DNA of 64,000 bases. Source: Takakia lepidozioides (lineage: Eukaryota; Plantae; Bryophyta). Position 1 is the stretch's first letter. Each line of letters starts with the position of its first letter. The DNA lies in NCBI GenBank assembly GCA_030704615.1, contig CM060732.1, forward strand, positions 51,274,001 through 51,338,000, written 5' to 3'. Shown piece after piece: positions 1 to 64,000 of the stretch. The notes under the pieces are model-generated. The model was given only the letters and a program-made list of their open reading frames with translations, had not been told where the DNA came from and searched no databases. The translations under genes were made by a program, and so were the position numbers.

Positions 1-585
1 TACATTGGGTTTATATTGCCAGATGTTGTATATGGTGGCATTTTTACATGTAACATGGAGTGTGTCAAAATGCAGCTTCATGTTTTGTCTTTTGTTGGTG
101 AAGAAGATGCTCGCGATGTTGCATTTCCCCATTAAATCCCTCAAGGCATTGCAAACATCGTTCTGTGATGTAGTAATCCTGATATGTCTAACAATAACTG
201 TTAACGCCTCTCATTCTGCCTTGAGTGTCTTGGGCGGAATATTTTGTCTGTTTAGGCTTTCGAACCTTTCGGATACTTCAAGTATCTCATGTTCGTGACG
301 TACTCCATGAGCAAGAGAGAGAGATCGGGTTTCTTCAGACGCTGTATGGAGAAATCCAAAGTTGGTTTTCGAGGTCCTCACCTGCATTGTACGATTCATA
401 GATGATGTTTGCTTTGAATTGCGTTCTAGGCACTCCCTCCATGGTAGCGCCTTTTTTATAACCTGTAACCCCAATGCAAAGCATCGCGCCCATATGAGCT
501 TCAACGAGGAGCTACAAATAATGAAGACAACGCAAGAATCCATAGCTGGGAGCTCTGCTCGACGAGACAAACTGTAGTCGAACAC
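1..585 (-). pseudogene. Decayed ORF running off the window edge, possibly RRM-like (non-LTR ORF1-like)
   Basis: The 124-aa ORF 585-211 continues in frame past a TGA as EALTVIVRHIRITTSQNDVCNALRDLMGKCNIASIFF..., a beta-alpha-beta pattern reminiscent of an RRM. Family assignment is a guess. Confidence 0.25.
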
Positions 586-1017
586 AAAGCGCGCGAAACC
601 ACAGAGGGGCGAGTGAGGTGCTGCCGCCTAGCACTCCATGTCGGATGGCTGCTATTGTCCGCACGGACGGACATGCAGCCCATCGCCGCAAAGTAATGCC
701 AGTGACCTGCCACGTCGGCAAGTCAACTGCGCTGGAGGATCCCAACCATGGATTTTGGGGTACTTGCTACAGTGAAAAAATCCTAGCTGCTGCACATTTA
801 GGTTTTTGGGGGCGCAATAAATTGCCCCATGTATGTGTTGGGCTAGCGCACATTTTTTGTCAGACATTTTTAAATCTCATCCACGGGAGTTATCTTGTGC
901 ATGAAATTGGGATCGACTTGATTCAGGTCGCTTGGGCCTAAGCTTAAAAAACCCAAAAAATAAAATATAAAAATATAAGTTTTTTTCAAATTTTCAAAGA
1001 AATTTAAACATATCGGG

Positions 1018-1709
1018 AAGCTAATGATGTCAACGTCAGCTGAAGCCAAAATAATAATAACAATAATAATAATAATAATTTATTTTTCAAACGTAAATTA
1101 ATTTAATGATGCCCTCAAGCTGATGGCATCAATGCCATCCAGAGTGAATAATAATAATAATAATAATAATAACTTTAAATATAAATTATTTTAAGCATAC
1201 ATTCATGCTAACAGCGTTCACGTCATCCGAAGCAAAAACAAAAATTTAACTCTTGCTTGAATCAATTGTTTTCCATATCAGCATGTGATATTCAATTAAG
1301 TATGTTTCTCAACTTCGTTAAGAAATGTTGGATGCTTTCAAAAAATGCATGGTGGGCAACGGGAGTTTGGTTGCACATGCTTATATTTAAAACTGGGGCA
1401 CCAGATTCCATGTACCCATATGAGTTTTACTAAGATATTGGGGAAGGCAGCACAATTGCCTCATTGTTTCTTTTTTAAGGAGTCTAGGTCAAAGCCATTT
1501 TTGCTCATGTAAAACTTTTAAGGATCTCGAGCTACAGTGGCTCTAACCCAGGGGTGTCAATTATGCAAATTGAAATGCTTGAGAAAAACCCGAAATATTC
1601 TTTAAATCATATCCCAAAGTAATAAGACTCAGTTGTTTTTCCTCGGCTCTTTTGTCTGCATTAAGAAATAGTTCAAGCTATTGACATTAACTCAATCCAT
1701 AAATATATG

Positions 1710-1749
<40 letters not shown>

Positions 1750-2746
1750 CTCTCTCTCTTTTTAAATAAATTCAATTAATTTAAGCATACTTTTAAGCTG
1801 ATAGAGTCACCAACATCCATATACGAAATTAGAAAAAACAAATGTTTTCTAAAATTCAGAAGGAAAAAAAAACAAAACAAAACAAAACAAAAAAAAAAAC
1901 TGTATATCTTTAAGCTGATGGCGTCAAAGCCATCCAGAGTGCAAAATTAAGTAAATAAATTAAAAAATAAATTTTATTTTTCAAATCAACTTAAACATGA
2001 CGGCGTCAACGTCATCCGGAATAAAATATTTTTATTTATTTTTAAAAAATTCAAATAAATTGAAGTATTCTCTTAAGCTGATGCGTCAACCCTATCTAGA
2101 GCCAAAAACAAACAAAATAAAATATTTAAAATTTTGTTAAATTAGATTCTAAAACATTTAAGCATACCTTGACCCCGATGGCATCAATGCCATCCAGAGC
2201 CCATGAAAAAATTAAAAATTAAAACAAATTTTAAGCTTTTTCTCCAAAAAAATAAAATAAATTTAAGCATACCTTGAAGCTGATGATATCAATGCCATCT
2301 TTAAATGTTAATTAATTTAAGTATACCTTAAAATTGATAACGTCAACCCCGTCCGGAGTTTTTAAAAACAATACTATTATTATTATTATGGCATCATCTT
2401 GTGATTAATAAATTAATTAATTAATAAAAATTCTATTTTATATTTAAAAAATCAAATAAACCTAAGCATAGCTTAAAGCTAATGGTGTCAACGCCGTCCG
2501 GAGCCATAATAGATAATAATAATAATCTTGATTGTGTTAGAAAACTTCAAATAAATTTAATGATACCTTGGAGCTAATGGCGTCAATGCTATCCGGAGCC
2601 CAAAGAAAAACAATAAAAAATATAATTTAAAAAAAATAAACCTTGAAGTTGATGGAATCAACGACATCTGGAGCAATATTTTTTTTAATAATCAAATAAA
2701 TATAAACATACCTTTGAAGCTAATAACGTCAACGCAAATCGGAGTG
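1018..2746 (+). repeat. Array of ~14 degenerate hairpin repeats (consensus ~AAGCTGATGGCGTCAACGCCATCCGGAG) separated by A/T-rich spacers
   Basis: Copies near 1018, 1117, 1206, 1795, 1912, 1997, 2075, 2172, 2277, 2331, 2476, 2571, 2646, 2717, often preceded by TTAAGCATACCTT. Core GATGGCGT-CA-ACGCCATC is a palindrome. Confidence 0.85.
1708..1757. repeat. (TA)n(TC)n microsatellite
   Basis: Directly visible dinucleotide run. Confidence 0.9.
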
Positions 2747-3562
2747 AAAAATAAGTAATATTTTTTAAACCAATTAAATAAATAGGGACTGCGAGTGCTG
2801 ACAGTCCCATATATTTTAAAGATTCGTTCAAATCTCTATCCAAGTGATCTATGGGTTGATTAATTGAAGTCTCTTCCGTTTCTTCTTCAGACGTTGTTAC
2901 TTGGACTATACTTCTTGGTAATTGACATAGAGGACAACATCTAGATATGTCATATGCAGACTGTCATTTCAGATGAATTTCTGCTAGCGACTCAAGCGTG
3001 AAATATCCTAAAAATGAAGATTCACAATAGCCTGGCCACCTGGTGTAGAATCGGAAGAACTCTACAATTGGCGTCGTATAAGCCTCCGGTCTAGGAGGCC
3101 CTACGTTTGCCGCGATCCAATCACCTCGATATTCCTCAGCAATCTTGAGGATCTTGCTCAAACAACGATGGGTGATTTCCCTCTCATCCTCGGGATCTCA
3201 TTCTCCCAAATGACATGAGGATATGGTGCGATAATGTCTCTACACTCTCCTCTAAAATGATACAAAAAATCGATCGTGCGCTATCATCTTCTTTCCTCAA
3301 AGCCATTTTCAATTGTTAAGAATATTACGTAAAATATTTTATTATTACAATAAACAAGATATTTAAGGATCTAAAAACGGCTAGTCTAGCTCCCGACAGA
3401 CGCACCAAATGGGACTGTCAGCACTGGTAGGAGCAATTTATATTTATTATATCTTCAAAATATATGGGACCGTCAGCACTGACAGTCCATATTCTATTTA
3501 ATACATTTAATTGATTTAAAAATATTATTACTTTTCACTCCGATTGACGTTGACATCATCAG
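2718..3562. repeat. ~105-bp imperfect inverted repeat pair (2718-2822 / 3452-3562) enclosing a decayed minus-strand ORF
   Basis: The reverse complement of 3452-3562 aligns to 2718-2822 (CGGAGTGAAAA...TAATA...GGACTG.CAGTGCTGAC.GTCCCATATATTTT). Confidence 0.75.
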
Positions 3563-5245
3563 AGGCTGTCATCCGTGCTCTCCGTTTCGAAACTTTTCTC
3601 GACCTTTTATTGTACGGGATTTCCATCTGACCGAGTTAGAATGAAGCCCTGATTGCCAAGCAATAGGTTTATGTCATCTTCCGTGGATGCTTAAGGCAAA
3701 CTTTGATAAGTTCTAACCATACCGTTGGAGCCTTTCTTTGGGCAAATGTAGATATCCGGTTGAATACCTCATCACCGAGGAGTATGCGTACGAGAAGCGT
3801 GCCTTGGTTTCTGCTGTAACTTCTAAGCATTTCATATCTATTTTTTTAAATTAATATATATATATATATTATTACACATATATATATAATAAAAATAGCT
3901 AATGAAATGTAAAAAAATTACTAATATATTTTTATCTCTTGTATACAGTTTAGACAAATTAAAAATATAGCTCAAAGTTACATTACCTCTAGCCAGAGTC
4001 TTTCTCATTTTTATAATGAAAATAATTTTATTAACTGATTAAATATATTCTTAATTTAAAATTAACAATATAGAGGTCGTCAGAAAGCCGCAGCGTCAGC
4101 CAGCCTTCCTCCATGCATTTCGATCAACGTGGGGGACGTTTGGGATTGTTTGTGAATGCTCTCATGAACTCTCATGTGTGTGGCCTAACAGAATCCCCGA
4201 GGGTTTGTTGGTTGTTGGGGTGTAGTGTAGATGATCTTTTACAACCACCCCTTCCTCATTCTATCGGAAATATACGCAGGTACCACCGCCGATGTTCTAT
4301 GGCTGTGAGAAGGGCTCGGCAGCCGAACGAATCTTCCTGATTATCCAGTTTCATTATATTAGTGTTACTGAGCTGGTTTGTATCTGGGGGGTGTTAGTTC
4401 TAATCCGGGATTTATATACCATTTCTGAAGCTCATATTTCTTCCAGTTTTGCCTTGAGCCCATGGAGTACCAATCTGGAGTTCATTATCATTAACAGTCC
4501 CAATTCTATGCATGAATGGCTTGACAGATTTCCGGACATACCCAGATCGGTTGAAATTGTAAAGGAAACCAAATAGATATATTTATTAAGGGCTTGTTAA
4601 AACTATAGTATTGACGTTTTTAGTAAACAAAATAAAAATCTATATACAAATTATGTTGCTTAGCAACGGAATTTTGAGTAATATATATTACAGATGATAT
4701 GTACAAATCCAAGGGTGTACGATTGCGTATCATGTAGTTGGAATGGATAAGTGATGAGTTTTGAAGAAAGAATTAGGCGCATCAGAAAGCGATTTTGGCG
4801 AACGAACGATAATATTAAGTCAAGGATAATGATCAAGTTTGGTTGGATATAATATTATCAGATGGACGTCAACAACGATTGTATTGGTGTCGTGACCGGC
4901 CTATGTGGCCCGATTGCGAGTGTCTAGGAATTTATTTGGGAGCCCTACACATGCGATCTTCCATAACAGCTCACATTAGATGGCTGGTTGATTATTTGAC
5001 ACATTGTTTCCAGTGCCGGTATTTTGCAGAACATTAAATAATCCATAGATAGCATTGTAATTATTGTAACCAATCTCTCCCACCAAAAAGCTGCGCGCGG
5101 TATCAGCTTCCCCGGAATTTGAGAGGTCGAAACACATCAGATCTTTCTCGGCTGCCAGACTACACTTTCATATATAAATGTCTAGGGGCTCTCTTACAGA
5201 CTCTGCTCTTCTCTCATTTTCGTCTTATTCAGTTTGTTAAGTCCC

Positions 5246-5606
5246 TGTAACATGGTAGAATCTACAAGGTTCTAGATGGAGGAGGAAAGTTCCCTAGAAG
5301 TTTCCAGAGTTCCTAAGAAGTTTGACTTGAGGCTCTCAAATCAAACCTCTAAGATATTCATATTATGGAGAGTAGGTCAAATCTTTGATAAAGTCATGTT
5401 GTGGAGAATATGTCAAACCTAGGAAGGTTGACTTTATGAAGTTTTGACTTGAGGCTCTCAAGTCAAATCTTTAAAATAATCATATTGTGAAGGGTATATA
5501 AACCTGTAATGAAAGCCTAAAAGGCATCGAGTTGTTTTGGGAAAAAGTTGAGAAGTACTTCTATTCTAGTTTGTGTAGATCCTGGGTGTTACAATGGTGT
5601 CAGAGC
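5246..5606 (+). mobile_element. Orphan 5' LTR (5246-5593) with tRNA-iMet-type primer-binding site
   Basis: TGTAACA...TGTTACA termini. TGGTGTCAGAGC at 5595-5606 is one mismatch from the canonical TGGTATCAGAGC. No internal domain follows. Confidence 0.7.
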
Positions 5607-6554
5607 CTAGTCTTTCTTAAAGTTGGGAGTGAATACCCTCTTTAGGACGATTCGATTAAGATGTTTTTTTTTTAAGAGACTTTTATTATTAATATTTTTA
5701 AGTGTTGAATAGATAGTAATGATGGTGCGTCATAACGATAGTATAAGAATTTTATGGACTTAAATCAACCTCATTTTCGTGATTTTCCTTCGGAGTGTGA
5801 GTTTAAAATTATATGTCATTGTAAGGCAGAAATTAGAGATATGATAGTACAGAAATTTGGAGATGAACAATATCAAGAAGTGTTACAAAACCCACGACTT
5901 GTCGTCTTTCCTATAATTATAAATTGGAATGTATACATATGTGTATATACATAGTTCATGGATCGAGGTAGATATTTTCCGCCTAATTTTCCACCACCAA
6001 ATATATTTAGTATCAATGTGTGCGTCATCGACAAACATAATCTTGTAAGATTTTTAGTTGCAGAATTTGGAATATAATTCATGAATCTTGTCATGAGTTC
6101 AAACGTCCTTTTTGTATTACCAATAGTCACGTACGGGATGGTTTGGGATTGCACTATTTACATACTGTATTAAGATAAGAGAATAAAGATAATATACATT
6201 AATCTTAGAAGACAAACACCACGAAAGAATGAGTAATGAAGCAACACATCTCCCTGTGCCCTGCCACTGCTGGATTCAGCAACATGATCTTGGGTTGCAA
6301 GGTTCACACTGTAGGTCAGTGTCTTGAGTTGCTCAAACATAGCAGCTGTTAATCTAGCAACAAGATGAAATTTGGAGATCAAGGTTTATGTGCCCAAACC
6401 TTTCTTTGTAGGAAAATAGTTTTAATCCTTGTGATTCAGTGGAGGGCTAGCATGATTGCTTGACTGGGAGTGCATCCCTTGTCAGGAAAATGTTGTACTG
6501 GAAATAACCTTGTTGGGTTCTGTATACTTCTTTGTTTCAGACCTTCATTGGGTC

Positions 6555-8878
6555 TGTCAAGGATTGTGATGTGTCGACTACCTTTGTCTGCTTTCTGGCT
6601 TGGTCTGGATTGCAATGAGGCCAGCAGGTTGTACAGTCGTACTTCTTCTACCTTGGATGTGGCTATGACTATCTTCATTTGAACATTGTCCGTTACTCAA
6701 ATTCGAGTTCATAGTGTATTAGGCTCCCACTGTCGGATTTCCTTACATAAACCGAGTGTGACATTCACCTTGACATGGTATAAACCTTGACTTGGGACTT
6801 AATCATGTTTGAGGCCACCTAGTTGTTCTCGCCACATGGGCGTTGAGTAGAGTTTACATGTGGCCCTTGTGGCGATTTGGGAAAAATGAAAACAAAATCA
6901 AAACACTATATGTTTTCGATCGCACGGACATCGTGGTGTGAAACCCTTAACCCTAAACCTAACTAATAGCACATAGCTCTCTCTTTCCTGCTGCAACTCT
7001 TGGCGTTTGCCGAGCCTCTGCAATCCGGTCATCATGGGTCGTATGCACAGTGGCGGGTGAGCTCTAGCTTCTGCTGGCAGGCTTGCGTGTGTGTTTCTAT
7101 AATTTGTTGATCACAAGGGTGAATGTCTGTTGTGTTAAGCTGTTGCTTTGTCTGACGTGTAGGAAGGGTATGTCCTCGTCAGCCCTACCTTACAAGAGAA
7201 CTCCATTCGGCTGGCTGAAGATCACATCCCAGGAGGTGGGTCACTTGTGAGATTTCGTTCATGAGTGATCCATCAGACGGTGTGTATAATGGAGCGCTTA
7301 CACAAATTGCAAAATGTCATTGTCACGACCCAACAACAAAATATTGTGTTGATGGAGGAGCTTAAACAAGTGAGACAATCAACCACCCCACGACTGGTTG
7401 CTGGTGGGTCGGATATGTTACTGCAAAAGATGACCAAGATGTGCAAGGTCGAGCCGTATGAAGGAAGTCGTGCCATGGGAGTGCTAGAAAGATGAATTTA
7501 TCGAATGGAGGTACATCTGTATTTCCCTACATCAAGCGATTTGGACCATGGAATGTTCATACGATCTTTTCTACTCGACAATGCTTCAACATGGTTACAG
7601 ACATGGGAGAGAAGACAGATTGCAAAAGGAGAACCTTTACTATACCTTGAAAGCGGGACTGCTCCAATAATTCAAGGCAGTAGCTGCTGTTACAACTGCT
7701 CGAATAAAATTATGGAATTTGGAACAACGTGGGAGTGTGCAAAATTACATTGAAGATTTTTTGAATCTTCAAGTCCAAATCGAAAACATAACTCCTGTAG
7801 AAGCTTTAGACAACTTCAAAAGAGGATTGAAGAAGAAAATTCAAGGAGAGGTAATTTTACGCAATCCGGTTGATGCCCACGAAACAATTTCATTGGCCCA
7901 AAAGATTGAAGGGACGCTACCAAGATACGACGAAGGTATACACGTTCCATTGAACCAGTACGGACCAACGCCTATGGAGCTTGGAAATCTTCGAAGACAT
8001 GATAACTTCCAATACTTTCAAAGAATCAGATTTGGAGAAAATAACACACAACGGCGAATGAAATTGAATGACAAGGATGTGACCTCCTCAACATTCTCAC
8101 GAACAGAAAGACAAAGGGAAATTAGACAATGTTACAACTGTGAAAATACGGACATCTTGCGGCCAACTGCCGAAGTGGAAGGTACAATCGACAAACTTAT
8201 CGAAGACCTCTTGACAGTTTAAGGAGAGGAGAAGATAACGAACATCACAATGAGCAAGAAAACGAGGACAACCAGTAGTAGACCTCGCGGTCTTACTGGT
8301 TCTACAAAGAAAAGAAAAGGCAAAGGGCCATACAAGGAGAAGAGACAAATCATTCATGCGGGCAATAAAGAGACGCAGTTAATTGTGGCAGATGGAACCT
8401 TGGAAGGTATTCATGTGAGAGTGTTGATAGACCATGGGGCAACAGAAAACTTCTTATCTAGAAATGTTGTCTTGAAACTAGTCCTCTTCGAAAAGGATGA
8501 AAGAGATGAAGTAGAAATGTCAAATGGACATATAGAGGCCATTGAGACTATACTTAAAAGCATAGAGTTGTCGATCGGTAAATATAGAGTAGCCTTAGAA
8601 TAACGAGTGGTCAAACTGGCTCAATATGACGTAATATTAGGCATGCCTTGGATGGAATCTCACAACCCCGATGTTGATTGACAACGAAAGATAGTCAAAA
8701 CCCAGAATTGGGAAATATGGGGAGATCGAGTGAGGACACCATATCAAAACCTACCATCATTTGTTATAGGTACTACAGCTATATGTAAGAAAGACGTATT
8801 ATTTGTAGGTTTAATAAGAGACGTGGAAAATCCAAAAAAAAAAGTGAGGTCCCTATAGAATTACAGAGTGTATTGAAA
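6555..8878 (+). mobile_element. Truncated Ty3/gypsy LTR retrotransposon remnant (candidate LTR, gag, protease)
   Basis: Candidate LTR TGTCAAGG(6555)...CCTTGACA(6775) followed by TGGTAT. Frameshifted gag 7265-8222 (QRGSVQNYIEDF, FKRGLK, GPTPMELG, CYNC). Protease VRVLIDHGATENFLS and DVILGMPW at 8250-8660. Cut off at 8878 by a CACTA terminus before RT. Confidence 0.8.
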
Positions 8879-10380
8879 CACTAGAAGCATTCGTGTCTTT
8901 TCCGAATCGACTGCATGTCCGCGACCACTCCGGGAACCACTTGGTAGTAAACAGGACTACTGGAGAGTCGAAACAGACAATGTGGGCCCACGGGGGCATT
9001 TCAGACGGCGGACAGAAGTGGGGTCAACGACTCCGGAGTCGTAGCAGAATTCCGGGCTATTTTACGAATTGCGTAAATACATAAAATTTGAAAAAGCCAA
9101 AATTATAAGTGGTTGTACTTATTGCACATGCGACTACAAATTTCCTTTCCTAATTCGATTAATGGAATAAAGATATTTATTCATTAAAGTGAATATGTAG
9201 TCGACTCAACGACTCCATGAACCACTGCGCATTCATTGCACCCATGATTCGGCATCTGAATTTGGTTCTGAACTACAATCATACTGTAAATATAGGTTTG
9301 TTTACAAGACAGTACGTACCACATTCCGGGACATTATCGATATTATTAACTGTCTCGCCCTTGCGCGCTTGCAGGACTGTACAAAATGGATTCTAAGGAC
9401 AGTAAGAGTCCTTAGCACAGCTCTCGTCTACGAGCTGCCAGCTTAATGGACACTGAGATTCAACTGGGCTCACTATCCGTATCCAAAGAATCTTCCCCTT
9501 CACTGCCCACATCTGCAATTTGCCTTGCAGTAATTACCAACCCTGGAATGTCTTCCTCATTAAAGGTAACTGCTCCTTCCAAAGAGACTGGTTCGGCCGT
9601 ATCTGGTAGATTTTGTGGTTCCCTCATACCCTCGTGGTCGGCATTCTCCCCTAGGTCCAGATCATGGATGTCGGCCACGACTCGTTTGGCCCGGGGGTCC
9701 TTGTGAAGAACCACCTTCCATCCCGGCGCATGGGTGTCATCTGAAAAGAAAACTTGCTCAACTTGCGATGGGAAGATGAATGGCTCTTCATCTTGTGGTA
9801 GCATTTTTCTGAAATCAGCAAGGAGGAACCCGTACTCATCTCGTTTCATGGTGACATTCTCTCCTACCATATTGGCTTTTACCCAAGAACAACGGAATAG
9901 AATTGGCTTCACAAGACCATAGTCTAGTTTAAGGATCTCTTTGATGACTCCTACATATTGCACAGGGCATGAAATTGGATTCCGATCTCATGCACAACTC
10001 CTACTCTCTTGTTCAAAAAATGATGTCACTCCGCTGTCATAAGTCACCAGGAGGCTGGTGTTGGCATCGTCCACTCTATAATGATTGCCATATGCTTTCA
10101 TTGACCGGTACGCCAAAAAGTACGCAGCGGAGAAGGTCCGCCTGAAAACGGATCGGAGTGCATTTGCAAAAGCATGGCGGAGGGGCGGTCGTAGGTGCAG
10201 ATCCCCGGTGGAGTACCCCACAACAATGGAGGAGCTGCAGCCCTTTACAGTGTGGGTCAGATCTGCAATTGCAGTGTACGCATCAGAGAACGAGGACCCA
10301 GATGAGGGCACGGTGAGTCTGTCATTCCCCCCAGGGCTGATTGCCACTCCTTGCATATGCCAACCAGACAATCCGCAAGT
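8879..10380 (-). mobile_element. CACTA/En-Spm DNA transposon remnant (one terminus plus TnpD C-terminal DUF4216-like region)
   Basis: CACTAGAAGC at 8879 with CGACTCCGGAGTCG-type subterminal motifs. ORF 9963-9460 (YVGVIKEILKLDY...LFRCSWV...DEYGF...EEPFIFPSQVEQVFF...GWKVV) is typical of TnpD. Further decayed fragments extend to ~10370. The other terminus was not found. Confidence 0.8.
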
Positions 10381-10832
10381 ATGTTTGACTGACCACTAAA
10401 CATGTCTCAAAAGCTGCAGATCACTTAATTGGTTTCAAAAATCATGAAGAATACTTTATTATTCAAAAGTGAAGAACGAAAACGGAGACATTGTTGGCGT
10501 TTAAATGTACTGTCATGTATGCTTGCCTAAAACTGAGATGAAGGACTATATCATGGTGATTCAGCACATCCCTAGTGAATCTCTTGAAAACTTCTCGGGT
10601 ACCCAGAAAGTGATCATACTGATTATTGTGGGTATTCGGTGGAACCACATGGAGATTCTGAATTGGTTCAAGTACACTCCGGTGTGCCCGTGAAGTATCT
10701 TTCCATTTCTAATGATTCCGAATGGTCGGAACTTACAGTTGACGTAGGTGTGTATTGTGCCAAAAATTGGGCCAATGCAGCCGATCCGGGTCTGAGGTGG
10801 CTAAAGTATCCTATTGGTGGGTATTTTGGGGA

Positions 10833-11277
10833 TGTGAAACTAGCTAGGAAATAGCTAGCTTTTACATATTGACATTTGGGATTGGCCCAAGTGTCAATCC
10901 AGGGGTCAAGGCAGATTTAGGCCCTGGAGTGGTTATCTTCACGGCAAGCACGGGAGGCTCATCTTTCTCGAGTTGAGCCTCACCGCGCCTAGCTATGGCG
11001 CCGTAGTGTGGATTCCCCATGGCGTGGGGTGCACTTGGCTTGACTTGTATTTGAGTGATGAGGTTATATATGCATGAGTTTATGCTTCAGCTTTGTGAGC
11101 TCGCATGAGCTTGTGCTTGTATTCTTCTTCTTTATCACTCGAGAAAGATGAGCCTCCCGCGCTTGCCGTGAAGATAACCACTCCAGGGCCTAAATCTGCC
11201 TTGATCCCTGGATTGACACTTGGGCCAATCCCAAATGTCAATATGTAAAAGCTAGCTATTTCCTAGCTAGTTTCACA
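10833..11277. mobile_element. 445-bp TG...CA element with 141-bp terminal inverted repeats
   Basis: 10833-10973 and 11137-11277 are reverse complements with about 2 mismatches. 163-bp spacer. No TSD seen. Confidence 0.8.
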
Positions 11278-11970
11278 CTAGTGGTAAAATAACTTGACAA
11301 ACTTAAAGCTGCTGACCCGGGAGGAACGTCGCAAAAATATCCTATTGGTGAATAATTGTCCTGATCGTTTGATTCAGGGGAGTAGGTGTCAGGCTCCTCT
11401 GTGGATGGAATTGTAGAAATTGGAGATGATATAACATGAACTCCTTCGGAAGGTCCCGTCATAATAACTGCAGCTCCGCATTCACCTTGTGAGGAGGGTG
11501 AAAGCGTTGTCTTGTGTCCGGTATGTTCCATCTTCTTCTCCTCCTTCAGAACACGAATCCACCACACTGGAAGAATCATCAAGAACTCGTGCTCAGTTAT
11601 AGACTATACAGAATGAGACACGCGAAGAACACGCAATCGCGCGTATTTGGTCCACAGTTTTTCCTCCAATAACGTAAAATCCGATTGTAAGCAACAACGA
11701 GGTTGTTAAGCATGGCAAACAGAATCCATATACATGACTTTGTTCATAGAAGAGTATCCTGACATCTGTTATCCCAAGAAAATTCTTCTGAGGTGTAGGA
11801 ACAGCAGAACCACGTGCGATCGCGCGTTATTGAGTTGAGGAACAAATGAACTAATTTCATCCCAATGGGAGAAGTCTATCGGAAGGATTATTAAAGTACA
11901 TTGAGAACATTGAGGATTATCTAGCTGGGAGTCGTTTTTATTTATATTTAGAGTAAGACTGAAACAAAGA

Positions 11971-14900
11971 AGTCAAATTCGCGCTATTGCGCAAGGTTCA
12001 ATAATTGCATAATCTTTAAAATTGAAAACAATGAGTTCATTGTCCTACTAATGAATGATTTCTTCGACCCCTTACAGTTTGGTATTAGCTACTGTTCGTT
12101 AGTGCTCCTGTAGGTGACGGCTTATACTGAATGAAACACGCGCGATCGCGCGCGCTCTTTTAGACTCCATTTTTTAATGCCTCAACTTCTCCAGGTGGGG
12201 CTTCAGATAACCCATCAAAAAATCCTCATTCTTTGACATCACATCTTCACTGTCTAAACCCTAAACAGTGGTCGACATAATCGATGAACAACCTAATCGA
12301 TGTTTACGACAAGTAATATTTCAAACTGCCCCGGACTTTTGGATTGATATTTGGATACTATTGTATACTATTGGGTCCACACGGAACACCTCCGTCCATC
12401 ATACATAAGAGTGATTATGCCACCACATACAGGAATTATCATACTCTGTGTGCATGGCAAGACATATAAAGTGTGTCGTGCACCTAAGCATCGTGCCACA
12501 ACATACATCGCTGTCAACCACACAATCTAAGCACACAATCCTAGAAAGTTATACCACAATTATAATGGAAGTGAACATAATGGAAACCCTCCACTCATGA
12601 ATCCACTCAATCACATAAACTAAGTCAAGCCAATGGCACCCTTGCTAAGGGAATCCACCCTACAAAGCCCTCACCACACTCCCTCTCAATACCTAGAGCT
12701 ATGGAGGTGAGAGAGGCTCATGGAGGCTCAACTACAAGAAGATGAACCTCCTCCATCCTCACAAGGGGAAAACCTATCCCCATGTCCCAAGTGAGGCTCG
12801 ACACCTCACTTGGCATGTGAGACCAAATGAAGTCCCAACACACAAAATATAAATATAAATATCTAAAATGTCCTAGTTAAGTAGAAGTAGGTAATTCTAA
12901 ATAACCATGACTAAAACCATGACAGCTGTCGTGCACCTAAGCGTCGTGCCACAACATACATCGCTGTCCACCACACAATCTAAGCACACAATCCTAGAAA
13001 GTTATATCACAATCGCCCCCCTAACTGGTGATTAGGTCCCTCTAACACCGGATAGCTGACAAGTATCCATCCCAATAAGATCATTGCTTGGTCATCAATC
13101 GCCCAAGTCCCAGTATCTGAAGGCAATAGATCAAGAGGCCGGGTGCAAGAAGATGAGCCTCCTCCATCCTCACAAGGGGAAAACCTATCCCCATGTCTCA
13201 AGTGAGGCTCGACACCTCACTTGGCATGTGAGACCAAATGAAGTCCCAACACACAAAATATAAATATAAATATCTAAAATGTCCTAGTTAACTAGAATTA
13301 GGTAATTCTAGATAACCATGACTAAAACCATGACAGCTGTCGTGCACCTGCCTCCAAACATGTCTAGCAAACAAATCCTTGAGTCAGGTGGTTGTCAGGT
13401 AATGGGCATTGTGTCCAAAGGAGCTAACTGAGGAGGTCTAGGTGATGTCACTGAACTCCCCTCACTCACCAATGGATAGGCCTCCTGCCATGCTTGGTGC
13501 ACACACTCGCCTGCTCCTCGATGCAAATTCCCAATTGTACCCCACAGTGGAATATAAACAGACACATGAGGAAGCAAATCAGCCTTATATGCCAATTGTT
13601 TGTCCTCATCAGGTGGTGGCCTATTATCTGCATGGCTATTTCCCTCCAAGAGCTCACCACCCCAAGCCACCACCCCTGACAATGCAGCCAATGTGGGCAT
13701 CATGTTCCTATGATCCACCGCTACATTCCCAATAAACCGCACCGGGAGCAGTGCACGTCGACCATCCCCTGATTGCCATTCCGGCCTGTAGGATGTCGTT
13801 TCCTCCCAAAAGTCCAAAGTAAAGCCCATGGGGTTCAACACAGTCCCACCAACAAGCACATCATATGACATCGCTTTCGTAACAATGGTTTTAGCTCTCA
13901 TGACTGAGCCGTCGGTAGGATGATCCGGCTGCAATCGGATGAAGAGCTCATGGCGTGTAATCTCTCGCGCCTTCTCTGAACCACCCAAAGATGTTTGAAT
14001 TTAGAAAGGGCAAGGCTCCAAATCTGCCTCTATAAGGCCCAAGCCTGCAATTGTTGCTTTCCCCAACATCAATGGCTATGCTCCCGAGTCCAACAAGACC
14101 CGCAGTGGCCTATACCTCCTCCCGGTTGGGCCACCCAATTGAAACACTCCATCCTGATTGTCCACCAGGACTACCCCATGAGTCACCATGCTGCGCTCAA
14201 TGGCTGGCCTAGCTGGCAACTCCTACAACCTTGCAGCTGCCGCTTGCCATGGCGCAGCTGTGGCTGACTTCACCCTCGAATCCAAAGCATCCATAGACTG
14301 CACCTTATCTGCTATCTCCGCAGATAGTGCCGATGCATCACCACTCTCACAAAGTCTAGCTGCTAGTCTGAACACAGCAGCTGGCCGAATCCCCGGCATT
14401 GCAATGGTCATTGATGGAACTTGGCAAACCGGTAGCCGCCCCCAACAATGTACTGGCTGCACCTTGTTTTACAGCACCACCCACTGGCATTTCCCAAGCC
14501 ACACCAACTCTACCCAATGGTATTCGTGGCTCTACCTCTGACACACTTGGGCTAGCGGGTGCCATTGATGGCGTAGGTGACAATGTCTCAGCCAATGTAA
14601 AGGACTGTGGAAGCCTTGTCTGATGACTTGCTTCCCCCCTTTGTGGATCAAAATCCACATCCGCTCCTCTTGGCTCAGGAGCACGCGTTGCTGCTCGAGT
14701 GAGAGCAGCAGCAGAGTCCAATACATGCGAAAGCCCTGCAAGTGCGGCTCCACACATGAAGCCCATACCAATCTAGTCTTCCCTAGGCATAGGAGGTTGT
14801 GCAGGTGGGGCTTGAACCTCAAGCCTTGGAGCTGGCGCAACATGAGTAGTAGCCATGGCAGCAAGACGTTGCTCTAGCTGGGCAAGTCTATCCACCATGC

Positions 14901-17670
14901 CTTGGTCATGACCTTGACCCTGACCCTGACCCTGTACTCCTTGGTTTTGGTTACGACCTCCACCCCGACCTCTGCCTCCTCTACCTCTCTGGACTACATT
15001 GCCTCGTCCTCGGCCACCATTGTTCCTTTGGAACTGGCCTGGCCGTAGCTCAGGATGCAAGCCATAACAATGGGCCTCCTCATGCCCATACTTTCCATAA
15101 TGCCCACACTGTAGTTGTGTAGGCTGTGCCTATGCCGACCCTTTGCCTCTCTCCGGGCAATCCTTCTTGACATGGGGTCCTCCACAATCCCAACAAGTCA
15201 CACCCGACTGTTGTTGGCCTGAGAATGAAGGAAGATACCTCTGCATCTGAGATCCTCTCTGTCCTTCCCTCGGCTTCACCTGAGCCTCCTTGTTGCCTTG
15301 AACACGTTGGGATAGTGGTTGTTGTTGGCTAGGAGCCCCACTTCATTGTGTCTCCTTGCCAAACCCCACCATGACCACTCGCTCCTCCACCATATTGAGC
15401 TCTATCCGCTCTGCCAGCAAAAACACAGTTGCTAAGGTGGGTTGGTCCACTTGTAGGAGAGTTGCATCCTGCACCCTTCTCCTCAACTCCTTGTCCAGGA
15501 TCCCATACCAGAACTGGAAGCCGCACTTGGAAAGCATGCTCCACACATGTGCCACTTGCTTGGTCAACCACTTGTTTCACCAAGAGCAATCCAAGAACTC
15601 ATAGACTAGCAAAAGCACTCCCTTCTAGCGCCTTAGCTTGCTTGTTTGTCAACCAAATGAAACCCCACTTGACTTCATTTCACCATGGATAAAACAACCA
15701 TTTCTTAGCTTCTCTTGAGCTACTCAATGCTCCTCAAGCTATCCTTGTTGTACTCCTTCTATGGTGTTTCTAACCCAAGCATGTGCCGCTCTTTGGCTTC
15801 TCTTTCACACCATGAATAACTAGAGCTTGCTCTTGAAACCCTAGTGTCTATCTTCTCCACACACAAGACGCTTCTCTTGTGATGCAAGAGCTATTTTCCA
15901 AGCTCTCAAACCCTTAGTGCATATACAAGCACTGTCCCTTGCAAGACCATGCAAGCTTTGTGATGTAAGAGCTCTCTCCTTAAGCGCTCCACCTCTATAG
16001 AGCAAGGTAATGTTTCTCAAACCCTAACAACCATGTTCTCCACGCCACAAGGATTTTCCTTTGCAACACCTGCAACACCTTGCAATACAAGAGCTCTCTA
16101 CCAAGCTCTCTCCAACATACAAGTGCTAAACTAACCCTTACACTCCGCACTCACAAGCATAAGGATATCTTCTTGTAGTGATAATGGAAGTGAACATAAT
16201 GGAAACCCTCCACTCATGAATCCACTCAATCACATAAACTAAGTCAAGCCAAGGGCACCCTTGCTAAGGGAATCCACCCTACAAAGCCCTCGCCACACTC
16301 ACTCTCAATACCTAGAGCTATGGAGGTGAGAGAGACTCATGGAGGCTCAACTACAAGAAGATGAACCTCCTCCATCCTCACAAGGGGAAAACCTTTCCCC
16401 ATGTCCCAAGTGAGGCTCGACACCTCACTTGGCATGTGAGACCAAATGAAGTCCCAACACACAAAATATAAATATAAATATCTAAAATGTCCTAGTTAAG
16501 TAGAAGTAGGTAATTCTAGATAACCATGACTAAAACCATGACAAGTGCGACGGAAGATTTTAGTTGACATTGTATAATGTGAACTAATGTCTTCCGAAAC
16601 ACTTTACAGTTTTGAGTATGCACTCAAACATATCCTCATATGTGTCTTTAATCATCTGGGTATCAATGGTGTTATTGTTAATTGCTAGAATACAAGTACC
16701 AACCAAATGAAGCACACGCGATCGCGCGTGCTTCTTCAAGGCATTCTTTCGCATCACATCTTCAATTTCTCATCCAATGCAGTAAACTACGGAGTCAAAT
16801 TCGTGCAATTGCGCAAGGTTCAATAATTGCATCATCTTTAAAATTGAAAACACTGAGTTTATTGTCTTACTAATCAATGAATTCTTCGGCCCATTACAGT
16901 TTGGTATTAGCTACTGTTCGTTAGTGCTCCTGTAGGTGACGACTTGTACTGAATGACCCACGCGCGATCGCACGCGCTCTTTTAGACCATTCTTCGACAT
17001 CATATCTTCACTGTCTAACCTGAAACAGTGGTCGACATAATCGATGAACAACCTAATCGATGTTGACGACAAGTAATATTTCAAACTGCCCTGGACTTTT
17101 GAATTGATATTTGGATACTATTTTATACTATAGTGTCCACACTGAACACCTCCGCCCATCATACATAAGAGTGACCATGCCACCAAATACAAGAATTATC
17201 ATATTCTGTGTGCATGGTAAGACTGATAAAGTGCGACGGAAGATTTTAGTTGACATTATATAATGTGAAATAATGTCTTCCGAAACACTTTACAGTTTTG
17301 AGTATGCATTCAGACATATCCTCATATGTGTCATCTAATCATCTGGGTATCCATGGTGTTGTTGTTGGTCGCTAGAATACAAGTATCAACCAAATGAAGC
17401 ACGCGCGAACGCGCGTGCTTCTTCAAGGCATTCTTTCGCATCACATCTTCAATTTCTCATCCAATGCAGTAAACTACGGAGTCAAATTTGCGCGATTGCG
17501 CAAGGTTCAATAATTGCATAATCCTTCAAATTAAAAACAGTGAGTTTATTGTCCTACTAATGAATGATTTCTTCGACCCCCTACAGTTTGGTATTAGCTA
17601 CTGTTCGTTAGTGCTCCTGTAAGTGACGATTTGTACTGAATGAAGCACGCGCGATCGCGCGTGTTTCTTC
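11971..17670. repeat. Tandem ~690-750-bp repeat (about 2.3 units), first unit interrupted by the 12474-16543 retroelement
   Basis: Units start with AGTCAAATT at 11971, 16793 and 17480. Unit 1 is 11971-12473 plus 16548-16792. Confidence 0.85.
12474..16543 (-). mobile_element. Internally deleted gypsy-like retroelement with split direct repeats, 4-bp TSD (AGTG), gag, protease and a probable DNMT N-terminus
   Basis: Repeat A (363 bp) at 16181-16543 and 12562-12924. Repeat B (87 bp) at 12927-13013 and 12474-12560. Zinc knuckles CWDCGGPHVKKDC and CGHYGKYGHEEAHC (~15200-15060). Protease LRVLLDSGA (~14090). PPT-like AGGGGGGCG at 13022-13014. AGTG at 12470-12473 and 16544-16547, and a single AGTG at the paralogous empty site (~17230). 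Confidence 0.85.
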
Positions 17671-18288
17671 AGACCATTCCCTTGCTGAAAGTGGTTATTG
17701 GCCTCGCTCCAAGTCCTAACTAAACCATGTTTCACAATACTATCACTAATATAAACACGGGCGATCGCGCGAGGTTTCTCTATGGAGTTCACGTGCGATC
17801 GTGCGTGAATGGACTGTGTCATCACTAAGAATCCATATTTTGAGAGGCACGTAATGCAGATCATGGAAATAATGTAGATAACCGAATCGAGCCAAAAACA
17901 CAGTTCGGTATCCAGAATTGTATATGGTAAAAAAACATCTGGACTATCGAGTTCTACTCTAGAGAGTCCCATAAGATACATTGATGGTTGTCCAACATGC
18001 CAGCAGAACGACATTCTAAGAGAAGAAGAGAAGATTTACTAGTCCACTGGAGGGCCCATGACCAAGATGCCAATGTTGTCTATGACATATCCTTGTGGAG
18101 CATAGGAGAATTTCACAAAAAACATAATTATGGAACACAATTATGGAGCACCATTATGGACGCATCATAATGGTTTGTCATGTGTGCACCATTATGGACA
18201 TAGCCAATGTCCCATCCACAAGCCAAGTTTTCTTTTATATACATGGCGGCGCTTGTCCGCGTCGCGCCACGTGGCAGAATGACGTCGC

Positions 18289-18290
<2 letters not shown>

Positions 18291-18326
<36 letters not shown>
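18291..18326. repeat. Poly(T) tract
   Basis: About 36 consecutive T. Confidence 0.9.
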
Positions 18327-18327
<1 letters not shown>

Positions 18328-18343
18328 GCGCCTGTACGCGGTG

Positions 18344-21300
18344 TGTCACGGACATAGCCCAGAAGAACTTACCAGGAGTAAATACCAGAAGTTACCATGT
18401 TACCGAAAGTTACCATGATCTACCATGATTTACTATTACTTATCAAATTATTGGGAGTTTACCAAATTATCAAGAGTAAATTGGGAAACTACTCAGGAAA
18501 CTTCCTTTGGAAATAACTTCTCCATCAAGATACCTCCTTTGTTTAAGGAAACTTCTCCAGCAAGAAACCTTCATAGGGGAAGCTTCTTGGGGAAGCTTCT
18601 TAGTAGCTAGTATATATAGGAGACGAGACTGGACACTCTTCAGTCTCGCCAACACAAGTTCAAGCTACTCTTTTTCGAAGTCGAGTACTTCAGTCCAGCT
18701 TCCAGTATCCAGTCCAGTATCTGGTATTCCAGTCCAGTTTTCAGCATTCCAGTATCCGAGTCGAGTTCCAGTATTTTGTACTCTTGTCCATTATTATAAA
18801 GATCATCTTGATTCATGTTCACCTACCATGCATTCGGCCACGCCGACCTTGACTTCTTATCTAGTCTTGTACCTCTAGTCTGATCTCTTGTTTGTGTTCT
18901 GTCATGTTCTCGTCCTTGACAGTTTGGCGAGACTAAAATTTGTTATTTAGTTAGTTAAGATGGAAGACACATTTGCGAAAATGGTCACCACATTGCAGAG
19001 TCTTCAGCTCCCAAGAACTTCGTACATCTACCGCCCAATTGCAAGCTAATCAGTCTCAAGATGTTGGCAACGCTCTCCACAATTTGCAACAACAAATTTC
19101 AGAATTAAAGGAGTCGAACAATGGATCTTCAACCATACAAGTCCCTACTGCAACAGCTCGTACTGCAACGGTTCCTCTTCAACAAATTACGAGAGAACCA
19201 AAGATCAACATGCCCGAGAAATTTGATGGGACGCGATCAAGATTTCGCGGTTTTGTTCAACAAGTACGACTGTTCCTATGATTACATCCACAACGCTACC
19301 CCGATGAAGGTATTCAAGTGGGATTCATGGGCACCCTTCTATCAGGCACTGCACTATCTTGGTTTGCACCGCTATTAGAAAAAAATTCGCATTTATTATA
19401 TAATTTTGAAACATTCATGTCCAAGTTCACTGCAACGTTTGGAGAAAATGATAGAGAGAGAGAGTTGCAGAAACAAAGATGCGAAATCTTCGACAATGAG
19501 CACGTCCTGCTTCCGTTTATGCTGCCGAATTTCGACAACTTGCGTGCGACCTCGATTGGAATGAGAAGAGCCTCATTAGTCAGTTTCGATGTGGACTAAA
19601 AGATGATGTAAAAGATTTGTTGTTGAAAATGCCAAACGTGAGCGCACTGAGTGAATTCATCACCCAAGTCATTGCATGCGGTAAACGTTTGTTCGAAAGA
19701 CGTCAAGAGAAGCAATCTAGATGGTCGACGACACATCATGTCACTGCTACTACGACACCAAATACAACGATCCATCAGACATCCAGTAGTGATCCTATGC
19801 AGATTGATGTTATCCGATTCAAACCATTGACGCCACAAGAAAAACAAAGACGACGCTCGAATGGATTATGCCTCTATTGCGGAGAAGAAGATCACATAGC
19901 ATTAAACTGCCCCAACAAGAGAAGATTCAAAGCTCGGGGCACAATTCAAGTGTTCGATACGAGGAGGTCGGAAAACGATGATGTCAAGTCACAGTAGGGA
20001 CCATGCGGTTGGACACCACAAATTCCTTACCGAAAAAATGTCTTTTTCTACCTCCAGAACCTGCACCTTGCTTCACAGTTCCGGTAAAAATCAGAGTGCA
20101 AAATCGAGATATCGTTGTAGAATCACTTTTGGACTCAGGAGCTTCAGGAAATGTGGACCATGAAACTCGACCACTTGAAGTGAAGCTTAAAGATCAAGCA
20201 TCACACATTGTTTTCAATGTCATCCAGTCTCCAACGAATCCTGTGATCCTTGGACTTCCCTGGTTCGTACTTCACAATCCCGACATCGACTGGCGATCGC
20301 GAAAAATTTCTGCAAGACAAATATGTAGAAATATCAAAGGTATTCAACCCCTATTCCTTGGAGCTAGAGCTTTCAAGAGAGCTACCAAAAAGGAGGCGAC
20401 ATTTGCACTTTATGTGACTCCGATCAAAGCCACAACAAACAAAGGTACTTCAACATTACTCGCTCAATATCAAGATTTCAAAGATGTCTTCGAGAAGAAA
20501 AATGCAGACATGTTGCCAAAACATCGACCTTATGACTGTGCAATTGAGTTACAAGAAAGAGCCCAACCACCATTCGGCCCAATCTATAACTTATCCCAGA
20601 CGGAGTTGTCTGCATTACGTGAATACATTGATGAAAATTTGTCGAAGCACTTCATCTGACATTCAAAATCACCCGTGGGGGCGCCTATCTTGTTTGTGAA
20701 AAAGAAGGACGGATCATTACGCATGTGTGTCGACTATCGCGGTCTCAACAAAATCACAATCAAGAATCGTTATCCGTTGCCGCTGATTTCTGGGCTTTTC
20801 GACCAGCTGGGACGAGCGAAGATTTTCACCAAAATCGACTTGAGATGAACTTATAACCTAATACGGATAAAAGAAAGAGACGAATGAAAAACAACTTTTC
20901 GAATAAGGTATGGACATTTTGAATACAGTGTTATGCCTTTCGGTCTTACCAATGCTCCAGCAAAATTTTTAGATGATTTTGTAGTCATCTATTTGGACGA
21001 CATTTTGATATTTTCACAGAATGAAGAAGACCATGGCCGCCATGTACGCCTTGTCTTTGATAAATTAAGAGAAAGAGGACTATATGTCAAGTTAGAAAAA
21101 TATCTTTTCCATCAATCTGAGGTCGAATTTATAGGCTACATTATTTCCGACAAAGGCGTCTTTATGGATCAGAAGAAAATACAAACCATCATCGAATGTA
21201 TTAAACCAACTTTGGTCCGAGATATACAATGTTTTCTGGGCTTTGCAAATTTCTATAGTATCTTCATCAATGACTACTCCAAAATTGCTGCACCGTTGAC

Positions 21301-24300
21301 ACGACTCATAGGGAAGGACAAATTTATATGGGACGAGAAGGCTGACCAGACATTTGAAAGGCTGAAGCAAGCATTTACAATGGCTCCAATACTGGTACAT
21401 GCAAACCCATCTAAACCATTCTTCTTAGAAGCAGATGCATCGGACTTTGCACTTGGCGCGACACTCTCGCAATACGGTACAGATGGTCGACTCCACCCTG
21501 TTGGTTTTCGTTCTCGCAAATTTTCTGCTGCGGAGATCAATTATGAAATCCATGACAAAGAACTTCTAGCGATTATCGATGCTTTTGAGGAGTGACGACA
21601 TCTATTAGAGGGAGCTAAACATCAGGTCACTGTCTGTACCGATCACAAAAACCTCGAATATTTTATGAGTGCTTGTGTTTTGAATCGACGTCAAACGAGA
21701 TGGAGTATGTCACTAGCAAGGTTTGATTTTGTTATTACCTACCGTCCCGGACATCTTCAAGGACAACCAGATGCTCTTTATCTTGCGCCTAAAGAAGGGG
21801 ATGCTGTTTTTGACCAACAAAAATCCATTATCTTGAAACCAGCAAATCTCCAATTGAATATGCTATCCATGTCCACCTATGACGATGCAGAGATCATAAA
21901 GGAGATTCAGGAAGCACTGAAGAACGACCATTTTGCTACGACACTACGAAGTCAACTAAATCAACCTCGAGACAACCCACATGTTACAAACGACTTCGAA
22001 TCCAAAGATGACTTACTTTACTTCAAGGGACTTCTCTATGTACCTCCAGGACCTACACGACTTCGAATTCTTCAAACATGTCATGATCTTCCGACTGCAT
22101 GACATTTCGGCTTCAACAAAACATTGGAGTTGATATCCAGGGACTATTGGTGGCCGCAGATGTGGAAACTCGTGAAAGAATTCATAAAATCTTGTGACAC
22201 GTGTGCTAGAGCGAAGGGACCACGACATCGATCTTACGGCCTTTTTCAACCATTACCCATTCCCGAGGGTCCATGGTCGTCCGTGTCTATGGACTTTATT
22301 ACGGACCTTCCAATTTCCAAGACCACCGATTCAATCCTTGATATTGTAGATCGTTTTAAGAAGATGACACATTTCATTCCATGTAATAAGACGGTTACCG
22401 GCGAGGAAACTGCAAGACTCTTCCTCAATAATATCTACCGCATTCATGGACTCCCGAAGGATATCGTATCGGATCGAATACCACAGTTCATATCAAATTT
22501 CTGGAGGGGATTATTTCACATATTGGATACTAAGATCAACCTCTCTACAGCTAATCATCCACAGACTGATGGTCAAACCAAACGTGTAAACCAAATTTTG
22601 GAGCAGTATCTTCGTTGTACGATAAATTATCACCAAGATAATTGGACGGACCTTCTGTCATTGGCTGAGTTTGCCTACAACAACACTATACATTCTTCGA
22701 CCAAACAAACTCCATTTTTCTCCAATTATGGTCATCATCCTCGAGCAAACTCTTTCCACATGAAGACTGTTGGAAGCCCTGCTGCAGAAAACTTTGCTAC
22801 TCATCTAGCTACGATTCACAAGGAGTTTACATCCCACCTCGCAGAAGCTAAAAAACAATACAAGGAGTATGCAGATCAACGTCGCCAACTCCAACCCCAG
22901 TTCAAGGTTGGAGATCGTTTGTGGCTTCTTCGACGAGACATACAAACCTCGCGACCATCAAGGAAGTTGGATTATCAACGCCTGGGATCATTCAAAATTA
23001 TTCGACAAATAAATCCGGTCAGTTTTCGGCTTGAACTCCCACGAAATATGCACATCCATCCAGTCTTTTATATTTCATTATTGGACTTGTATCATCCATC
23101 GAATATTCGAGGGAGAATCTCCGTACCACCTTCACCAGTCGAACTCAATCAAGAACTTGAGTGTGAAGTCGACGAAGTCCTAGACTCTCGCATCAAGTAT
23201 AAACGTCTTGAGTATTTCGTACATTGGAAAGGCTACGACATCAACGAACGAACGTGAGAACCTTCATCCAACCTCGCCAATGCATCTGATAAAGTCCAAG
23301 AGTTTCATCAATGATATCCAACTAAGTTCCGAGCTACACATCAATAAGACGTCACAACGATGATGTCAGCCAAGTTAGCTTCAAGGTGAATACTCCACAT
23401 TCAATGTACCTGATACACGCTAAGGAGGGAGGAGCACCACACATCAGTATATATAGCTACACTTCCAGCATTCTTGCATCTTGTATTGGCAGTATAGAGT
23501 CACAAGAACCAGATACATTGGAGTTGTCGTTTACCCAGCAATCAGATCAGCCATTCCGACTCTCACGACCTTCAACATCACGCCGACGCTCTCGAGACGA
23601 TGGGCCACCAATGCAACGCGTATTTCCTCATCTGAACCCCGTACGACGGCAAGTGGAGCCTATTCGAAGTCTGATAATTCTGTTGGAGGTTGAGGCTTCG
23701 GACCCAGAGGGCAACGAAATCATGTTTGAAGGCAGCTTAAAAAATCAGGATGCTTAAATTACTGCGTGGTCCCAAGTTCAAGGTGTTGGACACTATCGAT
23801 GGTTGCATGGACCTATAAATCATTTGAGTCAAGAACGAAGAGCCGAATACTTGACAAGTATCATTCGTCGGATTTTGGATTTTCTCCAACTCTAAGCAAG
23901 TCCAAGATTTTACCGCTCCTCGAGGAACTTGGCGCTAGAGGAGGGGGTGATGTCACGGACATAGCCCAGAAGAACTTACCAGGAGTAAATATCAGAAATT
24001 ACCAAGTTACCAAAAGTTACCATTACTTACCAAGTTACAAGGAGTTTATCAAATTACCAAGAGTAACTTGGGAAACTACTCATGAAGCTTCCTTTGGAGG
24101 AAACTTCTCCATCAAGATACCTCCTTTGTTTAAGGAAGCTTCTCCATCAAGAAACCTTTGTTTAATCTTGGAAACTTCTCCAGCAAGAAACCTCTATAGG
24201 GGAAGCTTCTTGGAGAAGCTTCTTGGTAGCCAATATATATAGGAGGCGAGACTGGATACTCTTCAGTCTCACCAACACAAGTTCAAGCTACTCTTGTTCT

Positions 24301-24532
24301 AAGTCCAGTACTCCAGTCCAGCTTCCAGTATCTGGTATTCCAGTCCAGTTTCCAGCATTCCAGTATCCGAGACGAGTTCCAGTATTTTGTACTCTTGTCC
24401 ATTGTTATAAATATCATCTTGATTCATGTTCACCTACCATGCATTCGGCCACGCCGACCTTAACTTCTTGTCTAGTCTTGTACCTCTAGTCCGATATCTT
24501 GTTTGTGTTCTGTCATGTTCTCGTCCTTGACA
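18344..24532 (+). mobile_element. Full-length decayed Ty3/gypsy chromovirus (Tcn1/Tf1-like)
   Basis: 5' LTR 18344-18921 and 3' LTR 23951-24532 (TGTCACGG...CCTTGACA). PPT AGAGAGGGGGTGA at 23938-23950. gag (PEKFDG, DPMQID, CLYCGEEDHIALNC), protease LLDSGA, RT YLDDILI, RNase H (EADASDFALG, YEIHDKELLAI), integrase (SMDFITDLP, VSDR, PQTDGQ), chromodomain (EVDEVLDSR...YFVHWKGY). Multiple stops and frameshifts. Confidence 0.95.
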
Positions 24533-26016
24533 CGTCGCGCCGTGGTGCTTTGGGTCCGGACATATCCGAGCAACGAGGAGAGACGCCGCCTAGGAAAAAT
24601 AAATAAATAAATAAAACCAAAACAAATTTCTTTCTGGCACATGGCGGCGGAAACACGGACAGACGACGCCCGAAAAATAAGAAAAAATAATAATAATAAC
24701 TTAGAAAAATACTCCAAAACGATTTTTTATCACTGGTGCATGGGGGCACCGCGCGAGGCGGCCACGCGACAGTAACGGGGCGCCACCAGTGATAAAAAAT
24801 CATTTTTATTAATCGTTTAATTTATTATTATTATTATTATTATTATGGCGGCACCTGTCCGTGCTGTGCCACGTGGCTTAATTTAAAACTCTCTTTTTTA
24901 ATTTTTATTTATTAGCTTTCGAATTATTTTGGCGGCGCCTATTCCTGGTGCGCCACTGTCACAATATAAAATTCAATTTGCGTTCACACTATTTAATATT
25001 ATTTATTCTTATTTCTGGCCGCACATATCCACGCAGCACCATGTGGCAGCATTCAAACCTTTTTTTTTTCCTTCGCGCATGTCCGTGCCAGTATAATAGC
25101 ATCAATTTTTATATTTTTATGGATCCTAAGGTCTTTTTAGGTTTCTGCATTGTGTTACGTGAAGTGGTATTTATTTACTTATTTATTTGTCAATACCAAC
25201 TATTGATAAATCATATGGATTTGATAGACATTTTGTTGCCTGAAAATATGAACTTATTATTAGAAATACTAAAAAATACACATATTACAAAATTATTCTC
25301 ATAATTTGATAATAACGTGTTTATCTTATTGCAATAGACAGTTTTAAGTATATTTTTTGTTTGACCTTTCGGAAGTGTAAAATATGACTTATATATAGAA
25401 TTGGTTAGATTAATGTTACGAATAATATTTATTAAGATTAAATTGTGATTTGGTCATAAAATGATTATGTTCTAAATTCAATCATGTGTGAAGTAAGGTA
25501 CAATAAATCATGCACTACGGTTATTGACATCAATATCTGAATCGAAATGTTTGTTTTGTTTTGTTTTGTACAGTTGAGATGTCCCAAACCGTGAGGCCCC
25601 AGCCTTAGTGATTGGTACCGTCGGAAAGCCCTCGACGAGGAGGGGTGTATGGGCTTGGTCTCATCATTTTTGGACCTGCGGTTTGGGAGATGTGGAATTT
25701 CAAGTACTTTTGGTCGCTGGAAATTCGCAAAAAATAGCGAAGTGGGCATTCATGGGACAATGGTTGGATCCTCGACATGAGAGATATCAAGGGAAAGGTC
25801 TCTGGTTCAAATTTGGTCGTAGGCTCTATGGGAAAAATGATTAGATATGGCTTGTTTCATATATTGATGCACTTGGACTTAGATGATATTGATTGGACAC
25901 TTGGGCCAACAACACACGCTACCCAATATTGATTGGAGCCTCGATGGGAGATATATCAATAATGACTGGACTCAATAATTCATGGAATTTAAAAATAAAT
26001 AAAAATAACGAATACA

Positions 26017-26510
26017 GTGTTGATTGCAGAAATAGCAACATCTGATGCATCAGTCTGGAGCAAGAAATGTAATTCAAAGTTGAGAAACATCAAGATGGGT
26101 GCTGAGCAAAGGCTTTGCGGAGGGTATCAAATGCAGTTTGTTGGGAAAAAGTCCATTCAAACCTGGCATCCTTGCACAACACATTGGTTAAAGAGTGAAC
26201 AAGCTTTGCAAAGTTTTTTATGAAGCGTCTCTAATAAGAAGCCAGACCAAGGAAAGATTTGATGTTATGTTTATCCCTGGGAATGGGAAAGCCCCAAACA
26301 GATTCAAGCTTAGCAGGATCAGGAAGCAAACCATCCTTGGATAGGACATGACCAATAAAGTGCAGCTCAGGCATAAACAGCTCACATTTCTTTGGTTTAA
26401 GCTTAAGGCCTGCAGTGCGCAATTTGCTGAACAAACGCTGCAGATCACTCAAATGAGCATCAAAACTGGTTGAGTATACATTAATATCATCTACATAAAT
26501 TAGGGCACAC
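26017..26510 (-). mobile_element. Ty3/gypsy RT-RNase H fragment
   Basis: IYVDDINVYS...LKLKPKKC...FIGHVL...SFLGLASY, continuing past a stop to LQTDASDVAI. Confidence 0.85.
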
Positions 26511-28329
26511 TCTTGACGAGCCCTGGCGCGCGCACGCCAAGGTGACGGCATACTAGCTAGGGGAGGGGTCGTGGTAAGTCACGGTGTAGGTTGGGCTCGA
26601 TGAACCGCCTACCCGGCTGTGGTTAGTGCATGGGGTCCGCGAAATGCTAGGGGTGGTTGTCAACACTTTCTAATTCCTACCCGCACATAGTCCAACTATT
26701 TGTTTATGATTTTCAATATTTAATGTCTTCCAAGTCTTATTTACTGAACTATGCCCTACATGCCTGAGCTCCCAACCCGCTTATAGCCGGGATGAACCCT
26801 CAAATCTCTTCACAAAGCGAGTCCCGAGAGCTTTCCGCGGACATTAGTACCATTTCATGGGAAACGGGGACCATTTGTCTCCCGCCGAATGCCCCTCCGA
26901 TCCTAAGGTGGTTGAGTTCAACCTATCCTTGAGGAAGGGCCCGAATCCGCCCTCTCAAGCCGGGTTTTGGGGCGATCCAACTGACTTCACCTTCGAGTGT
27001 CAAATTCTAACCCCTCGGGCAAATAATATCGATATGACAAAGCCGGACTAAACAATTTCCAAGGTCCGGCGGAATCAACGACAAAAGCTCTTGGCCTAAG
27101 GCCCCTCCAACAACCGGGTATTTGCCTTCAAATATCCTGGCGGACGGGGTCATAACCTCCCTTAAAACTCAATTTTTAGTTTAAGGGGGTCCCCTTCAAA
27201 GGACTACTTTTGCCTAATAAACAATTGCCAAAAATAAAACAAATAATTAAGAAATCCCAAAAAATGCAGAAAATTCCTATGGCTAGGGAATCCCAAAGGG
27301 ATCATAGCAATACCCGAATTACCTCCAGGGTACTAGGGGAACATCCTGGGAACGCCCCTTCCATTTGGGAGCGCTGAAGAACCGCTCTCCACCTTGGGAA
27401 CGTCCATTCCTTTGGGAGCGCTGGTCCACCTTGGGAGCACCCCAATTCCTATGCACAACCCACTCAATAATCCATTAGCAACTTAAGACGGTCAACGGAC
27501 CAGGATGAATGAAAACCCACTTAATGGTTTTTCATCCGTTTGCAACTCTTGTGCATAAACAATGGCTAAAAATCCATTGGTTCATCTCGGGTCCATTCCC
27601 GGAACCTCTTTCCCCTACTTTCTATATAATCTGATTAATCTATGTGAGAAGCCAGCCTGGAATGAATTTAAAACATGTCATCTTCTACCTTTTGAAACCC
27701 CCCACCAAGGATCATTTCTTCCCTGTCTCTGGGCTATCTCTAACTGCCTCTGGCAAACACCCGCAAGCCGTACTCTCTTAAGCCTCGGGATACATATCAG
27801 TTTGATAGCCTCGATCAGGTCTCTCCAATAGTACCAACCATTCCTTATCCTAAGCTAAAATACCCCCTTACGTACATGCTAAAGGAGCAAACCCTATTTT
27901 AAGTAATTTTGAACTTTTGGCTTAAATCCGGACCAAACTTAATGTATAACATAATTAAAATTAATTCAGGTATTAATAATAATATCGTGGAATATTGAGT
28001 CATTCAACTTGTGAAGTTGCACAATCCCATTCATGTAACATCGAATGGTAAGTCAAATGACATACTTTGCATCAGAAAATTATAAAGATAAGATCGATTG
28101 AATGAAATTATTAATAAATTGATAGATGTATGACATAAACAGATGATTCAAGAAGATAATATACAAATAAAAAGTAAACATCCATACCATGCTTACAGTA
28201 TAGTAGTACCATGAACGAATGTATTGCAAGTTTTCAATTGATGGATTAAAACGTTGAATGGAATAAGGTTGGATTTCAATGAAACATGTGAATTATGTTT
28301 CAAAATATTTAGGGGTCATTCCAAAAGGT

Positions 28330-30070
28330 TCATATGACAACCAAATATTGTGGAAGAGTTTCATGTAGATTCAGCTATAAAGTCATTGAACCAAGCTGGA
28401 ATTAGGTTTTAGGTTATAGAGTTTGCTAGGGTACATTGAAATATAATACTTGGTATGAATGGAAAAGAAAATATGGGAAAGTGTACAGATGACTTGGTAC
28501 CTATGAAAATTTGTTAATGAAATATCCCAACCACAGATTGTATCCAAATTTCTATGAGGAATGTGAATCAAACAGTGGAGTTTGGTTTAGGGTTTAGGGT
28601 TTTAGAAAACTGTAAATGGACAAACAATTATGGAGTTTGAGTCTTTACGGGGTTTGCTATTCTATCAGCTATCAGCCATCAGTCAATCAGCCATCAGTGT
28701 GACGTGGATGCACAAACGGCGGCCACATAGCAATATAATATTTTCTCTCGGGCTGCTCGCAATTGTATGCTTGGATTTGTGATAAACAATAATGAAAAAT
28801 GACATGGGATTGTACTGACATGCCACCTTTGGCTACCCAAGGTAGAGGCTGAGCAGGAGAACATAAAGGCGAAAACAAAATAAATGGATGTCGAAAAAAA
28901 AATATAAAAAAATAAAACCAACATTGTCCTGACATGCACCTTTGGCTACCCAAGGTGGAGGCTGAGCGGGAGAACATAAAGGTAAAAACGAAATAAATGG
29001 ATGTTGAGAAGCAAAAAAAAAAAAAAAAACCAACATGAGATATGGATTTCTAACGTGGAAGAATTTTGCATGTTTTTTAGCCGTTTTAATCTCTAGCTTG
29101 GATTATCGTATGCTATGGAAATGTCCAATGATGCTGGTGAAAAATATATATATTTGTTGGACCTAAGTTGAACGAAGGTAGCTCTTCTGTCCTTGTATAA
29201 GGTACTTTTCGCTTTTTGGAATGTGATCTTTTATTCAATTTCAAACTCTTAATTTTTTTTTCCGGGCAGGTTCGTTGGGCAGATTGAAATGTTCTTGTTC
29301 ACCTTCGTTGACCTTCGTCACTGGTGGAATTGTGTTGTTAACTGACATAATAGGAGCTCTCAGTCTTTACCCATACGTAGAACAATTCATGAAATATTAT
29401 CCTCACCACTTCGACCGTACTCAAAATTGGAAGTAATAAATAAATAAGCATCAAACATTGAAATGAGGTTTTAGGGTATAGAGTTTGCGAGGGTACTAAC
29501 CATAGTACTCGGTATAAATGGAAAAGAAAATATTGGGAAGGGTACAGATGACCTGTCACCTGTGATTTAGGGTTTAGGGAATAAAATTTCCCAAACACAG
29601 ATTGTATCTAATCTATGAAGAATGCGCATCAAACAATGGAGTTATGTTTAAGGGCTTAGGGTTTAGGATTTAGAGAACTATAAATGGACAAACATTATGG
29701 AATGTGAGTCTTTACGTGGAGGTCGTACAACAATTCATGAAATATCCCCTCCACTTTGACCGCACCCAAAACTGGAAGCAATAAATTAAATAGGCATCAG
29801 ACATTGGAATTAGGTTTTAGGGTACGGAGTTGAGTAGTATAATAAACATACTACTGGGTATGAATGGACCAAAAAATCTGGGAAAATGTACAAGTGACTT
29901 ATCACCTAAGAAATTAGACTTGAATGAAATATCCCAAGGACCATTCTATTATGCCCAACCTTGTAACCCTTGAAGAATGCGCATCAAACATTCAAATTAG
30001 GTTTAGGGTATATGGTTTAAGGTGAGGACAATGTAAGGACTGAAGGCCCTAGAAGTATTGTCTTTAGAAG
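28330..30070. repeat. Three degenerate ~330-bp direct repeats containing TTTAGGG telomere-like motifs, plus a ~115-bp tandem duplication (28817-29036)
   Basis: Shared blocks (GGTATGAATGGAAAAGAAAA, TCAAACA.TGGAG, TTTAGGGTTTAGG, TAAATGGACAAAC) near 28450-28650, 29510-29720 and 29855-30060. Confidence 0.6.
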
Positions 30071-30726
30071 GTCCTAATAAGATAAATAAACCCAAGGTAA
30101 ATTTGACCTAAGATGACACGAAATAACGGGTGGCAAAGCAAGGTTCAGGACTGATTAGTGACGAAGAAAATTGAGAAGAATCTTAAGATAATTCGAAAAG
30201 GCAATAAAGGAAATGTAACTCTATACTTTAAGTCAGACTTACAGAAAGTTACTGACGAGTAATGGGAGAGGATTCACAAGATTCAAAAGTAGTAAACCGC
30301 GAGAAAGCTTGTCCATTGAAGCAACAACTTTCACAAATTGGCACGCGGTTTATACTCAGGACATTTTTTAGACCAATCATATGAGCCCAACAATACGACC
30401 ATGTGGACCGAGAATGAAGGAGATGGGCGAATCTGTTGAGGAGAAGACACTTTGGTGAGAACCAGAGAACCAAAAGAAATGGGTGTAATGTGAGAGATGA
30501 ACTGCAAAGAGAAAGAAGCAGTGACATCAGAAAAACTAAGAACTCCGGATGATCACTCGAGGTTCCTGAAACGTTACAAAGATGAGGTCCGGAAAAAAAC
30601 TGGTGCTGGCAAAGAAGGTAGATTAATATTTGAACACGTGAAGAGAAACAAATGGAGAGTGGAGGTAAAACATTAGTTTTATTCTTGAAAACATGCCGAG
30701 GAGTGAACCTCCACAATATATCATTG

Positions 30727-32892
30727 TCAACCTTGTTCTCCGCCAGAGGTTGCATTGTCTTCATTGTCTGACTGTTGATTGGCCTCATCCAAATTTGTTC
30801 GTGCTTTCTCCGCCTCCATCGCGATAATTTTCTTAGAGCTATAACGTGTTGTGTTTTTTCTGGTGGGCATTGTCCAAACAACAGAGTTAATGTGAATCCA
30901 CTGAGGGGGATCATCTGGATTGAACTCCCAAACTTTGGACCAACAATCTTTGTACCTGTCCAAATCGGAAGGGCTACTTTCTTTCTTGGGTCTCCACCAT
31001 TCAATGTGAACCTTCTTAAAATTCCTGGATCCTCTGTCGCGGACCACATCCGATATTGTTATCCCCATCCAGACTGGAAACGGCACAGTATCTACTGGTC
31101 GAACCAAAATGAAGAATCCGTTCTCAATATCCTTGAACGGATTTAGAGGCTACTTCGGTCTATCACACCGGGGGCCACAATACGGCTCCAAGACTTCATC
31201 TTCTTCCAACAAATCATCATTTGCAGGTGTATGGATTCCGTCTCTGTGGTGGTTGACAACCCACTTGGTTGAGGGCCAAAAACCCTCTTTAAGCGCAATC
31301 GAATGTTGTGATTCTCCAGGAATGGGAAGCTCAAGTTCTGCAAGGATTGCTTTCCAGTATTGATCATATTGTATCATGATGTTACGATAATGATCGTCAA
31401 GCAACATCCCCTTCTTCACTCCCTATATTTTTTAATTCCAGCTTTGATAAAAGATTGTTTATCGGATGAGTCATCTCCCATACCCCAAATTGTTATCATG
31501 ATGTTACGATAATAATGAGAGGTCTGCGTGGAAGCAAAACAGTGAAGGTCCGAAAAAAAAATATAGAATTCGGAAGGTGGTAAAAAGAAGAAGAACTGAC
31601 CTCATTACACTCCTCACGAAGTTTTTTCAGTTCAGTTCAGGTGGCAGAACTCGAAGAGTATCTCTCCGTCCGTCTCCAATACAGCGGGTCTTATGAGACA
31701 TAAGAACGGAATTTCCGTTTATAATCGACATTAAGTTTCCTTCAGCTTGACGAGTTTGTGGACGGGGCCGTTTCACTCCGGAATTCCCGTGCAACGATGT
31801 AACCACACCCTCTTTGCTTAGTTTTTTGTATTCCATGTAGGTTGAACGACCAATTCCGTGAATTGTCCACCAAGTTGTCTCACACACATCATCGCCCTCA
31901 ATGGTTATGTAGGCCTTTGTCGAAACCCCGTCGATTCGATGAAGTCTTTTGGGCACATCAAAACTGAGCTCTCTCCGATCGTCGTAAGAGGATCCCCAAT
32001 AAGTGATCTGGATAACGAGTATTTTTTTCCAGTCAAAATATTGGCAACACTGTTAATTGCAACGTTGTTTGCTGCTGATTTATCGAACTGTCTGCAGAGA
32101 GATGCAAGTATTTATCTTTTTGGAATCGTCTTTTTTCGGATCTTTTTTTGGTATGTTGAAACGCCGGTATGCTGTTTTTTTCACACCTTTCTTGTTGTGA
32201 CCAATATCTGTTTGTTCCTCGCTATTGATGAATCTATGAAGCTCATGTGATAATGCCTACCACTATCAATCAACCGAGTCTGCGTCAATGGCCAATTCAC
32301 GAGACACATGAGATTGGTCGAACCGCCATTCAAAATCTTTGTAACGAGCACCCCGACGTGATGTTGTCCAACTTTCTCACAAAGTATCACCTCGTCAGGA
32401 TGACATGCTTGAATTCTGCCCTCGTACAAAGCACTTTGTTCATCTCCAAGGAGAATACACATCTTATTTCTCCAACTGTCTCTACCCATAGCAACATCGT
32501 TATCCGGAGACGGCATTGACATGTCAGATTCAATTTATTCATTGAATTTTGGATCGGAATCATCCGCAGATGTCAATTCGACCTCCGAGAACTAAGGATC
32601 CTCATTGTTGGTGTTGGTGACAGTCCCAGTATCTTTTTGAATTTGCACAACATCCCAAACGACATGAGTTCCGATTGCTTCTCCCAAAGAGTCCGCATCC
32701 ATGTGCGGATATGGCAACGGTGTCGGATCGCAAGACACTATAACAACAGATATTGTGGACCCGTTTAGCTGTCGTCCATGGCAACTTCCGCAACCAATCA
32801 CGTTTGAGACATTCTGCTGTTGCGACAATAGAGTTCGAGCCCTGAAGAGTGAGGAAAACTTGTTGACCAGTTTGGAACAACGACATTTCCAC
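30727..32892 (-). mobile_element. Decayed DNA-transposon coding fragments (TnpA/Transposase_23-like domains followed by Sola-like transposase pieces)
   Basis: CHGRQLNG...PLPYP...SLGEAIGTHVVW (32890-32600) resembles the CACTA TnpA C-terminal domain. VCETTWWTIHGIGRSTY (31956-31627) resembles the Sola VC..F...HGI motif. EGFWP and PVWMG...VHIEWWRP fragments follow. All are minus strand and disrupted. Confidence 0.5.
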
Positions 32893-35800
32893 GAACCTCG
32901 CGCGATCGCGCGTGTATCCTACAACAGAGATGCTGGTGATTAATGATTTTGCACTATATCGATGAACAGTAAGAAAGAGTGAAATAATAAGTTACTGAAG
33001 TTTGTTTGGAAAAACTGAGGATGAAGATGAAAATGAATCTCGCGCGATCGCCCGCGTTTAGGGTTATAATGATTTGGGAATGGAAAATAGAACTCGGACT
33101 CTCGGATTATGTACTAGAATATAGAACGTAGGTTTGTATTGGTCGAAACAAAAATTTGTAGAAAAATCAAAAGATCTGCTAAAGCTACGACCCAAATATA
33201 CAACATTGTCTACGAATCCATAACAGAAATAAAACTATATCGATGGGCGTTCACGCGTGGTTTAGATGGATGAAATGAAGGACAGATGAATAATGGTAGA
33301 CGAGTTTCGGATGTCAAGTAAGAAAATGGATGAATAAATGAAAACATGGATGAACGAAACAGCTGTAGTGCGAGTGATCATTCGAAGTACATAAAACGGT
33401 CGGGTGTGTAGGTAAGATCTTTGCAGACAGTGGATGGGAACAGAGGAGCAGAGAGATAGAAGAGAAACCCAAATGAAGTGGAGAGGCTCTCAATATTGAC
33501 AGGAGTACAAAGGGAAGAATGAACGTAAGACAGACAGTCCTGAAGATCAGCGAGCCAGAGCAACTGAGAGGGAAAAAATGGCATAGGTGCACATGGCAGG
33601 CTCTTATACGGATTGTCAAACAGTATGAGGTTGACGTGTTCACATTACAGAGCTGCGTTTGGAGTGTCATGGATCGACAAATTGTCGCCCTTGATATGCT
33701 CTTCCGTGTAATCTAGTGGCTATTATGTGTCCTCCAGAGCATAAATTCAAGTATGAGTCTGAAATCCTCCGAACATTAAGGGGTCCATAAGTTATTGCGG
33801 CCAATGCGAATAACTAACTGATTCGAGATCTAGAATCTGACATCCAAAGCACCAGAGAAGCAGCAAATCCAATGTTGAATTAATGATTCAAGAGAAGGAA
33901 TAGTCGGCGATGAAAATGGCCGCCTCTTGAGGCCATTGTGATGAGCCGGCGGCCATCTATGGCAAAGTTACATTAAGTAGCCACAATGAACGTGGGGCCG
34001 TAGATGAGGTGTAGGTAGAAAAAATGTGAGACCGATCAAATCCCAGATGCACGTCCCAACACCTCATTATTGAACCTATGAATAATATTTTATCATTGGA
34101 TGAAATAAGAGCATACGCGGATGAAACAGATGTATACTGGATGAGATGACTGCCCTAATAGATGATTCAACTCCTCTCATGAATGAGCGCCGTCACGGGA
34201 ACCCGCAATAATTCTAGGGTGTTCACTTTATGAAGGCGTCGGATTGCCGCGCCGTAACGCTCCGGACAAACTAGTGGAGTTCATTCATCACTGACAGTCA
34301 TGTCGCATCATTGATTGTACCTGCATAAATTTAGCAAGCCGTTGGGACAAACATCCCGCCTTTCATTCATCCATGCATCGAGGCCACAAACCGTCGGATG
34401 CGACATAACGCCGACGGTTGAGATCACAGGTGGCAAGAGGTGCGAGAGAGAGTGACTAAGCGAGCGAGGTAGAGAGGTGGAGATTGAGGAAGCGAGAGAG
34501 AGAGAGAGATCGAGGGAGTGTGAGTTGGAGTGAGTGTGGGTTTGAGCAATTCACTGTGTGCGGGGGAGTGTGACAGAATGAAGGGAGGGCAAAACAAGAG
34601 AGTACGCTATCCCGGAAGTTGTTGTGCGCACCCGAGCGAGAGAGCTCATCCAGCCCTGCAGGGTGGATCCTTGCCTGAAATGACATCAAGCAGGTAAAAA
34701 AATTTCCCGTCTTCTTCGTGCATGCAATGAAAGATTCTTCCGTGGGCTGCAGAGATTGCAGGAAGGTAGAAGTTGCATGCTTGATTGATTGCTTGTTTGA
34801 GCGAATGATTGCTTGTTTTGATTGTTTTGATTTTTGGATTGATTCCAGGGTTAAAGAGGTAGGATGGTCGATAGAAGGATTGGGAATTGTTGAAAATTTC
34901 GGGATATGTATGCTTTCCTTGAGGAACGACTCCGGATTCGTGACATCAGGAATTCTGATTTCATAGGATTCGTAGGTACTGTTGGCAACTATTTAGGTTT
35001 TACAGCCTATGGTGTAGGCCTCAATAGTGGTCATTCCTTTTTGGGCCCAATATAAAGAGGGTCAGCTCTAGATTGATGTTCATTTGCAACCGCCATCCAA
35101 ACTTGGAGTGGAGAAGAAAGTGGAGTGGTGTCACGAACGTCAACAAATGCGCTTTAAGGTTAGTGTGGGGGTGTTGTGTATGCAACAGCCTGCAGTTTGC
35201 GTTGTGGATTTCTATTGTTTTGTGCTATGTTGTTGGACGTTTTAACAATAAGGAGAATAGAAAAAGGGAGGAAACAAGAAGAACAACGTCGAACATATGG
35301 GTGTAGCATGCGCAAAACCTTTAGTCAAGTGAAAAATTAATAAGAGTACATGTTGACTAAGGGGGTGTTGCGTACGCAACCACCTCTTTAGGGTTTAGGG
35401 TTTAAGATTTGGACATGTTCATGAAATGTAAGATATTTCATCATATTCAGTAGGGTGTTGCGTAAGCTACACCCTCATCTTCTCCTTGAAAATGAGAACC
35501 TAAGTTGGTAGGAAGATATCGACGACAATGAACATAGAGATGTTGCGCATGCTCTCTCATCTTTTACTTGCAGATCATAACATATGTAGAATTGTTTATT
35601 AGAAACATACCTGGAGTTATGTTGTCCATGTTTTGTTGAAACTCCATGAGTTTGAGAGATCGAACCACTAGAGTAATCCATGTGAAATGAACTCAAATTG
35701 GAGGCATAAGCCTCTTATACTGGTGGAAGGTATGTAGGTAGGTAGGTACTATTTGGTAGGTTTGTATTGTTTGATAGGTAGGTTGGTATTACTTGGGAGA

Positions 35801-37099
35801 TTTATAATGGTTGATAGATTACACATATCACATTAACGTTTAAATTATTTTTCTAAATATTGTGTGTAGGTTGGCTTCAGATGTGGCTGGAACGAAAAGC
35901 ACAGCGCATATTGTATGCCCAAAAAATCCTCCACCGCATCCTGAAGCTACAAGATCTGCAGAACCAAATTGTCCTGGTAGATGACAAAGATTGCGGAATG
36001 ATATAAGTTTGGAATTTTGGGATCATGGGTTTTATGTGGCCATTTACAAAAACAAGGATATTCAGAGACACCGTCTACATGATTATATGTGACAATCGAT
36101 CTGTTGACAAATCCTTACGCCACGCACAATTGTTGGGCATACTGAGAGGGATATTCGAAGCAGGAAAACGAATGACACTTCATTCAAAGCAAAAGTACAG
36201 TTAGTGGATACAAGGAGTGAACCGACATGTATAAGCTACAAAAATAATGTTTGTGTCGGTCAATACTATCTGTACTTCTTGAAAGACCAAACCCCATGAA
36301 AGATCTTCAATACCTTGTGAAATGGTGGAGTGAGCTTGATGAGGGAGAGCGAACTTGTACATAAAAACGGTCGATCTTAGCGATGGAACATGAGACGTGG
36401 TTCCAAACTCAGAGTCAATATGAAGAACCGGTGGTGCTCAACCCAATTGATTGATTTTCATATACTCATGATGGACGTCGTTTTCACTCGGAGCTTAATG
36501 TTTATGTGACTGACTCAGAAATAGAACGATACGGGACGCAGACTGGAATGAAATGAAGATTTTTTTACTGATGAAGAGTATGATAAGTGGATGAAGGATA
36601 TCCCAAATGTATTCCACAGAAAGGATGGAAACCAGACATGTCATATATGAAATAAAAGATGGTTGGAATTCATGGGTGCATTATGATCTTCTTTAATGGA
36701 TGTTTCTCCTTTATGATTTTGATAAATATATATTTTATAATATATGTACATATGATATTGTAATTATGTAGATGAATGTTTGATGTATGGATAAAAGACC
36801 CTAAAATATTGAAAGACTGCAATTACAATGTTTCATGCCAGTGATGACAAAACTCTTCGCACCTTAGTTTATAAGGTGTTGATGTAAACTCAGAACTATC
36901 ATCAATGGTTATATTGCAAATGGCAAAAAAAAAAACCTTTAACCAAAGTTGACACAAACAAATATCATTGCACCATTCGGCTACAGCCTCTTATTGGAGA
37001 TACGCCATTTCACTTCTCCTACAATAAAAGTGGACAAGCCATTGTCCACCTTTAACGAATACATTGTTTTTGTGTGATGTTATGTGGTTTGTGTTTAGG

Positions 37100-37760
37100 G
37101 CTCCAGGTTTCATGTTCTTCCAATGGATGGAAGCCACTGTCTGCTCCTGAACTACGCGCATGGGTTGGTATGATCTATATATTCATAGGTATCAAGAAGC
37201 TCCCAAATAGCAGGTACTACTGGGTGACTTCCAAGGTTTTTCTTACATGCCCTGTCATACGGAAGGTAATGACGAGAGATCATTTTGAGTCTATTCTACG
37301 TTGTCTCTATCTTATGGACTTTACTTTGGTTGCCGATCAAACAAGCCCTCAATTTGACTGGTGCTGTGATGAAATGGTGTCTAGGTTCAATCCCTGTGGA
37401 ACTTGAACCAAATTGTGGCTGTTGATGAAGTCATGATTCGCTACAAAAGAAAGTGCTGTGCAATTCGGCAGTATGTGCCCAAAAAGCCTATTAAATAAGT
37501 CATTAAAGTGTGGGCTTTGGCTGATTCTGTGATTACATTGGTGTAATATGATTTTGATGTTTACTACGAGAAAGGATGGGGCCCTGGTGACATGAAGGAG
37601 AAGAGTGGGAAGAGAGAGGGGTATGATGTAGTAAATGGGTTTGTCTTTGAATTGCATGGACACGGCCATGTCATTGTCACTGATATTTTTTCTCTTTTCC
37701 TCAATTGCTTTATGACATCGTCTTGCTTGACATTGGGTTACTGACATTGTGAGGCTAAAC
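37100..37760 (+). pseudogene. Degenerate piggyBac transposase fragment
   Basis: WKPLSAPELRAWVG...GIKKLP...VMTRDHFESILRCL, VAVDEVMIRYKRK...QYVPKKPIK*VIKVWALADS and GHGHVIVTD all align with the intact ORF at 41444-43555. Confidence 0.85.
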
Positions 37761-40700
37761 AAAAATGGTTTGTCTGCTTCTTTGCTTTGAAGACTGATGT
37801 ACATGGACAATCTTGGTTCAAGATGCATACATTCTAGCAGCTTACAGCCCTTTGGTGGTGGGACAAGAAGGGGGTGTTTCAAATCTCTTCTGCAGCTCGG
37901 CCAACTAGGAGAATGCAGGAATGACTGGACCAAAATGGAGTTGGCGGCACAGTTTTAAATCAATTGATGGTGTCATCAATTTTTTTTGAATTAACTCATT
38001 CTATATATATATATATATATATATCTATCTATCATTGGATTCCTAGCTTCAATACGCACCGATAGCAACTCTCCGATCATGAATCCGATAAGAAATGACA
38101 AAGGTATGGACTTTTGAAGACCATACAATGGACTTGTTTTCGCAGTGAATGGAATTACAATGGACTCAAGAAGTCCTATATGCCATTGGTCAATTCCATT
38201 GAAATTTGGACATAAGGTGGTCATTTTATGGATTTGAAGTGGCAAAATCCCTCTCCATTTGGTTCTTATGGACTAATATATGTCCCAAAAAGGTGGTTTA
38301 TTTTGCCAAGTCCATGGTGTACTTTGATTTTAAGGTGTCATATTTTACTACAAAGGATACAAAAATATAATCTACAACGGCTTGGTTGTATATAGACAAA
38401 TTGATGTAAATTCTAATTTTTGATATATCAAATTTTATTCAAATTAAAGACTAAAATTTATAGTAAAAATTATTTTTGATATTTGGGATAAGACCATTTA
38501 CTAAAAATGTTGAATATACCATCGTCTATCATCATTTGAATTATTTGGGGAAATATCGTCAACTTTAAATTTGGTCATGGACTTCCATGGAATGCAACAT
38601 CTGCCGTTTTTGGTCTAGTTATTCTTGCATTCACCCAGCTACTGGCCCAACCTCTGCTGTCAGTGTCTGCCAATTTGTGGGACATTCGAGGGTTGAAGTG
38701 CCAAGCGTACCCATGCATATGCAATATCAAATGTCATATATTATGTATGGTATTGACGTGCATGACTGACGACCTCTCCCGCGCGCAAACATGGAAGAGA
38801 GAGAGAGAGCGACGTCAAAGGGGCATGAAGTCTGACGACGAGGTGGCCGGTTAGGCTCAAGAACCGACCACCCGTAAAGAAATCACTAACTTGACGAGGG
38901 ATCAGCGGCCGATGGAAGATTTCCTTCCATTAACTAACTACCGGTAAGCGTAGGGTCCAACTCATACACTTATGGGGCAAAACATTTGTTCTAAATCTAG
39001 TTCTAGCTAATTTTGCCAACTCGGAAGTAGGCGCTCCAAATGGAGGGGATTTTCCGAGAAAGCTTAGGTACAGATTGCTTCACATTCACTCTCATGAGAC
39101 TTCATATGTGTGCCAGGGACATCATCTTTTCCACTATCCCGAGGGGAGAGAAAACCTATCCTAGCAAAAAAAAGACTCATACCAATAGTATCTTATTTTT
39201 TCACCTATTTTCTAAGTCATTTTATCCATTAGAACTAGATTTCTAAAAACAAAATAGAAAAAACACTATTTATGTAGGTTTTGTAATAAAAAATTAAAAT
39301 ATAAACTACATATTATCATAGTACTATTTCTATTTTCTTAGTTCTAGCGAATTTCTAATGAAAAATCCCATTTAAACTATTTAGTAATGCAGAAATATAA
39401 CTAATTCTAGAAAACAAAATAAAATTTAATGAATGAGAATGTTTAAAAACTCTCATTCTAGCTTCTTTATCATAAGAGCAATAGAGGATTGCAGTACTAA
39501 TAGTTTTGGGTGGATTAACGGTATTGATATTCATTTTATTTTCAATATGAATCTGTTAAATGTTTGATTTTATTGATGGATAATTATAATATATTAATAG
39601 ATCTATATTTTTATTATCCAAAATATAGACTAAAGACAAAATACAATATTAAGAGTTTTGATATTTCATTAACTATTATCATTGTCATATCTGATCTACA
39701 TGTAATCGTGAAATATCAGTAAATTGAAACGTGTTTATCATTAAATCAAAGTAATATTTGGGAGTGCTATAACATTTATATTGAATGTATGAAGAAACGA
39801 AAGAAAGAAAGAACGAACAAAGAAAATGCTAGAGCAGAATTGACAAAGATGAATTTCATAACTCATATTATTATTATTATCATTTCGGGGCAACCCGGGC
39901 AACTTCAAGAATGCTGTCCCTGGACAACCGTTTAGGCATTTTTGTGCCTAATAATAAATTCAATCAATTAGCAAATTAGGCACGTTTTGAAAACCATTTC
40001 TCACATTAGGCATCTTCATGCTATAATTTTTTAGAATTAGGCAAATGAGAAGAGAAACATTTATTTTCTTAAGAATCAAAATACAAAATAGATTCAACCC
40101 AATGCCCATAAGCCATTCCAAACTCCAGATACCCTTCATTTCCTTTGAAACCCTAAAAATGCCCCTTGTTGTTGTACGCGGTGCTCCAAGGCGGAAGCGG
40201 TGCTCCGATGCTCAAGCTCGTCCAGTGCTCACCAAGTCACTAGTGGTAAGCAAGCATCTTTACTTGATTTCAATGATGGGATGTGCTGGTACCGTGCATC
40301 ACGTATCGCTTCAGTGGACTCAGTAAGTAGACTTGGTCTAACCAGATATTTGAGCATGAGTGATAGCCCAAGGATGTACCGGTAGTACAACAACAAACTA
40401 GGCTTAATCTTCAATATTGGGAATCTTCTCAAATATATTATTCAAGGCCACAATTGTTCAAACGTCCAGTTTTTCAAAGGTGCAGTTTAACCCTTAAGCG
40501 CCCAGTGCCCAATGTTGACTTTTTGAAAAAAGTGGACCCCAGCTCAGAAAAATGAGAATATCTCAGCGAAAAAAAAGTTTTTGGGAAAATTGACCGGACA
40601 TTATGCTCATACCTACCCCTTCCAGACACCGGTAAATTTGCAGGCCAATCAGGCGAAAATCCGAGAAACGCCACCGTTGAGTGTGGGGCCCATTTTTTGG

Positions 40701-40885
40701 GCCCCTCCCAAAACAATAAGGGAAATTGGAGGAATTTGCAATTTTCACTGACGGGATGAAATCTGCAGGATCTCATCCTGCTTACAGGTGTTGTCCAGCA
40801 CATTGGCATTCTGATGAGCCATAGAATGCAAAAAATGGATTCATATTTTATGATTTACACCTGGTCAAAGTAAGGGGGGTCAAAA

Positions 40886-40937
40886 TGTGTGAGTGGGAAT
40901 TGAACCCAGTGGCCTGCCCCAACTGGCAGCTCACACA
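40886..40937 (-). ncRNA. Candidate anticodon-less tRNA-like structure, copy 1
   Basis: Minus strand TGTGTGA-G-CTGCC AGTTGG GGCAG-GCCA-CTGGG TTCAATT CCCAC-TCACACA, followed directly by TTTT. Expression is unproven. Confidence 0.5.
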
Positions 40938-41019
40938 AAGAAAGACCGACATGTGGCCAACACTAGCATCAAATCAGACTCAGAAAAACTAGAGATGAAC
41001 CCACATTTACACGCCGAAT

Positions 41020-41071
41020 TGTGTGAGTGGGAGTTGAACCCACTAACTTGCCCCAATTGGCAACTCACACA
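41020..41071 (-). ncRNA. Candidate anticodon-less tRNA-like structure, copy 2
   Basis: Minus strand TGTGTGA-G-TTGCC AATTGG GGCAA-GTTA-GTGGG TTCAACT CCCAC-TCACACA: 7-bp acceptor stem, 5-bp T stem, 7-nt TTCRANY loop. Expression is unproven. Confidence 0.5.
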
Positions 41072-41443
41072 TGAACACAAGGGGGGAGACTCCTCCCCAG
41101 GGAGGGAAGGAGTCTCCACCCTTGTGCGCACCCCCGCTTGACTAGGGGACTACCACGTAATTATACTAGACACAAAGAAAATGGACTCAGTCCTAATTGA
41201 CACACAAAATTGTTGCAGCAAAGACCTCGGAGCTACATGAACACTAAGGCAAAAAGCTGGAGTAGCAAACAAATCATTCAGATCAGGACTCAGTGAACCC
41301 CAATACTGCACAACCACAGAATTATACCTCTCCTTGGACTGTCAAGCGACTCTCTATGGCTGGATCCTCAGTACAAATGTTTCATGGCTACCAACAACAA
41401 ACCAACCCCCAAACACACCACTGCTTAGAAAAAGACAGAACAA

Positions 41444-43555
41444 TCAGAGAAGGCTATGGCTCTTGACAAAGCATCCTCCAAGGCACATATACACGTCTCC
41501 ACACGCGTGACAAAAATACCTTTGACGCATACCGCACTGAACACACTTCCTCCTCCTACTAGTCTTGAGGGAGAAATGCACAGACCCCGGGTTGGGCACA
41601 TCTGCCCCTGGCATTACTGTTCTCCTGGGAGGAACCCACCCCACAATTAGTCCCTTTGCAACCTCCAAATTGAAAAGCATGTGGCTAAGAGGAATGTGGC
41701 CCTTTCCCCTCATAAAACCCAGGTACAATATGTAAGCATTCACCAAAGAAGTGTCAACTCCATGAAAGTACAAGCGGTGCCACCATTTATGGTCCCTGGT
41801 CTGAACAGAGTAGTAACCCCGTAGCTGATCCTGAACATCCACTCCCCGCATATGCTGCTGGTAATGAACCACAATAGGGGAGGTAGGCACATCACGTCTT
41901 GCCCCTTTGTGCCATCTTTGTATGAAGCAATCAGGACCGACAGGGGAAATGGCAGTGGAAATCATGGTCACCAACTTGGCATCCATCCAGGCAATAGCGG
42001 CTACTTTGCCACTTATGTGAACACGATATTCCAGCCTACCTCTCTCACCCTTCTTCCCCAAATCAAGGCACGTAGGAAAACCCACTCGGGAGGTTTTTAC
42101 CGTGCCAGTAGCATAGATCTGTTTTGCTGCCAAATCATAGAACAGGATGGGGCTACTGAAAATTTTTTCCATCGTTACAATATGGCCCTTACCCTCAAAT
42201 CCTTCTAGTAACCTTGTCACCACGCCATATCCACTGCCATGGGTCATATCATTCCCATCATCCTTCCCAAGGTAAACCTCTAACTTCTGAACATATTTGG
42301 AACATGCACCACACAAACACCACACCTTCAGACCCCACTGCACAGGCTTCTTGCTCAGATATTGCTGGATTCGGGCATATTTGCCCTTGTACTTCACCAT
42401 TTGCTCATCCATAGTCAAATTCTGCTCGGGGCTCATGTAGGTGGCATACAAACCATTTAGTGCATGTAGCAACCACCTGGTTTTAGCTAAATTATCAAAA
42501 GCAGGGTCAGTGTCAATAGTGCATACATCCTTGTTGTCAACAAGGTGGAGGCACCTCAGAATTGCCTCCCATCGGTTGCGGGACATAATGCGCATGATGG
42601 AAGGGCAATTGAAGAAGGCATTGTTGGCTTTCCAATACAATCTAGTACTAGGCAATTTTTTGATTCCCATGAGCATGTGAACAGCAAGCCAAGCCTTCAA
42701 TTCACGGATGGTGATAGGGTACCACCATCTACCTCCTTTCAGGTTTCCATTCTGGTTTTCTGTCCGGGCATACAAGTTGGTCATGCTGCAAATTCGGCGC
42801 ATGACCGATAGTGGCCAAAACAAATTGAAAAAATCAACTGGATTTGCTGAATCTCCAAAAGGCAAACGAGGACCCGAATCCCCACCTAACCATGTAATGT
42901 CTGGCAATTCAGTAGCAGAGGAGTTCCACATGTCATCACCAAACAACTCAGCAGGACCCCACTGCTCCCAATTGGGCGGCAAATCATATAATCCCACCTC
43001 ACGCGTTGGATTCCCCGTGTCAACACAGTAGTCCATCAAGTCAGGATTGTCGATGTCAACAAGGTCATCATCTTCTGGATTATAGTCACAATCAGAATCT
43101 GATTCACTATCATCTACTTCCCCCTCAGGCAATTCAACTTCAGAATCCAACCCCAAGAGCTCAGGGATAGTGCACAACATTGAATCATCAAGATTACACA
43201 CAACACAGGACTGTGACGATACCACATGAACACCAAGGACACCAAAAAAAGAGACAGTATAATTTTTTGTACCATTCAGGATGTCCCATGTCTTGTCTAC
43301 CACAGTGCCATATCCAAATTCGTGGGCATTGCTAGACGATGCCACATCCTGAAGGTGCAGCTCAGCCACTGCCACCTTCACTGTGGATCCCAAAATCCCT
43401 ATGTCCTCTATAGTTTGGGAGTGACCAGCAGGATCACATAGTGGATTTTGAGAGTTGCGCAAGGAGTAGGTCGAATTGCCCATCTCATCACTCATGAAAT
43501 CAAAAGAGGGTTCAATACGATTACCTCTCTCCCTGGCTAGTTGTTTGAGCCTCAT
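41444..43555 (-). CDS. piggyBac transposase (DDE_Tnp_1_7-type, C-terminal Cys-rich domain), 703 aa
   Basis: PVDFFNLFW...TNLYA, MSRNRWEAI, LTMDEQMVKYKG, KPVQWGLKVW, YATGTV, WMDAKLV, MRGVDVQDQ, KWWHRL, C-terminal CVQC...CHAC...CLGGCF..H. Confidence 0.92.
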   Translation of the reverse strand: MRLKQLARERGNRIEPSFDFMSDEMGNSTYSLRNSQNPLCDPAGHSQTIEDIGILGSTVKVAVAELHLQDVASSSNAHEFGYGTVVDKTWDILNGTKNYTVSFFGVLGVHVVSSQSCVVCNLDDSMLCTIPELLGLDSEVELPEGEVDDSESDSDCDYNPEDDDLVDIDNPDLMDYCVDTGNPTREVGLYDLPPNWEQWGPAELFGDDMWNSSATELPDITWLGGDSGPRLPFGDSANPVDFFNLFWPLSVMRRICSMTNLYARTENQNGNLKGGRWWYPITIRELKAWLAVHMLMGIKKLPSTRLYWKANNAFFNCPSIMRIMSRNRWEAILRCLHLVDNKDVCTIDTDPAFDNLAKTRWLLHALNGLYATYMSPEQNLTMDEQMVKYKGKYARIQQYLSKKPVQWGLKVWCLCGACSKYVQKLEVYLGKDDGNDMTHGSGYGVVTRLLEGFEGKGHIVTMEKIFSSPILFYDLAAKQIYATGTVKTSRVGFPTCLDLGKKGERGRLEYRVHISGKVAAIAWMDAKLVTMISTAISPVGPDCFIQRWHKGARRDVPTSPIVVHYQQHMRGVDVQDQLRGYYSVQTRDHKWWHRLYFHGVDTSLVNAYILYLGFMRGKGHIPLSHMLFNLEVAKGLIVGWVPPRRTVMPGADVPNPGSVHFSLKTSRRRKCVQCGMRQRYFCHACGDVYMCLGGCFVKSHSLL

Positions 43556-43904
43556 CGTGGCTGGCAGAAGACGTCTGGAAGTCAGGCCAAACCTCGAGCC
43601 TCAAAATGTCGTTGACCTCTGCGGTGAACCCAAGGGGGTCTCCTTCCTCCTTGCGATCTACCCAACCCAAAATCTCTGCACAATGGCGCCTAAACAAGTA
43701 ACGAAAGTTGGAGGGCTGTGGAAATCCAGGCCAACGCACACGAGCAGGTCTCTTCAAACACAAGAGGTAGTCCTCATTCAGGCACCCGACAATCCGCTCG
43801 ACTTGCTCGGTTGATGCGCCCAGTGAGCGTGCCCACTTGGCAATCGATGCAGCTTGAGTCTCCAAATGCGCAGGTGCAGGGGGAGGCAACACACCCGAAC
43901 CCAT
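43521..43904 (-). CDS. Hypothetical 127-aa ORF upstream of and overlapping the piggyBac transposase start
   Basis: Open ATG-initiated frame inside the element on the same strand, with protein-like composition. Function unknown. Confidence 0.35.
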   Translation of the reverse strand: MGSGVLPPPAPAHLETQAASIAKWARSLGASTEQVERIVGCLNEDYLLCLKRPARVRWPGFPQPSNFRYLFRRHCAEILGWVDRKEEGDPLGFTAEVNDILRLEVWPDFQTSSASHDEAQTTSQGER

Positions 43905-45335
43905 CTTATACTATGTAGCTTCAACCTTCATCCACCAATTTGCATATGCACACAAGGATAAACACAAAGATGAGCTACACGATGCCCTAACTGCGCATAG
44001 TCTAGCTCAGGTATCAAACAATGAACATTGCCTTGAATGCGCACCCTGAGTATCAATGCAAAGCCGGCCCATCCTCTCTCACAGCTATGGCTCAGTCTCT
44101 GTAGCGGTGCCACAATTTCCAAGTTTCCTCAACTGAAAGAGAAAGAGATAATGGAAGATGCAATCGGAGCAGACCACCAACGACAACCTGTCAAGGCATC
44201 TGCAACGGCAACCTGCAACAAAGTATGGAACACGCGCGAACGCCACAACAGACGAGATCACAACACAAGGCAAAGCGCGGGAAGGAGAGAGACGACGCTG
44301 AAAACGCGGGAGCAAGCCAAAATCGCTGCAGAAGCAGACCCCACCTCCTGCGCAGCCAAAAATTGCAACCCTAACCAAAAAAAAAAACCTAATCGCGCGT
44401 TGGAATCCTGACTGCCATGTGGCTGGCATCCTACCCTCCAAAAATCAGGTTAATCGGTTCAAATCCGAGAAAAACAGAGGGGAAAAACCAAAACCAACGG
44501 CCGAAAACGGGTCGAATGGGTGCTTAAGGGTTAAGGAGGATAGCAGGAGGTGGGTAGATAAGGTGCAAAGAGGTTGGATAATAATTTGCAAACTCCTCAA
44601 TTTACTGAAGGGTGTTTTTGACACGGGGGTAATAAGTACCCTCCAAGAGCTTGTGATTTTGGTGCCAGTACAATACGAAGGGAATAGTGTATGTACCGGT
44701 AGTACAACCTATCACTTACTTATAGACTCTTATACACTCTATAATTTTATATGTGGGTCGATTGGTGCTGGCTATTAGGGGGACGGTAATATGAAGCAAT
44801 CAATGCTAGTGTCAAAGTTTACAAAAATTAGCAAGGAAGAGCATTTTGAGGCTATGAAAAGACAAAGAGAGCAAATTGAAGCTGAAGTGCGTCCACCCGA
44901 GACAATTCTGCCTGATCCATCATGACGGAGGAGGGTGGGACGTTCTCGTGAATGTGAAAACCATGTGACTCTTTTTTTGTCTTCAGTACTTGCTCAAGTT
45001 CCACCTGAAGCTACAATTCAGCCTAGTCGCGACATTCATTTAATGCAGGTTGCAAATGCCAACGAAAACATCGTGATGACTAGACCATTTGGTTCAGTGC
45101 ACAATTGTGGCCTCCTATTGAAGCTGCTATGAAGCGGCTTAAGAACCCCAAAACCCCAGGGAGGTAATAGACTACCTCTAACGTGCGTATAGGTTCTCGG
45201 GCCAATTTGTAAGTCCCTATGACGAGTTGGCTAGGTCATCATTGAGGAATTGGTTTGACACTGAAGGCGTCATGAAGAGTCATGTTCCTACCATGATCAA
45301 GAGAGGGGGAAGTTGGTTTCGCGGTTGGTGAGTCA

Positions 45336-46547
45336 TTGAATGCCGACATTGTTCAGCCTAATATCATTCTAGGTTGTCTACAAGCCAAGGCGCCTCATGT
45401 GTTGGGTATGGAGGAACATGCAAAAAGGTTCACAGTAAGCCTTAAATGGACCCGATGTTTCATGCAAGACCATTTGAATTGGAGCTATCGGAGAGTAAGT
45501 ACAGCCCACGGCAAGGTTCCAAACGATTGGGAGGCACACGGGACAACTATGGCTCATCGTATTGCATACCTTGTTAAGGTATATAATATTCCTCCCAGCC
45601 TGGTTATAAACACTGATCAAGCGAGGATACATCTTGTTCCTATGGCAGGAGAGAGAACGTGGGAAAGACGTGGGAAGAAAGATGTTGCGCAAATTGGTGT
45701 GGAAGATCAACGAGTTGTAACGGTTTGTGTTCCTTCCACTGCCGTTGGAAATTTGATCCATTTTCATATTGTGTTAAAAGGAAAGTCTGTTCGATCTTTA
45801 CCCAAGAGTCCAAAGACTCGTCGACTTCTCAAGCATGGCTGGCATTGGGCCATCTCTGACAATCATTGGTCCAATCAAAAGACTTGCCAACAATTTGTGG
45901 AGTTTGTTCTAATGCCTTACGTGAAGTTGGAAACACAACTTATTGGTTTACCTTCAGACCAAAAGGTCATTTGGCTCATTGATTGTTGGAACGTGCACAG
46001 GTCTACAGAGTTTAAAGCGTACATGCGAGATAATTACCCAAACATTTGTGTCATATATATTCCTGCCAATTGCACTTCTAAGCTACAGCCTGCCAATATG
46101 ATCTTGCAACGACCTCTTAAGTGTGCTTCTGCTGCACTATTCAAGACATGGTCATCACGTGAAATCCAATCGTAATTGGAAGCATGTGTGCCCGCTAAAG
46201 AGGTAGAGGTGAAGACGGACTTGCCTTCCACGCGTGAACGTGTAGCAATTTGGATATGGGAGGCTTGGGTGCAGGTGAATGTGCATACGAACATGATTGT
46301 TTCTGGGTGGGAACAATATGGGATTTTACGGGCTTTTGAGCACACTTCCCATGGAGAAGCTATGCGAGCAAATTTTGTAACCAATTTGTTTGCAATGAAT
46401 GACGATTTGGTGGACGGGAATGCTCAAGTCACTCATGATATCCCTGATATCTACCTTGACCTTGGTGTAGAGGAAACTATGTATAGATGTCTTGCAAATC
46501 TGCACATTGAAAATGAGGATATTCTTGATCTCAATGTGGTGGATTAG
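45336..46547 (+). pseudogene. pogo-like DDE_1 transposase remnant
   Basis: FTVSLKW..CFM...WSYRR (CENP-B HTH end), VINTDQ, WLIDCWNVH, PANCTSKLQPAN (third Asp replaced by Asn), in-frame stop at 46173. Confidence 0.85.
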
Positions 46548-47367
46548 GTAGATGGAGAGATTATATGATTAACGATGAGGATGAATATGATGACATTGTC
46601 GAGTCCATGCAGGGGCCTTTCGAAGTTACATGGAGCTCTCGCAAATAGATTGCGATTTGTAGGAAGTTATTTCCGCACGCACGTATTTGTATTGATTTTT
46701 GTGCAATGAAATTTTCATCTTATTACAAACAACATGGGAAGACGCTTGCAAGTTTTTTGCTGGAATTTTTGGGCATTAGGCACTTTGGTCCCATAGTTTC
46801 CGAAGAATTAGGCCAAAATCTGAAAATCTCCCAGAATTGGTTAGGCACGTCCATTTTGGATTAATTATCGCCTAAACGGTTGTGCAGGGACGGTGTATGC
46901 GACAATAACGTGATAGAGATGATGTCTTTTTTATTCTTTTATTGTTTTGGGCAATCTGGGCAGATTTAAAAGAAATGACAGCGATGATGTGGCACTATGG
47001 CGATGAGGTCGCACTGATGATGTGGCGACAATGATATGGCACTATGGCACCATATTCATGCTCTACACTAAAACTAGTCTCCTACCTTCCATGGTCGCTA
47101 GAGTGACATCCTGGGGCTATGATGTGCACCATTCTTGTGTTAAAGCAATTCTTATGTCCGAATGCTACGCTCAAACAGGCTCTGCATTACTTGACTACCA
47201 TATACTGTCCATGTCCATAGTTTACCATCAATACTCTTCTCTCAATTGGACCAAACCACCAACATTCCTTCTTACTTGTCTCTTTTGACCCATGAGGACT
47301 ATGTTCATTGGAGTTTATGTGGTTCATCACCAAGGCCAATTTATGTCCTAGATTGAAGTATAATTAT

Positions 47368-48160
47368 CCCTTAAAGGACGAGCTATTTTTTGGTGGGCCC
47401 ACTAAAAAAGAGTGCATACCCTTATGGAGGAGGGTGTAACTTCTTACCCCAAATCATCCATGGGGATGAACCTTATACTTATGTGCATATCTACTAGATC
47501 CATATCCTGTCAAAAATATAGCCAAATTGACCGTTGCATTCGGGAGATTATGACGGACTAATAGGCCCCAATTTGCAAATATATTAAAAAGTTGCATGGA
47601 AAAAATTGTTTGACCACAAAATTGAAGTATCGAGTTAGACAAAGGCCCTCCATAATCTGATTATATGGCACCTAAACTACTCCCTCCCCAAAAAATCAGA
47701 CAAAAATTCCAAAAATTCAGATAGGCTGCTTTGTATGTGAAATCTGGGGGGTAAATTTTCTTGTTTTGGCTTCTTTCCCAAGTAGTACACCCATGAGGTG
47801 ACATTTGTTTTCCAATTCCTCTGGTTCTTAAGTGCACAGTAACATTTCATGGTGCCCTCTTGAAAGTTTTTGGCATTCTGATAATTTTTCAGCCCTAGAT
47901 GTTATCTTGAAGATTGCCCATTTGATTGCCACGTAGGCAGGTCAATGGTGCTCTAACACTGGATTTCCTGAAACCCGCACTTTGCAAAATTCCAGGGAGC
48001 ATAGCTTTTACAATTTTTAGGTATAACTTCCCACATGTGCTCCTCTCTAACATCTACAATTCATCTTCAAGGTTCACTTCCATCCACTATCATCCATGGG
48101 AACTGGAGCGTGGCAAGTGATCTGACCCGACCCGATTGGGGTCGCGTCGTCCTTTAGGGG
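47368..48160. mobile_element. Non-autonomous TIR element (~790 bp), probably piggyBac-related
   Basis: TTAT|CCCTTAAAGGACGA ... TCGTCCTTTAGGGG|ATAA. The first 7 nt equal the piggyBac TIR at 40491. No ORF. Confidence 0.55.
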
Positions 48161-50088
48161 ATAAGCAAGGAATGATCACATATCCTGTCATCAGGATATT
48201 TTGTATTTGCATTAGTGACAGCTGCCTGGCATGGTTTGTCTGACAGACTTACCGTACCACTTGAGATGGAGTAATACTGATAAGGAGCACAGCATCGTTA
48301 GCAGAGAATTGAAAGAGAACTGAAAATATCGTTATTTCTCTAGTGGTGCTGATATTTTGCCCAATCTTCTCGTGTTTTCAAAACTTGAGGAGAGCATAAC
48401 TTCGGGATGCACTGGCTACTTAAGGATGGGTTGACAGTTCAGAGGGTCTCATGCGTCATTGGCTCAGAAAGTCTGTACAGAAGTCAATGATATTGATATA
48501 CTAACTGTCCAGAAATTAGTCAATGAGTGGAGAAGCGACAGAGATCTGCAGTCTTTAGTGCATACTTACATGATCTCGCAGGAGCTGATTAAACTCGATG
48601 TCATTCTGTTGAATTACAGGATACAAGTGGGCAGACAATATTCACCGTAGCAGGATTGGTAGGGGTCGATATGCATACATATAATATTGTTAGTGCAGAT
48701 CTATCAAGACTTCCCCTATAGAAGCTGCAGGATTAAAACTCATCCACAGGTGAGTGGTATAGCTTGGTCTTGATTTACAGGGATCAAAGGAAGCAACTGG
48801 TTCAACTTGACTTTGAGAAATTTGAAGAGCTACCGCAAATCTTCTAATAGGAAATGAATCTCCGCTGGTAGAGGTATATCCATCAAGATCTGTATCTGTA
48901 GGTAGGAATTAACAAAGTGATTTTTCAAACGTTAGTTAACGTTGAAATTCAGAATGACCTGATGAAGTAGGACCCAAGCACTCGATCAATGCTTGAGGCC
49001 CACGGGAGGCCCACTCCACGAGCACAGTTTTAAGGACGATGTCCAATGATTCGTAGGATGGGCGCTGCATGGGGTGTTGCACACTTGCAATTCTAGACGT
49101 TTACAAATCAGGCCAGAATGCAAGGCTAGCCCATGTCGCCTTCAAAGCTCTCCACAGTCATGCTGCATGTTTGTAATTAGGTACGGGATCGATATCCATT
49201 TGGAAGCATCTTGGTGCCGGAGTTTCCATTCAGTCATGGCTAAGTACTAAAGTAGGCGTTGCTTGAACACCAAACTGTTTTACAGCAAATTCCAGTCGCT
49301 ACAGGAAAGTACCGACAGTGTACTTGCATGGGCAGTAGCTGGGGTATGGAGGTGGTGATAGGGAGTCATCAATCTTTGTAAAAGGAACCTCGAGCTCCCA
49401 CTGTTTCCTATTGCATTTCTGTTATCCATGTGCAACCTCTGGACAGTAACTAACTGCCTATTATCCACTGAGAGTAGCCACTTTTGCAGGCATCCACAAG
49501 AGTTGTGGTGATGTTCCTGTGGAGGTGAACGACTCCGATCATCATCCTCATGGCAGCCTGCCTTCAGCCCAATCCACGGCCCCTCTTTGGGCCTTCGCCA
49601 TGTGAGCCTCGAGCACGATATTTTCAGGTGCTCCCCGGGCCCACACCTTTATTCTATGGTATCTCCTGTGGTATATTATACCGTATATTCTCCTAAAACC
49701 GATGAAGAGAAAAGTCGGCCTTATGGATGAAGTTCCGGTGGTTGGCGGAAGTAGGTACTTTGCGTAGGTAAGCCACACAAAGGTCGATGAACGTATTCTT
49801 CTCTCTACGATGGACGAAAATCACTGTTCATCCAAAAATAAACGTTCTCGGCGGTGCAGATAATTTTATATGGCCCACATTCATCTCGGGTTACCGGAGA
49901 CCGGCTGGAGGCGGTGGTGAGAGGCTGAGGCAAGCCAAATGTAGATCGCATGCTCCGGTGGCTGTCGAGGGGCACGTGGCATGAGCGAGAGAGAAAAGTG
50001 CAGAGCGAAGACGAAGAGCGCACTATCCGAGAGAGTGCGGGAAAGAGAGAGAGAGAAGAAGAAGAGATTGTTGAGAAGGAGAGAAAAA

Positions 50089-51817
50089 ATGGCAGGCTAC
50101 AATGGGAAGTATGCGGAGGAGCTGATTGCAACTGCCAAGTACGTAGCAACACCTGGAAAGGGGATTTTAGCGGCCGATGAGAGCACGGGAACGATTGGGA
50201 AGCGGCTGGCCAGCATCAAGGTGGAGAATGTGGAGGCCAACAGGCAGGCTCTGCGAGAGCTTCTCTTCACGGCCCCCGAGGTTTCAAAGTACCTCAGCGG
50301 TGTCATTCTTTTTGAAGAAACTCTGTATCAGAAAACACTGGATGGAAAACCATTTGTGGAAGTGTTGAAGGAGGGAGGTGTGGTTCCCGGCATCAAGGTT
50401 GACAAGGGCACGGTCGACCTCTGGGGAACGAATGGAGAGACGACGACACAGGGTCATGATGGTCTGGCGCAACGGTGCCAGCAATACTACCAAGCCGGTG
50501 CCCGATTTGCCAAATGGAGAGCTGTTTTGAAGATTGGCGTGACTGAGCCTTCCGAGCTTTCCATTCAGCAGAACGCACAGGGACTGGCGCGATATGCTAT
50601 TATCTGCCAAGAGAACGGGTAGTGATATTGGTGCACCGCACCTCTTTCCTGTATTTCTGTTCTGCCTTTATCTGCCACGAGAACGGTTGTCTCGTGCACC
50701 TCAGTTTTGGTTCTTCTTTTTTTGGATTTCTGAAGCAGTACATTGTGGCAATTACGAAATTGATACTGACATGAACGACTTCGGAAACCGAAAACAAAGC
50801 AAAAACAGAAAGAGGTGCACCAGACAATGTGGCTACACTACCGATTATGGGAAAACAGAAACAAATGATTAGAGTAAGACAATCGAAGGTGCCATGAATC
50901 CTTGGCCATTCCCAAAAAACCCTTCGAGTCTTCAAGCACTCCCTAAGGTGAATTCGCTAGTGCGGTGTTTCCCATATCAGCAACGAAGAGACCAAGTGTC
51001 CTTTCGCTGATCTCGGGAACACCGCACAATCGAATTTTCTTGTCAAGGGGAGGTTGAGCACTCCAAGGTTGCTGGCAATGGTGAAGGATTCCTGGCAACT
51101 TGTTTGGTTTTCCTGTAAGACATTTGGTAATTAGGTACAATGTAGAAAACTAATTGCCATTGCTGCAACCTCTTTAGGTAATTAATTTCAGGGAAGTAGT
51201 GAAAAATTTCATGACGGTACTAACACTATCGTGCCAGATCTATTTTCTGAATTATTGGTTGCATATGCAGGCTCGTGCCCATCGTTGAGCCTGAGATTCT
51301 GGTTGATGGAAGTCAAGACATTGCCAAGTGTGCAGAGGTTACTGAAAGGGTGTTGGCTGCCTGCTACAAGGCACTAAATGAACAGCATGTGTTGTTGGAG
51401 GGGACGTTGTTGAAGCCTAACATGGTGACCCCAGGCTCGGACTCTCCAAAGGTTTCTCCAGAGGAAATTGCCAAGTACACTGTTCAGACCCTTCAGAGAA
51501 CTGTCCCCCCAGCCGTTCCTGGCATTGTGTTCCTCTCAGGGGGCCAGAGCGAGGAGGAGGCGACCTTGAACCTGAATGCCATGAACTCCCTACAGACAAT
51601 CAAACCATGGTCGTTGTCATTTTCTTTTGGCCGTGCTTTGCAGGCCACGGTGCTCAAGACATGGGGAGGGAAGAAGGAAAATGTAGAAGCTGCACAGAAA
51701 GCCTTGTATGTTAGAGCCAAGGCTAACTCGGAGGCTACTTTGGGTAAGTATGGGGGTGGTGCTGTAAATGCCGGTGCTGGAACCGAGAGTCTTCATGTGA
51801 AAGACTACAAGTATTAA
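50089..51817 (+). CDS. FBA: Cytosolic class I fructose-bisphosphate aldolase, 358 aa; exons 50089-50618 and 51271-51817
   Basis: [23 protein letters not shown]|LVPIVEPE across a GT-AG intron (50619-51270), Schiff-base [20 protein letters not shown]-terminal Tyr, no transit peptide. Spliced length 1077 nt. Confidence 0.97.
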
Positions 51818-53489
51818 GAGTTGCTCATGCCTCTAGGTAACTCTCTCTGTAGAGATAAGGTTGTGGAACAAACACTTGTACCCTAAGTTAGATACTGCAT
51901 TGTCTGCTGTATGATGTTATTTGTTGAGAGGCTGGACCCAGACCTTGAATAAGATGAAGCTCTGACGCCGTAAAAGAGATTATTTCATGTTGTGTGAACT
52001 CTCCATGTATAGACCACTTGGTAAATTTCAATGCGCGACATTACAGACTGGTTTGTAGTGCAGAGATGAGTAAGACAGCATTTCTAACTTTATCGACAAC
52101 TGAATTTAGATCATGCTATATATTCATTGCAGTTACAGGGACTATTTGTAGTTTGCAGATGAGTATTGTATTGACAATTCCATCTCTCACACTTCTCTGC
52201 AAACTGCAATTTGTACTGGTAACTGCCCAAAAGGTAGATGCACACTTTGTTGACTTCAGAGTTCTCCTCTCTCACGGATGTTCTCACTACAAATGCCACA
52301 AATTTCATAGCATTCGATAATATACTTTGAACTAATTTGATGCAAAACCACATCGAGCTGGATGAAGGTATTTTCACTCTGAACTCATGAACTTGTTTTA
52401 GACCGTTCATGAGTTCAGAGTGACACTACCGTATGCAGGATTCAAGGTTGGGGCTACGTCTTGAAGACCGTATACTGAAAATTGTGCAAGTAGAGATCTC
52501 TCATGGATCCATGTATTCCGGGAACTTTTCAAATGGTGAGAAAAGCCTTTACAGATTGCTTGTATCCACTGATCCACTAGTGCTTGCATCAGTTTTGTAA
52601 CCCACCTTGTCCAGCACTCATATTCCAAACCCAAATTTTCTCATCACTGGCCAAGCTAATAAAATGGTCGAGGTTCAATGCTGCTTTGGACCAAATGGGT
52701 GGCCCCAAAAATTTATGAGACTGATACGAAGTTTGACTTACTTCAGAATCCTTGAATGCCTGACTTCCTCAGGATCATCTAACTACTGAATCAGTCCCAT
52801 TGAGTACCAAGTAATTTTTTATGTTGCTGCTAGGCTAGTTGCAAGAAGAGTAGAACTCCACACCTCTTGCCTGTCAATGTATCTAACGACCTTTCACAAG
52901 GGTGTGAAAGGACGGCAGTTATTCCTGTTACTCGGTGGTGACCCTGCAAGCGAAGGGAAAGCAGCGGTGGAAGAAGGCGGCCCTTGGCATGTCTCTTGGG
53001 ATCCCTGGGCCTCCATGGATAGAATAGAATGTGTTTTGTGAACCCATCTCCCTCCTTGAGCCATGGCAAGCAAGATGCAAGCAGACACTGGAGCCAAAGC
53101 CAAAAGCAGGAGGGAGGAGCCCAGAATTAGAGGGGACGTTAATATTAGATGTGTCCTCCTGGAATGTCTGTTAAAGATGTGGGGAGAGAGCGATTCATGA
53201 AGGGGGATGGTGTTCTACAGCAACAGACGCCAAAGAATATGTCATAAGATTAGTGCATGTAAAGCCCATTATAGCTCTGGAAACTTATATGATCCTCGTT
53301 AGACAACAAAGGCCAGATATTCTTCCAGACGAGTTTTTTTGAGAGGAAGATAGAGGAGGCAAAGAGAATGAAGGAGGACATGAAGATTGTAGAGAAGAGA
53401 GAGAGGAGGAAGAAGGTTTGGACTGAGAAATGGAAGATTGAGGAAGGACGAAGGATTATGATGCAAGAGAGACGCAGAATGAAGAAAGA

Positions 53490-56400
53490 ATGGAGAGAAA
53501 TAAAAAGATTGGAAAGAGAGAGATTGAAGGTAGAGGAGACCGAGAAAAAGAGAACAGACCAGCAGTTAGAGAGAAGGAATTTGATGCTTATGTGGATGGA
53601 GAGTGCAAGAAGCCGAGAAGTTGCTGGAGGCTGGCAGCCCTACCAGCTAATCCGCAAAAACTTGCTGGTGAGCACTCTTTCCTGCTCTGTGGTGAGCTTG
53701 AGGTCGAATGAATGGATTCGTTCCTGTGCATCACAAGTGAACACCAGCAAATAGACCAATCCTTTATTTTCATGTTCCTGGCAAATGTTGATTATTATCC
53801 TCCTCCTCCGACAGTGGTTAGTTGTGGGGTCCAGATGATCACCAGTTTTTATGTGCTTCTCAATCAATGTGGAGAAGTGAACCACAACCCTACAGTTAAT
53901 GTCAAAAGGACCTTATTTTGCAAGAGTATTGTGGAGAGTATCCTGATATGTCCTCATAGATGACCTGCACTTTCCCACTAGACAATCCATGCAAAGTACA
54001 AGTTTTAAAGGAGATGCTGCCAACTTTACAAACTCCAGGCAGGTGGGGAGAAATGGAGGTGGCCTAAACTCGGCACTTTTGCATCACTGAATCAGCAGGG
54101 TATCCTTCCCAGGCAACTAGACTGAAGAAGGTTGGAAAATGTATTGAGTAGCATACTCTTGAATCAGCTTATTCTTTAGTTTGCCGCATTCTCTGTCAAT
54201 ACTATGAGGTCCTGAGGCACAGGGAGATTTTGCTACAAAAATGTGAAAAGATGCATTTTTAGCGACTTCGTCCTGTAAATGATTGCCTGTCTTTGCCTCA
54301 TGACCACCTACACAGCTGCATGATTGATATAGTCAGGCAGCTGGTTGTGGAGAGGGGAAGAAATATGCAAAACATGCTCTCCACACTGAGTAGAAGCTGA
54401 AAAGGGCTTGGGTTGGAATCAGCGGATCATGAAGGATGGAAGGAAAGGTCCAGCTCCAGGTATAAAAAAGAAGAGCAGAAAAGGAGAGGTGCCAATTGTT
54501 GATGTCTCGAATTGCAAGTACGAGGTGGTGCGTATTGTTGTGCGGAAAAATGGTTGGGAAGAGGGAGGTGAGGATGAGAAGAGTTGTCACCTGATTTGGA
54601 CAGGTATGTATCTCTCCTATCGTCCCCTTATGGCTGTTTTTGGTGGGACCTCCAGTGTGGCTTTTGTGGATGTGATTTTGCTGAAAGGAACCATCACTGC
54701 TTACAGGGAGGCTACATCACCCATCTTCCCTAGTCTGTACTGCAAAATTGAACACAATAGGGTGCAGATGAATTGAGTTCTGCAGCAGAAGCCACAGAGA
54801 CACTTAGTTGCATGTTACTGTGTTCAATTCAGTTGGAAACTTCAAAACAAAGTTTAAACCAGGGGCCCTCTAAATAATGCTATCCTCATCTAACCAACAT
54901 TGGGTGGGCAACCATAACCAGGTTGGCATGAGCTCATTTCTTAGTTTCAACCCGACAGCCAGTTCCTCTATGGCAATTATGTGAGGGAGGTAGATAGATG
55001 GAAGAATTGGAGAATGATGGGGCTTAAAAGAAGGTTTGGTTGAGCAGGGTTCACACTTTCTTTTCAGTTCTCTTGATTCTGGCCATCTCAGATAACGCGT
55101 GTTTGGGATGCTTGTCACTTGGACGACACGCAGATATGTCAGTTGGTCCGGAAAGGTTGATGTCCCTTAAACGAGGGCAAAAGATCAACCATTTGTATGG
55201 CATGCTCTCTATATGCCGCAAAAAGTCACTCTTTCGCAGCCTCACCACAATGCGAAAGTAGGCTTACCTCTTCCTCTCACGCTTACACATACAAACTCCT
55301 CTTTTATAATCTTTGTATTTTAGTTAGGATTTAGCCTTCATCCACTTGAGAAACAAGGAAGGAGTACTGAGACAGACAGGAGTGACTACCATTTCAAACC
55401 TACACAAACTTCATTCACCTTACGACCCTTTGCCAACCAACTTAATATTTGTGTTTGCCAGTAAGGCCTGGAAGTCGGGCTTGGAGAGTCTAATTACATT
55501 AAGTTTTCAATGCCCAGGTTGTTCCCAGCGCAGTATAAGTACTTTCCTCGTGCATTTGTCCTGCCCAATCAGCTGCAAGACTTGCTCGGATGCTTCAGCT
55601 GTTCTAAAGTGAAAACATTTATACTCAAGCCAGACAATGGAAGCCAGGTGAATGCCTTTTCCATAAGAATTGATTCACACAATTCAGTTGACAGGAGAGG
55701 CACACGCACATCATGACTGGACTCCAAACTGACTCTTATTGCTTGGGAGAAAGGAAGGATTTGCACGGAGCAACAATAGAATGTACTCATAAGACGTTGT
55801 TTGCCGTAGCCTTGTGGCCATTGACCAGTTTGCGCCAGAACACAAAAGGACAGAAACTACCTTTGACAGAAACTACCTTTGTCAGGGGTAGTATGACTTA
55901 CCTTGAAACAGACAATTAATCCGAGTTTTCCAGATATCCTCTAGAAATCCCTTCACGCAAGCATCAATCTGCTGTGTGTGGTTTGCCCAATAACTAGGCC
56001 CCAAAAGGGCCTGGGCTTTTGGCTCAGCCTCGAGACTTTCAAAGTTGGTAAACAGAGGTTCAGGCACAATTCCCTTGATGGATTTGAAGAGGGCGTCTCT
56101 CTTGTGAGAGTATCCGGGACAATGAATCAGAAAATGAATATTGTCTTCAGGTTGCCCACACAACAGGCATTTGCAATCCCTCTTTCCTCTCTGTTTGCTG
56201 TTCAAAGGTAGGCTTCCCGCCCTGAGTTTAAATTTCAGTCTAGTGCCGAGGGTGGGTAAACCCTTGAGGTCATCCCATGTCACAGACTGGAAACAAGTTC
56301 CGGGAAGTTTTCAGCCTAACTTCATTTTCATCAGAGAATTTCCTGCAACAGACATGGCTTTGGACACTACAGCCTCTAAGTCAGATTTATCCAGCAGGGT

Positions 56401-59400
56401 CAAGACTTGTGGGCTGAGATTCAGATCCTTGAGAATCTCTTCTATTCTCTTCCGCCAGGACTTAGCCTGTTTGATAGGGTGATCCTGCTTCCAAGACGTC
56501 GGGAGCTTAAGGGATGCCAAACTCACCCCGAACAACCACATTGGCTGTTTTGGAGCATGCTGACATGCACTCCGTAAGCACCCCACTTAAATGGATTCTA
56601 GAGACTTTGCAATAGAGACTGAGAGATAGATGTACTCATGAGACCAACTTAGTACCCACTGTAGTCGGTGTAGAAATGAAGTAGTACTTCAGCTATAACG
56701 TCCGCAAAAAGCTGAAAGAGCTCATGGGGCAAGAGAAAAGAACAAGAAAGTGAGATGGGCCCTCCACAAGCAACCCAAAAGCAACTATTGTTCAAGGGTT
56801 TGTCTAAGAGCCATGTTGAGAGCTGACAAGGTGAGTTCCATACACATCAAAAGGGAATCTACCTTGTATATTAAGCTGCCTAGCATTTCTGATCCTCGTA
56901 ATGGAAGACCTCCGTGACAGATTAGGCATCACAGAATAGACAAGTGAATCTCCCACGGATCTCATAGTAGAAAGGGCAGTGAAAAAAGAAACACTTTCAA
57001 TTTCCCTGTTGTTCCAGCGCAAGCGGGCATAGGCTGTCCTAACGTTGCAGTTGTCCCACCTACCAATCTCTTTCCGTAGACTCTGGGAGCCCACCAAGGT
57101 TGGGATGGGCCCAAAACTGCCATAGGGGGTCACGGACAGGTTATGACAATCCAACTACAAGGAATTGATTTATGGGCTGCATTGGCAGTATACTAGAAAG
57201 CATGAGGTTGATTTCAGCACTGCTCTGGTGTTTGAACTCGTCGCACATGTGGCTGTAGTGGCCCTGCCAGTAAAACACCAGTCAGAAATGGCGAAACAAC
57301 TCTCTCTCTATATCTCTCTGTCACTCTCTCTGGACAAATAGCTACGGGCAAGCATCTTAAATGAGTACATTCTAAGACCATTATAAACTGTCTTCGAAAA
57401 AGTTAAACCAAAAGGAGATGATCTTACATCCACAGGAAGAGAGGGGGAGAGAAAATATGTAAAGAAAAAGAAGCAATTGATTACGTCCCAAGGAGGCCCA
57501 GAGGAAGTAGAACCAACAAAAACAGAACTTGTTCAAAGTTGCTCTGATATGGGAGTGCATCATGCAGACACGCTGTTAACCACTTCAGGAGCTCGTAGCA
57601 TCCATATGAAAGAAATTTATTCTGTGGCCTGATGGCCTAAGAGTAAATGTACTCAAAAGAGTAATATGCTTTGGCAGTGCACAGATCTAGCAATGACCTT
57701 TCTCCTGGGTTGCATGTTGATTTCAGTATGGAACTATCACAGCTCCTACACAAGACCATCTCCTCATTCTGAGCTTGATCTTTATTTCAGTTACATCAAG
57801 TACAAAAGTGGCATCAGGAGGCAAGTAGAGAGTGACAGTCAAGAGAATAAAACTGGGTGACATAATGGATCACACATGATACAAAATGATAGACCTAAGG
57901 AGAAAGAAAATGTATGAGATATTCAAGATGACCACTGGGGCTGGCTCCAGGGAAGAGGAGTCGTCCTGGCACAGAGTTTGGCAGATGTGAAACGGGCCAT
58001 TGAGGGGTATCCTGGTTCGAATTTGCTGGCACAAAAGTACCTGACAAAGCCAATGCTGATAAATGGTTACAAGTTTGACCTGCGCATTTATGTACTTATT
58101 CTCTCATGTGATCCCCTCCGCCTTTATCTCTACAGGTTTTACTTTGGTCTTTCCTTCAGTTTGTCTGCTTGTGTTCTCTTTCTGCCTTCAACAAATGGAA
58201 TTCTCAGAAAGGAGCATACATCAGTAGTGGATGCAGATCCATGCCCACCACACGTCTTTTTCTCCCCCTCCACTTTCTCCGTCCCTCAGTTTTTATCTCT
58301 GGCTCTGGGTTTTTTGTTTCCTCTCTCATGTTTTCTTCCATTTTGTCCCACAAGCTCTATGAGCTTTCCGCGGACGTTATAAAGCACCATTTCATTTCAT
58401 TTCCCTCTCAGACGGTGGGAAAAACTGAATGAGCTGCCCTCTTTGAAAAAATTAAAATGACTATCACTTATTGTCTTTCCACCAGTTAGACGAACTCCAG
58501 ACAATGCCTAGGCTGCCACTCATCTTGGATCTCAATTACGGGTACAGGTGGAACACGCATTTTAAATTCAATGGGGAAGAGTACTCTTGGTAAAATCTGG
58601 AAGGCCAGATTCAACTCATCTTTAAAGTGGGTCCCACTACTGGAGCAAGCCCTCCACCATAGCTGTGCTCCATTCTGCTGGCCCCTCTTTATGCACGCCT
58701 GGACCTGGGGTCTACTGCCACAAGGCCGCGGGGACCCAACATTGGAGTTTTAGGATACGGAGAATGGATTGCTCTTGTTATTTCTTCACAGATTCTACAT
58801 CAGTGTCAGCTTTCTTTTACAACAATAGGACATACAGCAAAGTTTGACGATATTTCATTGGTGGATTGGCAGGGAGGGTATTGTCCGGTTTTGCACAGAG
58901 AGATATCAGAAGCCTGTCCCAGAGAATCTGACTACCAGCTGCATGCACTTAACGAACTATGCTCTGAACAAATACAATTCCAATTTCAACTTTAATACAA
59001 GTGCAACTGAGACCGACAAGGGCCACAAATGGACCCTAAGTTCGCTGTTCAAAGCACTGCAGGTCAGGGGTTTCGACATGGCCAAGCTACACCGACAGAT
59101 TAGCCAGATTGTGGTGATGACAATACTTGCCATCGCCCCTCTTCTGGTACATAATTATCACACGTACCTGAAGGAAGATGACCAAGGTCGCTCTTGCTTT
59201 GAGCTATTGGGTATGGATGTCTTGATCGATCACAAGTGCCAACCCTGGTTATTAGAGGCAAGTCTCCCTCCTCTTTTGCAACCAATCCCATCTGCTTAAC
59301 TGTCGAGGGCTGCTTCAGAACGTACTAATCTATTCTGATGTTGCCTGCAGGTCAATCATTCACCATCATTCTCAATTGATACACCCTTGGATCTGAAAGT

Positions 59401-61874
59401 CAAGGAAGCACTTATTACTGATACTCTCAAGTTGGTGCACGTGGACCCATCTGGAGTCTCACGATTGAGGCTGCAGGTACCATTTGCAAGGTTTTACTCC
59501 AATTTATTGAAAACAGGCTCCTTAGCTTCAGAACTTTGCATTTGTCTGAGCCACTTGGGGTGAATGCGTCTTTGTCATCCGTCACAATATTACCCCACTT
59601 CTTGAAACCTTTGTGGAAATGCAATGTTAGAGAGATGCACTTAGTGCAATTGGATGCTTGTGAGTCAAGATGAGCACCTACAGCTAAGCCTCATAAAAAG
59701 AAGTACAGAGCACTGCACCAGAAGATTACTAGAAGAGCACACTGCAGACAGTGTTGCCGAGGTCTGCATCCATGTTATTTGCTAATGTTTCCAGCATTTC
59801 AAAGAAACAGATATGGCTGCAGGAAAAAAAGGGTGCAAAGATGCGATTGTATGGGAAAGGTCAACCTACCGGTGAGAAGCCCAAGGGTGAACATGCTGAA
59901 GACCCGAAGAGGCAAACAATGGTCTTCCACCTGACCAAGGAAAACATTGAGGAGTATGAATCATTCAACATGGGCAAATATGACCGGATCTATCCATCTG
60001 AAGACAAGAACTTGCAAGAGTTGTACAGCATTTTATTGGCCGGGTCACAATCGGCCTTTAGCCTTTCTTTTGACATGAAGGTCAAGAAGAACATAGCCAA
60101 AGTACGCGAAGACAGGCTGCAAGAGCAAATGGCAAAGGAGGCAGAGGAGAAGAGGCTGCAACGAGCCCGCATTGAAAGTAAAAAGAAGGCCCAGTGCAGT
60201 GCCAGGGCAGCAGCACTTGCAGCCATGTCTGAACACGCCAAGGAGGGAAACACTAGTCAGATGTATGGGGGAGCTACTTTGGGAATACATGAACCTGTCT
60301 TGGAGGGCATAGAAAGCAGGGGGTTCTCACCGGAGCGTTTGGCTGAGGAAATGAGGTCTGAAGAGAGGAAAGAGTTGGACAAGCTAGGGGAAGGAGGGGA
60401 AGCAATGATCCCGGAAACATCTACCAAAAGGGCACAGGAGACAACAGAGCAGGTTGGAAGAAAGACAGACCAGGGCTCAGGTAAGAGGGAACTTTTGGAG
60501 AAATTGCTGTGCAAGAAAGACGAGAGGGTACTGGAACAAGTAGGGAAGAGGGAGGGGGGGGTGTCACAACTGTTGGGAAGATGTGAAGAGCGGATGTTGG
60601 AAAGGCTTGTAGCTCAGCAGCTGGGGCAGTCAAAACTGAGGGAAACAGCAAATTCAGCAAAGGAGGAGAAGAAAGCTGCTGACGCCTCTCCACAGAAAGC
60701 ATTTCCATCAATGGAACCAAGAACTATCAGAGATAGTGCCTTACAACAAGCTCTTGAAAGTCTTGGGGAGAGACCAGGTATGTCAGTATGTGACTTTTTA
60801 GCACCATTATTTGCTGTGCTACTGAATATTATCATATATCAATGTTGTACTTCTGGCATCAATCAGTAACGGAGCAGGACTTCAGTTTGCTCATTTCAAA
60901 TGTAGATGTGGAAATCTGATTGCTGTTTGAGATTACTAAAACGTTCCTGAGCCCAACGTTGATGCACCACAGAACCTGAAACAACTGGCCCCAAGCACTG
61001 CCCCAAAGAGTCATGTGGAATTCAATACCAAAAAAGAGGTTGAAGCCACCTCCTTCTGTGTGCACCTTTTGTTAAGGCCTCTGGTAGGCAAAGAGTTTCA
61101 ACATCTTAGATAAAGACTTCCAACAGAAAAGAGGCACTGCACATAACTGATAGATTAGCTTCAATTCCCAAATTCTGAGTTAAAATCCAATTTCAGAGCT
61201 ATAAAAGTAGAATGATTATCTCAAAAAGAATCCCTGACCCATCGTTGACCTAAGATGTTAGTGCTTTCCCGACCCGTCAAGCTCACAGAAACATGACTTG
61301 TCTGATATCTGACATTTAAGACACAGACCAAAACCTGGCAGGTGAATCTAGGTCCTGCCAAAGCAACACACCCAGGAAAGAAAAGAAAATGCCGATAGAA
61401 CTTCTGCCAGTCCAAGAAAGCCTTGGAAGCTCTTCCTTGGACTCCAATACAGCAGTCTCTGGATCTTCGTCTGGATTACACAGGATGGCATTACCAAATT
61501 GCAAAGCCATTCAATCACTTGCTTATGAGCCATGTAATGTTTTACCTGAGTTGAAGACACGTGAAGCTCTCCCTGTAAAGAGCAAGCTGGCTGACCCAAA
61601 GCAAGAAACATTCTTGATGACTCGTCGCTACCATGGGAAGTTACCAGAGCTCGTCAGAAATGAGACCTTCTTCACCATTCGGGGTTACAGTCTCCCTTCA
61701 AATTTGGCCCGCTTTGTACCTAAGATACCCAAGAATCATGAACGCCTTGCAGTGGTGAAACAACCATTATTCCAAGCAGAGACCCCCACAGCCTACAACC
61801 CCTCACACCCCAAAAGGCGAGTTAGCAATGCTTACATGGTAAGAGGTCAAGACAGGGATCAGAAAGCCCCTTAA
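53490..61874 (+). CDS. Tubulin polyglutamylase, TTLL6/TTLL13-like, ~941 aa; exons 53490-53667, 54394-54603, 55134-55257, 55518-55647, 57951-58135, 58873-59257, 59351-59476, 59823-60777, 61342-61874
   Basis: NCKYEVV, LIWTD, QKINHLYGM..ICRK, FILKPDNGSQGRG, QKYLTKP...KFDLRIYVL, EGIVRF, MHLTNYALNK, CFELLGMDVLID, PWLLEVNHSPS. All intron phases are compatible and the total is 2826 nt. The first exon and start codon are the least certain part. Confidence 0.88.
55850..56590 (-). mobile_element. 5'-truncated non-LTR retrotransposon (LINE) 3' fragment in TTLL intron 4
   Basis: KFKLRAGSLPL...CLLCGQPEDNIHFLIHCPGY (C-terminal CCHC finger of LINE ORF2) ...IWKTR. The stop at 55882 is followed by a 16-bp tandem duplication (55850-55881). 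Confidence 0.75.
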
Positions 61875-64000
61875 AAGCAGGCAATGGAAAACTGCATACG
61901 CAGCTCCCAAAAGCCATTTGCCAGCAGTAGATATAGCAAACTGCAGACACAAGGGGGCAGAAAGTCTTGTTGCTGCACTGTTTCCATTCACAGTTTACCA
62001 GATACCATGTTGTGTTCTTGACCACTCATACTGGCAAGTGTTGCCAATTGAGAGTGGTTAGGTGTTGCAGATGAGGAAACAGCTATTCTCATGTTACATG
62101 GGTGTTGAGCATAATCAATCCCACTTCGGTCATCCTCTCTTTCGTTCTCATGGGCCATGGGGCCTCAGGGCCCCTGTTGGCCGCTACAAAAATTGTTTCT
62201 TTGACTCTAAGTTGAAATTGTAGCTTTGTAGTTCTGGTGGCTGATCATTTGGGGGCCCACTTTTCTGTCCTGATTACTCTTTCCTTCGTCCCATAAGCTC
62301 TTTGAACTTCCTGCAGAAATTATAAAATTCCTTCCTTTCTTACCCTTTTCTCAAGTAATGCAGTCTATGGCGACAAGGCTATGGCAAACAGTGTCTTATT
62401 AGTACATTCGCTTGATAATGGTGGTACCATTAGAATAACACTAGTTTTTTTGCTGTCGCCTAGCCCTGTATGCTACTGACTTTAGAACCCACTCCCATCC
62501 AATGTCACCCTTGGATTTGATACCAGCCAGAGTGAAGCTAAGTCTTGCACACCTTGACACTGACTAGGAGATCGTGTGAAAGGTCAGACTCATATTTTTA
62601 CCTCATTAATCTTGCATACTTGCAAGACTCTGACACGTCATCATGGGGCAGCACAGCCCACTTCTGAAGGCAGTTTTACAAGAAAGACAGTGTATGCATC
62701 CTGTCCGTCCCATCGGTGTGCTGGAGCGTCCTCCCCTCCCTGCGTTTCTTCCTTTCTCAGTGGTTTGGCTGTTGTCAAGGCTAAACACGCAGTGCTTTTA
62801 GCCATATTCTCTGACTTACACGCCTGGCAGGAGCCTTCCTTGTGGATGATAGAACAGAAGTTGGGCTAACCGTGCATGCAAGCATACCACTGCTGGGCCA
62901 GCATCTGTTTGCTGGCAGGGCCCACCAACCAGATTGAACAGACAAATTAAACATGCCTTAAGTAAATCTATGCTCCACGTTCCCATGAGCAGAAAACCAT
63001 CTTCCAATACAAAGGAGCTCTCTCCTCTCTTTCAAAGTGAGTGTATTCCACTATAATTTCCACACAAACTTTGTATGAATACGAACTTCTATGATGCAGC
63101 GCTGTGATCTCAGATTTGCATAGTCCTATATCAACAGAGGATCTGTCTCTGGTTTTTGCTTTCAGAAGGAAGTTGTGGGTCATTTCCTTAGTACAACATG
63201 GATGCTGGACAAAGCTCTAAGACATTGACAACTTCACATTGTGTTACACACTGTTACTATAAGTGTTGCGATTCTTCTGTATCCAATTTTCACACAGCCA
63301 AGAATACACAATGTACCCCCCCACTGCACTATGAGGTTATGACCTATTACAAGTCCTTCCCCATTCTTAGAGGGGTACAATCCAGGAAATGTGGCCAGGT
63401 CATTCAGCATATGACGAGCAGCAGGCAATCCAGCAAATTTCTGGGAGAAACAATCTCAGGGCTTACAAATTCTCTTCTATTGCTACAGGTAGAAAGTCTG
63501 AAGGTCTAGTAAACAATGTTTAAACCAACGTACTACCAGCTCTTATAAAACACAACATGAGCTCAAGCCTATCTTGTTATCCTAAGAAATTACAACCACC
63601 GCAGATATGATCCAGGCAACATGTAATCAGGTCCAAACTATATGAAGGCTAAATGAGTCCTCGAAAAGACCCATCACAAACACAGGGGACAGCTAATACC
63701 CATCCCACTCAAGAGCCAGCTCTGGGACTCGGTGAGGAGCAGCCTTGCTCAATGCACTGTCAAAAGAAAAGAACAATTAACAATTCGCCGTCACCGACTG
63801 TCCTCCAATATGGGCACATGAACAGATTACTCAATTCGGTTACAACCAAAACGTCCAAAGGAACTCTTGAATTTTACTCGGACTCTTGTCCTATTCCAAT
63901 AAGGGGACAGATCAAACATCTTTGGCCTGGGTCTGTTATGAATACAAAATGCATTGTATGGCCACAACCTCAGTGCACCAAGATATGTCATGAGACTGCT

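Follow-up and report, generated by a model that had tools for sequence, protein, structure and literature searches.

A candidate tRNA-like RNA module downstream of the transposase gene in an apparently intact piggyBac element of Takakia lepidozioides

Introduction

What are two short, tRNA-shaped repeats doing behind the stop codon of a transposase gene, and would they serve the transposon as RNA, as DNA, or not at all? The question is raised by a locus within a 64,000-nucleotide stretch of T. lepidozioides contig CM060732.1 (the whole stretch is referred to below as the window), where a preliminary description made from the letters alone had placed a cassette of two anticodon-less tRNA-like units and a hairpin inside a piggyBac element, and had read it as a transposon-encoded module for RNA processing. 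tRNA mimicry is already known as an RNA-processing signal in a few lncRNAs, organellar mRNAs and viruses; a DNA transposon would be a new carrier. The statement that no such module had been described for piggyBac agrees with our full-text literature searches, which turned up no account of a tRNA-like element in a DNA transposon, piggyBac included. Since piggyBac is in wide use for gene transfer, an unrecognised accessory module in an apparently intact copy matters.

Results

The element that carries the cassette

TTAA and inverted ends bound a 4,040-bp piggyBac element, and the cassette lies between its TIRs on the transposase sense strand, in agreement with the assignment of piggyBac as the carrier (Table 1). 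The end sequence TTAACCCTTAAGCGCCCA is found at 40487-40504 and its inverse, with one mismatch, at 44517-44534 (inverted repeat I6: 18 nt, 94% complementary); the repeat and pattern search of the window returned this end pattern at these two sites only. Both hallmarks of piggyBac were seen, i.e., a TTAA duplication with short TIRs that begin CCC and end GGG, and a Cys-rich C-terminal transposase tail that aligns with relatives. The PF13843 domain (DDE_Tnp_1_7) matched transposase residues 238-608 with E 1e-75. The element is apparently a complete, intact copy of plant-type piggyBac. A second, divergent piggyBac transposase fragment (37128-37903, plus strand; 30-44% identity to the intact one) lies about 2.6 kb from the intact element, and no unit was found behind it.

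Table 1. Features of the piggyBac element and its cassette, in window coordinates.
Feature	Coordinates	Strand	Basis
TTAA target-site duplication (40487-40490) and TIR; element 3' end (relative to transposase)	40487..40504	.	
TTTT directly after unit 1; Pol III stop or simple 3' trailer	40882..40885	-	sequence
tRNA-like unit 1, 52 nt; C-C mismatch at outer T-stem pair	40886..40937	-	fold -22.0 kcal/mol, pair table
Spacer between units, 82 nt	40938..41019	-	
tRNA-like unit 2, 52 nt; 17/17 pairs standard	41020..41071	-	fold, descriptor, pair table
GC-rich strong hairpin, 4 nt upstream of unit 2	41076..41126	-	folding
TATAAT (41165-41160) and A-box-like 11-mer TAGTCAAGCGG (41144-41134)	41134..41165	-	sequence
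piggyBac transposase ORF, 703 aa, unbroken	41444..43555	-	ORF list and PF13843
TIR and TTAA (44531-44534); element 5' end	44517..44534	.	

The two units and the hairpin

Each motif of the preliminary description was recovered on the minus strand at the position given in Table 1. Measured from the stop codon, the units lie 373-558 nt downstream, and 395-580 nt separate them from the element's 3' end; on position alone they are candidates for a place in the 3' UTR. As a direct repeat they share 85% identity over 55 nt at a distance of 134 nt, and the repeat is itself beyond chance: none of 100 window shuffles gave a single match to the shared 22-mer. The fold that had been claimed for them was confirmed: a 7-bp closing stem, a 5-bp arm with an ARTTGG loop, a 4-nt linker, and a 5-bp arm with a TTCAAYT loop. 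A script count of the differences between the units also matched the earlier account, giving seven, which comprise one compensatory pair (T-A versus C-G), an R/R change in the D-like loop, a Y/Y change in the T loop, two changes in the 4-nt linker and the one C-C mismatch in unit 1. Six of the seven fit the fold; when six transitions and one transversion were placed at random, one broken pair or fewer was obtained with P = 0.23, which is not significant. Taken singly, the units fold with unremarkable energy (z -1.7 and -2.3), their opposite strands are about as stable, and a bare 17-pair descriptor (allowing at most one mismatch) also returned 0-2 matches per shuffled set (about 200 kb, both strands). 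The window units on their own prove little.

The folding check bore out the strength of the hairpin, and did not extend to the single units, whose stability is unexceptional. The 51-nt hairpin (41126-41076) has an MFE of -43.5 kcal/mol (z -6.9; none of 200 shuffles folded as well), with arms of 23 nt that are 91% complementary (inverted repeat I1). The fold of the spacer (40938-41019) is not significant, with z -1.2. The whole cassette (40860-41180, minus strand) gave one large multi-branch MFE structure of -132 kcal/mol (z -5.4), in which the 5' strand of unit 2 is paired with the 3' strand of unit 1 because the acceptor strands of both units are identical; the local unit folds therefore have a competitor.

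ARAGORN reported 0 tRNA genes in the window, and Rfam gave nothing near threshold and no tRNA match even at E up to 10. A canonical cloverleaf tRNA was rejected on these blank searches and on the 4-nt linker that replaces the anticodon arm. No further unit was found in the other 60 kb of the window. A hairpin resembling a T arm or B box (TCGG-TTCAAAT-CCGA) occurs at 44418-44476 on the plus strand, antisense to the transposase and 55-113 nt inside the element's other end, and scored 18.6 bits with the covariance model of the units. It was rejected as a further unit: it has no acceptor pairing and partly coincides with a subterminal inverted repeat, part of it being the inverted counterpart of 40656-40668.

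Other copies of the element

The preliminary description had allowed for the outcome that the cassette would be absent from other copies of this piggyBac. The cassette was found to recur in them, with unit number and hairpin variable. Contigs from four runs were aligned to 40491-41700 at an 80% likeness threshold; the DNA runs among them were X1, with the same organism label, and X5, a plant metagenome sequenced in a different study. The contigs break off or branch precisely at 40886, 40937, 41017/41020 and 41085, with other sequence past these points, and X5 includes a 52-nt contig that equals unit 1 and branches at either end. In one copy 40937 is joined to 41128, so that the hairpin, unit 2 and spacer are missing; in another 41079 is joined to 41128, and the hairpin is missing; several copies keep the base and carry a shorter hairpin (loose ends at 41085). 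The hairpin is thus variable across copies. At a likeness of at least 80%, the TIR-proximal part, the end of the ORF and the block 41017-41085 aligned in other copies, and no such alignment was obtained for the spacer and the rest of the UTR. The block, which extends unit 2 by 14 nt on its 5' side and by 3 nt on its 3' side, is about 90% kept. From the recurrence, the variable joints and the alignment of this block, the units are read as a family feature of variable number that is better kept than its surroundings. Each run gave 8-25 contigs on the whole stretch 40491-41700, which does not suggest an abundant SINE.

Two of the runs, with the same species label, were guessed to be RNA, as their size and longest contigs (6.7-9.7 kb) fit transcriptomes. 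Their contigs with unit-like stretches (about 90%) are 400-1,100 nt long and come from diverged copies only. One contig extends through a TIR into the neighbouring DNA, and so these runs may be DNA or represent read-through. These contigs hint that related copies may be transcribed, and have no bearing on cleavage; the present copy was absent from every run recorded as RNA.

A relative with the same fold

With the whole transposase as query, two distant homologues only were retrieved (27-33% identity), and their contigs (L001, L002) hold no unit. The C-terminal 300 aa of the transposase retrieved 28 proteins with 35-50% identity. DNA was sought for 12 proteins (one was without DNA), 19 loci came from an alignment-based metagenome scan, and the locus set totalled 47 loci, or about 149 kb. 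A unit was present at exactly 1 of the 47, at 2133-2182 of L024, the contig of P0004, which is the fetched relative of highest identity (50-51% in the C-terminal part of the transposase). The L024 unit is 50 nt long, lies 82 nt after the transposase stop codon on the sense strand, and reads TCCAATT / CCAC-ATTATGG-GTGG / CTCC / TCAGG-TTCAATT-CCTGG / GATTGGA.

This unit has the same T loop with GG/CC closing pairs as unit 2, the same 4-nt linker and the same 7-bp and 5-bp stems; its D-like stem has 4 bp and a loop ending in GG. Twelve of the 16 comparable pairs are changed on both sides relative to unit 2, and all 16 still pair (pairs were counted by script; MAFFT misaligns the 50-nt L024 unit). 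Two G-U pairs of L024 become A-C mismatches on the other strand, and the tRNA-type loop letters are found on the sense strand only. When the complete locus set was shuffled 300 times, the exact T loop together with 5/5 and 7/7 pairs arose twice (about 0.007 per set), an estimate that precedes any demand on D arm, strand or position. Because the unit was found by its fit to the structure, its weight lies in this shuffle estimate and is not a covariation statistic; its stability is ordinary (z -0.6). We take the L024 unit, judged from its sequence, as a real homologue of the window module. The possibility raised beforehand that the stems would not be conserved among homologues was not what was seen, for the fold is kept in L024 with different stem letters. 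A covariance model fared poorly: built from the two window units, it was too sequence-specific, and L024 scored 10.5 bits with E 0.85.

Taken together, the three units agree in those parts of a tRNA that its end-processing enzymes read. The 12-bp stack of a 7-bp acceptor and a 5-bp T stem is formed by 7/7 and 5/5 pairs in unit 2, by 7/7 and 4/5 in unit 1, and by 7/7 and 5/5 in L024. All three have the T54 T55 C56 R57 A58 T loop with G53-C61 closure, as GG-TTCAAYT-CC. The D-like loops (ARTTGG in the window, ATTATGG in L024) both end in GG, which may dock on the T loop as in the elbow of a tRNA. The module is probably a real, element-bound RNA signal whose structure is conserved.

L024 carries an in-frame TAG at 1921-1923, before the Cys-rich tail, and is therefore considered a decayed copy. 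A 16-nt tandem repeat (2240-2325) begins further on and runs to the contig end, 143 nt past the unit, so that the 3' TIR and any further units are not visible in this contig.

Distribution among relatives

In a tree of the C-terminal parts the window transposase groups with nine proteins (support 100/99), and within this 10-member clade a unit is present in the window and in P0004. No unit was found at P0015 (L046) or P0013 (L047), whose 3' ends are complete to the TIR over about 610 nt and about 1,220 nt, nor in the 314 nt and 732 nt available for P0003 (L026) and P0011 (L025), respectively. The sister clade had no unit at any sampled locus. As four sampled related lineages are without the module, it is a lineage-restricted accessory and not a general piggyBac feature; its absence from lineages of the same clade makes it dispensable for piggyBac as such. 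Its history would be either one of repeated loss or one of movement between elements.

Among the 19 loci from the alignment-based metagenome scan, 0 had a unit; the single-protein scan of metagenome contigs returned nothing, and the same was true of the viral and prokaryote-genome scans. Purely structural descriptors were not used as evidence because shuffles give similar counts. Two candidates, L028 4982-5036 and L013 5894-5845, were rejected as AT-rich or antisense chance matches, and no significant fold was found in the regions behind the L025, L026 and L028 transposases.

Discussion

Proposed processing of the transposase transcript

Our preferred reading is that the units are tRNA mimics lacking an anticodon arm that lie in the 3' UTR and are cut by host RNase P and tRNase Z; judging from the sequence evidence we would put its probability at about 0.45. 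What is observed is the sequence of the units, where they lie within the element, their presence in further copies, and a single distant relative in which the fold is preserved. The further steps are inferred: the strand would be transcribed, its RNA would fold, the enzymes would cut it, and the cut would serve a use. The 7-bp acceptor stem would stack on the 5-bp T stem with its TTCAAYT loop, and the GG of the D-like arm would complete an elbow. Nuclear RNase P, which in land plants is the protein-only PRORP type, would cut at the 5' edge of each unit, and tRNase Z after the base following each unit's 3' edge. The transposase mRNA would thereby acquire a 3' end independently of poly(A), with the strong hairpin 4 nt upstream as a possible shield for it; small tRNA-like RNAs would be freed by the cuts, and transcription would stop within the element regardless of the sequence around the insertion site. 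Should the cuts occur, a cut-and-paste transposon would have a new means of setting the 3' end and dosage of its own mRNA wherever it lands, and the units would be natural, compact (50-52 nt) plant RNase P/Z substrates for multiplexed expression of guide RNAs or small RNAs.

The claim that RNase P can dispense with the anticodon agrees with substrate data for Arabidopsis nuclear PRORP3 (PMC4797305). Deletion of the anticodon domain was without substantial effect on cleavage, whereas deletion of the D domain harmed both binding and cleavage, and the cleavage site was set by the acceptor and T domain. The shape of the units is that of an anticodon-deleted pre-tRNA, and the tRNA parts that matter to PRORP3 are exactly those that the units keep. 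The PRORP3 substrate likewise retains the acceptor, D and T parts with the anticodon arm removed (PMC4797305); it was engineered from a bacterial tRNA-Gly and cleaved like wild type, whereas the units belong to a natural element and have a reduced D arm (5-bp stem, 6-nt loop, no U8 or A21).

An extension of the preferred reading would make the whole cassette a punctuation array, yielding a hairpin-capped, poly(A)-independent mRNA together with freed mimics and variable spacers as autonomous small RNAs, which would act, e.g., against host silencing or as a mobile signal between cells. It would be a DNA-transposon version of MALAT1, of the gammaherpesvirus tRNA-miRNA genes, and of engineered tRNA-gRNA arrays. 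We hold this extension to be very unlikely. The earlier suggestion that the hairpin or spacer is released as a functional small RNA is doubtful, some copies being without the hairpin and the spacers being unconserved.

Other readings of the units

The same structural evidence fits units that act as RNA without being cut, by attracting tRNA-binding factors, and it does not distinguish cleavage from binding. Such uncut mimics could make the mRNA more stable or aid its export, could keep RNA-dependent RNA polymerase and silencing away from its 3' end, or could move it from cell to cell; tRNA-related sequences reportedly trigger systemic mRNA transport in plants. A tRNA that keeps the elbow and lacks the anticodon arm is a full-efficiency RNase P substrate in vitro, so the escape of an uncut mimic in the nucleus would need an explanation, and we consider binding without cutting unlikely.

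The units could instead work at the level of DNA, as a tiny Pol III gene or a TFIIIC-binding B-box site, which would make small RNAs of its own or set a chromatin boundary against silencing of the transposase gene. The 11-nt GGTTCAAYTCC, a B-box match, is the sole stretch identical in all three units, half an A-box (ARTTGG) lies within the unit, TTTT follows directly after unit 1, and the further B-box-like hairpin at 44418-44476 lies near the element's other end. The first half of the A-box is, however, unmatched, and within a unit the boxes are about 12 nt apart, whereas those of tRNA genes are spaced far wider. No T run follows unit 2 or the L024 unit, and where plant tRNA genes have a TATA-like and CAA context upstream, the units have a GC-rich hairpin and a T-rich tract. 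Nor would a boundary or binding site explain why the acceptor and D-like stems of L024 pair with wholly different letters. The Pol III signals that had been pointed out upstream lose their force on inspection: TAGTCAAGCGG, taken as an A-box, mismatches 2 of 9 specified consensus positions, and TATAAT is weak as part of a promoter at 94 nt upstream of unit 2. Both the TATAAT and the A-box-like 11-mer were judged to be chance matches. A DNA-level or Pol III role is in our judgement quite improbable.

To a similar degree we doubt that the units are passengers of no use to the transposon. On that view, part of a tRNA-derived SINE or MITE, or else a palindromic repeat that duplicates internally, would have inserted into the 3' region of a single piggyBac lineage and been replicated with it. 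The patchy distribution among related lineages, the difference in unit number between copies, the 8-nt inverted ends on the units, the exact unit 1 contig with different flanks on both sides in X5, and the non-significant comparison of units 1 and 2 are all in keeping with such a history. Likeness of sequence would then be expected; L024 shares loops and geometry and almost no stem letters, and the two lineages agree in how the units are oriented and placed relative to the transposase. Neither a target-site duplication around the units nor a SINE body or tail was found, the rest of the window (60 kb) is without a unit, and the whole-genome runs gave a few dozen matching contigs where hundreds or more would be expected of a SINE. 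A tRNA-derived SINE was rejected on these grounds, as the units have a B box and half an A box only. The idea that the units are subterminal transposase-binding repeats was dismissed because they lie 395-580 nt from one end only and their stems covary in L024.

Comparison with known systems

Returning to the preferred reading of units cut by host enzymes, a close likeness is to mascRNA of MALAT1 and its MEN-beta counterpart in vertebrates, where a tRNA-like fold lies downstream in a Pol II transcript. In the MALAT1 type the RNase P cut makes the 3' end of the upstream RNA, a nearby structure protects that end, and RNase Z frees a small RNA; the order of a protective structure followed by a tRNA-like unit is common to that type and to our proposal. 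mascRNA keeps a small anticodon-like stem and the window units have none; the protecting element of MALAT1 is a triple helix and here would be a hairpin; and mascRNA comes from an animal lncRNA with proven processing, whereas here the processing of a plant transposon mRNA is proposed from sequence.

The t-elements at the ends of plant mitochondrial mRNAs are partial tRNA mimics (acceptor and T arm) that serve as processing signals for RNase P and RNase Z; unlike the window units they are organellar and single, and are not known from any mobile element. In MHV68 tRNA-miRNA genes and in engineered tRNA-gRNA arrays, tRNA-like punctuation lets host tRNA enzymes free the adjoining RNAs. The former are driven by Pol III and the latter are artificial; both use complete cloverleaves, unlike the window units, and in contrast to these cargo arrays the spacers between window units are unconserved between copies. 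The HDV-like ribozymes of R2 and L1Tc and the hammerheads of Penelope-like elements and retrozymes are cases in which a mobile element carries a structured RNA signal that sets its transcript ends. These ribozymes belong to retroelements and cleave themselves, whereas here a DNA transposon would borrow host enzymes by mimicry. With tRNA-derived SINEs the window units have in common a B-box and tRNA-related letters, and they differ in being without body, tail, target-site duplication and anticodon arm, in their low copy number, and in their fixed position and orientation inside a DNA transposon.

Additional observations

A 127-aa ORF (43521-43904, minus strand) overlaps the start of the transposase ORF in the window; it had no Pfam match and did not resemble the ORF of equal length that precedes the L017 transposase. 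Of the 128-aa ORFs, the one behind the L003 transposase is unrelated to the one behind that of L047. In the sister clade (L003-L011 and L017-L022, JGI metagenome contigs) the transposase was called as 2-3 adjacent ORFs, suggesting that it contains an intron or a frameshift. These sister-clade proteins recur in many samples of one sample series, and one host organism is probably common to all of those samples.
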